This document shows positions 1 through 64,000 of a stretch of 64,000 nucleotides of DNA, in pieces (the stretch's first letter is position 1; the number at the start of each line of letters is the position of its first letter). The DNA is from Nitrosopumilales archaeon (GTDB lineage Archaea > Thermoproteota > Nitrososphaeria > Nitrososphaerales > Nitrososphaeraceae): positions 8,022 through 72,021 of the forward strand of contig JBIQJB010000008.1 in NCBI GenBank assembly GCA_044507735.1. Direction: 5' to 3'. The notes beneath the pieces are model-generated. The model was not told where the DNA came from, did no database searches, and saw nothing but the letters and a program-made list of their open reading frames with translations. A program made the translations under genes and the position numbers.

Positions 1-1545
1 AAGGCGTGCCAGAGTTGGTGGCCAGGCCAAAGCTTGCAGTCGTGTCTGACATGTGGGTCGCAGGTAGTGATTCAGTATCGATCGTGTACACGTGTGTGAC
101 TACTGGGCTTTCATTGCCTGCTGGGTCTATTCCAAAGAACTTCAGGGTGGTGCTTTGGGAGATTGCAATTGGCGATGAATACACGGAGCTAGACGTTGTT
201 GGATCGCTGCCGTCTGTTGTGTAGTAGATGGTGGTGCCCGGCTCGTTTGATGTCAGGGCTACACTCTGCGGCGCATTATAGAAACCTCCCGGCGGAGCGG
301 CACTTATCACAGGAGGCAAGGCGTCGCTTATTATGTAGGTCTCTGTTTGCACTGCTCCGATGTTGCCAGCCAGGTCTTTGGCGAAGAATTTGAGGGTCAT
401 GTCGCCGACAACGTCTATTGGAGAGGTGTAGACCGTGCTGTTGACAGTTGGCGTGCTGCCGTCTGTTGTGTAGTAGATGGTGGTGGCGGATTCGCTTGCC
501 ATCAGCGTCACTGACTGCGGCGAACTGTAGGTTCCGCCTGATGGTTCTGCAGTGACAATTGGAGCCTCGAGATCAAACAGGTATGTTTCTGATTTGATTG
601 CTCCTGCGTTGCCAGCAGAATCAACTGCAAAGAATCTCAGCTGGGTGTCTGAAGATATCTGCAAGGGCCCGGTGTATACCGCGCTGCTCGTTGTGGGCAG
701 CGTACCGTCCGTTGTGTAGTATATTGTGGCTTCCTCACTTGCGGACAGGGTAACGCTCACTGGCTGGTTGTAAAGCCCTCCCGGCGGAGCGGCACTTACC
801 ACAGGCGGAGCAGAGTCTATGACGTACGATTCTGTAGCAACAGGTCCAGCGTTGCCAGCACCGTCTACTGCGAAGAACCTGAGCTCTGTGTTCACCGTTA
901 TGGACACAGGACCGGTGTATACTGTGCTGCTTGTATCAGGCTGACTGCCATCCACTGTATAGTATATTGTGGACGGTTCGCTAGCAGTCAGGCTGACTGT
1001 CTGGGCTGAAGTGTACATTCCTCCAGCAGGCGAAGCGCTGACCGTCGGTGCGGTCACGTCAAGAGTGTATATCTCAGTTACTACAGGGCCCTCGTTTCCA
1101 TTAGCGTCAACGTCAAAGAATTTCAGGGTGGTGTTTTCAGAGATGCTGATTGGCGAGCTGTACACCGTGCTGCTTGTCGTGGGCTCGCTTCCATCAGTGG
1201 TGTAGTATATGGTAGCGCCTTGGACAGGGCTTGAAAGTGTCACAAGTTGCGGCGTATTGTAGGATCCGCCAGATGGGGAGGCAGATGCTGCTGTCGCAAA
1301 GAAGTATGATTCACTCGATATTGGACCACCATTGCCAGAGCCATCCACTGCAAAGAACTTGAGCACTGTATTTGTACTGATAGAGATAGGCGAGCTGTAC
1401 ACCGTGCTCGCAGTTGTAGGCATGCTGCCATCAGTGGTGTAGTATATGGTAGCTGGTTCGCTTGTGCTCAATGTCACTGATTGCGGTGAAGTGTAGGTGC
1501 CCCCGGCTGGAGTTGCTGTGACGATTGGGGCAGAGCTGTCAATTG
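1..1545 (-). repeat. At least six tandem ~80-aa (~243 nt) chitobiase-C/Fn3-associated domain repeats
   Basis: IYYTxDGxxP-coding motif (gtagtagat/gtagtatat on +) near 222, 472, 717, 960, 1202 and 1440. Confidence 0.85.
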
Positions 1546-3577
1546 TAAACGTCCTGACCTGGCTGAAGGGGCTTGCGTTATTCTCGCCATCCACCGCTCT
1601 GACCTTCCAGTAGTATGTGCCATCCGGCAGGGGAGTATCGTGGGTATAGTTGGATGCAACAATGCCCGCCTGGTCTATGACGGTAGATGTAAAGTCAGGG
1701 TTGGTGGCTACGAGGAGCTCGTATGTCACTGCCGACACCAGGTCTGAGACGTTCGACCAGAATAGCTGTACATTGTTCGCACTGGTAACCATCCCGTCTC
1801 CCGGTGAAAGCAATTCAGGGGCCGTCGGTGGAGTGGTATCGGTTATTGTAACTAACTGAGTGGCACTGGCAGAGTTCCCCGAACTGTCGGTAGCCGTCCA
1901 GGTTACGATCGTGGTTCCCACAGGGAAGCCGATTTCAGACTCGCCCGCGCCAGAAGCATCAAAAGTAACTTTAGGAGAAGGATCAGAATTATCAACCACC
2001 GTTGGCATTCCCAGAGAAACTGCAGTCAAAGGCCCTGTTGCCTCCATCACAATGTCTGGAGGTGGGGTTATCACTGGTGGTATGGTATCTTGTCCTCCCA
2101 GATTTACCGTAATCGGGCTCAAGTACGCCCACTGCTGGTTGTTAAAAAAATCGGTAGCTCTTGAAACGATAGTCAAGGTTCCGGATTGCTTGACGTTTAG
2201 AACGTGAGACCAGGTCGACCAACTGCCAGGGTTGGTCTGCTGGGCGGTCTTGTAGGCTGTGCCTTCGGTGCGCACCTCCACGATCTTTACCCCCGACTGG
2301 CCATCCGACGCAGTTCCCTGAACCAGGATATTTACTCCCGAAGTCGGTCCATTTATGACCGTGTTGTTCGCAGGAGCGGTTGCGGTAATTACTGGCCTTA
2401 TGTTGTCAGGCGTTGAACTTATCGTTACATACTGTGTTGCGGTGCCAGAGTTGCCCGCACTATCCGTTGCAGTCCATGTCACCACCGTGATTCCCTGTGG
2501 AAATTGCGCAGGAGCATCGTTGGTCACTATGGGAGAGATGTCAACATTATCATAGATAGTAGGAGTCCCCAGGTCGCTGATTGTGGTTAGCGGGGTTGAA
2601 TGGACCTCGGCTATGTCCGGAGGGGGAGTAACTACTGGAGGAGTGTTATCCACAATTGGAGGGAGAGGGATGTTGGCTACGCTGGAGAAGCTCTTGATTT
2701 GGTAGCCCTTGTTCTTGACGATTGTTATTAGTTCGTTCAGGTCGTCGATTTCATTCGGATCAAGCTGGGGCGTCCAGCCACCGTCTGGACCCTTTACCGT
2801 GAAATCCTGGGGGTGAAGCGTGACTACTACGTACCCATAATTTTCGATGGCAGTATCGATCCGGTTTGAAATGAGGTTGAGAGGGTTCTTTATTGGAGGC
2901 TCAAATTCGTAGTTGTAATACCCTATTTCTTGAGGCAGGTGATAGATGCCCTCTTGGTCTGTGATATCCGAACCTGCAATCGCCATGTAGATCTTGTTGT
3001 CTGGATGACCCGGAATGTCTTCTTCTGGAAATACACTTTCGATCTCTTGATCAAACTCTGCGCTAATGATCTTCATGCCAGCTTGATTCAAAGCCGCAAG
3101 CGTATTCTCATTGTATGAATTGTAGGGCGGTATGAATATCTTGGAAGTTCTGCCCCATAGAGTCTGCAGCTTTGCGTTGGCCTGCTGCAGCGTATCGAAT
3201 TGCTCCTGCTGTGTAAGGGTCTGGTAATCAACGTGGTTCCATCCGTGCAGCGTCAGCTCGAGGACGCCGGCTGCTGCTCCTTCCTTTACCTTGTTGACGA
3301 TTGTGGGATCGTTTCCGATAAAGTTCATCACGATTCCGACCGAGAGGGGTTCGTTTCTGGCAATGAACTGGTTAATTATTGCGATCTGCACCGGAGCGAG
3401 CCAAAAATCCTGAACATCATCTAGACGAAATACGACGCAATTACAGGCATCAGGATTCAGAGCCGCAGCAGACTGCTGCGGTATTGTGACAGTACTCATT
3501 ATTATCATGGCGGCAATTATCAAAATTGCAAAGGAACGCCTCGATAGTATACTGTCTGCACGGTGAGCTATTGCCAT
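1..3577 (-). CDS. Large secreted/surface protein: polysaccharide deacetylase (CE4/NodB-like) + HYR + Ig/Fn3 + tandem chitobiase/Fn3-associated repeats; 3' end runs off window
   Basis: Absent from ORF track (no stop in window). Manual translation from ATG 3577: signal-like FAILIIAAMIMSTVTIPQQSAAA, VVFRLDDVQD, LHGWNHVDY, FIPPYN, LHPQDF; HYR-like TVVTWTATDSAGN twice; YYWKVRAVD; repeated IYYTTDGSxP. Confidence 0.9.
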   Translation of the reverse strand, partial: MAIAHRADSILSRRSFAILIIAAMIIMSTVTIPQQSAAALNPDACNCVVFRLDDVQDFWLAPVQIAIINQFIARNEPLSVGIVMNFIGNDPTIVNKVKEGAAAGVLELTLHGWNHVDYQTLTQQEQFDTLQQANAKLQTLWGRTSKIFIPPYNSYNENTLAALNQAGMKIISAEFDQEIESVFPEEDIPGHPDNKIYMAIAGSDITDQEGIYHLPQEIGYYNYEFEPPIKNPLNLISNRIDTAIENYGYVVVTLHPQDFTVKGPDGGWTPQLDPNEIDDLNELITIVKNKGYQIKSFSSVANIPLPPIVDNTPPVVTPPPDIAEVHSTPLTTISDLGTPTIYDNVDISPIVTNDAPAQFPQGITVVTWTATDSAGNSGTATQYVTISSTPDNIRPVITATAPANNTVINGPTSGVNILVQGTASDGQSGVKIVEVRTEGTAYKTAQQTNPGSWSTWSHVLNVKQSGTLTIVSRATDFFNNQQWAYLSPITVNLGGQDTIPPVITPPPDIVMEATGPLTAVSLGMPTVVDNSDPSPKVTFDASGAGESEIGFPVGTTIVTWTATDSSGNSASATQLVTITDTTPPTAPELLSPGDGMVTSANNVQLFWSNVSDLVSAVTYELLVATNPDFTSTVIDQAGIVASNYTHDTPLPDGTYYWKVRAVDGENNASPFSQVRTFTIDSSAPIVTATPAGGTYTSPQSVTLSTSEPATIYYTTDGSMPTTASTVYSSPISISTNTVLKFFAVDGSGNGGPISSESYFFATAASASPSGGSYNTPQLVTLSSPVQGATIYYTTDGSEPTTSSTVYSSPISISENTTLKFFDVDANGNEGPVVTEIYTLDVTAPTVSASPAGGMYTSAQTVSLTASEPSTIYYTVDGSQPDTSSTVYTGPVSITVNTELRFFAVDGAGNAGPVATESYVIDSAPPVVSAAPPGGLYNQPVSVTLSASEEATIYYTTDGTLPTTSSAVYTGPLQISSDTQLRFFAVDSAGNAGAIKSETYLFDLEAPIVTAEPSGGTYSSPQSVTLMASESATTIYYTTDGSTPTVNSTVYTSPIDVVGDMTLKFFAKDLAGNIGAVQTETYIISDALPPVISAAPPGGFYNAPQSVALTSNEPGTTIYYTTDGSDPTTSSSVYSSPIAISQSTTLKFFGIDPAGNESPVVTHVYTIDTESLPATHMSDTTASFGLATNSGTP

Positions 3578-3869
3578 GGCAAACGCAACATTGTGCAAGG
3601 ATAAAGAGATACAGCCCGATTCCACTCGACCAACAGAGGTTATTTGCCGAAATCAGAATGCAAACTGCGCATTATTCCCGCATGGCTGAAAGCACCTTAT
3701 TACGCAGATTAGCGACCAGAATGAAGCTAGAAGCAGTGTAATTGGCAAGACCTGCCACCGTCTCTGCGCCAAGCTTGTGCTATATTAACCACTTTTCCGT
3801 TACTCCTGGTTCTAACTTGCCATTGCAGGTCTTGCCTGTGAGCAATCCACATTTATTTTCAAAAATCCA

Positions 3870-4109
3870 TTGGCTCTCGAATTGACGCTCTCGGCCGCTG
3901 ACAGAAAAGACAATGAGATAGAAGGTTCAGAAATCTTGTCGGCGACAGGGTGGAAAAGGGCACTTGGTTGCAGGTTTGCGCAGGTCTGTCGACATTGCCA
4001 GGCCAATGCCAGGAGCTGTAAGGATGACGAAGAAGCCGCTGCCTACTGTGGAACATACGAATTGTTTCTGAGTTTCAAGCCTAGCGAAATGGACACGATA
4101 TCCTGCTGA
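3870..4109 (+). CDS. Small Cys-rich hypothetical protein
   Basis: 79 aa with CxxxxxCxxC-x6-C-x9-C; fills an intergenic gap. Confidence 0.45.
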   Translation: MALELTLSAADRKDNEIEGSEILSATGWKRALGCRFAQVCRHCQANARSCKDDEEAAAYCGTYELFLSFKPSEMDTISC

Positions 4110-4188
4110 GGTCAGAGCAGCAGGTGAATATAGACTATAGAATATTGTAAGTAAAGATTTATCAATTACTGTTTTCGATAAAAAGCTG

Positions 4189-4434
4189 GTGGACAACGGG
4201 CGCAACGATACACTAATGATAACGCGCGCGCTTGATGAGGCGTTAGATGTTTTTGGCCCCTTTGCCAAGGAAGCGGTTTTTGCGGCACTGGCCCAGAAAT
4301 TCTCGTCTTCTATCAACAACTACTCGATTGAGCAGATTGAGGATTCCCTCGTCGAAATACTAGGCACGACAGGCGGCAAAGTATTGAATAAGAGATTCAG
4401 AGAAGCGCTGGCATACACCGACAGGCAACAATAA
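4189..4434 (+). CDS. Stand-alone thaumarchaeal output-domain (NitrOD-like) protein
   Basis: ALDEALDVFG...IEQIEDSLVEILG..GG pattern; paralog at 10268-10511. Confidence 0.65.
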   Translation: MDNGRNDTLMITRALDEALDVFGPFAKEAVFAALAQKFSSSINNYSIEQIEDSLVEILGTTGGKVLNKRFREALAYTDRQQ

Positions 4435-4474
4435 AGTAAGACTGTCGGCGACATCTATGCATCGTAGCTTCTGC

Positions 4475-6247
4475 CTACTTTACAGTGACTGACTTTGCCA
4501 GATTTCTAGGGTAATCAGGGTCAACCTTTCGGCTAACCGCTACAAGATACGCCAAGATCTGCAGCGGTATGACTTCTATCAGGGGATAAAGGTGCTGTTC
4601 CTTGATTCTCGGTAGCTCAATCCAGTGATCGTACAGGTCGCTGTTTCTGTCAGAAACGCCAATGACTGTAGCTCCTCTCGCCTTTATCTCATGTATGTTA
4701 TGCAGCGTTTCCTCGTAGGTGTTATCGGTTGGATTTAACACCAGCACGAGCACATTCTTGTCCATCAGGGCAAGCGGTCCATGCTTTAGCTCACCGGCCG
4801 CCAAGCCCTCTGCATGTATGTACGCAAGCTCTTTTAGCTTGAGTGCCCCTTCCAGCGCTATCGGGTAGTGCATGGACCTTCCCAGAAGGTAGATGTTGTT
4901 GGCACTACTTGTCAATTCGACGACATTGGTCAAATTATGGTAAGACGACAGCGCCTTGTCTAGCGCGCTGGAAAGCTCATCCAAGTTGCCAATTATGTCA
5001 TGGTGTCGGGGCCCCTTTGCCAGCTGGTTGGCTATAGCATAGATCGTGGCAAGCTGGCCTGTAAAGCTCTTTGTAGCTGCTACTCCAATTTCCGGCCCGC
5101 ATTCTATTGCCACTATGGCATCACTCATCCTTGCAAGGGAGGAGGTTGTAACGTTGACTATCGAAAGGATCTTGGCTCCCATTTCCTTTGCCTTTTTCAC
5201 CGAGTTCAATACGTCTGCAGACTCGCCGCTTTGAGAGATTGCAATAAGAACAGAATTGGGAGTTATGGAATCAAACTCGTACTGAAATTCACTTGATACA
5301 ATTACACTTGAGTGAATCTTGGCGAATCTTGCAAAAATGCTTTTTGCCAATAATGCCACATGATGGCTGGATCCGCTTCCAGTCAGAAACACATGCTCTG
5401 CCTGCGAAATTATGTTGCAGAACCCATCAAGCCCGTTCTTGCTTGAAATCTTGTTAATGGTCGTTCTTGCCTGTTCATTGATTTCTTTCAGGGTGTGATG
5501 CTCGTACTTGCCCTTGTTGGCTGCGCCAAGCTCCCATGCAACAGGCGTAATGGGCCTGCTCACAGGGTTGCCGTCAGTATCATACAGCGACATGTTGTTG
5601 TCTTCGATTATGGCTATGTCGCCGTTGTCCAGGAATATTGCATTGTCAGTGAACTTTAGAAACCCAAGTACGTCGCTTGAAATGAAAAGCCCCTTTGGCG
5701 ATACCCCGATGATCAGTGGTTCTTCCCATCTGGCAGCAGCCATGGCCCCGTGTTTGAAGGCTGCCACAAATGCATATGATCCGCGCAGCTTCTTGCATGC
5801 TCCAACAATTGCATCCTTAATCGACAGGCTCTTGGAATATTCCGCTTCTAGAAGGTGAGCTATGACTTCGCTGTCAGTTTGACTTCTGAAAGAGTGTCCC
5901 TGCATGATAAGCTCGTTCTTTAGCTCTTGGTAGTTCTCGATGATGCCGTTATGCACCACCGCAATGTCACCTTGGCAAGTTGAATGCGGATGGGCATTGC
6001 CATCTGTGACACCTCCGTGGGTTGCCCACCGTGTATGGCCAATGCCTATCGAGCCCTCCATTTTTTCAAGGCCCAACCTTTGGTTGACTTCTGCTACTTT
6101 ACCTACCCCTTTTGAAATCAAGATTTTCTCGTCCTTTATGGTTGCAACCCCGACGCTGTCATAGCCTCTATACTCCATCAGCTTCAAGCCATCCACAAGT
6201 ATAGATGCCGCATTATCCTTGCCGCTGTAACCCAAGATTGAGCACAT
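4475..6247 (-). CDS. glmS: Glutamine--fructose-6-phosphate transaminase (isomerizing)
   Basis: N-terminal Cys nucleophile (MCSILG), EYRGYDS, GHTRWATHG, HNGIIEN, ELKHGP, PRNLAKSVTVK. Confidence 0.98.
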   Translation of the reverse strand: MCSILGYSGKDNAASILVDGLKLMEYRGYDSVGVATIKDEKILISKGVGKVAEVNQRLGLEKMEGSIGIGHTRWATHGGVTDGNAHPHSTCQGDIAVVHNGIIENYQELKNELIMQGHSFRSQTDSEVIAHLLEAEYSKSLSIKDAIVGACKKLRGSYAFVAAFKHGAMAAARWEEPLIIGVSPKGLFISSDVLGFLKFTDNAIFLDNGDIAIIEDNNMSLYDTDGNPVSRPITPVAWELGAANKGKYEHHTLKEINEQARTTINKISSKNGLDGFCNIISQAEHVFLTGSGSSHHVALLAKSIFARFAKIHSSVIVSSEFQYEFDSITPNSVLIAISQSGESADVLNSVKKAKEMGAKILSIVNVTTSSLARMSDAIVAIECGPEIGVAATKSFTGQLATIYAIANQLAKGPRHHDIIGNLDELSSALDKALSSYHNLTNVVELTSSANNIYLLGRSMHYPIALEGALKLKELAYIHAEGLAAGELKHGPLALMDKNVLVLVLNPTDNTYEETLHNIHEIKARGATVIGVSDRNSDLYDHWIELPRIKEQHLYPLIEVIPLQILAYLVAVSRKVDPDYPRNLAKSVTVK

Positions 6248-6655
6248 ATTATCATAAGCAATAACGAGGGGGTATGAATGGAATATCCCCAGTTTTGAAT
6301 ATCAGGATACTAATTATTGCCAGCTTTGTTTCAAAAATAGAAAGTATTCGCCATTTGCAATCACGGATTAGACCGTGATCCTGGCATCTTAGAAACAGAA
6401 ATACGATAAGGGCGACTATTGGTGACTACTACCAAACAAGTTCGGTAGATTCCATTGTCACAGTCGGATTCATGCCTCCCACCCGGGCAATGAGTCGGGG
6501 CAGGTCCACAATCACCTCTCTTCTGGATTGAGGATGGATGGTGTGATAGAGAAATTCATCCGAGACCAAGAGAGGCATTCATTATTGTTAAAGCCAGAGG
6601 TCTGCATGCGACACTCCGATAAGGAGAGTAGAGAATAGAGAAGAATTTGTTTCCG

Positions 6656-7342
6656 TCAGTAGTTGTCGACTACAGCTTCAAAACGGTCAAAGTTCTTGCC
6701 AATAACCTCTATGGACTCGTTCCATGTGACGCTCCTCACTCCTTCCACAGCCCGGATCTTCTCTATGAGCTCCAGCAGTTCTGAATTTTGGCGGAATATG
6801 AACTCCAGCTGCAGGTCAATTTCACTGCCCCCCATGGTCCTGTTAACAGAGATAATGGCATCCTCCCATTGAAGCAGTTCCTTTGCAACAGACATGGTCC
6901 GCCCATTCTGTGTCGAGATAAACAGAGTAGCCCGTCGCCATCCAAACTTGTCAACCTTCAGGACATATGACGTTTCTAGCAGCAGCTCTTCCAGTCTTTT
7001 TCTTCTTCTCTGGACTGTACTAAGTGGGATATCGAGTTCGCGGGAGAGCTTTAATGATGAAACGCGGCCCCCAGAGGCAAGCAGGGATTTGAGGATTTTC
7101 TTGTCGGTCAACGATAACACAGGAGCAAGCCCCTTTTTCATGGGCCTGTCTGTCCTCGGTGTATTTTTGTGCATGTTAATGACTTTGTTTAGCCCATATA
7201 GCAGGTCAGAGAGCTCTTCAATGGAAAAGGACTTGAAAGCTTCGGTCTGTACGCCAAGCTTTGACAGTTCCTCTAGTAGCTCATGTCGTGACATTGACGA
7301 TTCTGGTTTTGACTCATAGTAGTTTTCTTGGTCTGTCATCAT
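6656..7342 (-). CDS. Lrp/AsnC-family transcriptional regulator with N-terminal extension
   Basis: TDKKILKSL...SLKLSRELDIPLSTVQRRRKRLE HTH plus C-terminal RAM-like domain. Confidence 0.85.
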   Translation of the reverse strand: MMTDQENYYESKPESSMSRHELLEELSKLGVQTEAFKSFSIEELSDLLYGLNKVINMHKNTPRTDRPMKKGLAPVLSLTDKKILKSLLASGGRVSSLKLSRELDIPLSTVQRRRKRLEELLLETSYVLKVDKFGWRRATLFISTQNGRTMSVAKELLQWEDAIISVNRTMGGSEIDLQLEFIFRQNSELLELIEKIRAVEGVRSVTWNESIEVIGKNFDRFEAVVDNY

Positions 7343-7727
7343 AATGGAACACTCCTAGTAACGTCCGGTGACTGGGTATGCGTCATTGGATAGTATGGTT
7401 CTGTATAGCTTCTTCTTATTCTTAATGCATCTTTCTTATACATGATTTCTTTCTGGTATCTTGTTCATGCATCAAAATATAAGAAGCGTGTCCGCAAATG
7501 CTACCGAAGGAGAACAAATTGTTCTCATAACAGCGTTCTTCGGAATAAGTATTCAGATAACAAGCGCGTTGTGGAGAAATTATTCACTTTGTTGGCGGCA
7601 AAAAATCATGGCTGCTTGATGTCATACCCAGTAATGGAAACACGATCAATACTTGTCTTGTCTAGGTGACATCAAAACTTGAATAGCCATTTCAGCGAAC
7701 TACCCGGTCAAGAGAGCCGAGCTCTGA

Positions 7728-8615
7728 TCAGGCTCTTTGCTCCGGCGGGACCTGTATTGATACATTCTGCTCAGCCTTGCGGCGGATATGCATCCTGTAC
7801 TTCAGGTCAACCTCTTTTGCCGCTTCAATTATGCTGGATCCCACATACGTCTTTATGTTGTTGAGGAACATTTGACTGTCCTTTGGTAGGCAGTGTCCCC
7901 CTATTCCATCCCTTGCATCTAGGATCTTGACATTCCACTTGGTATTTATCGCATCCCGCAGTTCTTTGAAGTTGACTCCGCTATTGTCACACATCATCTT
8001 CAGCTCTTCTGCAAACGCAATCTCAAGAAATCGGTGCGAATTCTCTACAATCTTGCAGAGCTCTGCAACTTCTATCGAGCTTGATTCGAATAGCGGGATA
8101 TCAAGAATTTCTCCGTAAAAGTGCTTTGCTGCTTCCATGCAACACGAATCGCATGCTCCCACCACCCGTGTCTGCCTTACTCCATGATCCTGTTTTTCAT
8201 TGGCATAGAATCTGTGGGGTACGTGGCATACATGGAGTCTATGACCGAGTATGTCCAAGACCGTCTTGGACGTACCTCTGCTAATTGTACTGTCTATCCC
8301 CACTAGTGCTCCGGATTTTCCTTCCTTTGATATCATGTCTGCCAGCTGAAATATCCCATCCTGAAGAGGGAGAGACATGTCTTCCGGATTGTGAGTTGAG
8401 ATGCAAATGATATAGTAGTCGTATCCCTCAAAATTTTTCGCCTTGTTCTTGATCACTCCGTCATCAAGAGCTCTCCTTATGGCGCTTTCACTGACATCAT
8501 ACCCATCCACGTGAAGGCCCAGAGAGGTCATGTATTCGGCATTGCTGTAACCAATCTGACCCAATCCCATTATCAGTATCTTGCAGTTGTCGCCTTCATT
8601 TTTTTCATCATTCAT
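7728..8615 (-). CDS. UDP-glucose/GDP-mannose (UDP-ManNAc-type) dehydrogenase family, short form
   Basis: GLGQIG Rossmann motif, KIVENSHR, GIGGHCLPKD catalytic Cys; 295 aa. Confidence 0.88.
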   Translation of the reverse strand: MNDEKNEGDNCKILIMGLGQIGYSNAEYMTSLGLHVDGYDVSESAIRRALDDGVIKNKAKNFEGYDYYIICISTHNPEDMSLPLQDGIFQLADMISKEGKSGALVGIDSTISRGTSKTVLDILGHRLHVCHVPHRFYANEKQDHGVRQTRVVGACDSCCMEAAKHFYGEILDIPLFESSSIEVAELCKIVENSHRFLEIAFAEELKMMCDNSGVNFKELRDAINTKWNVKILDARDGIGGHCLPKDSQMFLNNIKTYVGSSIIEAAKEVDLKYRMHIRRKAEQNVSIQVPPEQRA

Positions 8616-9054
8616 TTCACCTAAGTGGCTGCCAAGGGTTATGAAAGACTGATGACCATATTTGATATCCGATCTAACAAGAATTATTCAGCTAGCTGAT
8701 GACCAACGGCATTTTTCTTCATATTCTTGCGACAACATTATCTGCTCTCATGACTTTTCATCAGAACGTCACCCTAAGCAATTCATCCAGAGTGGACACT
8801 TGCTTTCATTCACATGTTCAGGATACGCTGGACAACAACCATGGAGAATCGGCCAAGAGATGAAATGTATCGGATATCAAATCATTGGAAAATGCCGGAG
8901 CAGTAGCACCTATGATCTTTGATTCCCATCTTGGCTGAAAGCCAATTGCAGGTTGCGGGGGAATAAAAGGCGAGCAAGTGCCGAGCGGCAAAGCGGAAGA
9001 GAGCATTCTGCCAGCCTACAATGCGGTACAAAAAATGATCGAAGTTGCCGATAT

Positions 9055-10017
9055 CTAATCGCTATCAAGGATTTTGATTAGTGCATCAGTATTAGTTCCT
9101 ATCTCTTTGAGAGCTTCGCTCCATGCCACATCTCTAACACCGTCCATTGCCTTGATCGACTCTATAAGAGACAGTAGCTTGGAATTGTTCTTGATCATGA
9201 TTTCTGCATGCAGGTCAATGTTATTGTTTCCAATCGAATTGTGCACTGACAGCACTTCATCGAAAAGAAGCAATTTTTTGCCTACTTCTTCGTTATTTCC
9301 CTTCACAGTATTGATGAGCAGTGTCACCCTTCTGAACCCAAACTTTTCATATTTCAGAGAGTAGTTTGTAGTGAGGAACTCGCTTTCAAGTTTTTTCCGT
9401 TTTCGCTGCATGGTAGTAACTGGTATAGACAGCTTTTTTGACAACATCGAGGAAGAAATTTTTCCCTTTGAGAGAATCAATTCTTTCAAGATTAGCTTGT
9501 CAGGGGATGATGCGGATTTTAGTGGTGGATTCCGGAGGCCCTTAGCCAAGTCGCGCAGCTGAACAATAGAACATTGCCGGAACTTTTCAGCATCCGCCCC
9601 CAGTGACATCAATTCAAGAAGAAGATCCTCTCTTTCTCGCTGACTGCCCGTCAGAGACAGGATCTGTGACAGATCGATCGACTCTATAGGATTGTCTATT
9701 ACTTGATCAATAAATGGAAGATTCTCAAGGGTTCCACTATTATTGACACCTTTGCTGTCTAAAGCAATCAGCACATCAAGATAAGGGTTGACTTTTTTTC
9801 CCTCTCTTATGATGTTGAGGGTTGGCGGATCTGCAATTCGTGAAGATACTATCATCACAGCATAACTCGAGGGATTTTTGGAGATGGCATCAAACGCTGT
9901 CTTGATGCTATCATGTTTTTCGACCAGCTTGTTGTCCCTGCGCTTGTTAAGAGTCAGGTGCCTCAGAGCTTCGATGGGAATTAGAATTACTTCGTAGGGG
10001 GTTGCTCTTGGTATCAT
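9055..10017 (-). CDS. Lrp/AsnC regulator fused to a degenerate receiver-like domain
   Basis: REC-like N-terminus (AFDAISKNPSSYAVMIVSSRI...KKVNPYLDVLI...DNPI) without phospho-Asp or KP; HTH IPVTTMQRKRKKLE. Confidence 0.8.
   Translation of the reverse strand: MIPRATPYEVILIPIEALRHLTLNKRRDNKLVEKHDSIKTAFDAISKNPSSYAVMIVSSRIADPPTLNIIREGKKVNPYLDVLIALDSKGVNNSGTLENLPFIDQVIDNPIESIDLSQILSLTGSQREREDLLLELMSLGADAEKFRQCSIVQLRDLAKGLRNPPLKSASSPDKLILKELILSKGKISSSMLSKKLSIPVTTMQRKRKKLESEFLTTNYSLKYEKFGFRRVTLLINTVKGNNEEVGKKLLLFDEVLSVHNSIGNNNIDLHAEIMIKNNSKLLSLIESIKAMDGVRDVAWSEALKEIGTNTDALIKILDSD
9337..9390. repeat. 54-nt exact repeat, copy 1 (other copy 10846-10899)
   Basis: cccaaacttttcatatttcagagagtagtttgtagtgaggaactcgctttcaag is identical in two Lrp paralogs. 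Confidence 0.95.
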
Positions 10018-10052
10018 TATTTCAGCCTTTACAAGGCAACAACAACACCTAT

Positions 10053-10075
10053 CATTGCAATTGCAATGTTATAAT
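10053..10075 (-). promoter_or_regulatory. Perfect 16-bp palindrome abutting a TATA-like box upstream of the REC-Lrp gene
   Basis: CATTGCAATTGCAATG at 10053-10068, then ttataat at 10069-10075. Confidence 0.5.
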
Positions 10076-10267
10076 AGTTTGGTTGCTATGTCCACGCGTG
10101 GCAAATTGGACATCCTGTCACCCTAATTCACCTCAAAGTCAATTGGAAACTATTATATCTAAATCTCGAAAATATTAGAACAATCATGGAAGAATCTATT
10201 ATGGTATATAACAAAGTAATGATTTTAGATAAAGTCCTAAATGGGTTAATGAAGAATTCTAATAGCA

Positions 10268-10511
10268 TTGGACGGAGAGTCTTACGATTCCATCAAATAG
10301 GATCACCAATGCTCTAGATAGAGCACTCGACGTCCTCGGTACTTCGGGCAAGCAGGCAGTCCTTGACGAGCTTGAATCAAGACAGATCGATTGGGATGAA
10401 CGCGATGATGAAATCATCGCGGAGATAGAGGATTTTCTCAGGCAGAGTTTCCACAAGGGGGCGTCCTATCTCATCTCTAGGTTTAGAGAAGAGCTTGCGA
10501 AAGGAGAGTAG
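10268..10511 (+). pseudogene. NitrOD-like paralog of 4189-4434, frameshifted near the start or using a non-canonical start
   Basis: TTG-start MDGESYDSIK* then another frame RITNALDRALDVLGTSGKQAVLDELE...IEDFLRQSF...RFREELAKGE*. Confidence 0.6.
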
Positions 10512-10563
10512 TTATTGTAGCTTGCAGAAATCTACTGGATCGCAAAAAAATACAATTAGCAAC

Positions 10564-11226
10564 TCATTTTCCAAGTACAATTAAGGGAGCATCCAGTTTT
10601 GTATGCAGCTTCTCAACTATCTCTAGCCAGGTGACCTGGTCTGCGCCTTCGAATGATTTTATTTTCTCAATTATGTCCAGCAATTCGCTATTCTCTCGGA
10701 ATAAGACTTGAGACATGATATTCATGTTATTCTCTCCCATCACTATCTCGACAGAGATTACTTCCTTCTCGTTCAAGATCCTATTGCCAACATATCTTGA
10801 GGACCGCTTGCAGTTTGTAGAAGTAAGTAGTATCGCTTTTCTGAGCCCAAACTTTTCATATTTCAGAGAGTAGTTTGTAGTGAGGAACTCGCTTTCAAGC
10901 TTTTTACGCCGTCTCTGTACTGTTGTAACCGGAATGTCAAGCTCCTTCGACAATGCAAGTACCGATAATCTCTCCTTGGAATTTGCAAGTAGTTTTAGTA
11001 TCTTTATGTCAGATTGGCTCAATCCTTGAGGCAGATCTGGTATCGAGTTCTTCCTCAGGCTCACATCAGGATCTTTTGACATTTCACCGACAGTCTTTTG
11101 CGACTCTGATAACACAGCTTCCAAGACATTATCGGAAAATGTGTGCATCGATGAAGTCTCGTAAACTCCCAAGCGCATCAGCTCTTCCACAATTCTTTTC
11201 CGAGACATGGACATGCTAGATTTCAT
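10564..11226 (-). CDS. Lrp/AsnC-family transcriptional regulator with N-terminal extension
   Basis: SDIKILKLL...LSKELDIPVTTVQRRRKKLE. Confidence 0.85.
   Translation of the reverse strand: MKSSMSMSRKRIVEELMRLGVYETSSMHTFSDNVLEAVLSESQKTVGEMSKDPDVSLRKNSIPDLPQGLSQSDIKILKLLANSKERLSVLALSKELDIPVTTVQRRRKKLESEFLTTNYSLKYEKFGLRKAILLTSTNCKRSSRYVGNRILNEKEVISVEIVMGENNMNIMSQVLFRENSELLDIIEKIKSFEGADQVTWLEIVEKLHTKLDAPLIVLGK
10846..10899. repeat. 54-nt exact repeat, copy 2
   Basis: Identical to 9337-9390. Confidence 0.95.
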
Positions 11227-11471
11227 TTTCTTTTCACCACAGCACTTGACAAGAGAGCAAGGGATCCGGTTTCACTTGAATAAACGATAAGCGGGATGTC
11301 TATCAATACAAGATAATGGAAACATTCGTATAAAAGAAGGTCTGCCATATTCTGCTAATAACATGTCGATATTATTCGCATCATCTCCCTATAGTGATAA
11401 TCATTTTCAACGCAGCGGAGATGATATCGGATTCAGATTTTTTGCAGGAACATAGTATCTTCCTCCTATCC

Positions 11472-11654
11472 CTAGCGGCGCGCTCTTTTTGCTCGAATTC
11501 TGGTCAGATGGTTTGGCGGCATCGTCCGGAGGTTGCGCGTACTTGACAGGAGATTCTTGCTCTGATTTACTTCGGATTTTTCAATGTCGTAGCAGTAGCT
11601 ACACAGGTCATTGTACGACACATCTATTGATAAATGACAACGCGCACACAACAT
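11472..11654 (-). CDS. Putative small zinc-finger protein
   Basis: CARC-x11-CSYC. Confidence 0.45.
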   Translation of the reverse strand: MLCARCHLSIDVSYNDLCSYCYDIEKSEVNQSKNLLSSTRNLRTMPPNHLTRIRAKRARR

Positions 11655-12193
11655 GTTTCAATCACCTGGGATCAAATGTACCATCTTGTTGAGCAGTGTG
11701 GCGTCCCGTGAATGTTGTTTGCTTGTGACCGGTCCTGATTGCTAATCTTTCTGTCTGCAATCCGTATCAGCTAGCATGCTTGTAATCTACTATATCTGGC
11801 TTATACTCATAATCATGTATCATTTTAGATATTTGTTTTGCAAATGGTGGACTTGCAGAAAAGATACGCAGAAGATCCAAGACAAATCTGGATTTTGGTA
11901 GTACACGCGGTCAAGTTGGCTCCGCATTTTGGTCTTTCTTTCCCGGCCGACGCCAAGCACGGGGGATTTTCTGCCATCGAAAAGTGAGTGTTATAGAGAT
12001 AAAATAGCATTTATTTTCAATCAATATTCAGTTGCCAACAAGCGATTAGAAATCTTTGTAAGGCTTGGTCCAACCGTGTCGATAGTGCAGGCGGCGACCA
12101 ACCTGTCTGAGTTTCTCGAAGAACACTTTTCCATCAAAATTCATTAAGCACATGATGTTCAGATCCATCCAACCTGCAACGTCTCAGAATCCT

Positions 12194-12214
12194 GTGCAAC
12201 AACAGTTGTTGCAC
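12194..12214. promoter_or_regulatory. Perfect 21-bp inverted repeat (possible operator or hairpin)
   Basis: GTGCAACAAC-A-GTTGTTGCAC. Confidence 0.4.
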
Positions 12215-12397
12215 TTCTCCCTTCTATCTAGAGTATGAAAAGCAGATTAGCTTGCAATTGTTTTGCATCTTTTTCTTTTGTTATGAAACTGGCTTTGGTG
12301 GAAAACTTTCAGGTGTTGGCTTTAGCATGTGCTTCAGGCGACCATGGAAGAATTCGTCACAAATCTTTTATGCGATGAAGTATAAAATAGTAGAACT

Positions 12398-12538
12398 ATG
12401 AGTGCAACAATTCGCATGGCTTGCAGGTACAAGAACCATTGCGACAGATGCGGTGTTGACATGCCTCCGCAGCAGCACAGCTGGTGTACCAGCCAGCGTT
12501 GCTACTGCAGCGACGAATGTTACCTTGGCAAGAGATAG
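12398..12538 (+). CDS. TRASH/zf-FCS-like Cys-rich microprotein (46 aa)
   Basis: MSATIRMACRYKNHCDRCGVDMPPQQHSWCTSQRCYCSDECYLGKR; tataaaat upstream. Confidence 0.6.
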   Translation: MSATIRMACRYKNHCDRCGVDMPPQQHSWCTSQRCYCSDECYLGKR

Positions 12539-12640
12539 TTTTTTTGAACGGTCCGTCTGCTCATCCTTTCTATTTTGAGGACCGCAGATTCTTTTTCGTC
12601 TGAATGTTCTGAGTATATCTCTATCTGTAGCTGTGGTGCT

Positions 12641-13021
12641 TTATTCCAGCCTCGATCGGCGCTTCATTTGCTCTGCACAAATTGCAAATCCAACATGCAG
12701 GCAGTCGTCTGTCTTGCATTCATTGCAGAAGGGCACTCCGTCGGCAATTCTAACGACAACATCTTTTTCCAGTATGTTGTCATGTAGTAGAACCATCTTG
12801 TCCTGGTGAAATACTTTCAAGGTAAGGGGAACAGTTGATGAATTTCTGTTCTCTCCTTCATTTAGCCAAAGCCCAAACGCAATAATTCCTTCATCGGCAT
12901 TGTTGTTGCGAGCTATCAAAGCACTTCTAGACTTTAACAATGCTCGTTGCCTCGAAGTTCCTATGATTGACATTCCAGCAACATCACCAGACGATGTTGC
13001 CCGGGGTCGGATGTTAAACAT
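12641..13021 (-). CDS. Hypothetical protein with C-terminal CxxCxxxxCxH zinc motif; true start probably downstream
   Basis: LLHDNILEKDVVVRIADGVPFCNECKTDDCLHVGFA. Confidence 0.6.
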   Translation of the reverse strand: MFNIRPRATSSGDVAGMSIIGTSRQRALLKSRSALIARNNNADEGIIAFGLWLNEGENRNSSTVPLTLKVFHQDKMVLLHDNILEKDVVVRIADGVPFCNECKTDDCLHVGFAICAEQMKRRSRLE

Positions 13022-13658
13022 GGTGTGAGATTATCCTAACCTCTAGGTGAGCTCTAGCTCGATTAACTAATTAACCTATGGCATGTGCAAATTCTATTAC
13101 CTTATATTGGCCGCATTGAAGAAGGAAGATTCTAGCTAGGATTTTTTGAAAAATTTCTCTAGATCTTCTTCTATGCTATATTATGAAGGTGTCAGTCTTA
13201 CAGACTTCGGCAATCAACGAGTGACCTTAAATATGATTACTCATTTTGTGGTGGCCCCATAGCCCGACAATTGGCTGATCAATGATATTGACAGGCACGT
13301 GCAGCTTGCAATATAGCTGCCATTTACTCTACACCTTGCAAAGCTAATCCCGGCATAGTGCCAGCGAGAATGTTGACCTCGCTAGCCTTTGTCTTTGCCA
13401 TAACCATCTCTTGTCGACCATTGCTCTGGGTCGGCAAGCTTTCTTGACGACGATTTTTTCCGTGTGGAGAGGCAGATTGCAACAGGAAGAAGCATGTGTG
13501 GAAGTGCCTAGAGTAATTCGTAATTCTTGCCATACTTGCAGACGGAAGCGCAGGCATGATGCGGTTATGCCACTTATGGCATGAGAGGGTGTGGCCGAGT
13601 TATCGAAGCCCAGTAATCACATACCACTTGTTAACATGTCAAAAAAAGGAGAAATGTA

Positions 13659-14234
13659 TTGCGACGTAGCTTTGTCATGCTGGTTGCTGGAGGCGGGCTA
13701 TTGGTTGCCGGGTTTGTCATCATGATTGCCACCGCAGTTTCCCTCATGCAGGTCGGCGCACAAAATGCGTTCTTTGAGGCGTTGGTGGATGTAAGACCAA
13801 ATGGACAGGAGTCATTCAAGTTTGATATACGCAATGCCAGTCAACCATTCTATATCACTGCATCCAGAACGGATGAAAATCAGCTCATTCCTCCAGCAGT
13901 GGTGGTTGAAGGTCAGATAGTGGACCCTGAAGGTGCAACGATACTAACCGATCCAGACATTATTCAGGGAATAGCAAGGGTGGAGCCGACTGTAGCCGGC
14001 ACATACACCCTTTATCTCACAAACACTCACAGAGACGAGGGAGTTCGACTGTATATTGCACTTACAAGTGGCTTCTTTCCAACAACCCAAACAGAGACGC
14101 TAGCGATTGTTGGCTGGGCGACAGCTGGCCTGTTCGTCATGATAGCAGGTGCACTTGTTTCAGCTGTTGGGGCTGTGCTGTTCTTTACCGAACGGAGGAG
14201 GTCGAAAAACCAGGGCACTTCATTTTTGACCTAA
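13659..14234 (+). CDS. Two-TM membrane protein with GOLD-like beta domain
   Basis: N- and C-terminal TM helices; IVDPEG...AGTYTLYLTN. Confidence 0.75.
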   Translation: MRRSFVMLVAGGGLLVAGFVIMIATAVSLMQVGAQNAFFEALVDVRPNGQESFKFDIRNASQPFYITASRTDENQLIPPAVVVEGQIVDPEGATILTDPDIIQGIARVEPTVAGTYTLYLTNTHRDEGVRLYIALTSGFFPTTQTETLAIVGWATAGLFVMIAGALVSAVGAVLFFTERRRSKNQGTSFLT

Positions 14235-14616
14235 TGTGCTAGCCCACATCTGGTTAGAGTCACGTAGTGGGAATATGTACAAGTTACTCTGGCGAGAGTT
14301 ATGACTGATGGCTAGTTAACTCGTCCTCCAAAACTGCCCTACGCTCGCCGGCTGCGATATCAAGACCGGAATTTTAACTTGATGAGCTCAAAAGACAAGA
14401 AATAGCATGCTCGAGAATAACGGCATCTAGAATAGATATTTTGGAAGCGTCCAACAAAATGCGAAAGGCGCAAGAATGATCGACCATTCTCCCAACCACA
14501 TATGCATTTGCTGAAGGCGACGCTTGCTGATCTAGTAGATCAATGCATTGTTGCAGCAAGAAAAATACTTCAATGAACTATGGGAATTCTGGTTTTTAAG
14601 AATCTTGAGCTTTAAG

Positions 14617-15579
14617 TTACAGGACTTCCCTTGAATTATTGATAATCCATCTGGCTGCCTCAAGCTGACTCTGACTGTGATTCAAATGACCGTTATCCAG
14701 TTCCACGGTGCCCCTGACCAGTCTTTTCAAATCATGGACGCTTTGCAGCACCTGTCTTATCGGAATCTCACCCTGTCCAAGCTTCAATCCTTCTCCAGTG
14801 GGATCAAACCCTTTTGCGTCGCTGATGTGCAGCTGCACCAGGCTATTTGATAGAATACCCATGCACTCCTCCCAGCTCGGAGGCTGGCCATGAATCTCTC
14901 TGTCCAAATCCCCTAGCTGGTTTCCGCTGCCATTCCTTACATAATTTGCATACAGCTGGTAGTGTGACAGATCCAGGACGCTCTTGATTCCATGTTCTTG
15001 GAGGCCTGCAATATCTAATGGATGGTATGGGCCAGCTGTCGCAAACCCAGGATAGTATTTTGGGTAACTATTCTCTAGCGCCATTACAATCCCTTTCCTC
15101 CCGCCAAGACCTTCCCTTTCATAGAACTGGAGAAACGCCTCTTCTGACCTTGATTGAAGCTTTAGCTTCTCTTCTTTTGTTATCGGCAGGGCAGCTCTTG
15201 AAACATAGTAAGTTAGGTGAAATACAATCACTGCATCCTCTCTGATACCTGATCTGCTGCATACCGTTTCAGCTTCCTCGACAGTCTGAAGAATAGAACC
15301 TTCAATCATCCTTCTTCGCCTTTCACCCAAATTGTCCCCTTCGGGTTCAAAAATTGGGGCATGATACGTCAGGTATTCGATTTCGTTCTTTGAGCAAAAA
15401 TTAGCAATCATCTCGACCCGCTCACCAAGCGTGGTATTCCCCATTACACTGGCAACCTGCTGGATCTCGTGGCCCCTTATCTTGTATCCATGCTGGCGCT
15501 GTATTGTATCGATTATGTTGGAGATGTCCTCAAGGTCGGCTTTCCTCTGAGTTGATTTTAGCTGAAGAACAATGGTCAT
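14617..15579 (-). CDS. Xylose isomerase-like/AP endonuclease 2 TIM-barrel protein
   Basis: YHAP, ALEN, LDLSH, LHISDAKG..GEGLKLGQGEIP, VELD metal-site motifs. Confidence 0.8.
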   Translation of the reverse strand: MTIVLQLKSTQRKADLEDISNIIDTIQRQHGYKIRGHEIQQVASVMGNTTLGERVEMIANFCSKNEIEYLTYHAPIFEPEGDNLGERRRRMIEGSILQTVEEAETVCSRSGIREDAVIVFHLTYYVSRAALPITKEEKLKLQSRSEEAFLQFYEREGLGGRKGIVMALENSYPKYYPGFATAGPYHPLDIAGLQEHGIKSVLDLSHYQLYANYVRNGSGNQLGDLDREIHGQPPSWEECMGILSNSLVQLHISDAKGFDPTGEGLKLGQGEIPIRQVLQSVHDLKRLVRGTVELDNGHLNHSQSQLEAARWIINNSREVL

Positions 15580-15763
15580 TGGTGTGTACTCGTCTTTTGG
15601 GACAAGAGTTCATTCACAAGACCAGAATTTATTATTACTGCAACAGGTTTGAGGCTGTGCAAGGCTTTCTCCCACTCTTCTTTCCTTCATGTCGCTCTCC
15701 GCCAATCAAGAATCCTGCCTCGATTACGAAAATAATCATTGTACCTTGGCGCTATCGCATGTT

Positions 15764-17122
15764 CTATGTTCGCTGCCGCAGCCTCTGCAGCGGAGCGAAC
15801 ATGAATAGCGCGATCAGCATTGCTGACAGGAACCACGCAATTGGATATCCTCCTGCCGATTTGACCGCAAGCGAAAACACGGGCGGCATCCACAGTATCC
15901 CAACAAGCGACATGCCATTTATCCAGGCGACGTTTAGCGCGGCATCCTTGGATATCTTGTTGTCATGCTTTTCAGGCTGCAGTTCCAAATTGTTGACGGT
16001 AGTAGTGGGAGTGGCATCCTTGACTCCGGTTGTTACTGTTCTTATTATTCGCGCTTTGGCGTAGGCAACGGTAAACGCGCCGCCTGCAAAGAATCCAATC
16101 GCAATAACAGCAGCGATTATGACTGGCAGGATTGGAATAGATGTTGCGACAAGAGAGGCGGTTATGCCTATGCCACATACCAGCAGAATCTTTGTTGTGT
16201 CCTTGATTGCCCTGTCATAAAACCGACCAAACAACGGTGCGGATACGATGGCAGATATCAATGCAATACTTGCAATTACCCCTGTGTTTTCAAGTGCGAC
16301 ATTGAGGCTCTGGAGGTATACCACAATAAAGGTCAGCATGAGGGCCCATGCAGCCTGAACACCAGTCAGGATAAGGCCAAGCGCAACCAGTGGGGGGTTT
16401 GACAATATCCTCCAGATTTCGGAGGTGTTTAGCCACCTTCTGCTGCTACTGCCAGCTCGATCTGGCGCTTCCCGGGAATTGTCTTTACTTTCAGCCACAT
16501 CAGCAGCTGCTGCCGATACTTCCTGCTCCCTAGGTATGGCTACAACCATCAGGATGGCTGTAGCTATGCCAATTGCCCCGCTCAGTATGAGGCTTGGCCT
16601 CCACCCGACCAGCTGCGCTATGACAATCCAGGCGAATATCCCTATTATTCCTCCAACTGAATGTGCCGAGTTCATGAGGCCGATTGAAAAACCAGAAGAC
16701 CTTGGGCCGGCGTGCCTAGCAATGAGTACAATGCCAGAACTGAAAAAGAAGGCCATGCCCACGCCTACAATGAATCGCAGCCAGACCAGCTGAGAAGCCT
16801 CTGTGGTAAAGCCATAGAGAAGGGCTGCGGTGGATGACAGCGCTATCCCAAATACCGCCGACGTTCGGGGAGAATACTTGGCGGCAAATATTCCTGCAGG
16901 GACTTGAAATATCCCCACCCCTGCGAAAAAGGCCGCGGATATTGAGCCTAAAAGAGCAATATCCTGGTTAAAGTCAAGCGCAATGAGTGGAAATATGGCT
17001 GCAACATTGAACCAGTTTACAGCATAGAAAATCCTAGCAATAATGATGGAAAGAGATGCTGGAACGTCGGTTGACAGAAATCGGTTAGCACCCTCCTTCA
17101 TTTTTGCCGCCTGACTTTGCAT
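15764..17122 (-). CDS. Major facilitator superfamily transporter
   Basis: About 12 TM helices; FQVPAGIFAAKYSPR, LRFIVGVG; start set at MQSQ (ORF track 17215). Confidence 0.9.
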   Translation of the reverse strand: MQSQAAKMKEGANRFLSTDVPASLSIIIARIFYAVNWFNVAAIFPLIALDFNQDIALLGSISAAFFAGVGIFQVPAGIFAAKYSPRTSAVFGIALSSTAALLYGFTTEASQLVWLRFIVGVGMAFFFSSGIVLIARHAGPRSSGFSIGLMNSAHSVGGIIGIFAWIVIAQLVGWRPSLILSGAIGIATAILMVVAIPREQEVSAAAADVAESKDNSREAPDRAGSSSRRWLNTSEIWRILSNPPLVALGLILTGVQAAWALMLTFIVVYLQSLNVALENTGVIASIALISAIVSAPLFGRFYDRAIKDTTKILLVCGIGITASLVATSIPILPVIIAAVIAIGFFAGGAFTVAYAKARIIRTVTTGVKDATPTTTVNNLELQPEKHDNKISKDAALNVAWINGMSLVGILWMPPVFSLAVKSAGGYPIAWFLSAMLIALFMFAPLQRLRQRT

Positions 17123-17541
17123 TGCAAGATTATTAGTAGTATGTATACAGTGTGAGCCGCTGTTTTTGAGTTGCGATGGCTTCTTGATCAGCCACGCCCC
17201 ATTTGCTTTTTGCAAAACAGCACAAGATATGGTAGTAGTAGCTCCGGCCTGTATTTGCTTGAATTTTGAACATCACTTCATTATTCCAGACATCAGTGGT
17301 GTTAGATCCAGGCGCAGCTGTCAACCTTACTGAACATTCAAAACAAGCTCTTCAGGGCAGCTGACGCTGTTGCAGGGCAGGCAACAACAGCACCACCTTG
17401 GCCACCACTAACACCCATCGAACGTGGCGGGAGCGATGAAAAACTGTGCCCGGAAAATTATTATCATTTTTTCTCTCTCCAGAGACCCAAGGCCGCTAGT
17501 TAGCTGGTCTCTCCTCTCTGCCATTCTTCTCCAGCCTGCAG

Positions 17542-17706
17542 CTATCGCAGGAATAGCTCTGCAGTGGCACAGTCGGCATGATACTGGATGTCGGATACAA
17601 ACCCACAGCCAAGACATTGCATCCTGTAGCTCTGGCTGTAAAGCCCACACATCTCTTTGCCCGGCTGCAGGTCAGAGCCGCACTTTTTGCATATGGTTTC
17701 AGGCAT
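17542..17706 (-). CDS. Zinc-finger microprotein (54 aa)
   Basis: MPETICKKCGSDLQPGKEMCGLYSQSYRMQCLGCGFVSDIQYHADCATAELFLR; not in ORF track. Confidence 0.65.
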   Translation of the reverse strand: MPETICKKCGSDLQPGKEMCGLYSQSYRMQCLGCGFVSDIQYHADCATAELFLR

Positions 17707-17929
17707 CTTTTGGGACTTTCGCGGGTATTTGTTAAAAGACTTGCGGAACCCACTTACGTTGTGTCCTGGAAGAACTGGCGCTCAGTAATCACAATCAAGG
17801 TAATAATAGCAAGTCAAAGTGTCATCCGATAAATATCATATTTTCCAATCCACAGTGCAGTGCTGAGGTCTTGGATCTGTTTTAGACGCGCAGTACTTAC
17901 TCGCTTGCAACCAGGAGGTCGATAAAAGC

Positions 17930-18418
17930 ATGCAAAGGGCTCGTTCAGCAAATACTGCAGGGATCAGCATCGTAGCATTCATCATAGCTGTCGTAATCAG
18001 CCTAGCTTACTACCAGTTTTTCTATATCCCAGAAGCAAACAGAAGGCCAACCGTCCCGCAAGAGGTACTTGAGCCGGCAGATACAACCAAGGTCTCGATT
18101 GCACCAGGCTCATCTAATGAAAACAACGGGCGATTTTTTGTCCCGCCAGACGAGCGCGCTACATTGGAGATTAACAACAAGGTTGTATGGACAAATGAAG
18201 ACTCGGTGGCTCACACAGTGACTTCAGACACTGATTACGAAGACCCGTACAGCGGCGTGTTCGACTCTCAAGCCAGATCGCAAGAGGAAGGGGGGCCGTT
18301 TGTAATGCCCGGCCAGACATTCGAGTTTCTATTCACGCAGCCTGGCACATACCAGTATCACTGCGTGCCACATCCATGGATGCAAGGTCAAATCGAAGTG
18401 GTAGAGAACTTTGCATAA
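17930..18418 (+). CDS. Membrane-anchored blue (type 1) copper protein, plastocyanin/azurin family
   Basis: WTNEDSVAHTVTS and YHCVPHPWMQG; N-terminal TM. Confidence 0.92.
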   Translation: MQRARSANTAGISIVAFIIAVVISLAYYQFFYIPEANRRPTVPQEVLEPADTTKVSIAPGSSNENNGRFFVPPDERATLEINNKVVWTNEDSVAHTVTSDTDYEDPYSGVFDSQARSQEEGGPFVMPGQTFEFLFTQPGTYQYHCVPHPWMQGQIEVVENFA

Positions 18419-18477
18419 GGTTATAGAGGAATGCCACTTTTCTTTGGTGCTTAACCACCAGCCATCGAGGCATAGCA

Positions 18478-18948
18478 CTATGCTGCATTAGAATCCCCTT
18501 TGTCATCGGCGGGAGGCTTGATCCTCCTCAACGGTAGTTTGCGCATCAGCATCTCCATAGTTACAAGACCTATCATTTCCCCACTCTTTGTTACAACCGG
18601 CAAGCGGTTGAATCGCTTTTCTTTCATTATTTCTAATGCGTCTGTCATTGGCGAACCGGCCTCAATCACAGTCACAGGAGAGCTCATTATCCGGCTCAGT
18701 GTAATCTTGAATGGGCCTTTGTTTTGCGCAACAACGCGAAAGATGATATCTCGCTCAGTCACAATGCCTGCAGGAACCCTAAGCCCGGTCTCCGGGTCAT
18801 TCCTGGTAACAACAATACTGCAGCCCTCTCTTTCATAGAGCGTCTTTGCAGCTTCAGCTACCAGAGTATTCTCGTCCAAGCTTATGAATGACTCGTCAGC
18901 TATGTCATCCACTGTCGGCTCTTCTTCTATTGGTTTGCCGTTGGCCAT
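18478..18948 (-). CDS. CBS-domain pair protein
   Basis: [19 protein letters not shown]...GLVT. Confidence 0.9.
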
Positions 18949-19264
18949 TGAGCACTCTTTAGTACAGGTACGAAATACGATATCAAACTATGCAGTAGTA
19001 GCACATAGTGTGCATCCATGCCACAAAGAGTCATTTGCTGGACACAAGTCCGGTGGTCGATCTTTTCATCACTTTCCTACACGCCGCGCGTTCAAAAGCT
19101 TGCCTGCGCGCATCGCAAGAGCGCGAATGAGAAGCAGCAAGACGGTATTGCAGGCATATACTATCGAAGCAAAGATGGCTGCAAACAAGTGGTGGCAATA
19201 CCCTGTCTGCAATACTAGAAAACTACATTTACTGGCATGCCTATCCCGCAGTCAGAACAAGAGT

Positions 19265-20071
19265 TTGTCGGACGCAAAGCTCTGGGTATTTCTGGGAATT
19301 GGCCTGGTGTTTACCGCGTTGCTTTCTTCTTACCCGGATGTCTTGATTCAAGATGATAATGATAGCAATAGCCTACCGGATCTTGGCGGACGGACTATCA
19401 CCGTTGCAACAGAAAATGCGTACATACCGTTCAGCTTCATAGACTCCTCTGGTCGCCCGGTGGGTTGGGACTATGATGCTTTGAGTGAGATTTGCGAGAG
19501 GCTCAACTGCACACCCGAATTTGTGCAGATAGAGTGGGACGGTATGCTAGAAGCAGTCGCAAGTGGCAAGTACGATATGGCCGCCGATGGCATTACCATA
19601 AACGCCGAGCGGGCCAAGCTGGTTGACTTTTCACAAGGGTATATCACCTTGCAGCAGGTGCTGCTCGTCAGGACTGGCGAAGATCGCTTTGCGGGTGCGC
19701 AAGATTTCGCTGCGGATGCTCGCCTGAAGGTAGGTGTCGTGCCGGAAACGACCAACTATGAAGTTGCAGTAGGCCTTGTAGGGAAAGACAGGATTGCCGC
19801 ATATGCATTGTTCCGTCAGGCGGTAGACGCGCTTGTTGCCGGCGAGGTGGATGCGGTAGTGATGGACGATGTGGCTGGCAGGGGTTACATAGGAGCGAAT
19901 GCAGACAGGGTCCGGATCATCGATGATGAGCCTCTCACAGAAAAAGAGGAACTCGGGTTTGTCTTTGCCAAAGGATCAGACCTTGTGAAGCCATTTAACG
20001 CTGCGCTAGATAGCATGCGCGCTGATGGCACTCTTGCAGCCATCAATGAAAAATGGTTCCATAACAACTAG
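19265..20071 (+). CDS. Polar amino-acid ABC transporter substrate-binding protein (SBP family 3), membrane anchored
   Basis: [44 protein letters not shown]; TTG start 19265 (ORF track extends to 18884). Confidence 0.9.
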
Positions 20072-20133
20072 CCAGCGAAAATATAAAGAGTCAGAAAGCA
20101 ACCACGCAGGCAGAAGCGAATCCTCTTGCCATA

Positions 20134-20844
20134 TCACAAGGCGTCGTCTTTGAGGTTGAGCGCGATGCCGTTTGACAGCTTGGGCATAAACAGGACCGCA
20201 TCATGATTCTTTAACACATCTTCCATCCACTGCTTGTCCATATGAGCATCAATGTCGTCCAGCTGATACGGACACAACCACACGCCTGAAAATGTGCCAA
20301 CCATTTCATCATTGAGAAAGCGCTCTATTTGTGGCTGGATTGTTGAAGCTGCTGTCCTCTTTTGTGGACCACTGTTGCTATTACTGCCTCCTTCAGGAAG
20401 CGAACGCGGAATTGCAAGGCCGACCCCCCTGATAGGCGGGGGCATCAGCGGATGCTGCTGCTGTTTTTGCTGCTGCTGTCGTTGCTGCTTATGATCATTG
20501 TAACGGTTGAAGAATTTCTCTGTCGTCTCTTCATGGATCATCCTGATAGAATGCTTGAACGATTCCAGATCCGGTGCGAACTTTTTGACACAGAGATGCA
20601 ACAACCCTCTTTTGTCATACTCATCAACATCTATACCATATGCGATCATTTCCCTGCGAGTGAAGAGCAGATCCTGCTCGTCGTGGACAACATAGATGCA
20701 GCATTCTCCCCTCTCCAGACCATCATCTATGAATCTCATCTGAACCAGCTTGGCATACTCGGGTTCCTCGTAAAACATGACCAGGTGTCTGTGGACGGTT
20801 GTGTCAAGGTTGTCTATGAAGTCAAGAAGCTGGTTGTACGCCAT
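20134..20844 (-). CDS. MEDS (DcmR-like sensory) domain protein
   Basis: HLVMFYEE, FIDDGLERGECCIYV, LCPY, LKNHDAV; poly-Q insert. Confidence 0.8.
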   Translation of the reverse strand: MAYNQLLDFIDNLDTTVHRHLVMFYEEPEYAKLVQMRFIDDGLERGECCIYVVHDEQDLLFTRREMIAYGIDVDEYDKRGLLHLCVKKFAPDLESFKHSIRMIHEETTEKFFNRYNDHKQQRQQQQKQQQHPLMPPPIRGVGLAIPRSLPEGGSNSNSGPQKRTAASTIQPQIERFLNDEMVGTFSGVWLCPYQLDDIDAHMDKQWMEDVLKNHDAVLFMPKLSNGIALNLKDDAL

Positions 20845-20850
20845 CTGCCC

Positions 20851-21666
20851 CTAGCCTTCTCCTTTCCGCGCATTGCGCATATACAAGAGCTCCTGTGTCA
20901 TCTCCCTCTGGATCTTGTCAAGAACAATGCTTGCGGTCTTTCCAAATACTCCTCGCAGCATCGCCTCGAACAGCTCTGGCTCTGACACAATGCTGCCGGG
21001 ATCAGCATTGTAAACCAGTTTCAGAGTCTTCAGAAGCAGCCTTGATGTGCCGGGGCCAAGTGCATCGTCTATCGCCCTGTCTATTATCGTCAGGATCATG
21101 CTGGGCTGCCACTGGAGGTATATCCCGCCTTGATAGATTGTGTATTCATGGTAATTCAGAAAACGAATCATGTTTGTAAATCCGAGCTTTGAAAACACGA
21201 CGGCATCGTAGCAGCACACGGCCTCCAGCGGGATGTTGAACCTTCTTCCTATCTGCCGCTCATAGACTATCAATTTGTCAATGTTGTTCGTATCCAAAAA
21301 TAGTTTTGGCGTTCCTATCACGACAACGCCTTGGCACCCCGATTTTTCCCTAATCTCGGAAATGAGAGTGGTCCACCTCTTGATCAGCACTCTCGCATCA
21401 AGCTGAGTGTTTGCCATCGCGTACGCAGAGGCATTGTCCAAGACTGTTAGCACGCCGCGATTGATGTATTGGACTGCATCAAACCCCTTTTTCTGCAGCA
21501 TTTCTATCGTTTGGCGGGGATCAGATTCTGTCACAAGTATTATGGCATGCCCGTCTGCAATCCCGCGGCTGACGGTTTCGAGTATGAAGATGTTCTTGCT
21601 ATCGTCGGACTCTTCAACGATACAAAATCCATGTGCATTTTCTCCCAATCTATCTGTGCCGATCAA
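20851..21666 (-). CDS. MEDS domain + C-terminal NitrOD5-like domain
   Basis: HGFCIVE, IVYERQI, VCCYD, YHEYTI; LGPGTSRLLLKTLKLVY..PELFEAML. Confidence 0.8.
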   Translation of the reverse strand: MIGTDRLGENAHGFCIVEESDDSKNIFILETVSRGIADGHAIILVTESDPRQTIEMLQKKGFDAVQYINRGVLTVLDNASAYAMANTQLDARVLIKRWTTLISEIREKSGCQGVVVIGTPKLFLDTNNIDKLIVYERQIGRRFNIPLEAVCCYDAVVFSKLGFTNMIRFLNYHEYTIYQGGIYLQWQPSMILTIIDRAIDDALGPGTSRLLLKTLKLVYNADPGSIVSEPELFEAMLRGVFGKTASIVLDKIQREMTQELLYMRNARKGEG

Positions 21667-21764
21667 GCGAAAATATTGTTTTTAAATGGTTGTTCTTTAT
21701 CTTTCATTCAAACCTACGCGTGCGTGTGTGTCTGCTTCTTCTTGTTCGCACAACTTTTTGTCTA

Positions 21765-22358
21765 CTAATAGTATCCAAACCCAAACTCAGTAGGCCTGTA
21801 TTTGACCTCGGGCCGCATCTCGACGCACGTCAGTGTCTTTGGCTCCACCCCAACCTTTCCATAACACTTGGGACAGTCTGCTGAAAACATTAGGTTATGT
21901 GCGATGGCATTGTTTATCGATTTTTGGTTGGGGACAAGAATCTGAAAGTGGTGATTGCAAGATCCGCAGCGCACCTTCACCCGCAGCCCTCTAAAAATAT
22001 CGCCGATCCTTGCGAACAACTCGTAGGTATTGAACTCCAGGTCATCTGGCCTCAGTACAATGTAACCGCTGCCTTGCAGGAATCCCCTGAGCGCCACGCT
22101 TTTCTCCTTGATCAGGACAATATCCTTTTTTCTTGCGATCGCGTATCCAATCTCTTGATCCTGCCAGCCATCATTTGAGCTGGTTCCCATTATGGCGACC
22201 ACACACCTGCACCCGTCCAATTCCTTTCTGATTCTCTTGATGGACTCCGGGTCATGTCTTGGTACAAAGGGTTCAGCTCCGTCAATCCTGTTCAACGCCT
22301 GCGCAAAATGCTGGACATAGCGCTCATCGCCAGAGGCATAGCTGACGAATACTGTCAA
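21765..22358 (-). CDS. TIR-domain protein with C-terminal zinc ribbon
   Basis: VFVSYASGD, CVVAIMG, WQDQEIGYAIARKK (catalytic Glu); CGSC...CPKC; TTG start 22358 after G-rich RBS (ORF track 22442). Confidence 0.8.
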   Translation of the reverse strand: MTVFVSYASGDERYVQHFAQALNRIDGAEPFVPRHDPESIKRIRKELDGCRCVVAIMGTSSNDGWQDQEIGYAIARKKDIVLIKEKSVALRGFLQGSGYIVLRPDDLEFNTYELFARIGDIFRGLRVKVRCGSCNHHFQILVPNQKSINNAIAHNLMFSADCPKCYGKVGVEPKTLTCVEMRPEVKYRPTEFGFGYY

Positions 22359-22713
22359 CGGCTCCCCCCCAACTAGATAAGGTACAGAGAGCACGTAAAG
22401 CTTTTGGTGCCAGCAACCCGCACAACAATGGTGTTCGGTCACTTTATGCCGGCTTTTCTCAAGAAATTTGACTAGGTATTAGAAATATTATATTTGCAGG
22501 GTTGAAGCGGCAGCACCCTCCCACCGCAAGTCCGGCAATCATGATCTGTTGCGGACAGCTGTACGGGTTAATTTCATCACATCAACCGCGCGATCTTTCA
22601 ACCGTGTAGGATATTATGACATAGTGCGTACTCTGGCAGCGCATAGAATAGTATAGCTGATGATGCGGGAGAACAGGCAACAAAATAATGAGGAAAATGC
22701 CTAGATGGGATAG

Positions 22714-23169
22714 CTAGAATGCTGCCTCTGTGCTGCTGGTTTGTCTCAATCTTTGCAGGCCCAAGCCATACAGCAAGAAGATAAAGATCATTGCCGCAAA
22801 TACCTGCACGGCAACATACCCCTCAAGTGAGAAATATGCGCCTCGAAAGAACCCTTCGAGAAGGCCGGCTAGCGCATTGGCAACCGCAATTGACCAGCTG
22901 GCTATCTTGACTACCGCAAACGGCATCAAACCTAAAGAGAAAAATCCTATCCCCGCAACAATCCCACCGCTGGCGTAGTACCATAACAAGTCGTCAGGGA
23001 TACCATTGCATACAACGCTGGACATGAAGAAATTTATCCTCAGATCATAGTAAAGCCCGGAGCTGGAACAGGCCGACGCATGCCCAAGTTCATGAAGTAG
23101 CTGGGATGGAATTGACATCGCTGCCAGAAGCAAAGTGGAAAAAAGAATCATCCTTTGCGCGTCGTTCAT
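22714..23169 (-). CDS. Small membrane protein with HExxH motif (M50-like zinc metalloprotease)
   Basis: LLHELGHA in first TM, ASGG motif, 4 TM helices. Confidence 0.65.
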   Translation of the reverse strand: MNDAQRMILFSTLLLAAMSIPSQLLHELGHASACSSSGLYYDLRINFFMSSVVCNGIPDDLLWYYASGGIVAGIGFFSLGLMPFAVVKIASWSIAVANALAGLLEGFFRGAYFSLEGYVAVQVFAAMIFIFLLYGLGLQRLRQTSSTEAAF

Positions 23170-23348
23170 CTGCTAACTTTCTCCTACCCTCTATTTTGCA
23201 CCTACAAATATACAAACTTGATCCAGCTCAACCCTGAAATGCGGATATTGGAAAAAGCTGTCTAGGTTGCAAGGCCAACTCTGTGCCTGCTTGTTTTCGC
23301 ACGGTCTATTGACAATCATCACCATCATATTTTTCTTTGATGTGTGAC

Positions 23349-24191
23349 ATGTGTACCCCGCAGCAGCTCTTGAAGTACGAGATAATCGAAAAGGCAGGTT
23401 CCGGGGGATTTGGCAATGTCTACAAGGTGCAAGGAAGTGACGGCAGTGTCTATGCAATGAAGATCCTCAAGGATTTGAGCAAGATCAACAAGGATAGATT
23501 CGACAGGGAAATCAAGATACTTGCCCAGCTGGATCACCCAAACATTGTCAGGATAGTAGAATGGAATTTGGGCGGCGATCCGCCAGATTTCAGTCCATGG
23601 TATACAATGGAGTACCTTCATGGTGGCTCGCTCAGACTTCATATGGACGAGAAATTCAAGGACAATTACGTTTTTCAGAGAAACTGGACGATCAAGACCA
23701 TCATCCTTCCTGCTCTTCACGCGCTTGGGCAGGCGCACCACGCAGGCATATACCATCGCGATCTAAAGCCGGACAACATCCTCTATACAGACAGCCACAG
23801 AGCTCAGATCAAGATAACAGACTGGGGCCTGGGAAGAGACATTGGCAGAAAGTCAATAGCGCTAACTGCTGCAACAGGAGAGATTGGTGGGACACCGGGC
23901 TATTGCGCTCCGGAGCAATGGTTCTCATTTGAAAACATTGACGGGCGTGCAGACATTTTCTCGCTTGGTGTCATCTTTTACGAGATGATGACTGGAAGGA
24001 GGCCTCCCGCATACGACAACAAAATGAAAAGAAAAGCTATCGACCCTCCGTCAAAGTTTCATCCAACCATTTCCAGAGATCTTGATGACATTATTCAGAG
24101 AATGCTTGATCTAGATCCTGATAGGAGGCAAGGCTCGGTGATGGAATTGGCATCGGATATTGAATTGTTAGATGATGCACGTTATTACTAA
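23349..24191 (+). CDS. Stand-alone Hanks-type Ser/Thr protein kinase (PknB-like)
   Basis: GSGGFGNVY, AMK, RFDRE, HRDLKPDN, DWG, GTPGYCAPEQ, DIFSLG. Confidence 0.95.
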   Translation: MCTPQQLLKYEIIEKAGSGGFGNVYKVQGSDGSVYAMKILKDLSKINKDRFDREIKILAQLDHPNIVRIVEWNLGGDPPDFSPWYTMEYLHGGSLRLHMDEKFKDNYVFQRNWTIKTIILPALHALGQAHHAGIYHRDLKPDNILYTDSHRAQIKITDWGLGRDIGRKSIALTAATGEIGGTPGYCAPEQWFSFENIDGRADIFSLGVIFYEMMTGRRPPAYDNKMKRKAIDPPSKFHPTISRDLDDIIQRMLDLDPDRRQGSVMELASDIELLDDARYY

Positions 24192-24469
24192 GGGCAAGAA
24201 GACGCCAGAATGTATCTTGCGCTTGCAAACATGTCATTCAATACATAATACAATATAGTATATAGTATATTTCACGAACATCTCCATTTGTTGTCGCTGC
24301 GTTCTTTTTTTGCAATTGCACTAATCTAGGCAACCGATGACGAGCAAACTACCAAAAGATAATAAGTTATATAATTTTTCAAAAGCGGAAAGATCTAATA
24401 AAAAACATCAAGATTTGGTCTTACTAATCAGATAGATATTAATGCGACAAATTCATTTCATCTGCAGTA

Positions 24470-24862
24470 ATGGTAAGAATCAACCCTTCTGTGACACTAG
24501 AACTCAAAAGCGGTCAGACGATTACAATAGATCTTGACGAGGCGCAGGAGGTCATCAAAGGTCTTACAAAATTGATACAGGACGACAGCAGACATGCAGC
24601 CAAAGTCAACATGAAGAGGGGCCGCAAGAATGCAAAGAGAGGCACAGCCGGCGTTCCAAGCATAAGCGACGCCAAGAAGGACGAGATCATAAGGCATGTA
24701 AACAAAAAGATATCAAAAACTCCAAGGACACTTTCAAACTTGCTAAAAGGCATATCCTATGTTCCTAACCACCTTCCAGCTATAAGGCAGGCTGTTGAAA
24801 GTCAGAAGGGCATAGACAAAAAGATCATTGGAAAAAGAACCTATTATCTGGCCAAAGAGTAA
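24470..24862 (+). CDS. Basic hypothetical protein, possibly DNA-binding (winged-helix-like C-terminus)
   Basis: Lys/Arg rich; PRTLSNLLKGISY...KKIIGKRTYY. Confidence 0.65.
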   Translation: MVRINPSVTLELKSGQTITIDLDEAQEVIKGLTKLIQDDSRHAAKVNMKRGRKNAKRGTAGVPSISDAKKDEIIRHVNKKISKTPRTLSNLLKGISYVPNHLPAIRQAVESQKGIDKKIIGKRTYYLAKE

Positions 24863-24958
24863 CTGCATTATTTAATGGCAGGCCCGTGAGTTTCTAACAA
24901 AAACTGCCAGGCCCTCTTTTGTTTGGCAATCTCCAAGAACAGGAATGACAAGGAATTT

Positions 24959-25426
24959 TCATTTTACAACTAGAACCGAACATGGAGCATTCTTTACCAC
25001 TTTTTCCGATACGCTGCCCAGGATAAGGCCCTTCAAAAATCCCATACCTCTTCTGCCCACAATGACAATGTCCGCATCACTGGCCTTACAGAAATCACAG
25101 ATCGCATCGGCCACGTCGTCGGCCCTGATCAGCTCGGATCGCACCTTCCTTTGAAATGTAAATGTGCCGCTCTTTACCACCAACTCCTCGTGAAGATTTC
25201 TGAAAGCCTGTTCGGCCAGCTCTAGCTTTTGATGATCCACTCTCCCCTCTGTATCGACTATGTCGCTATTCTTTATCACAGATATCACCACAATTTCGCG
25301 CTCTGCAGCTGGTGAGCCTTCCAGAAGAGTAGCAGCTGTGCCAATGCACCTTCTGGCATGATCGATTGAGAGGTCGATGGCAACGATAATTCTCTTTAGA
25401 GGATCAACAACAGCTGGGTCTGGCAC
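24959..25426 (-). CDS. Universal stress protein
   Basis: IIVAIDLS, DIVIVGRRG..GSVSEKVVKNAPCSVLVVK. Confidence 0.92.
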   Translation of the reverse strand: MPDPAVVDPLKRIIVAIDLSIDHARRCIGTAATLLEGSPAAEREIVVISVIKNSDIVDTEGRVDHQKLELAEQAFRNLHEELVVKSGTFTFQRKVRSELIRADDVADAICDFCKASDADIVIVGRRGMGFLKGLILGSVSEKVVKNAPCSVLVVK

Positions 25427-25503
25427 TGTTCGAAGCAGCTACAGACAGGTCTGGCTAATAAATTAGCGTTGATAAACAACTGATTGCAGTTGATTGCAAG
25501 CGA

Positions 25504-26217
25504 TTGAAAAGGAAAAATAGAACTGCAACAACCTTACAATCCGCGCAAGACTCAATGCACGATGACGACGCTGCTGACCACAAGAATCCTGAAAAAACTC
25601 GACGCTCTCCTCTTGACATCGGACAGCCGTTGCAGAACCTCCGCAAATATGGCGTAAAGATCTTTGGAAAGAGGGACAAGAGCCTACATTATCCAAAAAT
25701 GGCCAGAAAAAGCCTTCTCGTCCCATCTGCAGCTTCATTGGCAGGATCGCTGGCAGGCATAGCAGCGATAGGATTTGTCACCTCGCACTTTTCTGTCCCA
25801 CTGCTTTTGGCACCTTTTGGCGCATCAGTTGTTCTGCTCTTTTCAGTCTATGACAGCCCTTTGGCGCAACCGAGAAACACGTTTTTTGGTCATGCCATAT
25901 CTGCCCTCCTGGCAGGAATAATTGCTATCATACATGCCAGCTATTTTGGTACAAGCGGCGGAGGAGGGCTGCTGGACAATGCGCAGTATGTATGGATTGC
26001 ACTAGCTGTATCAATTTCCATCTTTGCCATGCAGGTATTGAGACTGACTCATCCGCCCGCCGGTGCGACAGCCTTTATTGCATCAACCGCAGTTACCAGC
26101 ATTGATTCGCTAGTTGCCTTCATGGTTCCTGTGATACTCGGCTCGTTGATCCTCATTACGGTTGCAGTCATTTTTAACAATGCAGTTCCAAAAAGAAGGT
26201 ATCCCATATACTGGTAA
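25504..26217 (+). CDS. HPP-family membrane protein
   Basis: APFGASVVL, SPLAQPRN, THPPAGATA; start uncertain. Confidence 0.9.
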   Translation: MKRKNRTATTLQSAQDSMHDDDAADHKNPEKTRRSPLDIGQPLQNLRKYGVKIFGKRDKSLHYPKMARKSLLVPSAASLAGSLAGIAAIGFVTSHFSVPLLLAPFGASVVLLFSVYDSPLAQPRNTFFGHAISALLAGIIAIIHASYFGTSGGGGLLDNAQYVWIALAVSISIFAMQVLRLTHPPAGATAFIASTAVTSIDSLVAFMVPVILGSLILITVAVIFNNAVPKRRYPIYW

Positions 26218-26407
26218 ATACATACATGTGTGAAATGACTCTTATGCGTGGCTGAGGATTGCTATATTTTTATTTAACGCGTTTGCTCTTGATTGCACTC
26301 TATACTCGCTAGTTAATATATCGAAGGCAATTTTAGGAAGTACATTAACGCAAGGGAATTGATCATGGCATCATCAAGATCAACAACAATAATGTGTCTT
26401 TGGGCAG

Positions 26408-26797
26408 GTGACGAAAAGCATGGATTTGCATGAAACAACTACATCGCAACTCAATGGTCTGTCCGAACAGGAATCAAGAACTATTAACCAAGCTAGCATA
26501 GGTAGCTGTACTTTTATTGCAATATCAGACATTGAGCTGAAAAAAGAATCCATTGCAGAGTTCAAGCAGTGGTTCTCCAAGGTCAACAGAGAAGTCCTGT
26601 CGCAGTTCAGGGGCTTTCTTGGAAGAATCTTGATAGAAACGCCTGACGGCAAGCACCGGATAATTGTCATGACCGCAGACAAGGAGTCGTTTCTGGCCAT
26701 TCGCGCAAGTGAGCAGCACAAAGAACTGCACGCAAAAGCGCTTACCTTTATGACAAGGCCGCCGAGCCTATCCTTCTACAACGTTGCCGCCCAGTAG
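26408..26797 (+). CDS. Antibiotic biosynthesis monooxygenase-like (dimeric alpha-beta barrel) protein
   Basis: FRGFLGRIL...ESFLAIRASEQHKELH. Confidence 0.75.
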   Translation: MTKSMDLHETTTSQLNGLSEQESRTINQASIGSCTFIAISDIELKKESIAEFKQWFSKVNREVLSQFRGFLGRILIETPDGKHRIIVMTADKESFLAIRASEQHKELHAKALTFMTRPPSLSFYNVAAQ

Positions 26798-26817
26798 TCA
26801 CACGCTGGCTATTATTG

Positions 26818-27405
26818 TTATTCCTCGAACACCATCGTCATTGTAGTCGGCGTTATGGTGATGTCAATGCGTCTTTCCAGCATCTCGTTGAAGATCAGTT
26901 CGAGCAAGGTCTTGTGGAACAGCGACCAGTTGTAGCCAAGATCATGCTTTATCACATAGGTATGTCTGCCGTTTGCGAGCCGGCTGTGACTGAACTCGAT
27001 CGAAGAGGTCTTGATGCGCATCTCAAACCAAGATAGGAAAGACTGGAGATCCATCCTTGACTTCATGAACAGGGCAATGTCATGCACCGCATTCTTGCCC
27101 ACCTTGCAGGCAATGTCAATGACCTCTTTTTCTTCCAAGCTACCAAACAGCGCTGAAACAAGTGGTCTTGCAATCGGTATCATGCCAACCTTTGGCTCGT
27201 ACATGTCCCATTCCGTGTACCTTCTCAGGATCTGGTTCACCATGGTGTTGAGGCTGACTTCACGCTTTTCAGATTCTGAACGAAGCACGTCCATAATGCT
27301 CTCGTCTATCCGGAAGGTCATTGTCACAGTAGCGTGCCTGCCAGCAGAAGAATCGCCTGACATATCCGACCGGGTGTTTGGCATGATCTCGTATCTTGTT
27401 TGCAC
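26818..27405 (-). CDS. Ribbon-helix-helix regulator with C-terminal sensory domain
   Basis: TMTFRIDESIMDVLRSESEKREVSLNTMVNQILRRY; IKHDLGYNWS. Confidence 0.8.
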   Translation of the reverse strand: MQTRYEIMPNTRSDMSGDSSAGRHATVTMTFRIDESIMDVLRSESEKREVSLNTMVNQILRRYTEWDMYEPKVGMIPIARPLVSALFGSLEEKEVIDIACKVGKNAVHDIALFMKSRMDLQSFLSWFEMRIKTSSIEFSHSRLANGRHTYVIKHDLGYNWSLFHKTLLELIFNEMLERRIDITITPTTMTMVFEE

Positions 27406-27486
27406 TTGCAGTTATAAGAACGATCTGACCTGCTGTGATTGCAGATGATTGCAGTTGGTACTCAAACGATAAGAACTCTGGTTTGC

Positions 27487-27675
27487 ATGGGTCAGGTATT
27501 GGTATCTAACTGCAGAGGCCTATGCACCAGGTACGATACTATGGGTGGAGGAAAGGAGTCTGCATACAAGCAGGGATACAAGAGGTGCGCAGTATGCGAA
27601 GTTTTCATAAAAGAGCCCGGTGTCAGGTGCCCCTGCTGCGGCCTGCCGCTCAGAACCCGCAGAAGGTCATGGTGA
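27487..27675 (+). CDS. Small Cys-rich zinc-binding protein
   Basis: CRGLC...Y..GYKRCAVCEVFI...RCPCCGLPLRT. Confidence 0.75.
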   Translation: MGQVLVSNCRGLCTRYDTMGGGKESAYKQGYKRCAVCEVFIKEPGVRCPCCGLPLRTRRRSW

Positions 27676-27771
27676 CAATGACGTGCGGTGCAATCAGAAC
27701 GCACCACGTTGATTCTGCCTACTTGCACAATAAACGTCCTTCATAAATGCATATTCCGAAACGATAGCTGC

Positions 27772-29205
27772 ATGGGATGGAGAGATAGCGACGGGAAGGG
27801 AAAGACGAAAATTGTTATTTTATCTATAGGGCTTGCAGCTGCACTTGTTAGTGCAGGAATTGGAGTTGCGCTATTTTCAATGGCGAATGCCTCGGGCACC
27901 GCCACGGAAAATGAAGATGATAACATCCGCACGGTTGCAGGCGAGCAGAGAGAGCCAAAGACGATCCACTACACGCTGATTGCACAAGAGACAACGCTTG
28001 AAATCGCACCCGGTGTTCGCGTTCCTGCATGGACCTTTAATGGGACAATCCCCGGCCCCACCCTGAGGGCAACGGAGGGAGACAGAGTTATCCTCAAGTT
28101 TATCAACGAGACTCCACTGCCGCACACAGTCCACCTGCATGGCGACCATGACGAAAAGAACGATGGAGTGTTCCAAGAGGTCCAACAAGGAGAGTCCTAT
28201 GTCTATGACTTTATTGCAGAGCCGGCAGGCGCGCTGATGTACCACTGCCATGTCATGCCAGTGTCACAGCACGTCAGGATGGGATTGTATGGCGCTTTCA
28301 TCGTTGACCCCAAGATTCCGCTTGAACCAGCCAGGGAATACGTTATCGTCACTGGCGATTACGACACCAAGAATCAGCTAAACGAGCTGCCAGAATACAT
28401 TCTGTTCAACGGCTATGCCGACCAATACTGGGACAACCCACTTCCTGCAAGAGTGAACGAGACTGTGAGGATATACTACATCAATCTAGGAGGCTTGCCT
28501 GCCTTTGGCTTCCACATTCATGGGACGATATTTGACGCATACCCATCAGGCATACTGGAAAACCAGCCGCTGAGGGTGCAGACATGGGAAGTCGGCTCCG
28601 GCAACGCGGCGATATTTGAAGTAAAATGGCCATGGGAGGGCAGATACCCACTCCACCTGCACGGCACGCCGGAAGAGAAGGGAACAATGGCATACGTTAA
28701 CGTCACCAAGGCCCCTGAAAACGCAGTTGATGGAGTAGACATTGCTAAGACCAAGTCGATCGACATGGTGCCGTGGCAGGACCAGCTTGCTAGGAGTCTG
28801 CAAAAGGCAGATGCGCAGGCAAAGCCCACAGCCAGCCCAACCTCGAGTCCAAGCCACCACGGCGATCATGCATCGAGCAATGATATTCAGTATGGCAATA
28901 ACGACAAGATAGAGGAAACTTCGACGATATTGATCCCGAAGGCCGGCAAGACGATGTTTGCTCCGCAGGCAGCTTTGGTGAAGCCGGGTGAAACAGTCAC
29001 GTGGATAAATAACGACATAATCCCACATACTGTGGACTCTAGTGACGCCAACATAAGCTCTGGCTATATCACAAATGGGCAGAGCTTCCAGTACACGTTT
29101 GCGGAAGCCGGCACATACGAATATTATTGCGCGCTGCACCCATGGATGGTTGGCTCAATAAGAGTTGCAGATGATGACAACACCACCGCTGACTCTGCAC
29201 TCTAA
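27772..29205 (+). CDS. Two-domain multicopper oxidase with C-terminal plastocyanin domain
   Basis: HTVHLHG, YHCHVMPVSQHVRMG, FHIHG, PLHLHG; C-terminal HTV...YYCALHPWM; N-terminal TM. Confidence 0.92.
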   Translation: MGWRDSDGKGKTKIVILSIGLAAALVSAGIGVALFSMANASGTATENEDDNIRTVAGEQREPKTIHYTLIAQETTLEIAPGVRVPAWTFNGTIPGPTLRATEGDRVILKFINETPLPHTVHLHGDHDEKNDGVFQEVQQGESYVYDFIAEPAGALMYHCHVMPVSQHVRMGLYGAFIVDPKIPLEPAREYVIVTGDYDTKNQLNELPEYILFNGYADQYWDNPLPARVNETVRIYYINLGGLPAFGFHIHGTIFDAYPSGILENQPLRVQTWEVGSGNAAIFEVKWPWEGRYPLHLHGTPEEKGTMAYVNVTKAPENAVDGVDIAKTKSIDMVPWQDQLARSLQKADAQAKPTASPTSSPSHHGDHASSNDIQYGNNDKIEETSTILIPKAGKTMFAPQAALVKPGETVTWINNDIIPHTVDSSDANISSGYITNGQSFQYTFAEAGTYEYYCALHPWMVGSIRVADDDNTTADSAL

Positions 29206-29234
29206 CTTTCTTCCTTTTTCTTTTCTTTCTTTTC
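29206..29234 (+). terminator. Oligo-T archaeal terminator
   Basis: T-rich pyrimidine tract (ctttcttcctttttcttttctttctttt) directly after the stop. Confidence 0.55.
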
Positions 29235-29470
29235 ATGACAGCTCTGCGATGAATGGTCTCTCTTCTGTTGAACCTCTCTTATCAAACTGGACTTGAATTT
29301 TGAACCGCAGACAGGTCACAGAGCCTGCCAAGCATTACATTGGACATTGCGTCTTGGAGAAAAGTTTGCTTTTGATTAATCACTCTCGACTGTTCGATCT
29401 CAAAGGCCGTTATGATTTTTCACTCCGCTATTTGATATGTGCATTAATAATGTAGATGCAAACTAATGAT

Positions 29471-29554
29471 ATGGTAGACAGTATAGAAAATTGTAGGTGC
29501 GACTCGTTCTCGGACGAAGTCTGTGATTGTGGATATTGCTGCATGGACGGATGA
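29471..29554 (+). CDS. Putative 27-aa metallothionein-like peptide
   Basis: MVDSIENCRCDSFSDEVCDCGYCCMDG; attaataat box about 25 nt upstream. Confidence 0.4.
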   Translation: MVDSIENCRCDSFSDEVCDCGYCCMDG

Positions 29555-29761
29555 TAAGAAAGAAGAAGTGGTAGACTGATACGGGCAATATTCTCCGTAT
29601 CAGAATTCTCTCCTATTTTCAGTCCTCTCAACTAGTTCTTCCCCTTGCTGAACAGCATCGCCGGTAAATGTTAGATAATCGGTGAATGTTGGATGGTAGT
29701 ACCATAACAATCAGTCCAAAGTTGTTTAAGGCAATGTACGCTTCCTACTTGATGCATCCCA

Positions 29762-30445
29762 ATGTCGTTAGCTACTGTTCCACGATCAAATAGGCAGAGA
29801 AAGCGGGAAACAGTATTGATTTGTGATGATGATCCAGATGCGCTGGCCATCTACAAAAGCACATTGGGTAAATCGTACAATGTGATTGCAGCATCTTCCG
29901 GTCGGGAATGCCTGGTAAAGTATTCTGAAGAATTGCAGAGAGGATCCAAAGTTGACGCTCTGCTGCTCGACTACAGGCTAGGAGACATGAACGGCGACGA
30001 AGTTGCGTACAAAATAAAGACGATCAATAACTGCAGCACAAAGGTCATACTCATTACAGCATACGAGCTCGAAAAGAAGCTGCTTGCCAAGCTGAAGGAT
30101 AGCAAATGCATAGTTGTCGACATAAAAAAACCAATTAGCCCGATGGCCCTGCTGGTAAGGGTGGCACAGGTTCTTGATCTAAAAAAAGTCAAAAGGAAAT
30201 CATTTGATAATTCTTCCACCAGCGAAGAAGAGGAGACTTCTGAAGCAATCATGATTTGTATGGATAGACATCTCGGATCTGATACTGCCAGACTGGTCCT
30301 AAAAACACTCAAACTTGTATACAGGATAAACGAGGATGAGATCAGGAAGCAGCCTAGATTGTTTGAAGAGAAGCTTGGAAAGATATTGGGTGATAGAACC
30401 ATCAAGCATATCATGAATGATGCCAACAAGGCTGTAGGAAAGTAG
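29762..30445 (+). CDS. Response regulator receiver + NitrOD5-like output domain
   Basis: ICDDD, LLDY, ITAY, IKKP; LGSDTARLVLKTLKLVY..PRLFEEKL. Confidence 0.88.
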   Translation: MSLATVPRSNRQRKRETVLICDDDPDALAIYKSTLGKSYNVIAASSGRECLVKYSEELQRGSKVDALLLDYRLGDMNGDEVAYKIKTINNCSTKVILITAYELEKKLLAKLKDSKCIVVDIKKPISPMALLVRVAQVLDLKKVKRKSFDNSSTSEEEETSEAIMICMDRHLGSDTARLVLKTLKLVYRINEDEIRKQPRLFEEKLGKILGDRTIKHIMNDANKAVGK

Positions 30446-30534
30446 CAGCAGCTGATGATGGCCCCTTATCCTTTGTCTGCCCTTTCTGCAAGAACGAATA
30501 AAATCCATAAATAAATTGCTTGGATCAATATATC

Positions 30535-30699
30535 ATGACCCAAGCGTTATGGGAAAGCAGAGATCAGTTGATGATCTGCTCCTGTCCAGTTTGCGATCAT
30601 CGTTATACAGTTAGATGTATTGAAGAAAGGTGCAATTGCTGCTCTGTGGAACATGCCTTTCTTTTGACGAACAGGAGCTTTGAAGAGATAATGCTCTAA
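30535..30699 (+). CDS. 7-Cys microprotein, paralog A (54 aa)
   Basis: MTQALWESRDQLMICSCPVCDHRYTVRCIEERCNCCSVEHAFLLTNRSFEEIML; ataaataaa upstream; paralog at 36987. Confidence 0.75.
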   Translation: MTQALWESRDQLMICSCPVCDHRYTVRCIEERCNCCSVEHAFLLTNRSFEEIML

Positions 30700-30858
30700 A
30701 TGCTACATTTTTTGTTGGCTCTCTTTTTCGCAAGGCAATAAATGAACGAACATTTCAGTTGCAGTGCAGTGTAGAGTAACAACTGCATCCTCTCTGTTGA
30801 ATCTTTTTACGTCTTATTGTAATAATGGTAGGATCCCCGCTCTGTCATATAATATGTT

Positions 30859-31869
30859 GTGCAGCAGATGCCCATGTTTGGACCAACTGGAATCGAGTCC
30901 GCAGCAATGCTGTTGATAGTAACAATGCAGCAAGCAGGTGCTCAATCTTTGCTAGAACCACTGACAAATTCGCTCTCAGAGTTTGGGAGGACTGTGGCAG
31001 AAGCAGCTCCTAAGATAGTTGCCGCTCTAATCCTGCTAGGGATTGGTCTGCTTGTAGGAAGAATCATTGGATGGGTAGTAAGGAAAGTCGCCGAGAAAAT
31101 GAAGGCAGACGAATATTGGGGCAGGACTGGGCTTGGACAGTCGACAGCGAGAATAGGATGGAGCCTTTCTAAGCTGATCTCTACGGCGGCCAGATGGTTT
31201 GTCTATCTATTCTTCATATCAGCAGCAGTAAATGTGCTAGAATTTCAGCAGCTTTCCGAGGCAATAAACGGAGTCTGGCTTTGGATACCAAACGTCATAG
31301 CGTTCATTGCAGTGCTGGCCATAGGAGCAGTCATTGCAGACTTTGTAGGCAGATGGATGCAGCGCGAGCTTCCAGCCAGAGGCGTAGTTGGAGGCAGGGC
31401 AATTGGCCTGGCTGCGACCGGCATCCTATATGCCATCGTGTTCGTGGTGGCCATCACCCAGCTGCGTATAGGAGAGGCCGTTCTCAATTCAGTGATATCA
31501 GCGCTAGTATGGGGCGTGGCTGCAGCAATAGCAATTGGCGTTGGTGTTGGACTTGCATATGGCCTAAGAGAGGCTTTCCCCGCAATGATAAAGGGAAGCA
31601 CGCAGATACAGCCTGCCCTGCGCCAAGGCCAGCGGGTCACCTTGGATGGCAGGACTGGAGTGATACAAGATGCCGGATCATTCAGCATCATACTGAGAGA
31701 TGACCAGGGCAAAACAGTGGTAATTCCCACAAAAAACATTGTCGACAAAGAAATAGTGATAGAATCGGGCCCAAAGCCAGCAACTCAGGAAAGCATGGCA
31801 GAGGAGAGGAGGGCGATCGAAGACGAAGGAGGAGAGGGGAAGACGTTCCGCACTAGCGAGGCAACGTGA
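30859..31869 (+). CDS. TM-helix repeat / MscS-like mechanosensitive channel (CmpX-like)
   Basis: PKIVAALILL, WIPNVIAFI, GLAYGL, GQRVTLDGRTGVI...VIPT. Confidence 0.85.
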   Translation: MQQMPMFGPTGIESAAMLLIVTMQQAGAQSLLEPLTNSLSEFGRTVAEAAPKIVAALILLGIGLLVGRIIGWVVRKVAEKMKADEYWGRTGLGQSTARIGWSLSKLISTAARWFVYLFFISAAVNVLEFQQLSEAINGVWLWIPNVIAFIAVLAIGAVIADFVGRWMQRELPARGVVGGRAIGLAATGILYAIVFVVAITQLRIGEAVLNSVISALVWGVAAAIAIGVGVGLAYGLREAFPAMIKGSTQIQPALRQGQRVTLDGRTGVIQDAGSFSIILRDDQGKTVVIPTKNIVDKEIVIESGPKPATQESMAEERRAIEDEGGEGKTFRTSEAT

Positions 31870-32028
31870 TGTGGGCAAGAATGCCCAACTTTTCCTTTTT
31901 TTCTCCACAGAACAACAACAACTCTGCCATCTGCCATCCATAGCCTGTGTGTCTGTCAAGCGATCTGCTCAGAGGTAAAGACAGACCTGGCCCTAAATCA
32001 TTAAGAAGCTTGCTAGCCAATACAAGTC

Positions 32029-32454
32029 ATGTCATATGGAAGACGTTATGGAGTAGGCGGTGGTGGTGGAGGTTATGGCGGCCAGCGTAGTTTCGGAGGC
32101 CCCAAGCCGGTTGAGACGGGAAAGGAATACGACGTGCAGATAACAGAGATCAGCAGACAGGGAGACGGAATCGCCCGCGTCCAAGGCTTTGTCATTTTCG
32201 TCAAAGGCGCCAGAATTGGGCAGAAACCCAAAATAAAAATAACAAATGTCGGCGCCAGATTCGCGACTGGAGAAATTGCAGACGGCAGTGCTGGACAGAA
32301 AGTAGCAGACGTGGCACCGCAGAGGACAGAAAAAGAGAAACCGGAGCTGCAGGACTACAAGAGTACGGAAAATCCCCCTGATAGCGGTTCGCAAGAGACA
32401 CCGGCGACGACAACGACGACAACGACACAGTCACCACCTTCTGGACAAGCTTAA
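32029..32454 (+). CDS. TRAM-domain RNA-binding protein with low-complexity tail
   Basis: PKPVETGKEYDVQITEISRQGDGIARVQGFVIFV. Confidence 0.93.
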   Translation: MSYGRRYGVGGGGGGYGGQRSFGGPKPVETGKEYDVQITEISRQGDGIARVQGFVIFVKGARIGQKPKIKITNVGARFATGEIADGSAGQKVADVAPQRTEKEKPELQDYKSTENPPDSGSQETPATTTTTTTQSPPSGQA

Positions 32455-32511
32455 AGGGAAGTAATGCCTACCTTTTGTTAGTTGAAGCAACGCTCAGCCC
32501 GACTGCAAAGG

Positions 32512-32625
32512 GTGGCATTGGTTTGCCCGAGATGCGGGTACAGGAAATTTGTGGCTGCCATCCGAACCGAGCATCTAATACTTTGCTCAAGATGCGGGGC
32601 TGGGATGAGAGAGCGCCAGAGCTGA
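32512..32625 (+). CDS. Zinc-ribbon microprotein (37 aa; alternative TTG start 32482)
   Basis: MALVCPRCGYRKFVAAIRTEHLILCSRCGAGMRERQS. Confidence 0.6.
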   Translation: MALVCPRCGYRKFVAAIRTEHLILCSRCGAGMRERQS

Positions 32626-32692
32626 GCAATCGTCCAACCAACAGATAACAATCTAGATAAAGGATAAGTCTAAGTATCTCCAGAGTGAAAAG

Positions 32693-33025
32693 ATGGCAAA
32701 CGAATTATTTTCCGCTATCAGTTTCATTGTCGGTCTTGCCATCTCGACAGTAATAATATGGATTACCACAAAGCTCTTTGGTCAAGAGGAAGGAATCGGA
32801 AGGGCATTCTTGACAGCCATCATTGGTACGGTGGTGTATTCAATAGTTTATTTCCTGTTCGGGACCGGGTGGATTGCGGCGATAGTTGGCGGCATCGTCT
32901 GGCTGCTGGCTCTAAGGGGATTGTATGATGTTGGATGGCTCAGGGCTTTTGTTATCGCCGTCATTGTCTGGATCGCAGCAACTATAGTTGGACTGTTGCT
33001 TCCAACCGCACCGGGACCTCTATAG
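32693..33025 (+). CDS. Four-TM membrane protein
   Basis: Hydrophobic; YDVGWLRAFVIAVIVWI. Confidence 0.8.
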   Translation: MANELFSAISFIVGLAISTVIIWITTKLFGQEEGIGRAFLTAIIGTVVYSIVYFLFGTGWIAAIVGGIVWLLALRGLYDVGWLRAFVIAVIVWIAATIVGLLLPTAPGPL

Positions 33026-33619
33026 CCATGGCCACCACGCTCCAAACCACAATCTTGCTGTGTCTGCCGAGCTTTTCAGAAACTGACCATAAAGTCTCAT
33101 TCCAGCAGTTGCCATTTCGGCATACTGGCGCATCATGACCGTTGTCAATTCCGGAATTGCATCATAGTAGCCATCGCTCTTGTGCTCAATCACCCTTACT
33201 TCTTCCTCTCGCGCATTTTCTTCCATTCCAGCATCAGGCGGTGAAGAAGATGAAGTTGCCATTTCTTCATTTATTTCGCGCTTGGTTCTTGCCCTCTCTT
33301 CTGTCATCATTGGGTTTATTCTTGCGTCAGATGGTTCCGGCGTAGCTTCTCCAACTATGGCCTGATTCGCTATTTCTCCAGGGTCAAGCGGCTCTTTTGT
33401 TTGAACATCCATCATCATGGCCCGCTGCTTGTCAGGCAGCTGATCAGTCATTGTTGAGCCTTTTGTCATGTCATCCATCGCATCATATCTTGAAGAATCA
33501 AAGACCTCTGTGGAATGCGGCTTGTTCGGATCTTGCCTATCAGTCTTGTTGTTGTTATTGTTGTTCTCTGCCTGTCTCCTCATCCTGCGCATTTTTCGCC
33601 GCTTGTGACTCGATGGCAT
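33020..33619 (-). CDS. Low-complexity hypothetical protein
   Basis: 199-aa ORF with poly-N, amphipathic C-terminal helix ending WFGAWWPWL. Confidence 0.65.
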   Translation of the reverse strand: MPSSHKRRKMRRMRRQAENNNNNNKTDRQDPNKPHSTEVFDSSRYDAMDDMTKGSTMTDQLPDKQRAMMMDVQTKEPLDPGEIANQAIVGEATPEPSDARINPMMTEERARTKREINEEMATSSSSPPDAGMEENAREEEVRVIEHKSDGYYDAIPELTTVMMRQYAEMATAGMRLYGQFLKSSADTARLWFGAWWPWL

Positions 33620-33738
33620 GACATTGCTGTTGATCTGCCGCGTGCAATGCAGGTTAAACGTTTAGACACAATTTTCTAGATCCGCCTGTCTCATTCTGAA
33701 ATCATCGTAATGAGAGCGAAACAACGGATGCATGATTG

Positions 33739-33900
33739 TCATATGAGAGCCTGTTCTGATTCTTCTGATGGTCTGCCTCTTCTTGGAAGATCCTTCATCA
33801 GCCTATCCAGCCATTGTGCGTTGAATCTCTTGATCCGCTCTTATGTCCATGCCCCGGATTGACTGAGCTTGTCCAGGTTCGCATCTTTGTAGTCAACCCT
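33739..33900 (-). mobile_element. IS630-family transposase HTH remnant
   Basis: Minus frame LSQSGAWT*ERIKRFNAQWLDRLMKDLPRRGRPSEE resembles IS630 W..RF...G..GL.D.PR.GRP; internal stop. Confidence 0.6.
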
Positions 33901-34211
33901 ACCGCGCTAGGCAAGCAGAGGAGGGCGGGGGTCTTTTCACTTCTGCCACATATTCGTGTCGGCAGGCTTGATCTATAATCTACCACGCTGATCCACCTGC
34001 GCGCCACCACCGTATTGTAAATTGCCAAGCCAAAAGGTGGTGTATTGATAAATCAAGTAGCCAATAGATCCGGAACCCATATATCGGCGTTCGTCGACAA
34101 GTTTTTCCCGCCCTTCCGGAGGGGCACCCGAAAGCACACCAGCCCGGGAGGAACAGGTGCTTTCTTCACCATCACTCCAGTTGCCCGCCTTCCGGGCATC
34201 ATCTCATTCCT

Positions 34212-34504
34212 CTAGCCTTCCAGCAATTCCTCTATCAGCAGCCGGCAATACTTTTGGAAAATTTCATTATCCTGACCAGTAATGGTGCTGCTGACGGAAA
34301 TAATTTCGCGGATTGCAGGTATAGCCCTCTTTTTGTAGCGTTTCGCCAGCTCGTCTACAGCCCTTCTGCGCGCATTGAACGTGTCAGAAAATATTGCGTC
34401 GTCTTTGAGAAAAGCGATATCCTGGTCGTCCGTAAAAATAGTGCGTTCAAATGGATCACGGGATGGTTGTTTGGCCTTTCTTATTTTCTTCTTCCCTCCT
34501 GCAT
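34212..34504 (-). pseudogene. HEAT-repeat-like small helical protein lacking an in-frame canonical start
   Basis: 97 sense codons ...DIAFLKDDAIFSDTFNARRRAVDELAKRYKKRAIPAIREII...; ATG 34504 is out of frame. Confidence 0.55.
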
Positions 34505-34774
34505 CCTACTATATTATTAATGGCTGCCGGATGATAAATTGTTTATCTGATAATCGACTGCAAGAAAATGCCAGTCCCTTTGCATACGGCCATTCAGCCA
34601 GAGTATTGTTATTGTCATGATACACACATACGCATATTGACACACAAAAGAGGCATAGGAATGCTGCCTCCATCATCCTGGGGAGAGGGGAATACCCAAA
34701 ATGCCCAATCAGCCGAAGATTTTTTTGAGATTTGCAAAGGTTAAATCGAATGAGCGTCATTACCAGTGTAAAGG

Positions 34775-35044
34775 ATGTCAAAGCGCAAGGAGACAAACCG
34801 GCTAAACGATCAGGAGGACGACATAGAGTTTCGCAATACCTTCGAGCAGCCTATCAAGGCCGGTAAGGTGGAGTCTTCGCCATACGAAATCTCAGATGAG
34901 GCTCACGCAGTCGCTCCACATACGTTTGCAAGTGACATCGATCAGCAAAAGATGCTTGCCCAGATCAAGTCAGAGGTTGACGCGCTGAGAGAAGAGGTAA
35001 AGTTGCTAGGCAAGCGGATCGAAAGGCTTGAAAAAAGCCGATAA
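34775..35044 (+). CDS. Hypothetical protein with C-terminal coiled coil
   Basis: LAQIKSEVDALREEVKLLGKRIERLEK. Confidence 0.7.
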   Translation: MSKRKETNRLNDQEDDIEFRNTFEQPIKAGKVESSPYEISDEAHAVAPHTFASDIDQQKMLAQIKSEVDALREEVKLLGKRIERLEKSR

Positions 35045-35098
35045 TGACCATGATATCATGCACATCTACTTATCCCAGATTTACATTTATTATAATGC

Positions 35099-35494
35099 AT
35101 GGCTTCCGAGACAGAATCAATCACCATCAAATACAAGAACAACCTGCCGCTCGTCAGCATGGGGATAATCGATGCAGGCAGCAACAAAAAGATCGTCGTC
35201 GATGCCCACCTTGACTTTGCGTCTTCGAAGACGATAATACCTACCTACATCGCAAACGAGATGAACCTATCCTTTGCAGGGAGCGATGAGACTGTGACGG
35301 GAGCCGGCATAATACAAATTCCCTACTATGAAGTATCGATCGAGCTGTTTGGCAGGCTCTATGAAAGCGTGCACGTGGGATGCCTCGACTTGCCCGAGCG
35401 CACTCCTGCCACAGCGCTGATAGGCAGGGATTTGCTTGATAATTACAGGATATGCCTTGATGGCAGGAGGAAGGAGATTACCGTTTGCTCATAG
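35099..35494 (+). CDS. Clan AA (retropepsin-like) aspartic protease homolog with variant motif
   Basis: DAHLDFASSKTIIP and ALIGRDLL. Confidence 0.75.
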   Translation: MASETESITIKYKNNLPLVSMGIIDAGSNKKIVVDAHLDFASSKTIIPTYIANEMNLSFAGSDETVTGAGIIQIPYYEVSIELFGRLYESVHVGCLDLPERTPATALIGRDLLDNYRICLDGRRKEITVCS

Positions 35495-35545
35495 CAGTAA
35501 AGCAGAAAAGCGAGATTGCTGCTAACCGAACAGGGATAATATATC

Positions 35546-35881
35546 ATGTCTCTTGATGAAATGAAGTGTGTGCCCTGCCAGGGCGGCGTGCCGACCCTCA
35601 CAGATGAGGAGATCGACAGGTATTACGAGCAACTGCAGAGCTGGTCAGTTGTGGAAAAGGATGGCATAAAGCGGCTGGAAAAGTCGTTTGCGTTTAAGGA
35701 TTTTGCAGAGGCACTTGCTTTCACAAACAGAGTGGGCGCAATCGCGGAACAGGAAGGTCATCACCCAGACATACTGACAGAATGGGGCAAGGTGACCGTC
35801 AGCTGGTGGACACACAAGATAAAGGGTTTGCACAAGAACGACTTTATCATGGCCGCAAAGACTGACGCGCTCTTGCGCTAG
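35546..35881 (+). CDS. phhB: Pterin-4-alpha-carbinolamine dehydratase
   Basis: CVPCQGG, EGHHPDI, WWTHKIKGLHKNDFIMAAK. Confidence 0.95.
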   Translation: MSLDEMKCVPCQGGVPTLTDEEIDRYYEQLQSWSVVEKDGIKRLEKSFAFKDFAEALAFTNRVGAIAEQEGHHPDILTEWGKVTVSWWTHKIKGLHKNDFIMAAKTDALLR

Positions 35882-35941
35882 CATACGACGAGAGCAAGAA
35901 GTAGTGTTTATTACAGCCTGATTTCGATAAGGCAGTGAGAG

Positions 35942-36889
35942 ATGCCTCCTACCAGCAACCCGTTCTTTGACAAGGACATTGTCTCGATAAAGGATTTTTC
36001 TAAAGGCGACCTGGAGTACGTGTTTGACGCTACTGACCGGCTCAGGTCGCTCAAGCCATCAGAGAGGGGCGAGCTTGGCAAGGGCAGGACGCTTGGCTAC
36101 ATTTTCTACGAGCCGTCAACTAGGACGAGGATGAGTTTTGAAGCGGCCATGGCGTCGCTTGGGGGCAGCTCGATCGGCATTGCGGATCTAAAGTCCTCGT
36201 CGGTAGAAAAGGGCGAGAGCCTAGCCGACACCATAAGAATAATGGATCTATATTCGGACGTAATACTGCTCAGGCACCCCATGGATGGCTCAAGCAGGTT
36301 TGCAGCCGAGCTGTCGCAGAACCCAATCATTAATGCCGGCAGCGGGAGCGAGGAGCACCCTACACAGGCACTCCTTGACCTTTACACGATCTTGAAGGAG
36401 AAGGGCAGAATCGACGGGCTATCAATAGCCATAGTGGGCGACCTGAAATACGGCAGGACTGTATATTCACTGCTGTACGGGCTTTCGAATTACGATGTGG
36501 ACATCCACCTTGTGTCGCCGCCGTCCCTCAGAGTGAGGAAGGAGTCGATCTACGAGCTGCAAGGTGGGATGAAGATAAAAGAGCACAGCGATCTTGAAGC
36601 GGTGCTTCCAGAGGCCGACGTAATATATGTCACCAGGATACAGCGGGAGCGCTTCCCCGATGTGCAAGAGTATGAAAAGGTACGCGGTTCGTACACAATA
36701 GGGGAAAAGACAATAGAAAAGGCAGCAAAGAAAGATGTCGCAATAATGCACCCGTTGCCCCGTCTTGACGAAATCTCGCACTCGGTAGACCATTTGAAAA
36801 ACGCGATTTATTTCAAGCAGGCATCCTATGGAAAGGAGCTGCGTGCTGCGCTTTTGGCGCTCATGCTAAACGAAAGCCTGCCATCCTAA
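35942..36889 (+). CDS. pyrB: Aspartate carbamoyltransferase catalytic subunit
   Basis: FYEPSTRTRMSFE, HPTQALLD, GDLKYGRT, MHPLPR. Confidence 0.98.
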   Translation: MPPTSNPFFDKDIVSIKDFSKGDLEYVFDATDRLRSLKPSERGELGKGRTLGYIFYEPSTRTRMSFEAAMASLGGSSIGIADLKSSSVEKGESLADTIRIMDLYSDVILLRHPMDGSSRFAAELSQNPIINAGSGSEEHPTQALLDLYTILKEKGRIDGLSIAIVGDLKYGRTVYSLLYGLSNYDVDIHLVSPPSLRVRKESIYELQGGMKIKEHSDLEAVLPEADVIYVTRIQRERFPDVQEYEKVRGSYTIGEKTIEKAAKKDVAIMHPLPRLDEISHSVDHLKNAIYFKQASYGKELRAALLALMLNESLPS

Positions 36890-36986
36890 GTACGTTCAAT
36901 AAGAATCGTCTATTGACCAGTTCGACTAACGTATGACAGAATTATCTGCGACAGGCGTTTTAAGTCAAAAGAATAGATCATGAACG

Positions 36987-37148
36987 TTGTCATCCGATCT
37001 GCATCATTGCAAATGCGGCTTGTGCTCGCATGATTCGCGAGCAGATTGCCTTAAAAACGAATGTTACTGCTGTGATCTGGAAGATATGTTTGCCCTGCTT
37101 ACGATGCACGAGTTTGAACCCAGAAGCAGGCTGCTTGCAACAAGATAA
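36987..37148 (+). CDS. 7-Cys microprotein, paralog B (53 aa)
   Basis: MSSDLHHCKCGLCSHDSRADCLKNECYCCDLEDMFALLTMHEFEPRSRLLATR; TTG start about 25 nt after tttaag. Confidence 0.75.
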   Translation: MSSDLHHCKCGLCSHDSRADCLKNECYCCDLEDMFALLTMHEFEPRSRLLATR

Positions 37149-37198
37149 CAGGTCCGCGCGAACTCTTTAAAACAATCGCTGCGCGGTATGCGAAAGAT

Positions 37199-37435
37199 AT
37201 GGTGAGAAGAACTACCAGCAGCAGAGCCACATTGCCTTCCTTTAGGAACTGTTCGTTTTGTGGCTCAACAATCCCCAGTGGCAAAGGAACGATGCATGTC
37301 AGAAATGATGGCCGCATATTGTGGACGTGCTCAAAGAAATGCGACAAGAACTTGTTCGTGCTCCGCCGGGACGCAAGGAAGCTAAAGTGGACTGAAAAGT
37401 ATGTGAGGGGCGGGGCTCAGGTGAAGAAAAGGTAA
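37199..37435 (+). CDS. rpl24e: 50S ribosomal protein L24e (eL24)
   Basis: CSFCG..I..GKG.M.VRNDG...CSKKC...RKLKWT. Confidence 0.92.
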   Translation: MVRRTTSSRATLPSFRNCSFCGSTIPSGKGTMHVRNDGRILWTCSKKCDKNLFVLRRDARKLKWTEKYVRGGAQVKKR

Positions 37436-37479
37436 GTAATATTAGTAGTGCAGTAGTAGCGGAGTAGCCAGCCACGGCA

Positions 37480-37725
37480 TTATCGCGAAATGCTTCTTCG
37501 CGTGGTTGGCATCCTGAGCCCGAACACCAACAGTACAAAACCTCCCACCGTGACGAACCAGCCGACTATGAAATACGTAAACGGGTCGGTGCCGCATGCT
37601 TGAGCCACGCCGCTAGCGGACAGACACTTCTGGTAGGCTGGCGAGTCAACCAGTATGGATCTTAAGATTAAGACTTTGGATATTACGACTACTGCAATGC
37701 CAGCCAGCACAAGTCCCTTGTTCAT
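37480..37725 (-). CDS. Small two-TM membrane protein
   Basis: Two hydrophobic helices with a Cys pair in the loop. Confidence 0.6.
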   Translation of the reverse strand: MNKGLVLAGIAVVVISKVLILRSILVDSPAYQKCLSASGVAQACGTDPFTYFIVGWFVTVGGFVLLVFGLRMPTTRRSISR

Positions 37726-37802
37726 CGTCCAAAAAGATGATGGCGCTGAAATCTAGTTAATGTTTTGTTTGTCCTATCCTGCCATGTACTATGTGCTATG
37801 CG

Positions 37803-37922
37803 CTATTCTGCATGCTCTTCGTTGTAGTGCACCACATACTCAGAGTCCGACTGGAAGGTCTCGTTGCACTTGCTGCATGCAACGGGTATCCCCGTATTGT
37901 CTCGGTCTTTTGCTGATGACAT
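37803..37922 (-). CDS. C2H2 zinc-finger microprotein (39 aa)
   Basis: MSSAKDRDNTGIPVACSKCNETFQSDSEYVVHYNEEHAE. Confidence 0.7.
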   Translation of the reverse strand: MSSAKDRDNTGIPVACSKCNETFQSDSEYVVHYNEEHAE

Positions 37923-38216
37923 TGCCAGAAGAATGGAAAAAATCCAATAAAAGAATTTCAAATATTCATGGCAGGCCATCCATGCGCGCGCACATATGCA
38001 CACATACAGATAGATGGCAATAATCTGTTAATTACATCGTCCATCGTATTCGTCTGTGCGAATCTATGTTTGGGTCTCTACGCATCTCGTTTGTTTGCTT
38101 GTTTTGCCTCATTGACCACTCTCTTGTCGGTTCTTATGCGCACCGCTCAGTGCCAGATAGATCTGAAAAAATGAGAAATAATGGAGGGAGGGAGTTGGAG
38201 AGGATAACGCATCAGG

Positions 38217-39068
38217 TTATCCAAACAAGTCCTGGAAAGGTTTTGTCAGTTGCTCGAGTATGCCACCGCCCTCCTGTTGGGTCTGGTTGCCTCCAGCTGG
38301 CGTACTTTCAACTATTGTGGTTCCGTTAGCGCCAGTCGCACGGAGTACTATACCGTAGATTGGTTGATCCTGGAAATGCTGCCGGACCTCTTGCTCTTCT
38401 GGCTGTATCGTAATGACTCTGGCCTTCTCTATCGTGAGAGTGGTATCGATGCCGGGCCATACTACAGTGCCGTTTACCGCAACATCAGCTGTACCGTTTA
38501 TCGTAGTCTTGCCCGCAGGATCAAGCACAAAGTCCGTGGCGTTGCCCGTCCTGAAGTTGGTGAACAACATGTTGTGATGGTCTGTGGCGTCGGTTCTTAC
38601 CATGGTAAAGTTCGCTCTAAAATCGGTCACATTGCCGCTCTCTACATTGATGTTCCAGGCGCCTCCCAGAAGGAACGGAGTTGATGACGATGAACCGGTA
38701 GCCTGCGTCGTATTGGCTTGAGGTGCGCTGCTCTGGTTGCCACCTGCAGTGGTATTGTTCTGCTGCTGGCCGCCGCCTCCGCCTCCTTGCTGTATCATGC
38801 CGGTGATCACGCCCTGTGCCCTAAACATGTCTGTCATAGTCGTATTTGCTATTGTCGTGGCGTTTTGGCTCTGCGTCTGGTTCTGCTGTTGTTCCGTCTG
38901 CTGCGCCATTGCAATGTTGCTTCCGGTGATGCCGCCTCCAACCAGCGGGAACGCAAATGCAGTTGCTATCAGGAGCAGCCCGAGGCTCACTACAGCTGTA
39001 GCCTTTAATTTGCTGTTTTTTTCATGATGCCTGTCAGTAGTGAAATCATTCATCGATCCAGTGGTCAC
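38217..39068 (-). CDS. Secreted hypothetical protein (Gln/Thr-rich linker + beta domain)
   Basis: Signal-like TM; LLGGAWNI...FRANFTMV...HFQDQPIYG. Confidence 0.8.
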   Translation of the reverse strand: MTTGSMNDFTTDRHHEKNSKLKATAVVSLGLLLIATAFAFPLVGGGITGSNIAMAQQTEQQQNQTQSQNATTIANTTMTDMFRAQGVITGMIQQGGGGGGQQQNNTTAGGNQSSAPQANTTQATGSSSSTPFLLGGAWNINVESGNVTDFRANFTMVRTDATDHHNMLFTNFRTGNATDFVLDPAGKTTINGTADVAVNGTVVWPGIDTTLTIEKARVITIQPEEQEVRQHFQDQPIYGIVLRATGANGTTIVESTPAGGNQTQQEGGGILEQLTKPFQDLFG

Positions 39069-39151
39069 GCAATATTAGACTTAACCATTGTAATCATCTG
39101 AAATATAACAACAATCTAGGCGATAAATATGCAGAGGGGATCTACATGCCA

Positions 39152-40273
39152 TCAATGAAAGTTCTCATGCAGGTACTGGATTATCCTCCTGGCGTCTTTC
39201 TCGTCAACCTGTATGTCGCCTGCAAACATCGTCTTCTTGCCCTTTGTGATGTCGATCCTGACATTGTTACCCGAGACTACCAAGTTCAGTTCAGGCCCCT
39301 TCATCATCATGCTCTTTATGGCCTCGCCGCGGAGCGAGTTTTCGCCCGCCTTTGGATTTGCAAACTCTGACGTCAGGGCGTGGATGCTGTCCTCTATTGT
39401 AACTGTCAGCCCTCCCTTGGCAGTCTTTTCGATGGCCAGTATGTGCTGGTCAAGCGCGTCGACCTCGATCCTCGGCCCTATTGGCCCATTGTCTTCTTGT
39501 GCAACCTCTTCGGCCGGGCTCCACGTCATACCTTCCTTTGCGACCTTGATCACATACTTGCCCTCTCCGCCGGTCACACGCAGGTGGTCGTCCACCGCCT
39601 TTTGCAGCTCTTCCGGCGAGAGCGGGCCGGCCGGCCCCCTGTGCCACTGGTTCTTGGCATCCTCTGTGTCCTTTTCTCCGCTATAATGCAAGATGTAGCA
39701 CAGCTTGGCGTTCCAGCGCCTGACTATTCCATAGGCCTCTGAAACAGAGATCATGCCGGTGGACGGGTGCTCGTTGTACGTCTCTGTCCCCAGGATCAAA
39801 AGGTCGGGGTTCCACAGGATATTGTTGTCGACGCCCGGCAGTGTCAAAAAGTCCCAGCCTGCGACGATCTTGTTTCGTCCGGCCTTGATCACATAGATGA
39901 CAGAGCCGGAAGTGCCAGGGTTGTCGGCCGCAATAGGGATAATCGTAAACGGGCCTGCCTCAAATAGAGTACCGGGGCTGATGACGACAGGCGACGCAAC
40001 TAGATCCTTGATCTGCTGGGCGCATTCTGAAGTGCAGTAAGCTCTCGCCTTTCCCTCCTTCAACAGCGTCGGCAGGTCGCTTGTGTGATGCTTTTTTGCG
40101 CTGGTGATCAGGATTCCGTCAGGCGGGGTCTTGACGCTTTCCTTGACCTTGTTGCCTGCGTCGACCAAAAGATGGAATCCCTTGTAAAAAACCGAGATAG
40201 AGGTATTTGCTGCCTGCCCATCCACGTCTGGGAGAACGCCGTTTATTCTCACCGCGAGATCTTGAAAACTCAT
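39152..40273 (-). CDS. Metallo-beta-lactamase-fold protein with degenerate metal motif
   Basis: NTSISV..LLVDAG..GILITSAKKHHTSDL; LHYSG. Confidence 0.75.
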   Translation of the reverse strand: MSFQDLAVRINGVLPDVDGQAANTSISVFYKGFHLLVDAGNKVKESVKTPPDGILITSAKKHHTSDLPTLLKEGKARAYCTSECAQQIKDLVASPVVISPGTLFEAGPFTIIPIAADNPGTSGSVIYVIKAGRNKIVAGWDFLTLPGVDNNILWNPDLLILGTETYNEHPSTGMISVSEAYGIVRRWNAKLCYILHYSGEKDTEDAKNQWHRGPAGPLSPEELQKAVDDHLRVTGGEGKYVIKVAKEGMTWSPAEEVAQEDNGPIGPRIEVDALDQHILAIEKTAKGGLTVTIEDSIHALTSEFANPKAGENSLRGEAIKSMMMKGPELNLVVSGNNVRIDITKGKKTMFAGDIQVDEKDARRIIQYLHENFH

Positions 40274-40354
40274 AAAATTGGAACAAATTGATTATACATA
40301 AAGATAGCTGTCTCGCCCAGAATCTTATCCAAATGATCTTTTTCTGCATCTAAT

Positions 40355-40705
40355 TTGAATATCATTAATAACATTCTTGTGTGTAAAAATTACAGATTGT
40401 CAACGCTTGGCCTAGTGATGCTCGCAGTGCCGGTCATAGCAGGGGTCACGGTCTTTGGTCTGCTGGTTTCTTGGGGCAGCATCTTTCACGACGGCGATTC
40501 CTCAACAATTGCTGAGAATAGGACAACGGCAACAATAAGCGCGTCGGAGACGTACAACAATCCTGTGCCAGATGGCAACAACATCAACAATAGCGGCGGC
40601 CTCTTTTACAGCTCTGATGTGCCATCAACAAAATATTTGGAGGAAAGGGTAGGGGGGTCGGAATACACGCAGCTTGAGGACAATCGCACTTTTGTAGGCA
40701 ACTAG
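40355..40705 (+). CDS. Membrane-anchored hypothetical protein
   Basis: One TM and a polar ectodomain; start uncertain. Confidence 0.5.
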   Translation: MNIINNILVCKNYRLSTLGLVMLAVPVIAGVTVFGLLVSWGSIFHDGDSSTIAENRTTATISASETYNNPVPDGNNINNSGGLFYSSDVPSTKYLEERVGGSEYTQLEDNRTFVGN

Positions 40706-41346
40706 GCGATCAGATGGTGGCGGCGCTTTCTCACCAGATATGATTCGTATATCGATTTTGTCAGCATGACGGTCAACAGCCCGTAGAACATGTTGAAGGA
40801 AAGCGAGCCTGTGACAACTCTGTCCATCATTGCAAGCAGGTCGCCGGTCGCAACCTCGTAGTACCTTCCTGTAGGCACCTGCTGTGTGATCTCTTGGCTT
40901 TCAATGGAGTTGAGTAGCGGGACCATCACCCCGTAGGTTATTGGAACGAATAAGGCTACCCACAGCACAAACCCGGCCGACAGACCGTATGCAGGCGCAT
41001 ACCTGGCAATCCTTCTTGATGCGAGCGGGACAGAGATCGCAAGCCCGATCAAGCTGCCTGCTGCTAGGTGCATCAAAAGCCCAAGCATTGCTGTGCCAGC
41101 ACTGTAGTCCTGCGTTTGCAGGAGAGCAGAGGCAAGTACAAGGTAGAACGTGCCCAGCGGGAGCTCTGATATCCTTTCTACGAGCAGCAAAAGGCCGCTT
41201 ATTGCCAGCGACGATATGACACCAGCCGCCAGGCCTGAGCCGGTCATCGCCAGCTGAGGCTTTGGCCACTGCAGGCCTGTCTTGGATTTCATACCGTGTA
41301 CAAGACCTCCCTCTTCCTTCTTACTTCTATGCAGCCTGAACCCCAT
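40702..41346 (-). CDS. Four-TM membrane protein, paralog of 41327-41914
   Basis: LPLGTFY...LMHLAAGSLIG...WVALFVP. Confidence 0.8.
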   Translation of the reverse strand: MGFRLHRSKKEEGGLVHGMKSKTGLQWPKPQLAMTGSGLAAGVISSLAISGLLLLVERISELPLGTFYLVLASALLQTQDYSAGTAMLGLLMHLAAGSLIGLAISVPLASRRIARYAPAYGLSAGFVLWVALFVPITYGVMVPLLNSIESQEITQQVPTGRYYEVATGDLLAMMDRVVTGSLSFNMFYGLLTVMLTKSIYESYLVRKRRHHLIA

Positions 41347-41914
41347 GCTGTTGTCCTCCCTCCATTGTTGTTGCTGTCTTCACGACATCCCGTCCCGATG
41401 TCACTATCCTCGCGAGGAACCCCAGAATGCTTCCAAACATGAAGTGCATCGCAAGCGCGCCATAAAGTATCGAATCAGACATCTCGATCAGCCGCTCAGC
41501 CCTTGGATCTGGCACTGTCAGCATGCCCTGCAGCGCCGGCTCGACCAAGAACAAGTGCAGAGGGACAAATAGTACAGCCCAGACTGCAAGCCCGGTGGCG
41601 ACTCCTGTACCAAACCAGCTGGCGGTGGAAAAGTTCCTGAGCTTTCTTATGCGCTCTGATATGACCATGTAGACCATGCCGATTATCGCGCCTGTCAGCA
41701 TGTGCAACCCAAACCCGAGATAGATAGCTGGCCATTCTGCAGTTACCCCAAGCGACACCCCTATCATTTCATAAAACGTCCCCGGCGGCAGGCCTAGCTG
41801 GGCCCCTGCCCCAAGCACAAGGCCGAAAATTGCCCAAGCCGCGCCTATGCCTAGCAGTGCGCCGAGCCTCAGCGAGCTTCCAAGGAGAGGCTTTTCATAA
41901 ACCTGCTCTACCAT
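41327..41914 (-). CDS. Four-TM membrane protein with two intramembrane His
   Basis: LPPGTFY...GLHMLTGAIIG...WAVLFVP...AMHFMFG. Confidence 0.8.
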   Translation of the reverse strand: MVEQVYEKPLLGSSLRLGALLGIGAAWAIFGLVLGAGAQLGLPPGTFYEMIGVSLGVTAEWPAIYLGFGLHMLTGAIIGMVYMVISERIRKLRNFSTASWFGTGVATGLAVWAVLFVPLHLFLVEPALQGMLTVPDPRAERLIEMSDSILYGALAMHFMFGSILGFLARIVTSGRDVVKTATTMEGGQQHGVQAA

Positions 41915-42084
41915 ATGCTATTATCTCAAATCGAATATTTACGCTTTTATCTGATGGTAAATCGAAAAGGTCTCAAAAGTGCTGCAAATAATGTCACATT
42001 CACAGAATTATATCAACTTTAGTGTAAATATTGCACACAGGATTCCAACCAGCGGCTCGAGCATGCTGCCAACATTAAATAGAC

Positions 42085-42510
42085 TTGGATGGAAAAATGT
42101 GGCTGCAAGTGCCACCTGAAAGCAAGAAAAGACAAGTGATCTTAACGAGGATGGCCGCAAACGGCATCATCAGTTATTCCAGAGGGCACCACCCAAACGA
42201 AGCGATCCTGATACTACGCGGCAAGGCCACCCGCGACACGATAACCGTTGACGGGCTTGCCATCCCGCCGTTTGCCTCCAGCGGCCCCTACTTTTCCGGC
42301 TTTTCGAATTTTTTCCTGCCCATTGATAGCTCGTATGTAGGCACTGTCCACTCTCACCCAAGCGGCTCGAACAGGCCTTCACTCGAAGATCTTAACCGCG
42401 GATTCTTTGGGTCAGTCTCGATCATCATAGCGTACCCGTACGAAGACGAAACGATAGCCGCCTACAACAGCTCGGGGGACAGGCTGGAAATCAAGATACT
42501 TGGCGGCTGA
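42085..42510 (+). CDS. JAMM/MPN+ metalloprotease
   Basis: PNEAIL and HSHPSGSNRPSLED (HxHx7Sx2D). Confidence 0.9.
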   Translation: MDGKMWLQVPPESKKRQVILTRMAANGIISYSRGHHPNEAILILRGKATRDTITVDGLAIPPFASSGPYFSGFSNFFLPIDSSYVGTVHSHPSGSNRPSLEDLNRGFFGSVSIIIAYPYEDETIAAYNSSGDRLEIKILGG

Positions 42511-42567
42511 TGCACCGGCCAGATCCTTCTGGAATTCATATAAGCATTGTATGCAAATGGGTAGCAA

Positions 42568-43311
42568 ATGAGGAAGAGGAGCAGCCGCAGCCGGAAGAGC
42601 AAGCGTGATAATGACAAGAGTTCTCAGCAGATGGATTTTGGCAGGAGAATTACCGCTATTTACGGCCTTAACCTGGCGCTTTCGTATGAAAACGCTGCAG
42701 CTGAGCGGCTTGAACAGAGGGCGTCTCAATGTATTGTCCCAGAAGTAAAGAAGAACCTAGAGCGCCACCTAAAGCAGACAAGGGGGCAGCAGGAGAGGCT
42801 GAGGGAGCGGATCCAGGCCCTGGCTGCCGCTGCTGGTACTACTTCCGTGGAGCCGGAGGCAACAACTCCCACTACAGAGAGCGGTCGCCTGCCCATTCCA
42901 GAACCGCCGCGTTCTTTCAGGAACATGATGGACGAGGTAGGGACTGATCGGGAAAGGGAGGTTTGGGAATCGGTAAACGATCTAATAATTGAAAATGCAG
43001 AAGTGGTGATGTATAGGTCTGGCATACAGGCGCTAGAGCTGCTTGGTGCGGACAAGAAGACTATCAGCGCGCTGAAGAAGAACCTGCAGGAAGAAGAAGC
43101 GTTTGCCAAGCTGCTTGAAAAGAATAACCCGAGAATCGCAAAGAAGCTGATGAAGGAGCAGATGAAAGAAGGAAAGGAGAAGAGGATTGTCCAGGTTGAA
43201 GCCACTGCCGCAGGCGGAGGACGAGAAGGAGAAGAAGAAAAAGCACCTTCGGTGGCCACTACAGATTCCGAGACGGCAGCCGCTACTACTACCACCACCA
43301 CTGCCGCCTGA
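42568..43311 (+). CDS. Ferritin-like DUF892 (YciE/YciF) protein
   Basis: ALSYENAA...HLKQTRGQQERL...IENAEVVMY...NLQEE. Confidence 0.8.
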   Translation: MRKRSSRSRKSKRDNDKSSQQMDFGRRITAIYGLNLALSYENAAAERLEQRASQCIVPEVKKNLERHLKQTRGQQERLRERIQALAAAAGTTSVEPEATTPTTESGRLPIPEPPRSFRNMMDEVGTDREREVWESVNDLIIENAEVVMYRSGIQALELLGADKKTISALKKNLQEEEAFAKLLEKNNPRIAKKLMKEQMKEGKEKRIVQVEATAAGGGREGEEEKAPSVATTDSETAAATTTTTTAA

Positions 43312-43316
43312 ACTTT

Positions 43317-43862
43317 CTATTTCTTTAGCTCTGCCCTGAAAATTGAATCTAGGTTTCCCAGGTCTTTTGGATATATTGATATGACTCTGAGTCCGTTTTC
43401 ACGGTAGCGCGCCATCTTCCACTCCATCCCTTTGACGTATTCTCTTCTCTTGCTGGGCTCCTCCGTGTTGACCATCCCCCAATATTCTACATAGATGTCA
43501 TATTCGGGGAGGTAAAAGTCCGGCCTGCTTATTACTCTCCTATTTGATGAATCGCTGGCGGGCTTTTCATATTCGTACTTGATGTTGTGTGCATGCAAAT
43601 AGTCGGCGATCATCTTTTCCCCTCCACTCTTGACGACCTCGCCTCTGGCGGTCAGCAGCCTCTGGCGGTAGTGCTCGCCATCGCGCTTTGTATGCCTCCG
43701 GCTCGCGAGGAATATTGCAAGAGATATTGCAGCCGCCGCGGCATTGAACAGCAGCCATTCCTGCAGATTCACAGCAGAAATGATCTCAAACCAAATCCCG
43801 GCGGCAACAAGTGCATCGGCAACAAGCAATGCTGCCACGACTCCGAGCCTTGCGCTGACCAT
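43317..43862 (-). CDS. Two-TM-anchored PD-(D/E)xK nuclease-like domain protein
   Basis: GEVVKSGGEKMIADYL...YEYE...PDFYLPEYDIYVEYWGM. Confidence 0.75.
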   Translation of the reverse strand: MVSARLGVVAALLVADALVAAGIWFEIISAVNLQEWLLFNAAAAAISLAIFLASRRHTKRDGEHYRQRLLTARGEVVKSGGEKMIADYLHAHNIKYEYEKPASDSSNRRVISRPDFYLPEYDIYVEYWGMVNTEEPSKRREYVKGMEWKMARYRENGLRVISIYPKDLGNLDSIFRAELKK

Positions 43863-44228
43863 ACTGAAGAATTTGGCCGGGCTGGCTGTAATAAACAGTG
43901 CGTAACACTAGAGGCTTCTGCTCAATATCAAGAGAAGCGCAACAAATTGATAATAACAGCAGTAGTGGCCGGCGGCCTACCTTACGACAACACCTCCCCT
44001 CTGATGAAAAAATTTCCGGCTCCGATCGTTATCGGTCACAGCTCGTCACAGGCACGGCAGAGCAGATCATGATCCAAATAATCTTCTTTCTAGAAACAAT
44101 GGTTGGCTAGCAGCAGGTGCGCATGGTGGCAAATACTGTCTTGCCACTTTTATAATTTCTCTCGATCTTCTTTTCTTGTAGATACGACACTGAAAATTCT
44201 TCCAACAAATTATTAACATATCGGTTTC

Positions 44229-45005
44229 TTGGTGCGCAAGATGCAGTCTACGAAACTAGTATACATTTTTTTGATACCTGCACTTCTGATTGCGGCCAGC
44301 GTCGGTACAGGTGTTCAAAAAGTTTGGGCAGAAAAAGCGACTCTATTGAACGACGACTCTAAGGAATGGAAAGGTACGTCAAGCGGCTATGTTTCGCCGG
44401 ATAAAAAGTGGAAAGTAGTCCATCCCGGCAGGGGCTATGCAAAGGTTGACGACGGAGAATTGAAGCTGCGGCCAAAGATCGACGACAACAAGAGACACTC
44501 GACATTAGTTCTCGCAAACAAGATAGATTTCAAGGGCATCCACGGCAAGTTTGAAGTCAAGCTTGAAAAGCAAGGAAAGAACCCTAAGAATTGGGATTCA
44601 TTCTGGGCAATGCTTGCCTATGTCAACAAGGAGACCCACATTGCGTTTGTGATGAAAACAGACGACGGCGGATGGAAGATAACAAAGCGCGATCATGACC
44701 ATGAAGGCAAGGACCGACATGTAACAATAGCTCAAGGCCATCAGTTCCCAGAAGCCAAGAAGGGACACTGGTACAAAGTAGAGTACTGGGTAGTGCCAAA
44801 CGGCGACGATCTGCACATACGCCTGAAAGTTGACGGCAAGACACTGGTGGACAAAGATGACAACGCAAAGTGGGAAAGGAACGGCAAAGAAGGAAAGGGG
44901 ACCAGTAACTACTTCTTGAAGGCAGACAAGACCTTTGGCGCATACTGCGAAAAGTCCTATACCTCCTGGAGAAACATTTGGGTAGAGGAAGTAAAGGACT
45001 GGTAG
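44229..45005 (+). CDS. Secreted Lys/Trp-rich beta-sandwich (ConA/lectin-like) protein
   Basis: Signal peptide; KKGHWYKVEYWV...IRLKVDGKTLVD. Confidence 0.75.
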   Translation: MVRKMQSTKLVYIFLIPALLIAASVGTGVQKVWAEKATLLNDDSKEWKGTSSGYVSPDKKWKVVHPGRGYAKVDDGELKLRPKIDDNKRHSTLVLANKIDFKGIHGKFEVKLEKQGKNPKNWDSFWAMLAYVNKETHIAFVMKTDDGGWKITKRDHDHEGKDRHVTIAQGHQFPEAKKGHWYKVEYWVVPNGDDLHIRLKVDGKTLVDKDDNAKWERNGKEGKGTSNYFLKADKTFGAYCEKSYTSWRNIWVEEVKDW

Positions 45006-45020
45006 AGGAAGTAAAAGACC
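44981..45020 (+). repeat. 20-nt tandem duplication spanning the stop codon
   Basis: ggtagaggaagtaaaggact / ggtagaggaagtaaaagacc. Confidence 0.85.
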
Positions 45021-45445
45021 GGGATGACATAATGTAGGATGATGGCTCCATCATCCTTCACTTTTTCTCGTTGTATTATCCGCAAGGCGCCACCAGCGTT
45101 TCTCAACTCTCCCATGTAGCATACAAACAGGCTTTTTCTGATCATATCTGAAAACTGTCTTGCAATAGCAGGAAAAACCGTGAGCAAATAGCAAAAAACC
45201 AACACCCCCTCGTTAGTCACTATAAGAGACAGATCGATGCATATGTGTGCAGCAATCAACCATATTGCCAACTGTAGGTGCGCTCAACAACCTTGGTTGC
45301 CATCTACTATTTTTTGAGCAGCGGATGCCTTTGATCTTCTCTCTGGCCCCTAGTCACTGCCAAACAGCAGCCTTACAGCTTTTGTTTGTCTTCCGGTCAG
45401 TACGGCATCCCATAAATATGCCGACAGATCGATATTTAGGGAGAA

Positions 45446-45583
45446 TTGAGCGGCGGCAACAATGATGATGATGAAGGGGATGATGTCTGCATCAGATGCG
45501 GAGGAACGATGGTTCACATCGGCTTCAAGATTTACCGGTGCCAGCAATGCGGCCACGAAGAAAAACCCGAAGACCGGATGTAG
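45446..45583 (+). CDS. Zinc-ribbon microprotein (45 aa)
   Basis: MSGGNNDDDEGDDVCIRCGGTMVHIGFKIYRCQQCGHEEKPEDRM. Confidence 0.7.
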   Translation: MSGGNNDDDEGDDVCIRCGGTMVHIGFKIYRCQQCGHEEKPEDRM

Positions 45584-46000
45584 CTACCGGTAGTGGACGA
45601 CATTCACCGCGCCGTTGTTTGCAGTGACAATCACTCTGTCAAACTCAAAGTCGTCGCCTTCAGGCGAAACCAGAACTCCAGAGAATGGACCCATGTCCCC
45701 GATGTGCTGCACAGGGTTGTTGTTGCCAAACTGCACGGTCACATTTCGGAGGGTTTCAAAGCTGTTGTTGCTGATCTGTGCTGAAACCACCTGCACCGTC
45801 CCTACCGCCTCTCCCCTCTCGTGAAGGGCAACGTGGAGCCCCGCCCGAGATACAAAGAAGCTGATCATGACAATCCCGAAGATCGCAAAACCGATGAATA
45901 TTATCCGCCGGACGCCGCGTGCGCCGATCCGTCCTTTGCCTCTGCCGTAGCCCTGACGGTATCGGTCGTAGTCCCTTTCCTCGTCATCCCATCTTCCCAA
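45584..46000 (-). CDS. Single-TM membrane protein with small Ig-like domain
   Basis: Basic N-terminus, one TM, beta-rich C-terminus. Confidence 0.75.
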   Translation of the reverse strand: MGRWDDEERDYDRYRQGYGRGKGRIGARGVRRIIFIGFAIFGIVMISFFVSRAGLHVALHERGEAVGTVQVVSAQISNNSFETLRNVTVQFGNNNPVQHIGDMGPFSGVLVSPEGDDFEFDRVIVTANNGAVNVVHYR

Positions 46001-46361
46001 TTTGATCTACGCTTCAATCAATTCTTGTACACCCCTACAGAAAAGCATTGCTTTCGATCTCGCTGGCTGAGTAAATGCTTGTCTTATAGTACCCGCTCCA
46101 TCACGGTGGTAATGAGCGGCGCAAGATTGCGGTTCGTTAACGCTCCATTCAAAAGTGCCGCCCAGCAGACTAGCAAGCAGAGAAGTTTTTGTTGTGCGTG
46201 TGTGTTCTTATCACTTTATGCCATCTCACAACCTGCCGCTCTCTACAATTGCAAGAAACGACGTTATGCGTACGCTGCGTTTACGCCATGAAAAGACAGT
46301 AGCAGCAGCCATGGCACATGTCTACTCAACATAAATAGCTAGACATCCTACATATAGACAG

Positions 46362-46577
46362 ATGATAGAGGACACGACGGAGGAGAAGTTTTTCCGGGAG
46401 AGTTATGCTCAGCAGTTGCAAAAAATTGCACACGACTTTGACCTTGAGGAGGAGAGGAAGAAGGTCAGCCAGCAGGCGATGAAGACTCCGGGCCGGAGAG
46501 GGGAGCAGATAAAGCACGAAGAGATCGATAGAGAGATCGTCAGGCGCTACAAGGAAAAGCAGAACAAACGCCTATGA
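46362..46577 (+). CDS. Small charged helical hypothetical protein
   Basis: 71 aa, highly charged. Confidence 0.7.
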   Translation: MIEDTTEEKFFRESYAQQLQKIAHDFDLEEERKKVSQQAMKTPGRRGEQIKHEEIDREIVRRYKEKQNKRL

Positions 46578-46631
46578 GATTGCTTATCCAGCATTTATAT
46601 TGAAGACAGGCAAAAGGAAATTTGACTATTA

Positions 46632-46889
46632 ATGTCATACGGCGAAAGACGTTTTGGAGGAGGTAGCCGCTTCGGTGGCGGTAGCTCTGGTCCAAAGCCT
46701 GTAGAAACAGGAAAAGAATACGATGTGCAAATCACCGAGACGAGTAGACAAGGCGACGGCGTTGCCAGGGTACAGGGATTTGTTATCTTTGTAAAGGGCG
46801 GCAAACCAGGCCAGAACACAAAAATCAAGGTCACCAACGTTGGTGCCAGATTTGCTACTGCAGAACTAGTAGAACAACAGCAGCAATAA
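46632..46889 (+). CDS. TRAM-domain RNA chaperone (second copy)
   Basis: PKPVETGKEYDVQITETSRQGDGVARVQGFVIFV. Confidence 0.93.
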   Translation: MSYGERRFGGGSRFGGGSSGPKPVETGKEYDVQITETSRQGDGVARVQGFVIFVKGGKPGQNTKIKVTNVGARFATAELVEQQQQ

Positions 46890-47440
46890 AATAAAACAAA
46901 AACAACAAACCCAACAACACAAATGTGGCAACTGCCTTTACGGAAAGTACCACAGACGTTTTTTCTTAAAATCTGACTAAATGTGTGATCAGACGCGTTA
47001 TTCTGGTTCGGACGGCAAGAATATCCACGCATATACATATACGCACAGAAATCATGTTCACAGGCCTGAAGATGAACTGCTTGGCAGCTGTCGGCAGGGT
47101 GTCAACAACATTACTCGATATGGGTCCGCGGGACCCGTAGCTGAAAAGCGAAAATTCCTGCAGGATTTTTTTTGGTCTGCACGCCACATGGGTGATATTG
47201 GTTCGCAGATGTCTGAAGGTTAGGGTCCACCAGAATTTGCAAGAGACAATATCGACAGCGGCGTCGCATTTCCGAGCAACTTCAAGATGATTATTGGATC
47301 TATTGCACTTTGCAGCGCATGTGATGACATCAGCAAGAAAAAACCGCCGCCGGCTCGCGCGGGAGGCAGACAAAATACCTTTGAATCAGAGTATCAGCAT
47401 TCGCTATTGTTAAATAGTTGAGCTTTACACAAAAAGTTCA

Positions 47441-47488
47441 ATGGCAGCAAAAAAGAAAGCCAGCAAGAAGAAGCCAAAGAAGAAGTAA
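47441..47488 (+). CDS. 15-aa lysine-rich micropeptide
   Basis: MAAKKKASKKKPKKK*; ttaaatag at 47410-47417; hairpin and T tract downstream. Confidence 0.6.
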   Translation: MAAKKKASKKKPKKK

Positions 47489-47496
47489 TAACATAA

Positions 47497-47535
47497 CGTC
47501 TGCGATCCCGCAGACGATTTAACTTTTTTCTTTTA
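47497..47535 (+). terminator. Hairpin + oligo-T terminator
   Basis: cgtctgcg-atcc-cgcagacg followed by a T-rich tract. Confidence 0.7.
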
Positions 47536-47999
47536 GGCTTACGCATACACATACACACATACATTCTTCAGTTAACATGCAACATGCAAGACGATGATCA
47601 TGACGGATCTGATTTTTTTCTTAGGTCAGGGCTGACCACAGCATCTCAAAAACATACATGCAAGCGCTGTGCGCAACCGGATGACAGAAGAATCCTTGCT
47701 TGCCCTTAGAGATGGAATGGCAAAGTCTGACGCCGCAGTCAATTTGCAACAATTGTTGTAGAAACAAGCGACAGGAAGCCGTGAAATTGTTGAGTTTTTT
47801 GAGACGACAGGAAAACCCGCGCACCGGTCGCTTGTGCCAAGAAATGAGGTGGAGGAGTAGAAGAGGATGAACAGAACTGCTACAGATGGGGGGGCAGTGC
47901 CACCCATCTTGAATATTCCACGAGCAGAAAATGGCGTCTGGGTGCCGCAACATGCAACTCATATGACCAAACAATGCATATGCAACAAAAGAAGCACTC

Positions 48000-49040
48000 T
48001 CAATCGCTTGAGCTGCGGGCAGCATGAAAAATCTGATTTGAGCCGCTTGCAGTCAACCCCGGCTGTGGGCCACCGCCAACGACATAGATTTTGTCGCCTT
48101 CCGCTGCTGCGACTGCGGCAAGTCCATGACGCGCATTGGGCATTGGATCCCCAGCAGACCACGCATCATTCTGTGGACTATATGCCTCAGCATTACTGAA
48201 CGTGCCGGTGGGTCCCTCGCCTCCAAAAACATAGATGTTGAGGGCAAAGTCTGACGCCGCGGCTGCCAGACCGCCCCTCTTTGAGGGCATCGGTGACAGT
48301 TTGATCCAGCTGTCGCGCTGAGGGTCGTATGCTTCGTTTGAATCAAGGTTAGATAACAGGCTGTCGATCCTTCCACCTATGACGTATAGCAGCCCATCGA
48401 GGGTGGCTGACGCGAGGTGCTGGCGGGGCGTTGGCATCGGGGCCTTTTCCGTCCAGCTGTCGGTCCTTGGATCATATGCTTCGTTTGTTGCCAGCGGAGC
48501 TGCGGAAGGCCCAAAGGTAGAGTTTACCCCGCCAACTGCGTAGAGGATGCCATTGACAAAGTTGGCAGTCAGGGCCCCTCTTGGCGTAGGCATTGCCGCA
48601 AGATCTTTCCACCGGCCAGTTTCTGGGCTGTACGCCAGCAGCCTATCTGAGGGCTCGTTGTCTTCCAGGTAGCCGCCTACCACGTACAATGTGCCATTGT
48701 ACGACGCTGCTGCAGCATGGTGCAGCGGCATGGGCAATGGCTCCAAGGTGTCCCACCGATCGGCCCCCGGATCATATGCCTCAACTGTTGCAACGGCTCT
48801 GCCAAGCCCGTCAAAGCCGCCAATTACATAAATCCGGCCGCCGACCTGGGCACCTGCAACCTCGGTTCGAGGAGTGTGCATCGGCGCGCCTTCCGACCAA
48901 GATGAGGTTGGGGATGGGGAAGGCCCGGTCACGCCTATGGAAGGGGGCATCATCATGAGCGCTATAGCTGCAACGACGACCGCTGCTGATGCAACCGCTG
49001 CGGATGCTACTATTATGATCGCACGTGTGTGCGCAACCAC
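48000..49040 (-). CDS. Membrane-anchored Kelch-repeat beta-propeller
   Basis: Six GG...Y.P...W...MP..R repeats; N-terminal TM. Confidence 0.93.
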   Translation of the reverse strand: MVAHTRAIIIVASAAVASAAVVVAAIALMMMPPSIGVTGPSPSPTSSWSEGAPMHTPRTEVAGAQVGGRIYVIGGFDGLGRAVATVEAYDPGADRWDTLEPLPMPLHHAAAASYNGTLYVVGGYLEDNEPSDRLLAYSPETGRWKDLAAMPTPRGALTANFVNGILYAVGGVNSTFGPSAAPLATNEAYDPRTDSWTEKAPMPTPRQHLASATLDGLLYVIGGRIDSLLSNLDSNEAYDPQRDSWIKLSPMPSKRGGLAAAASDFALNIYVFGGEGPTGTFSNAEAYSPQNDAWSAGDPMPNARHGLAAVAAAEGDKIYVVGGGPQPGLTASGSNQIFHAARSSSD

Positions 49041-49163
49041 GCAACACTATTGAAGTTGCCATGCTAAATCAGTTATTGATAATAGAACTGCTATTGCTAC
49101 ACCTGCAGCTGAGCCTTAGCCAAAAAGCAGGCCCGGAATGATTCGAGATCTTGATGCATGGTT

Positions 49164-49301
49164 TCAGTTTCGTGGCTCAACAAGCCAGACAGAGTGTAAT
49201 GGACAGGGCTTTTGCAAGGTTGTGTCTTTCATCTCTTCTGCTACTTCTTCCGGATCGTTGGCTGTCCCCTCTGTAGCAATGCAATGGAATTCACAAGTCA
49301 A
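49164..49301 (-). CDS. Possible 45-aa Cys/His microprotein
   Basis: MTCEFHCIATEGTANDPEEVAEEMKDTTLQKPCPLHSVWLVEPRN. Confidence 0.35.
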   Translation of the reverse strand: MTCEFHCIATEGTANDPEEVAEEMKDTTLQKPCPLHSVWLVEPRN

Positions 49302-49322
49302 TACAGCACAATCGTGTTTCTG

Positions 49323-50360
49323 TTATTGAATCAATGTTGAAATTATCTTTGCTGCCCTTGCTGCTCCGCCGATATCGATTGCTTCATTACCATTATTATT
49401 CCTGCGGCCGATCTTTTCTTGTATGAGCGACTCGAGCCGGAAAATGTCTTCGTATTTGTAGCCCAGACGGGCTGCTCCCTGCTCCTGCTCAAAGTGACCT
49501 TTTATCGGGATAAAGATGCCCGGGGTACCGTACGCGATCGACTCGTCCATGGTTGACCTCCCTGCAAGCGAGATTACTAAATCTGCAGCATAAACAAGCT
49601 CGTGAAGGTTGTCTACAAAGCCGAGATTGCGGTACTGGCCCGGCGAATCTGGCAGTTTCAGCGATGGCCCAGACACTATGACAAGCTCGCTGTCTAGCTG
49701 CTGCTCGAGCCTGCTGTGCGCCTCGATGACCTTCTCGATGAGATACTTGCCGGCATCTGTTCCACCCGTGCTCGTGACTATGGTCTTTTTCTCAAAACCA
49801 AATTTCCTGCGCAGCGTTTCTCGATCAGCGCGGGCTTCTCTCACTATCGGACCGACATGTCTCACATTGTCATGGTCCTCACCGGCGTCAGGGATTATGA
49901 CGTAGTCGCATGCCTGCATCATCTTTTTCATCGCCTTGTTCATCTTTTTCTCAATCATTGATGCAGGGCCTCTGGTGAAATGCGTCTCTGTCACGTCCGT
50001 TATCAGAACCCGCTGCCTGCCCATCTCCTCGCCTACAGCAATCGATGCAAAATCCTCGTCGCTCACGATCAGGCCGGCGCGCTTTTCCAGAATTTCCTTA
50101 GCAATTGTCTTGCACTTTTTGTAATAAGAGTAATAGTCCATAAGCCACCTGAACGAGTGCTGCAGCTGGCCTGATTCCACCACGAATTTCTCCGGCCTGT
50201 ACATATCTGCCGCGATGTAGCCTTTTCTTGCGATGAGGCGCGCTGCGCCTTCGCCTGTGACAAAGGTGATGTCGTCCTCCGTCCCCTTTAGTTTCTCAGC
50301 GATTGCAATGTCACGGGTCGCATGCCCAAGCCCGATCGGGCTTGTGAAGAAGGTGAGCAT
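49323..50360 (-). CDS. GT28/MurG-like glycosyltransferase
   Basis: SPIGLGHATR, STGGTDAG, ADLVISLAGRSTMDE, HFEQ. Confidence 0.9.
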   Translation of the reverse strand: MLTFFTSPIGLGHATRDIAIAEKLKGTEDDITFVTGEGAARLIARKGYIAADMYRPEKFVVESGQLQHSFRWLMDYYSYYKKCKTIAKEILEKRAGLIVSDEDFASIAVGEEMGRQRVLITDVTETHFTRGPASMIEKKMNKAMKKMMQACDYVIIPDAGEDHDNVRHVGPIVREARADRETLRRKFGFEKKTIVTSTGGTDAGKYLIEKVIEAHSRLEQQLDSELVIVSGPSLKLPDSPGQYRNLGFVDNLHELVYAADLVISLAGRSTMDESIAYGTPGIFIPIKGHFEQEQGAARLGYKYEDIFRLESLIQEKIGRRNNNGNEAIDIGGAARAAKIISTLIQ

Positions 50361-50425
50361 CTCTGCGCAGATATTTTCTTTGCTGCTTATTAATCTGTAC
50401 AAGAGAGAGCGGCATCTTGTATTTC

Positions 50426-51271
50426 CTAGTGCTGCGAAATGGACGTCTCCTGCAGCCTAGCCTTTCTGGCAGCAGACCTCCAGCCCAAAATGGCCAGGAA
50501 TACGGCGATTGTGATCAGGACTATTGTGCCACCGGGTGCGGCATTGATGGCATATGATACGATTATGCCAGTTACAACTGAAAATACCGAGATCGATATC
50601 GAGATCAGCATTGTCTTCTTGAAGCCCTTGCCCAGCATCATTGCAGAGATGCTTGGAATGACTATGAGGGACGAGATCAGCAAAATCCCCACGAGCCTAA
50701 TTGACGCTATCACCGTTATGCTGGCGATGACAATAAAGAGATAGCTCAGCTTTGATACTTGCAGGCCGCTTACTCTGGCCTGCTCCTCGTCAAACGACAT
50801 GTACAGCAATTTCCTGTAGAGCAGAGCTATCGAAGCCAGCACTCCCACTGTTATGAGCAGGATCGTCAGAATGTCTTCGTTGGTTACAAGCAATATGCTC
50901 CCAAACAAGAAACTGAAGAGATTGACAGAGAGGCCGCCGTCATCCAGGCTCACCAGAACTACTCCCAGCGCAAGTCCTGACGAGAGCAGCACAGCCACGG
51001 CCGAGTCTGCCGGAATCTTTGTGGACTGCCTCAGCTTGGTAACTCCAAGCGCACCAAGAACAGAGACTCCGAATGCAACCCACATAGGGTATACGTTACT
51101 GATGAGCCCTACTGCAATGCCGCCAAAGGCCATGTGCGAAAGCGCGTCGCCAAAGAGCGACTGTCGCCGCAGCACCAGAAAAATGCCCACTGCGGAGCAG
51201 ATCACTGCTATCGCTACGCCGGTAATGAGTGCTCGCTGCACAAACGTGACCTGAAGGATTTCAAGCACCAT
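50426..51271 (-). CDS. znuB: Zn/Mn ABC transporter permease
   Basis: GDALSH, LFGSIL, FDEEQARVSG. Confidence 0.93.
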   Translation of the reverse strand: MVLEILQVTFVQRALITGVAIAVICSAVGIFLVLRRQSLFGDALSHMAFGGIAVGLISNVYPMWVAFGVSVLGALGVTKLRQSTKIPADSAVAVLLSSGLALGVVLVSLDDGGLSVNLFSFLFGSILLVTNEDILTILLITVGVLASIALLYRKLLYMSFDEEQARVSGLQVSKLSYLFIVIASITVIASIRLVGILLISSLIVIPSISAMMLGKGFKKTMLISISISVFSVVTGIIVSYAINAAPGGTIVLITIAVFLAILGWRSAARKARLQETSISQH

Positions 51272-51274
51272 TTC

Positions 51275-52015
51275 CTATCTGTTGCCTTGGTGTGAATGCA
51301 GGTGCATGTGACTCTGCATGCTTGACTCGGAATACTTTTTCAGCAGCTCTTCATCCTCGAAAAAGTGATGCGCGTCGCCATGGAAGAACATGCTTCTGTT
51401 TATGCACGCTACTTTGTTTGCAAGATTGTTAACTGCATCAAGGTCGTGCGATGACAGGATTATCGTTATTTTCTTCTCCTGGTTCAGTTTTTTCACAAGC
51501 GAATAGAACCTGTTTTGCATCTCTACGTCTATTCCTGTGGCCGGCTCGTCCATTATGAGCAGGCGCGGCTCGTTTACGAGCGCCTTTGCGATAAGGGCCC
51601 TTTGCTGCTGGCCGCCGGAGAGCTCGCCTATCCTCCTGTTCTTTTCTGCGGCAAGACCGACAATCTCAAGTGCCGATTCAATCTTTTCTTTTGAGGGCTT
51701 GCCGGCAACCATCCCAAGAGAAACTATCTCTGCGACCGTGGCAGGAAACCCGCGGTCGATCGAACTTTTCTGTGGGACGTAGCCCATCTGCCTGAAAACC
51801 TTGCGATTCTTCTTGATATCCTCGCCAAAGATCGTGATCTTGCCCTGATAGTCCTGCAGGAGTCCTAGCATGCAGCTAAAAAGCGTGGTCTTGCCGGCGC
51901 CATTTGGGCCTATCATGCCCATAATGTCTCCCTCGTCTACCGAGAAAGAGATGTTGTCCAGCGCGATGCCATGCTCGTACTTGTACGAGACCTTTTCGAC
52001 ATTGACTACCTGCAC
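51275..52015 (-). CDS. znuC: Zn/Mn ABC transporter ATPase
   Basis: GPNGAGKTT, LSGGQQQR, DEP, SHD; His-rich tail. Confidence 0.93.
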   Translation of the reverse strand: MQVVNVEKVSYKYEHGIALDNISFSVDEGDIMGMIGPNGAGKTTLFSCMLGLLQDYQGKITIFGEDIKKNRKVFRQMGYVPQKSSIDRGFPATVAEIVSLGMVAGKPSKEKIESALEIVGLAAEKNRRIGELSGGQQQRALIAKALVNEPRLLIMDEPATGIDVEMQNRFYSLVKKLNQEKKITIILSSHDLDAVNNLANKVACINRSMFFHGDAHHFFEDEELLKKYSESSMQSHMHLHSHQGNR

Positions 52016-52923
52016 TTCAGTCCCGCCTTCAGGTTAACCAGATTCTGCTCCATCTTGTCGATGTATCCAAGCCCAGCACGCAGTTCTTCATCATCCAATC
52101 CCTCAATGGGACTTAGAACCAGGACTTTGCCACCGGGAATCTCTGATGCGATGATCTCTGCTAGGCGCGGGTCCACCAACTCTTCCGCGTATATCGTATC
52201 GAGTTTTAATTCGTTTGCTAGATTGACCACTTCCTGCAAGCGCTGCGGTGCAATTTCGCCCTCAGGCAATCCACCATGTACAGCATGCTGGGTCAAGCCG
52301 TATCTGTTTGCAAAGTAGCTAAATGCGTTGTGGAATGCAATAAAGTCCTGCTTCTCGCATTCTGAAAGCTCGGATCTTATCGACGCGTCAAGTGCGTCAA
52401 GCTCTGCCGTGAATCTGGCTGCGTTGTCGTTGTAGTACTGCGCATTTTCGGGATCTACCTTGACAAAGCCGTCGCGGATCTTTTCCACCTGCTGCTTTGC
52501 CAGCACTGGATCGAGCCAGATATGCGAATCAAAGGCCCCGCGCCTCTCCCCCTCCAAAAGGTCCAGCCCGCTGCTTGCATCGACGGCGGCTTTGGCACCT
52601 ATGTCGCGTGCCCAGCTCTCAAAGCCGACGCCATTAAAGATGAAGAGGTCTGCAGATTGGGCATCCGAAATTTGCCTTATGGTCGGCTCCCAGTCGTGCG
52701 GCTCAACTCCAGCTGGCACCATGGATGTCACATCTGCCCTGTCTCCCCCAACCTGCCTTGCAAAATCATAAAGCGGAAAGAATGACGCGACAACTCTTAT
52801 TTTTTGATCTCCTGCGACTTCAGGCGTGACGTCATTTGGAGTGTCATCAGTCATTATTGTAAAGGGTATAACTACCGCAACAGCGGCTGCTGCCGCTATT
52901 CCGATTATGATTTTATCATCCAT
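52006..52923 (-). CDS. znuA: Zn/Mn ABC transporter substrate-binding protein (cluster A-I)
   Basis: EPHDWEP, DSHIWLDP, FHNAFSY, C-terminal IE. Confidence 0.93.
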   Translation of the reverse strand: MDDKIIIGIAAAAAVAVVIPFTIMTDDTPNDVTPEVAGDQKIRVVASFFPLYDFARQVGGDRADVTSMVPAGVEPHDWEPTIRQISDAQSADLFIFNGVGFESWARDIGAKAAVDASSGLDLLEGERRGAFDSHIWLDPVLAKQQVEKIRDGFVKVDPENAQYYNDNAARFTAELDALDASIRSELSECEKQDFIAFHNAFSYFANRYGLTQHAVHGGLPEGEIAPQRLQEVVNLANELKLDTIYAEELVDPRLAEIIASEIPGGKVLVLSPIEGLDDEELRAGLGYIDKMEQNLVNLKAGLKCR

Positions 52924-52938
52924 GCGTCATCTTTCGGG

Positions 52939-52969
52939 GTTATTAAGAATATATAGTTTCGTTAATAAC
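52939..52969. promoter_or_regulatory. Operator palindrome 1 (znu promoter)
   Basis: GTTATTAA-N15-TTAATAAC flanking a tatata element. Confidence 0.75.
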
Positions 52970-53083
52970 ATATACTAAACAATATATAAGCAACTTAATA
53001 ATCGAGCAGGGCAGACCATGCACATTTGGCTTGAGATCGCGTCCTCCTCCGATGGCTGCGCTCTCCCATGCGCAGACCTCTTG

Positions 53084-53114
53084 ATTATTAAATTTCTGCA
53101 AGGTTTTTAATAAT
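53084..53114. promoter_or_regulatory. Operator palindrome 2 (upstream of the nikR-like gene)
   Basis: ATTATTAA-N15-TTAATAAT. Confidence 0.75.
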
Positions 53115-53157
53115 AAATACGGTTTATTTATAAATGAGTTAATAATACGATAATCTG

Positions 53158-53541
53158 TTGACGATAGTATCTGTTTCGCTTAACGATGAAATTCTGCGAG
53201 AGATTGACAAGCTGCAAAAGGCTCTAGGCTTCTCCGGCAGATCAGAAATTGTAAGGGCAGGCATAAGGAGTCTACTTGCAGAAGAAAGAGACAGGCAGAA
53301 TTTGTCAGGGCGCATCTTTGCCGTATTGCTGGTCATACATGACGAAAAGTCAGACGACCAGGTTACTGAAATGGGACATGACTATGACAAGGTGATAAGC
53401 ACGCACATACACAACAAGATCGGAGGCGACAAGTGCTTGGAGATATTCCTGCTGAAGGGCGATGCAGAAGAAATAACAGACATGACCAAAAAGTTCCAGT
53501 CTAACAAAAAGACGGATTACGTAAAGCTGATCGCGATGTAG
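53158..53541 (+). CDS. nikR: NikR-family (CopG RHH + ACT) metal-responsive regulator
   Basis: IVSVSL..GFSGRSEIVR; HDY..STHIHNK..KCLEI..LKG. Confidence 0.88.
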   Translation: MTIVSVSLNDEILREIDKLQKALGFSGRSEIVRAGIRSLLAEERDRQNLSGRIFAVLLVIHDEKSDDQVTEMGHDYDKVISTHIHNKIGGDKCLEIFLLKGDAEEITDMTKKFQSNKKTDYVKLIAM

Positions 53542-53724
53542 CGCTCCTTCCACTCTTGTACTGAATTTTAACGTCTATTTTTCGGATATTCACCGGTGCC
53601 AGAAGGCGTGCAGAATGTGCTCCTGCTTCCTGCAGGACTGCGGCACAGGAAAAACTCTATCGTTCCTTACAACAACAGAAAACGATGACGATTATGCGGG
53701 TGAAAAAGAAGAGGTTAGGTCAGG

Positions 53725-54291
53725 TTAGAAGCCGCCGAAATCTCCGAAATCCCCAAAGTCGCCTCCAAAGTCTCCTCCAGAGTCTCCTTCGGCGCCTGCC
53801 GCTTCTCCGCCGCCGTCTGCTGCTGCAGCACCTCCTTCGGCTCCAGCAAGCCCGCTCTCAGCTGGGGTCATGGCCATGCCCATCATCGACATCATGGACA
53901 TAAAGAACATGGCATTCATGATGCCAGAGAAGAGCATCAGCGGCAACCACATCCTGTTGCTGTCCATGTAGTTCTGCAGCTGCTGCGTCTGGCCGTTGCT
54001 GTACCACTGCTGTATCTGCTGAGCCTGCTTCTCAAGCTCTAGCTTTTTCGCGTTGAGCAGCTGGAGGCCGGTGTGGCTGATGGCATACTCCATCTTTTTC
54101 CCTCCGAAAAAGCTCTTCTTCTCGGTGCCGATGATCAGCCTCTGCGTCATCAAATCGTTAACTATCAGCTCTACCTCTGGCTTGCTCAGCCTAGTTACCT
54201 TGGCAATCTTGTCAACGGTCTTCATGCCCCTTGCTATCGCGTCCAGAACCATAAAGTGATTCGGGCTCTCGTTGACTCGTATGTTTGACAT
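53725..54291 (-). CDS. Winged-helix protein with Met-rich hydrophobic segment and Gly-rich tail
   Basis: VLDAIARG...KIAKVT...LIIG...YAIS; MMSMMGM; GGDFGG. Confidence 0.8.
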   Translation of the reverse strand: MSNIRVNESPNHFMVLDAIARGMKTVDKIAKVTRLSKPEVELIVNDLMTQRLIIGTEKKSFFGGKKMEYAISHTGLQLLNAKKLELEKQAQQIQQWYSNGQTQQLQNYMDSNRMWLPLMLFSGIMNAMFFMSMMSMMGMAMTPAESGLAGAEGGAAAADGGGEAAGAEGDSGGDFGGDFGDFGDFGGF

Positions 54292-54665
54292 TACAGTGTT
54301 ACAATGTGCGTGGCAGTATTTTAACTATAATCTTCAACCCGGTTGTTGCTCGGTTTGCTGCCATCGTACAACATCCAGCGTCCTCATCCTACTGTTTCTT
54401 CAACAACTCCTTTGGATCCCTGCAAGGCGCGTATATCCACCGGTACCAGTAATAGCAACACCATCGTCGATTTCAACAACCATCGCTGGAGGAGGTGCTT
54501 TCATGGCTCTGCTGTATCAGTCCCGCGCGAGAAAGAGGTCGCCGGTGTTTTTCTTTAATTTAATTTCATTTCATTCTGCAGGAGCAAATTGACCTGTGAT
54601 AGAAGAAATGTTATCAGAAGCTGAACAGCAAAAAGGAAAAGAAGGAAAAGAAAAGGGCGGTCAGG

Positions 54666-57419
54666 TTAGCCCGAGCCGCAGCCGCTAAAGCCGCACTCGA
54701 TGCACACGTTGCATCCTTCGGTGATTATCAGCTTCGCGTTGCAGGTTGGGCAGTGGTCCTCGTTTGAGTCCATCATGGCTGCTGCCGCCATCTGATGGTG
54801 TGCCCCTCCTGTTGTTGACGGCTTTTTCATTTCTGCTGTTTGAGCAGTCTGGGGAGCAGCTGCTGCTGTCTGAACCACTGGTTTTTCCTCCTCTTCCACG
54901 CCAGATTCCTTGAATATCTTTTGCATCTGCTCCAGGACGTATGGTTCCTTGATGTTTGCGTTAACATAGTCAACTATGTACCTGCTCGGCTTTACCGCAA
55001 ACGCCTTTTCGCCCGTGTTCTTGCCTGTGATGTGCAGCACTTGCTCGTGGCGCGAGCCGTCCCTGAACACAGTCACACCTTTGAGTCCGAGCTCATGGGA
55101 CAGCAGGTAGGCGCATTTCACATCCTCGGCAGTCACGTCGCCGGGCATGTTGATCGTCTTTGCTATTGCGTTGCTTATCCATTTCTGCCATACAGCCTGG
55201 GCCATCACGTGGTCGGTCCAGTGGATGTCGATAGCAGTGACGAATATGCGCTGCATCCACTCCGGGATCTCGGGGATGCCGCGGACAGAGCCATAGTTGT
55301 TTGCAACCTTGGTCAATATCTCGTCGTTGTAGAGGCCGTTCTCCTTGAGCGCGTTCTCAAACACCTTGTCGGTGTAGAAGAACCTGCCCACTGTCACGCG
55401 CTTCTCGTATACAAGCGCAAACACCGGCTCGACTCCGTTTGCAGTGTCGGCAATCATTGACAGCGTGCCTGTCGGAGCGATTGTCGATGTCCATGAGTTG
55501 CGGATGCCGTGCTTCTTTATCTTTTCAACCAGAGTGTCCCAGTCGTATGTGTGGGTTTCCTTTGGCAGCTCGTAATAGCCTGCCACGGGGATGCGGCCCT
55601 TGACGTAGTCGCTCTCGCCGAACATCGGGAATGGACCGCGTGTCCTTGCAATCGCCACGCTCTCTTCCATGCTGATGTATGATACGGCCTCTGCGAGCTT
55701 GTTCATGAATTCATAGCCGTCCTTAGAGTTGTATGGAACCTTGAGCAGGAACAGCAGGTCGGCGATTCCCATGATGCCAAGACCGATCCTCCTTGTTTCC
55801 TTCGTGGCAACCCTGATCTCGTCCACCGGATACTTGTTCATGTCAATGATGTTGTCGAGGAACCTTGTGGCCAGCCTGATCGCCTGCTCGTAGCGCTGCC
55901 AGTCAAACTCGTAGGCGCCATCTGCCTTGCGCTTGACAAAGTTGGCGAGGTTTATCGAGCCGAGGTTGCACGACTCGTACGGGTACAGCGACTGCTCGCC
56001 GCACGGGTTTGTGGCTCGCAGCGGGCCGTGCCTTGCGTTGATCATAGGGTTGTACTTGTTGATGTTGTCAAAGAATATCACTCCCGGCTCTGCGCTCTTC
56101 CATGCGCTCAGCGCGATCAGGTCGATGAGCTGCTGCGCGTCTATCTGCCTCATTGGCGCCCTGTTCCTCGGGCTGCGCAGCGTATACTTGTGATTGCCTT
56201 CCTTGTTCACCAGCGCCTGCCAGAAATCCTCCCAGATGCCTACAGAGACGTTAAAGTTCTCAAAGACTCCGGGCTTTGTCTTGGCAGTGACAAACTTTTC
56301 GATGTCTGGGTGCCACGCTTCGAGTATGCCCATGTTGGCGCCCCTGCGCTTGCCTCCCTGCTTGACAACATTGGTGATGGTGTCAATGATGTTCATGAAG
56401 GAGACTGGACCCGATGCGACGCCGGATGTTGAAGCGACAATGTCGCCTTCTGGCCGCAGGTCAGAGTAGTTGATGCCAACTCCACCGCCCGACTTGAAGA
56501 TCATCGCAGCATCTGTTGACGACTTCATGATGCCTGCCATGTCATCCGGCATGCTGAGCACAAAACACGCTGACAGTTGCCCCAGCCTTGCGCCTGCGTT
56601 CATCAGCGTAGGCGTGTTTGGCAGAAAGTCACGTGACACCATAAGGTTGTAGTATGCCTTGATCTGCTCTTCATACTGTGCCATCTTGCCCTCTGCAATG
56701 AGCCTGAGCAGGTCCTTGAAGCTGATCTTCATTTGGCCCTGCTGCGCGCAGTGGATGTAATGGCGTATGATGGCTTCAAAGTGGTACTTGTTAAGATAGT
56801 AAGAGCCGATGTGCAGTTTGTTGTCAAAGTCGTCCAGTTTTGAATAGTAGCGCTCGGCTTCCTCGATGCTCTGCGTGTGGCCGCCAGCAAGGTTGAACAC
56901 GGCGGGATCGTGCATGACATCGGCTATTGCGACCAGCGTAGCGACGCGCTCGAACATCTGCTTTGGGCCCTCGATTATCTCGTTGTTGCCGTCCCTCAGC
57001 AGGTAGCGGGCTGCAAGCACTCTCAGTGAGTTGAGGTCAAACGCCTTGTCTACCTCGTCCAGGTCCCGCTTGTTGAGGACTTTCATCTTTTCATCTCTCA
57101 GCTTGCGCCTCTCGTGCCTGTAGAGTATGTAGGCCTTTGCCGTCTCTGACAGCCCTTCCTCTATCAGTATCGACTCCACCATGTCTTGTACGTCTTCCAC
57201 GCTTGGAACAACCGTCTTTTCGCCCTGGACCATCCTCTGGACTACCCTGGCAGCTAGTCTTTCTGCTAGCGGATAATCCGGTTTGCCAGTTGCAACCAGT
57301 GCCTTGTATATGGCATTGGAAATTTTTGACTGTTCAAAGTTTACGACGCGTCCATCACGCTTGCGTATCTGCGCGATTAGTTCCTTGGAATTATTATTAA
57401 ATTCAGTAACTCCCGCCAT
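54666..57419 (-). CDS. nrdJ: Class II (adenosylcobalamin-dependent) ribonucleotide reductase with N-terminal ATP cone
   Basis: IRKRDGRVVNF..KI ATP cone; PNTPTLMNAG, LSACFV, RRGANMG, TNPCGEQ..ESCNLG, IAPTGT; C-terminal Cys motifs. Confidence 0.97.
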   Translation of the reverse strand: MAGVTEFNNNSKELIAQIRKRDGRVVNFEQSKISNAIYKALVATGKPDYPLAERLAARVVQRMVQGEKTVVPSVEDVQDMVESILIEEGLSETAKAYILYRHERRKLRDEKMKVLNKRDLDEVDKAFDLNSLRVLAARYLLRDGNNEIIEGPKQMFERVATLVAIADVMHDPAVFNLAGGHTQSIEEAERYYSKLDDFDNKLHIGSYYLNKYHFEAIIRHYIHCAQQGQMKISFKDLLRLIAEGKMAQYEEQIKAYYNLMVSRDFLPNTPTLMNAGARLGQLSACFVLSMPDDMAGIMKSSTDAAMIFKSGGGVGINYSDLRPEGDIVASTSGVASGPVSFMNIIDTITNVVKQGGKRRGANMGILEAWHPDIEKFVTAKTKPGVFENFNVSVGIWEDFWQALVNKEGNHKYTLRSPRNRAPMRQIDAQQLIDLIALSAWKSAEPGVIFFDNINKYNPMINARHGPLRATNPCGEQSLYPYESCNLGSINLANFVKRKADGAYEFDWQRYEQAIRLATRFLDNIIDMNKYPVDEIRVATKETRRIGLGIMGIADLLFLLKVPYNSKDGYEFMNKLAEAVSYISMEESVAIARTRGPFPMFGESDYVKGRIPVAGYYELPKETHTYDWDTLVEKIKKHGIRNSWTSTIAPTGTLSMIADTANGVEPVFALVYEKRVTVGRFFYTDKVFENALKENGLYNDEILTKVANNYGSVRGIPEIPEWMQRIFVTAIDIHWTDHVMAQAVWQKWISNAIAKTINMPGDVTAEDVKCAYLLSHELGLKGVTVFRDGSRHEQVLHITGKNTGEKAFAVKPSRYIVDYVNANIKEPYVLEQMQKIFKESGVEEEEKPVVQTAAAAPQTAQTAEMKKPSTTGGAHHQMAAAAMMDSNEDHCPTCNAKLIITEGCNVCIECGFSGCGSG

Positions 57420-57703
57420 CCCGCACTATACCATAAACCACTAGTACTTATATCTTTTAGATAAAGAAGTGTACTCATTAATCAGCATAAGTGTACCTTT
57501 CCAATAATAAAGTAAAACCAAGCTGAAATCCGAGTACAGGAGTATAATATTTCCAATAATTGAAAAGAAAGTTCTGCAATTACAAAATCTGCAAACGTCG
57601 GCATCCTGTTTACGTTATCATCATAATTCTGAAAAAGAATGATGATGCGGCGCGGCAGCAGCAGCTGTTGCAGTCGCAGTTGCTGCTGCCGCTGTTGTCG
57701 AAA

Positions 57704-59782
57704 TTACGAGTACACTGCCAGCTTGTGCGGCGACTTGCAGTGCTCGCACTTTTCTGCAGCAGCTTTTGACCGTCTGCCGCATGTAGCGCACACTGAAAGC
57801 CTGATGCGGGGGCGGAGGAACGGCAGCTCTGATGCTGCTTCAAGCGCGCCCTTTATGTCGGCAGCTGTCTCCAGGTCGGTGACGTCCAGGCTGGCCACAA
57901 AGCCTCCGTTCAGCTGTTTGTCTATTGCCATGCACTCCTGGATTGCAGCCCTGTCTGAGAGGATCTCCCTGCCATTGAGCGTCATTCCCTGGGAATAGCT
58001 GGTGGTATTCTGGGATTGCAGGAGCGAGACCTTGCCGTACTTCTCCGAGTCGAGGCTGGCAAACCTTGTGCCGCTGTTGTCAGCGACCATCGAGATGCCC
58101 GCTCCCTCCTCGCCAAGCGGCTTGGCCTGCGTGGCAGCGACTTCGACCGCTGTCTTCAGGACCTTCTGCAGTATGTCGCCAGAAGACTCGCCAAGTATGT
58201 TGTAGACAGACTCCCTTGTACCCGTAAGGTTGATCACTATTGCAGATGAACCGCGCTGCATTGACTGGGTCGCGCTTGCAAGCGATGGCAGCAGCCCCTT
58301 CTTGACATAGTCTACAATTGTCTTCTTGCGCACCGCCATTGCGGCAAGCGACGGCTTGATCATGAGCGCGAGCTTTGCTCGGAAGTATGTTTCGTCCTTG
58401 TTCGATTCATATGCTAGTCGCGGCAGATTTATCGAAAGCGAATGGAGTGACATCGTTGCGGGAGCGGCGCCACCTTTGCCTGCCTTGCGGATGCCGCTGC
58501 TTGCCCGCACGCCGCCCTTGCCCATCAAGACGATCCCTCCGCTACGCACCGCCGCAACGATGTGATCTAGGCTGTCGTTCACAGTGCCTGTCAGTGCCAG
58601 GCCGATCCTTGGCACCGGCGTGACATCCACGTATCTTTTGTAGCCGTCGAGCAGCGCGTTCAGCTGTCGGGCGTCAAGCTCGGGCACGACGATCGTTGTT
58701 GTCGGCATGCCGTTGGCAGAATGCGATGGAGCTGCGGATGAAGCAGACAGTGCCCTTGCAAAGCGTGATGAAATGTCTTCAGGGTCCTTGATGTTCTTTA
58801 GCAGCGATGGCACGATGCCTTCAAGCACGACTTCAGACGACGCTTCCCTTGACAGGAGTGATACCAGCGCAGGCAGAGCTGCAGCCACATCCTCCGAGCT
58901 CTTTATCGCGGGAATGCGGGTCACGCCCAGAAAGCGTCCCTTCAGATCAAGGCCTTCCTCGAGCTCAGACAGGTCAAGAAAGATTGTGTCGGGTAGCAGG
59001 CCCCATACGCCAGGGTTAGAGATGTTTATCTCGCCTGCAAGATGCATGTCTGCGATATCCTTTGGGAGGGTGTTGAAGATGAGATACTCGGAAAAGATCG
59101 AGCCGGCGGCCCTGGCCATCGCGGCGTCTACTGTAGCGCCCTCGGCCGAGAGCAATTCGACAATGTCTGACGACGGCAGCCCGTGGCGCGCAAGTTTGTT
59201 CCTATATTCTTCATGGCCGTGCTCTATTAGAACCGAGTTGACCGTCTCGCGTATTAGAGAAGACGTGAGGTAGGCGGTCTGGAACTTGTAGATCTTGTTC
59301 TCCACCTCTTCTGTGATCTTGTGTGCCTGTTCCAGAGGCAGGTTGGCCTCCCTCACAAGCGACTGGATTATCTTGTGGGAGTTGAACTCCTCGATGGTAT
59401 GCTTGCTCGTCCTGACATACATCTTGCCGCTCTCGATTATCGAGCGCTCCTCGATCTGCCTTGCCAGGCTCAGGACGAGCTTGCCAAGGTTGGTGATTGT
59501 GTAGCGGCGCTCTGTCTTGTTGAGAGAGACTAGCAGCTGCCTTAGCAGCTTTCTCAGGTGGTATGCGAACTTGCCTGACTCTTTCTTTGACTTAAAGCCG
59601 GCAAGCGCCTTGAGCTCGGAATAAGTGAGAGGCCCCTTTGTGTTGAGAATGCGCAGGATGTCGATCCTGTTCGGGCTGGCCATTACAGAGAAAATCATTC
59701 TTACACGCTTTGACGCAGATTCTAAGACTCCACCCTTCCTGGAATCTCTTGTTGATTGAGAGTCAAAACCCATCTGTTCCAT
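57704..59782 (-). CDS. ArsR-type wHTH + ATP cone + degenerate class III RNR (NrdD-like) domain + zinc ribbon
   Basis: ASPNRIDILRIL..FAYHLRKL; VRTS..EFNSHKI; LPKDIADMHLAGEI; SINLPRLA; CATC..CEHC; no glycyl-radical motif. Confidence 0.85.
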   Translation of the reverse strand: MEQMGFDSQSTRDSRKGGVLESASKRVRMIFSVMASPNRIDILRILNTKGPLTYSELKALAGFKSKKESGKFAYHLRKLLRQLLVSLNKTERRYTITNLGKLVLSLARQIEERSIIESGKMYVRTSKHTIEEFNSHKIIQSLVREANLPLEQAHKITEEVENKIYKFQTAYLTSSLIRETVNSVLIEHGHEEYRNKLARHGLPSSDIVELLSAEGATVDAAMARAAGSIFSEYLIFNTLPKDIADMHLAGEINISNPGVWGLLPDTIFLDLSELEEGLDLKGRFLGVTRIPAIKSSEDVAAALPALVSLLSREASSEVVLEGIVPSLLKNIKDPEDISSRFARALSASSAAPSHSANGMPTTTIVVPELDARQLNALLDGYKRYVDVTPVPRIGLALTGTVNDSLDHIVAAVRSGGIVLMGKGGVRASSGIRKAGKGGAAPATMSLHSLSINLPRLAYESNKDETYFRAKLALMIKPSLAAMAVRKKTIVDYVKKGLLPSLASATQSMQRGSSAIVINLTGTRESVYNILGESSGDILQKVLKTAVEVAATQAKPLGEEGAGISMVADNSGTRFASLDSEKYGKVSLLQSQNTTSYSQGMTLNGREILSDRAAIQECMAIDKQLNGGFVASLDVTDLETAADIKGALEAASELPFLRPRIRLSVCATCGRRSKAAAEKCEHCKSPHKLAVYS

Positions 59783-59899
59783 CGCACCCCGTTATCAAGG
59801 TAAATGATTAAAACACCTTTGTAAAATATTTTTTACTAACAGTACGATCGGCCCTACTTGGGCCAATTGACCTTTTGGTCAATTATCTTAGCTCTTGCT

Positions 59900-60520
59900 C
59901 TATACCAGCACGCCCTGTTCCTCTATAGGCGCCTCTTCCTTTTTCTTGACTTCCTGAGAGGGGATATTCATCGGCACTTCTGGGAGCTTGGCCTTTGCCT
60001 CGCTCTCCAGCACCCCCTCGATCTCGTTGAGGATGGAAAGGGCGTCTTGGTCCACAGGAGTCGTGATCCTGGCTTCTGCCTTGATGTTTGCGTTGATAAG
60101 CACGTCAGAGGTGATTTCCGAGACCTCAGAGAGCGTCTGGCCGGCAGCCGGGATGGCCTTGCTCAGCTCAGACTGGATGCCCTTTATCATGTCAACCGTG
60201 GGCTCGATGGTGTCGAGGATTTCGGCAAATTCGTTGATCGTGCTGAAGCGGATCACAACCGCCTCAAGCGCCAGGCCAGTGTGCTGAGTAGTCCTACGCA
60301 GCCGCCTCACGTTCGTCAGCTCCATCGCCAAGATCTTTGCGCGGGCGTTGTTTCCTGACTTGATGTTAGACGCTATCTGCTCTAGATAGTATGCCTCAGT
60401 CTTGGCGAACTTTTGATCGAGCGTCTTGAGGCGCATGAGCTGGTTGTAAACCACTCCCGTAGCATTGGTGATCTGGCTCATGAACTGCTGGCGCTTGTCT
60501 CCTCCCATACTTACTACCAT
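59900..60520 (-). CDS. ESCRT-III/Snf7 (CdvB-like) paralog
   Basis: RAKILAMELTNVRR...LALEAVVIRFSTINEF...DALSILNE...KLPEVP. Confidence 0.85.
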   Translation of the reverse strand: MVVSMGGDKRQQFMSQITNATGVVYNQLMRLKTLDQKFAKTEAYYLEQIASNIKSGNNARAKILAMELTNVRRLRRTTQHTGLALEAVVIRFSTINEFAEILDTIEPTVDMIKGIQSELSKAIPAAGQTLSEVSEITSDVLINANIKAEARITTPVDQDALSILNEIEGVLESEAKAKLPEVPMNIPSQEVKKKEEAPIEEQGVLV

Positions 60521-60654
60521 CAGGTGAAACAAAGCTGGAAAACTCCTAATGTTGTACTCTGTGTACAAAAAGCTGCGACAAAGCTGAGCTACGAAAAAAG
60601 TTGTATCGTTAATAGCGATAATTGCACATACACAACTTAGAGTGTTATTGTAGG

Positions 60655-61269
60655 ATGGCGGAGGCAGACGAGGATCACGGTCACCTTTCAAAAAGAGAAC
60701 ACATCGCCAAGCACCTCGGCGCGCGCAAGATCGAGTTCATATCGACGGCAGTGGTGTGCGTAGTTTTTGCGATAAGCTTTGCCCATCTCGAGTACTATTA
60801 CATCAAGGATCCCGCCTTGCAGATCTCAAACGGCAAGGTGGCGGTCACCGACTCGAACTTTGACAGGAGCAGAGAGACAGAGCCTATCATCGGCAACATG
60901 TACCAGTACCACCTCTTTCCCATGCTCTTCATTTTCGTCCTCATCAGCTTTGCAGCCCTCTGGGACGACATGTCCTTCAAGCTGCTCGGCAATCACAAGC
61001 GCATCAAGGCCGCATCTATCGGCATGGCCAACCTCGTCACCGCAATCTTGGTCGAGGATTTCGCGTGGTTTGCCAACAGGTGGGCGGTCCCACTCGAGAG
61101 CGACCCAAAAGGCGGGCTCCTCATGCAGTACTCTGATTGGACCTCGATGCACATGGGAGCGATAGACCTGGGAAGTTTTGTAATACCGGTATGGTACCTG
61201 GTTGCCATAGCGATCGCCACTCTGGCATACTATTTCGGCTTTCGCAAGCACAACAAAATACAACAATAG
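60655..61269 (+). CDS. Membrane protein (4 TM)
   Basis: FAHLEY, YHLFPM, VEDFAWF, DWT..G..IPVWY. Confidence 0.8.
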   Translation: MAEADEDHGHLSKREHIAKHLGARKIEFISTAVVCVVFAISFAHLEYYYIKDPALQISNGKVAVTDSNFDRSRETEPIIGNMYQYHLFPMLFIFVLISFAALWDDMSFKLLGNHKRIKAASIGMANLVTAILVEDFAWFANRWAVPLESDPKGGLLMQYSDWTSMHMGAIDLGSFVIPVWYLVAIAIATLAYYFGFRKHNKIQQ

Positions 61270-61273
61270 CTAA

Positions 61274-61438
61274 CTAACGCTTGTTGACAGTTACTGTAAA
61301 GTCTCCAGGGTTGAGCGCGGCTCCACAGGTCGGGCAGCGCCCGTTCGTTGGGCGGAGTGCGTCTTTGACCGACTTTAGCATCCGCATCTGGTATACGATC
61401 GAGCCACATTTTCCGCAAACAACGTCAGCTGGCAACAT
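61274..61438 (-). CDS. Zinc-ribbon microprotein (54 aa)
   Basis: MLPADVVCGKCGSIVYQMRMLKSVKDALRPTNGRCPTCGAALNPGDFTVTVNKR. Confidence 0.8.
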   Translation of the reverse strand: MLPADVVCGKCGSIVYQMRMLKSVKDALRPTNGRCPTCGAALNPGDFTVTVNKR

Positions 61439-61875
61439 ATGGAGGGAAGCTCCAACAACTGGAATAAGAAAACTGCCCTTGACAGTTTTTTACAAAATGC
61501 GCAGCTGCTGCTACGCTGGATCTTCTTGTTTTGGTGGTTTTGCCTCCCAACCCTCTCTGCTGCCATGAAACCAAGGTGCCGTTGCGACTGCAGGGGCATG
61601 AATATGTGTTCGCCCGGGTCCGGCTCTGCAACAAGAAAAAAAGGGGAAATGCTTGCATCCCCCCAGATTTTTTTTCTTTGGGCCAGGTCATGATCCTGAC
61701 TGCACTGCTCTCGCCGCTAAACAGCATCAGATAGCAATCATGTTATGTGATCGGCAATATTTCTGATCTAGTGAAGGATGCTGTGTGGTGCTTTATCCAC
61801 AACACGCAAAAAAGAGAAAAAGATGAGTATGCCCGCCGGTTCGCAAACAAAAAAACAGGTATAGAGAGGCCGCTG

Positions 61876-62271
61876 CTATTGCTTCTGGAGCATCAGGCCG
61901 TGCTTTTGGTCGTAGCCGACGACCTTGACAGTGGTGCCTATCGGCAAGTCGGCAGGTGTCTTGATGCCCGGCAGAAACCCCGACGCCCTCAACTGCGAGT
62001 TGTCCACCCTGAACACCACCCAAGCGTACGATCCGGCATCCTCAAAGCCCTCCGGAGCCACAGCCTGAATAGTGTAGGTGACAACGGTGCCAGAGCCGTC
62101 AAGCTCGACATGCTCGAACTTGCTGTTGGAGCACTTTTCGCAAAAGAGCACAGTCTCTAGCATCAGGTGGCCGCAATTGACGCATTTGTGAGCGAGTATC
62201 TTTTTCCTGTTTGCTGCTTCAATAAATTTTTGGTGTGTGCTTTCTTCCTGTGCCGACAATTTCTCCATCAT
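61876..62271 (-). CDS. DUF35 zinc-ribbon/OB-fold protein (thiolase partner)
   Basis: CVNCG..FCEKC, GTVVTYTI; overlaps the thiolase stop. Confidence 0.92.
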   Translation of the reverse strand: MMEKLSAQEESTHQKFIEAANRKKILAHKCVNCGHLMLETVLFCEKCSNSKFEHVELDGSGTVVTYTIQAVAPEGFEDAGSYAWVVFRVDNSQLRASGFLPGIKTPADLPIGTTVKVVGYDQKHGLMLQKQ

Positions 62272-63437
62272 TTCCTGTCAACTTTTCTGAATATGTGCAC
62301 TGCGGCGCTTGCGCCGGTGGCTCCAAAGTTGTGTGTCAGTGCGATCTCGGCATTTGGAACCGTGCGCTCGCCGGCCTTGCCGGTGAACTGCTCAAAGACT
62401 TCCACCACCTGCCCTACGCCCGTCGCGCCGATCGGGTGGCCCTTTGATTTCAGCCCTCCCGATGGGTTTACAGGAATTTCGCCCTTGAGGCGAGTGGCCC
62501 CGTCCCTCACTGCGTGGGCGGCCTTGCCCTTGGGGAAGAAGCCGAGGTCTTCGATGTCAATGACCTCTGCGATTGTAAAGCAGTCGTGTACTTCGGCAAA
62601 ATCAATATCCTTTGGAGTCACGCCGGCCATCTTGTAGGCCTGTTTTGCTGCCGCTACGGTGCTTGGGATGGTGGTGATGTCTTCTCTTCCCTGCACAGCT
62701 GCTGGCGACGCACCCCTGCCAGAGCCAATGATCTCTACATAGGGCCTGCCGCTCTTTTTCGCAAACTCTTCGCTGCACAGTATCGTGGCGGATGCACCGT
62801 CAGAGAATGGGCAGCAGTCAAGCAGCTTCAGCGGGGAGGCAACGACTGGCGATTTTAGCACGTCGTCAACCGTGATCTTTTTGCGCACGTGCGCCTTTGG
62901 GTTCAGAAGGCCATTTTCATGGTTCTTGACTGCGACGTGTGCGAGGTCTTCTTCGGTTGCCTTGTGGGTGTGCATGTAGGCTCGGGCCATCGATGCAAAC
63001 AGCCCGGGGAAAGAAGCGCCGTTGCCGCCTTCATAGAAAAAGTCAGAGCAGTATGAAAACAGGGTAGTGCTGTGCACGGTGCCGGTATGAGTTACCTTTT
63101 CGACTCCAAGCGCAAGGACGCAGTCATAGAAACCTGCGGCCACGTTTGCATAGGCTTCCCTGAACATGACTGATCCGGAGCCACAGGCCGATTCGATGGT
63201 AAGGCCCGGGACATGAGATATGCCAAGGTTGCTCATGATGACAGGAGCCATGTGCACCTGCTTGTCTGCAACGCCAAACACGTTTGAAATGTAGCCGGCC
63301 TGGATCTCTTTGGGAGTGATACCAGCCGAGTCAATGGCCTCTTTGGCCGCATTCAGTGCAATCTCGATGATGCTTTCATTTAATTTTCCATATTTGGTGC
63401 TGCCGGCTCCAAGAACGCAGACTTTGTTGTTTGCCAT
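62268..63437 (-). CDS. Acetyl-CoA acetyltransferase (archaeal thiolase)
   Basis: ESACGSG, EVHDCF, GHPIGATG, HNFG. Confidence 0.95.
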   Translation of the reverse strand: MANNKVCVLGAGSTKYGKLNESIIEIALNAAKEAIDSAGITPKEIQAGYISNVFGVADKQVHMAPVIMSNLGISHVPGLTIESACGSGSVMFREAYANVAAGFYDCVLALGVEKVTHTGTVHSTTLFSYCSDFFYEGGNGASFPGLFASMARAYMHTHKATEEDLAHVAVKNHENGLLNPKAHVRKKITVDDVLKSPVVASPLKLLDCCPFSDGASATILCSEEFAKKSGRPYVEIIGSGRGASPAAVQGREDITTIPSTVAAAKQAYKMAGVTPKDIDFAEVHDCFTIAEVIDIEDLGFFPKGKAAHAVRDGATRLKGEIPVNPSGGLKSKGHPIGATGVGQVVEVFEQFTGKAGERTVPNAEIALTHNFGATGASAAVHIFRKVDRK

Positions 63438-63710
63438 CTGTGCAAAAAAGGGGCTCTCTGCATTATAAATATCTTGATTATTGTTGAGCAGAAGAATCAC
63501 GGGTAGTGTGTAGCATGATGGCGATAACAATTCTCTATATCAATGTCCACTAGCGAAGGGTCATGCTACTTGTCGCTCACCCTTTCACAATTCTCCTTTT
63601 GCGTAATTGCCATGCAGCGCAAAATCCTCTGCAGCAGGATACAGGAGAAGATTGTTTTCAAGGAAATTTCGGGATCGGGTTAATATGTTCATCGCGGGAT
63701 CGCCTAGCTG

Positions 63711-64000
63711 TTGTCGCCTCCTCCGCTGTCGCCATCGTCGTCGTCATACACGCTTGTCGTCTGCGAAAAGCCCGACGCTGCGAGGAGGATAGCGCAGGCG
63801 CTTGGCGACGCTAGAGAGTCAAGGCCGGCAGGCATTTCTGTCTTTGACGTGGTGGGCGGCAGTGGCCGCTACTACAAGGTCTGCACGGCGCTTGGGCACC
63901 TCTATGGCCTTGCCGATCTTACAAAGAACAGAAGCGTGTACCCGGTGCTTGATCTGGAATGGGGCCCGGTCGAGAAGAACCCCAAGGCTGCAAGGGCCAT
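63711..64000 (+). CDS. topA: Type IA DNA topoisomerase, N-terminal TOPRIM (partial)
   Basis: SYTLVVCEKPDAARRIAQALG...ALGHLYGL...YPV; runs off window. Confidence 0.88.
   Translation, partial: MSPPPLSPSSSSYTLVVCEKPDAARRIAQALGDARESRPAGISVFDVVGGSGRYYKVCTALGHLYGLADLTKNRSVYPVLDLEWGPVEKNPKAARA

Follow-up and report, generated by a model that had tools for sequence, protein, structure and literature searches.

A catalytically dead class III ribonucleotide reductase fused to a winged helix and an ATP-cone: a candidate nucleotide-sensing regulator of dNTP supply in ammonia-oxidising archaea

NrdR is the RNR-specific repressor of bacteria; it binds paired boxes at nrd promoters in a manner that depends on nucleotides. 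In one published account (PMC9110341), NrdR is described as often regulating its own gene and as rare in archaea. That rarity leaves its regulatory role vacant there, and archaeal control of ribonucleotide reductase (RNR) transcription is largely unknown. The ATP-cones of RNRs and of NrdR start, canonically, with a phosphate-binding K-R-x-G. Repressors of the ArsR/SmtB and MarR types act as dimers on imperfect palindromes that overlap promoters.

We analysed a 64,000-nucleotide stretch of DNA, here called the window, from an archaeon of the class Nitrososphaeria (contig JBIQJB010000008.1). An earlier note on this DNA had described a 692-aa protein with a winged helix-turn-helix, an ATP-cone, NrdD-like motifs and a terminal ribbon, encoded upstream of a co-oriented nrdJ gene; the ORF, Pfam and translation data agree with that description. 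We call this protein P0001. Databases label its family as an anaerobic RNR enzyme. No published description of the family was found in the literature searched, and word searches of the available text of PMC3019208, PMC2795772, PMC7785015 and PMC6593220 gave no mention of it. The coding features are as follows.

57704..59782, minus strand: P0001 gene (692 aa; winged helix, ATP-cone, dead NrdD), from the ORF list; start M1 from the conserved ATGGAACAG context and tblastn matches from residue 1.
54666..57419, minus strand: nrdJ (917 aa; adenosylcobalamin-dependent class II RNR with a canonical ATP-cone), from Pfam and TIGR02504.
59471..59695, minus strand: ArsR-like winged helix-turn-helix, residues 30-104 (Pfam DUF7347 42.4 bits, cut-off 27.6; HTH_20 32 bits, cut-off 27).
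59204..59422, minus strand: ATP-cone of 'VRTS' type, residues 121-193 (Pfam PF03477 46.2 bits, cut-off 25.8).
57803..59170, minus strand: NrdD-like alpha/beta-barrel core without catalytic residues, residues 205-660, from AF2, Foldseek and alignment.
58487..58510, minus strand: finger-loop relic VRASSGIR, residues 425-432, from alignment; Gly430 is invariant and Ile431 stands in place of the thiyl-radical Cys.
57737..57790, minus strand: C-terminal CxxC-N10-CxxC zinc ribbon (C665/C668/C679/C682), from translation and alignment.

The two genes share an orientation, nrdJ lying 284 bp downstream of the P0001 gene. The putative recognition helix, SGKFAYHLRKL, is invariant or almost so across the short forms of the family, of which P0001 is one. 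The ArsR metal-sensing model NF033788 scored 22.5 bits on P0001, below its cut-off of 55, and the winged helix matched solved MarR, ArsR and SmtB proteins at E 0.25-0.99 only. The AF2 model of P0001 (pLDDT 82.8, pTM 0.72) builds the winged helix as three helices and a beta-hairpin (residues 37-96, pLDDT 86-93). A single-sequence search of the PDB reached T. maritima NrdD at no better than E 0.053, and profile and fold searches were needed. The NRDD profile of Pfam matched at 60 bits (cut-off 26.2), though partially, with its positions 275-536 of 562 covered; NCBIfam's equivalog models for NrdD gave at most 46.8 bits against cut-offs of 326-764. The top Foldseek matches of the model are all NrdD, the best being 9dca at E 8.5e-18.

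Might the ATP-cone still work? In P0001 it starts V-R-T-S-K, and the canonical K-R-x-G is absent; that of nrdJ starts with a canonical RKRDG. The 'VRTS' cone is highly conserved across 179 relatives. Because the same variant occurs in six catalytically intact, glycyl-radical-bearing Bathyarchaeia NrdDs, we consider it probably functional. After the cone, P0001 carries a conserved linker motif, [SG]SLIRE, which reads APLIRE in most relatives. Most substrate-site motifs of the core are gone, which makes it doubtful that the core senses the four dNTPs.

The earlier note had read P0001 as a dead class III RNR with five Cys (four in the ribbon), no glycyl loop and RASSGIR at the finger loop, and translation and alignment bear this out. 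The motifs LPKDIADMHLAGEI, SINLPRLA and RFASLDSEKYG can all be read in the translation. Apart from the four ribbon Cys there is a single Cys, and none lies within the N-terminal 600 residues. The ribbon Cys are invariant or near-invariant, and P0001 keeps this zinc-ribbon feature of NrdD. The protein ends 10 residues past the last of them, whereas genuine NrdDs run on into the RxxGY glycyl-radical loop. In the alignment with genuine NrdDs, VRASSGIR falls opposite their QCCR/MCCR finger loop, placing Ile431 at the thiyl-Cys column, where Cys is found in 1 of 47 short forms. Thr266 occupies the column of the N-terminal active-site Cys (Cys in 0 of 179 relatives versus 29 of 29 genuine NrdDs). 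The glycyl-radical Gly column is empty in 39 of the 47 short forms and holds Gly in none, against G-Y in 29 of 29 genuine NrdDs. The latter, taken from neighbouring genes, have the CC pair in 25 cases, the other four being alignment gaps. We scored the N-terminal Cys, the finger-loop Cys and the radical Gly in the 179 winged-helix-fused relatives: none has more than one of the three and 150 have none, P0001 among them. Real NrdDs have 75 invariant columns, and the short forms preserve only ten of them at a level of 80% or higher; among the 65 lost are the motifs ENxN and PAE, together with the Asn of Y-x-N. Of the structure prediction that had been suggested as a check, the outcome is a model that folds as NrdD; in the alignment the catalytic Cys and Gly are missing.

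The rest of the genome is in keeping with this picture. The absence of nrdG, first remarked on within the window, extends to the whole 97%-complete genome, where no NrdG activase scored above cut-off (TIGR02495 best 53.7 bits versus 131; TIGR02491 35.1 versus 126). There was likewise no match to the NrdR model TIGR00244. Profile searches gave one NRDD match and two ATP-cones, those of nrdJ and P0001, and nrdJ (TIGR02504, 756.9 bits versus a cut-off of 400) was the sole catalytic RNR match with the queries used. We conclude that the sequence comparisons support P0001 as a class III RNR that has lost catalysis and carries a fused winged helix and ATP-cone.

The family is not confined to this locus. 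It is present in 127 of 151 genomes of the class (109 of the 111 of high quality), and 932 cluster representatives at 50% identity match P0001 at E<=1e-3. The suspicion that homologs would be found under an RNR annotation was correct: the family is widely conserved and mislabelled. There are also leads to members in Asgard and DPANN archaea.

What, then, might such a protein do? Our best explanation, to which we give a probability of about 0.6, is that P0001 is a transcription factor for dNTP supply that works as a dimer, senses nucleotides and regulates its own gene, and we refer to its gene as the regulator. This explanation builds on the architecture and fold of the protein, its loss of catalytic residues, the constraint on its winged helix and ATP-cone, the linkage of its gene to RNR genes of two classes and a conserved promoter box that is unique in the genome. 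DNA binding, ligand, sign of regulation and target set are what we infer.

The linkage to nrdJ held in some families of the class and not in others. Regulator and nrdJ stand in tandem in 4 of 4 genomes of family f1, 73 of 80 of f2 (a count that includes one unpublished genome, G132) and 3 of 3 of f3, together 80 of 87 ammonia-oxidiser genomes of the order. In f4 they are convergent neighbours in 8 of 8 genomes. Loci from soil metagenomes and genomes gave the tandem in 60 of 68 testable cases, and the linkage is missing in the other 8. In the deeper families f7 and f9 the two genes lie on different contigs and the linkage was not seen; conserved linkage stands for the ammonia oxidisers of the order and not for these two families.

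Bathyarchaeia offer a second kind of neighbour. Downstream of the regulator in 55 Bathyarchaeia/Hecatellales loci (those with at least 2.5 kb downstream), we found a genuine nrdD in 28, an nrdJ-like gene in 4 and pyrB/pyrI only in 11. In anaerobic Bathyarchaeia, already-dead winged-helix-fused long forms stand directly upstream of a live glutaredoxin-nrdD pair. With nrdD as the neighbour there and nrdJ in ammonia oxidisers, the family adjoins reductase genes of two classes. The long forms of Bathyarchaeia/Hecatellales (L144-L223) resemble P0001 in their winged helix, 'VRTS' ATP-cone and G-x-R finger-loop relic. Unlike P0001, they run to 740-800 aa and keep a glycyl-radical-like C-terminal tail with the Gly replaced (Gly in 0 of 80); 15 of the 80 still have the finger-loop Cys where P0001 has Ile431, and their neighbour is the live glutaredoxin-nrdD pair rather than nrdJ. 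The impression is of one and the same protein, less reduced in the long forms.

An unrooted FastTree tree, with local supports only and neighbouring Bathyarchaeia NrdDs as its sole outgroup, splits the winged-helix family from genuine NrdDs on a branch with local support of 100. The short form of the window nests among the Bathyarchaeia long forms, with a long-branch warning attached to the short-form clade. Since dead long forms occur in anaerobes and the short form nests among them, catalysis was probably lost before the aerobic lineage arose. The proposal that an anaerobic scaffold had been repurposed in an aerobe is thus not supported as worded. An origin among the long forms of anaerobes, beside a live nrdD, followed by retention in ammonia oxidisers for nrdJ, would fit this tree; the direction is one that we infer.

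The intergenic elements bear on what the regulator might control.

59805..59825, minus strand: 21-bp promoter box, here TTTACAAAGGTGTTTTAATCA, consensus TTTACAAAGTAGTTTTAATCA; candidate auto-operator over the core promoter, starting 43 nt upstream of the P0001 ATG.
59865..59884, minus strand: inverted repeat AATTGACC-AAAA-GGTCAATT just past the stop of the upstream Snf7/CdvB-like gene (z -3.34).
57631..57692, minus strand: terminator-like element right after the P0001 stop codon, a 12-bp GC hairpin (57652-57692) followed by a T-run (57631-57639); -29.9 kcal/mol, z -3.57.
57420..57703, minus strand: regulator-nrdJ intergenic region with the nrdJ promoter; TATA-like AAAAGATATAAGTA at 57444-57457 and two GTACACT words, 22 nt apart, at 57490-57496 and 57468-57474.

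The 21-bp box occurs with at most three mismatches in 74 of 79 loci and lies 42-43 nt from the regulator ATG in 68 of the 79; family f3 has it too. A position weight matrix made it unique in the genome (32.4 bits versus 13.6 for the next match). Run on 58 regulator-nrdJ spacers, the same matrix gave no match of 8 bits or more, the best reaching 6.3. This absence leaves direct control of nrdJ without sequence support. The earlier note had placed the regulator's target region in 57420-57703, which the data do not favour: no copy of the box is found there, the box sits in the regulator's own promoter, and the terminator-like hairpin, a region conserved in relatives, stands between the two genes. 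One operator common to both promoters was rejected for want of a box copy in the 58 spacers or a second copy in the genome. By-eye resemblances (AAGTAG..TTT, TGATTAA, TTTACA) were dropped, not being conserved across the 56-64% identity group, and no NrdR-box-like repeat was seen before nrdJ. The box itself may be nothing other than a strongly conserved BRE/TATA of a leaderless transcript. The inverted repeat shows a compensatory change in relatives, from TTGAC/GTCAA to TCGAC/GTCGA, and may form a terminator hairpin or serve as a second site. Nitrosopumilaceae and Bathyarchaeia have boxes that differ from the 21-bp one; a scan of 80 loci for the Bathyarchaeia pattern found it in 37, where the gene that follows it is the regulator in 35 cases, nrdD in one (L172) and pyrB in one (L156).

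Perhaps P0001 senses nucleotides and regulates transcription, yet its regulon is not, or not mainly, RNR? It might couple nucleotide state to cell-cycle or replication genes, such as the upstream cdvB/Snf7-like gene, with the nrdJ linkage a by-product. The sole conserved box does lie in the cdvB-regulator intergenic region, with none before nrdJ, and the order cdvB-regulator-nrdJ is kept in close relatives. Moreover, the neighbours in f7 are an SSB-like OB-fold protein and an RFC-like AAA+ protein, and those in f9 are NUDIX and HAD hydrolases. However, the box is oriented and spaced relative to the regulator's own ATG, and across two archaeal classes the recurrent neighbour is the RNR gene of the class that the organism uses, which is hard to account for without an RNR-related role. 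We regard a mainly non-RNR regulon as unlikely.

P0001 is predicted to keep the NrdD-type dimer interface. Modelled as a homodimer, residues 205-692 gave an ipSAE of 0.84 versus 0.00 for the best control; among proteins of solved structure, 20 of 30 pairs and 1 of 23 single chains attain the mark that this passes. At least 93% of contacts recurred between runs, with partner pLDDT of at least 85, and the predicted interface comprises residues 207-233, 280-313, 339-358, 384-392 and 492-499. Since NrdD dimers have already been solved, this pass may only reflect likeness to them. The same interface would also suit a pseudo-enzyme that acts by protein contacts and not on DNA, as a regulatory partner or scaffold either of the replication machinery or of an active RNR, in Bathyarchaeia by pairing with NrdD as a heterodimer, its winged helix serving to bind protein or nucleotide. 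Regulation of live enzymes by their dead paralogues is known elsewhere, and in Bathyarchaeia a live NrdD paralogue adjoins. Nevertheless, ammonia oxidisers keep the protein though they have no NrdD partner, the box in its own promoter is conserved, and conservation is highest in the ArsR-like winged helix, whose recognition helix is invariant. A role through protein contacts alone thus seems to us quite unlikely.

Constraint differs sharply along the protein: mean pairwise identity among relatives is 67% in the winged helix, 58% in the ATP-cone and 22-32% in the core. The core residues H247, G250, N452, P454, G521, D578 and Y596 are still conserved. These residues, and the persistence of the barrel over a wide phylogenetic span, could point to an enzyme with non-radical nucleotide chemistry whose winged helix autoregulates it, a 'trigger enzyme' like PutA, BirA and NadR. 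The low core identity and the loss of most NrdD-invariant columns argue against such an enzyme, and an alternative catalytic constellation is not apparent; we consider it very unlikely.

Pieces of the gene occur in one RNA library. In this library, from compost, which held 35% of sampled words, contigs cover parts of nrdJ and of the P0001 gene (57857-58141 with 0 differences, 59494-59769 with 13). These are contigs from one library, without strand, level or ends, in which DNA carry-over is possible and uncovered parts are uninformative. Although P0001 has lost its catalytic residues and its glycyl-radical domain, a decaying, functionless relic of an anaerobic RNR is effectively refuted by the intact frame in 109 of 111 high-quality genomes, the strong constraint on two domains, the conserved promoter, the confident fold and, weakly, these RNA contigs.

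How might a nucleotide-sensing transcription factor of this build work? A duplicate of a class III NrdD would have gained an N-terminal ArsR-like winged helix and lost its radical chemistry while retaining the ATP-cone and the dimeric barrel. The barrel would pair two chains in the manner of NrdD, setting two winged helices on the partly palindromic TTACAA-N5-TTTTAA inside the 21-bp box, which overlaps its own core promoter. ATP or dATP on the ATP-cone could then alter how the dimer is arranged or how it oligomerises, much as happens in NrdR and ATP-cone-regulated RNRs, and this change would tune transcription of dNTP-supply genes. In Bathyarchaeia the regulator promoter would head an array of regulator, glutaredoxin gene and nrdD; the adjacent gene under control in ammonia oxidisers would be nrdJ.

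A bolder form of this proposal, which we hold at slightly less than even odds, takes the family to be the equivalent of NrdR that has been missing in archaea, an autoregulated, family-wide master switch of dNTP supply in Nitrososphaeria and Bathyarchaeia. It would be a dead class III dimer that reads the nucleotide pool through its ATP-cone, and perhaps through a specificity site at the dimer interface, and holds two winged helices on an operator in its own promoter. Should our best explanation prove right, P0001 would be a clear case of a radical enzyme turned transcription factor with its allosteric sensor kept. Ammonia-oxidising archaea are nitrifiers abundant worldwide, and almost all of those searched have a member of the family; its annotation as anaerobic RNR wrongly implies an anaerobic dNTP route in aerobes. 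Overall, the interpretation in the earlier note is partly supported; new here are the dead long forms beside live nrdD, the two-class RNR linkage, the constraint pattern and the unique own-promoter box.

Three known systems frame the comparison. Among class III NrdDs, the structures from S. thermophilus (9dca), T. maritima (4coj), P. copri (8p23) and T4 (1hk8) match P0001 at Foldseek E values of 8.5e-18 to 1e-11 and TM of about 0.5-0.67. P0001 shares with them the N-terminal ATP-cone, the INLPR Asn motif, the C-terminal CxxC..CxxC ribbon and, by prediction, the dimer; it differs in its extra winged helix and in missing the glycyl-radical loop, the thiyl Cys and the N-terminal active-site Cys. 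ArsR/SmtB and MarR repressors are approached through the HTH_20 and DUF7347 profiles, but the likeness to solved members is weak. P0001 would sense through a nucleotide domain, in place of a site for metals or small ligands, and would owe its dimerisation to the RNR barrel. NrdR, like P0001, has an ATP-cone adjoining a DNA-binding module and a gene linked to nrd genes. That module is an N-terminal Zn ribbon in NrdR and, by prediction, an ArsR-like winged helix in P0001, whose own Zn ribbon is the C-terminal one of NrdD and which carries a 450-residue dead RNR barrel that NrdR does not. P0001 is an analogue of NrdR, with homology limited to the ATP-cone.

P0001, the winged-helix/ATP-cone protein with an NrdD-like body encoded upstream of nrdJ, is a dead derivative of NrdD, the class III ribonucleotide reductase (RNR). 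Every sequence feature listed in an earlier note (the quoted motifs, five Cys residues and a stop soon after a CxxC..CxxC ribbon, here 10 residues past it) was found in P0001, and its observation as a whole was confirmed. The coding features are as follows.

57704-59782, minus strand: open reading frame of P0001, 692 aa
P0001 residues 30-104: winged helix (Pfam DUF7347, 42.4 bits; HTH_20, 32 bits)
P0001 residues 121-193: ATP-cone (Pfam, 46.2 bits; cut-off 25.8)
Profile positions 275-536 of 562 only: partial NRDD match in P0001 (Pfam, 60 bits)
54666-57419, minus strand: nrdJ, 917 aa, co-oriented with P0001, 284 bp further downstream
53158-53541, plus strand, and 53725-54291, minus strand: two small regulator genes downstream of nrdJ

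NCBIfam NrdD equivalogs reached at most 46.8 bits on P0001 versus cut-offs of 326-764. Downstream lies a bona fide nrdJ: its product scored 756.9 bits on TIGR02504 (cut-off 400) and has ATP-cone, RNR all-alpha and RNR barrel domains. At its C terminus (54666-54770, minus strand), a low-complexity Ala/Gln-rich linker is followed by a Cys-rich sequence (CPTCNAKLIITEGCNVCIECGFSGCG), probably a zinc or redox tail; several relatives gave shorter matches, ending near residue 835. The small regulators just downstream are a NikR-like protein with RHH and nickel-binding domains and a weak MarR-like winged-helix protein, the latter below cut-off and bearing a Met-rich hydrophobic stretch and a Gly/Asp/Phe-rich tail. 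Searching the whole source assembly (2.33 Mb, 97% complete), we found a single NRDD match, two ATP-cones (nrdJ and P0001), no NrdR, and no NrdG that passed the cut-off.

NrdD activity requires a glycyl radical, a thiyl Cys and NrdG. PMC2795772 covers part of these requirements. Could P0001 retain any of this chemistry? We aligned 208 sequences: 179 winged-helix-fused proteins and 29 full-length genuine NrdDs from Bathyarchaeia loci, which end in ...SR[VI]TGYY...WNxGK (Pfam NRDD gave 488 bits on one of them). The N-terminal active-site Cys was present in 29/29 genuine NrdDs versus 0/179 winged-helix-fused proteins. The finger-loop CC was seen in 25/29 NrdDs, the other 4 being alignment gaps, and a finger-loop Cys in 18/179 fused proteins; the radical site is Gly-Tyr in all 29 NrdDs, with Gly in 11 of the 179. 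No fused protein kept two of the three catalytic residues, and 150 kept none. P0001 itself has Thr266 in the N-terminal Cys column, Ile431 (within VRASSGIR, residues 425-432) in the finger-loop column and no residue in the radical Gly column, its chain being already over. The alignment thus upholds the claim that P0001 lacks the glycyl-radical loop and the finger-loop Cys. For a confident AF2 model of P0001 (pLDDT 82.8, pTM 0.72), the best Foldseek matches were all class III RNRs, with that of S. thermophilus at the top (9dca; E 8.5e-18) and those of T. maritima, P. copri and T4 following. Hence, the fold is that of NrdD and the chemistry is gone.

Relatives fall into two length classes: short forms of ~600-720 aa, which stop at the ribbon, and long forms of ~740-800 aa that give a full-length NRDD match (212-307 bits) and continue into a tail like the glycyl-radical loop, with the Gly replaced. 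The 29 real NrdDs share 75 invariant columns. Long forms still conserve 32 of these at ≥80% and short forms 10; gone are the PAE and ENxN motifs, as well as the Asn in Y-x-N. A long-form profile scan of species-representative genomes yielded 80 loci, according to record titles 76 from Bathyarchaeia or Bathyarchaeota, 3 from Hecatellales and 1 from a 'Thermoproteota archaeon' (SAG); a further record, L202, is labelled as a bacterium. The finger-loop Cys (TATGCRF) persists in 15/80 long forms (L147, L151 and 13 other Bathyarchaeia loci) without the N-terminal Cys or the radical Gly, and these look like intermediates of decay. In 35/80 loci a second NrdD homologue lies downstream of the winged-helix form, and in 23 a 100-aa glutaredoxin-like gene stands between the two, -13 to +16 nt from nrdD. 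Among the 55 loci whose downstream sequence spans 2.5 kb or more, 28 had a genuine nrdD, 4 an nrdJ-like gene, 11 only pyrB/pyrI and 12 none of these. In the Bathyarchaeia loci (L144-L223), pyrB (25 loci) and pyrI (17 loci) adjoin the regulator/nrdD cluster, so that pyrimidine synthesis and ribonucleotide reduction share one neighbourhood.

We wondered where such a protein came from. In an unrooted FastTree tree of 77 sequences with winged helices removed (local supports only, a long-branch warning, and neighbouring NrdDs as the only outgroup), one branch with local support 100 split the 29 genuine NrdDs from all winged-helix forms, and the short forms made a long-branched clade (support 100, length 1.05) nested among the long forms. 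The ATP-cone start 'VRTS' is common to the whole winged-helix family and six genuine NrdDs (L144, L164, L185 and L191 included). In the simplest history, an NrdD with a VRTS cone would have been duplicated in an anaerobic archaeon; the duplicate, located before a live nrdD operon, would have acquired a winged helix and given up catalysis, and its C-terminal tail would have been trimmed in later lineages. Therefore, given the dead long forms beside nrdD and the nesting in the tree, 'repurposed in an aerobe', as the protein had been described, is not the best description. An ESM Atlas look-up pointed, as leads only, to clusters with the labels Promethearchaeota and Nanobdellota in which architectures of a similar kind are listed.

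The regulator gene family is not decaying. Among 8000 candidates scored, 4070 proteins matched P0001 at E≤1e-3; the best 120 of these all had ≥74% identity, mostly came from Nitrososphaera and were named 'anaerobic ribonucleoside-triphosphate reductase' or 'ArsR family regulator', bearing out the prediction of homologs under an RNR annotation. A library clustered at 50% identity held 932 representatives at E≤1e-3 and 159 at E≤1e-30. The regulator occurs in 127/151 sampled genomes of the class and in 109/111 high-quality ones. In family f5 (G002, G007 and 12 other genomes, 72-91% complete), nrdJ was found in 14/14 and the regulator in 0/14 at E≤1e-10, making this family a natural comparison group for nrdJ control without the regulator. 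Constraint along the short forms is uneven: across 26 diverse sequences, mean pairwise identity was highest for the winged helix (67%), followed by the linker (59%) and the ATP-cone (58%), and fell to 22-32% for the barrel and ribbon. The putative recognition helix, S69-G70-K71-F72-A73-Y74-H75-L76-R77-K78-L79, shows little or no variation, and its core G-K-F-x-Y-H-L was found again in long forms. Ahead of the winged helix, Nitrosopumilaceae regulators (L034, L035, L017, L028 and others) carry a variable N-terminal tail, a highly acidic repeat of Asp/Glu/Leu/Ser, coded in some genomes by perfect tandem DNA repeats at the 5' end of the gene; the tail of P0001 is short (about 28 residues, pLDDT <50).

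Perhaps the regulator controls nrdJ directly? The non-coding elements are these.

59805-59825, minus strand: 21-bp box, window copy TTTACAAAGGTGTTTTAATCA, starting 43 nt ahead of the ATG
57631-57692: 12-bp GC hairpin and T-run directly past the regulator stop (-29.9 kcal/mol, z -3.57)
57444-57457: TATA-like element in the regulator-nrdJ spacer
Same spacer: two GTACACT words, 22 nt apart
59865-59884: second hairpin, AATTGACC-AAAA-GGTCAATT, past the stop codon of the Snf7/CdvB-like gene upstream, with a compensatory change in relatives

The 21-bp element (consensus TTTACAAAGTAGTTTTAATCA) is almost invariant upstream of the regulator, with ≤3 mismatches in 74/79 loci at protein identities down to 49%, while its flanks diverge; it also occurs in family f3, at about 40% protein identity. 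A whole-genome PWM scan scored the site at 32.4 bits and the next best at 13.6, and the PWM gave no copy of the box in the regulator-nrdJ spacers scanned (58 of them, 6.3 bits at best). Sequence therefore supports autoregulation and gives no support to direct control of nrdJ. The box contains an imperfect inverted repeat, TTACAA-N5-TTTTAA, and its 3' half could itself act as TATA box for a leaderless mRNA. In Nitrosopumilaceae the corresponding place is taken by a conserved box of different sequence, TAGTCAYAARTCTTATTTAC. Another, CTTTAATTTTTTAAACT, occurs in 37/80 Bathyarchaeia loci, ahead of the regulator in 35 of the 37; judging from gene spacing, the regulator promoter there may drive the whole regulator-grx-nrdD array.

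Linkage to nrdJ was assessed by comparing coordinates from two class-wide searches, one per gene. The synteny anticipated by the earlier note held in part: the regulator lies upstream of nrdJ on the same strand in families f1 (4/4, the window among them), f2 (73/80, counting one unpublished genome, G132) and f3 (3/3), but the two are on different contigs in f7 (6/9, the other 3 without a listed nrdJ) and f9 (12/12). They are convergent neighbours in f4 (8/8) and f12 (1/1), and f8 had no nrdJ match in the table (8/8). Tandem gaps span 128-901 bp. Four f2 cases were on different contigs, at least two of them (G064, G145) contig-edge breaks consistent with adjacency. Of 84 Nitrososphaeraceae-type loci (80 metagenome contigs and 4 from genomes), 60 were tandem, 16 too short to judge and 8 had room but no nrdJ. 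NUDIX and HAD hydrolase genes precede the regulator in f9, and in f7 it adjoins, among others, genes for an SSB-like OB-fold protein and for an RFC-like AAA+ ATPase. We conclude that the recurrent neighbour is an RNR gene, of the RNR class that the organism uses, or a different gene from nucleotide or replication metabolism. The gene upstream of P0001 (59900-60691, minus strand) is Snf7/CdvB-like (Pfam Snf7, 28.9 bits); close Nitrososphaeraceae relatives keep the cdvB-regulator-nrdJ order, so that a gene for cell division stands next to those for dNTP supply. Contigs from one compost RNA library (n=1) match parts of nrdJ and the regulator (57857-58141, 0 differences), which records presence in that library only.

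P0001 is probably dimeric, as judged from modelling. A homodimer predicted for residues 205-692 reached ipSAE 0.84 (best control 0.00), with ≥93% of contacts common to the runs and partner pLDDT ≥85. That mark was met by 20/30 proteins solved as pairs and 1/23 solved as single chains, counts that hold only roughly because an author-made alignment went into the prediction; the pass may also reflect likeness only, because NrdD dimers are already solved. The predicted interface comprises helices around residues 207-233, 297-313, 339-358 and 384-392, a region that includes the nearly invariant E313, Y384 and P391. It is at the dimer interface that NrdD binds its specificity effector. The cone of P0001 does not begin with the canonical K-R-x-G; its type also occurs in live NrdDs, and it ranks with the best-conserved regions of the protein.

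Full-text literature searches yielded no description of this family. The earlier reading, a dead class III RNR repurposed in an aerobe as a sensor for nrdJ, is supported in part: the dead NrdD-derived winged-helix/ATP-cone protein stands, an origin in an aerobe is not the best description, and the box is absent ahead of nrdJ. According to PMC9110341 and Table 2 of PMC2795772, NrdR is rare in archaea. P0001 most likely regulates dNTP supply as a putative nucleotide-sensing protein under its own control, which would make it a functional analogue of NrdR rather than a member of the NrdR family.
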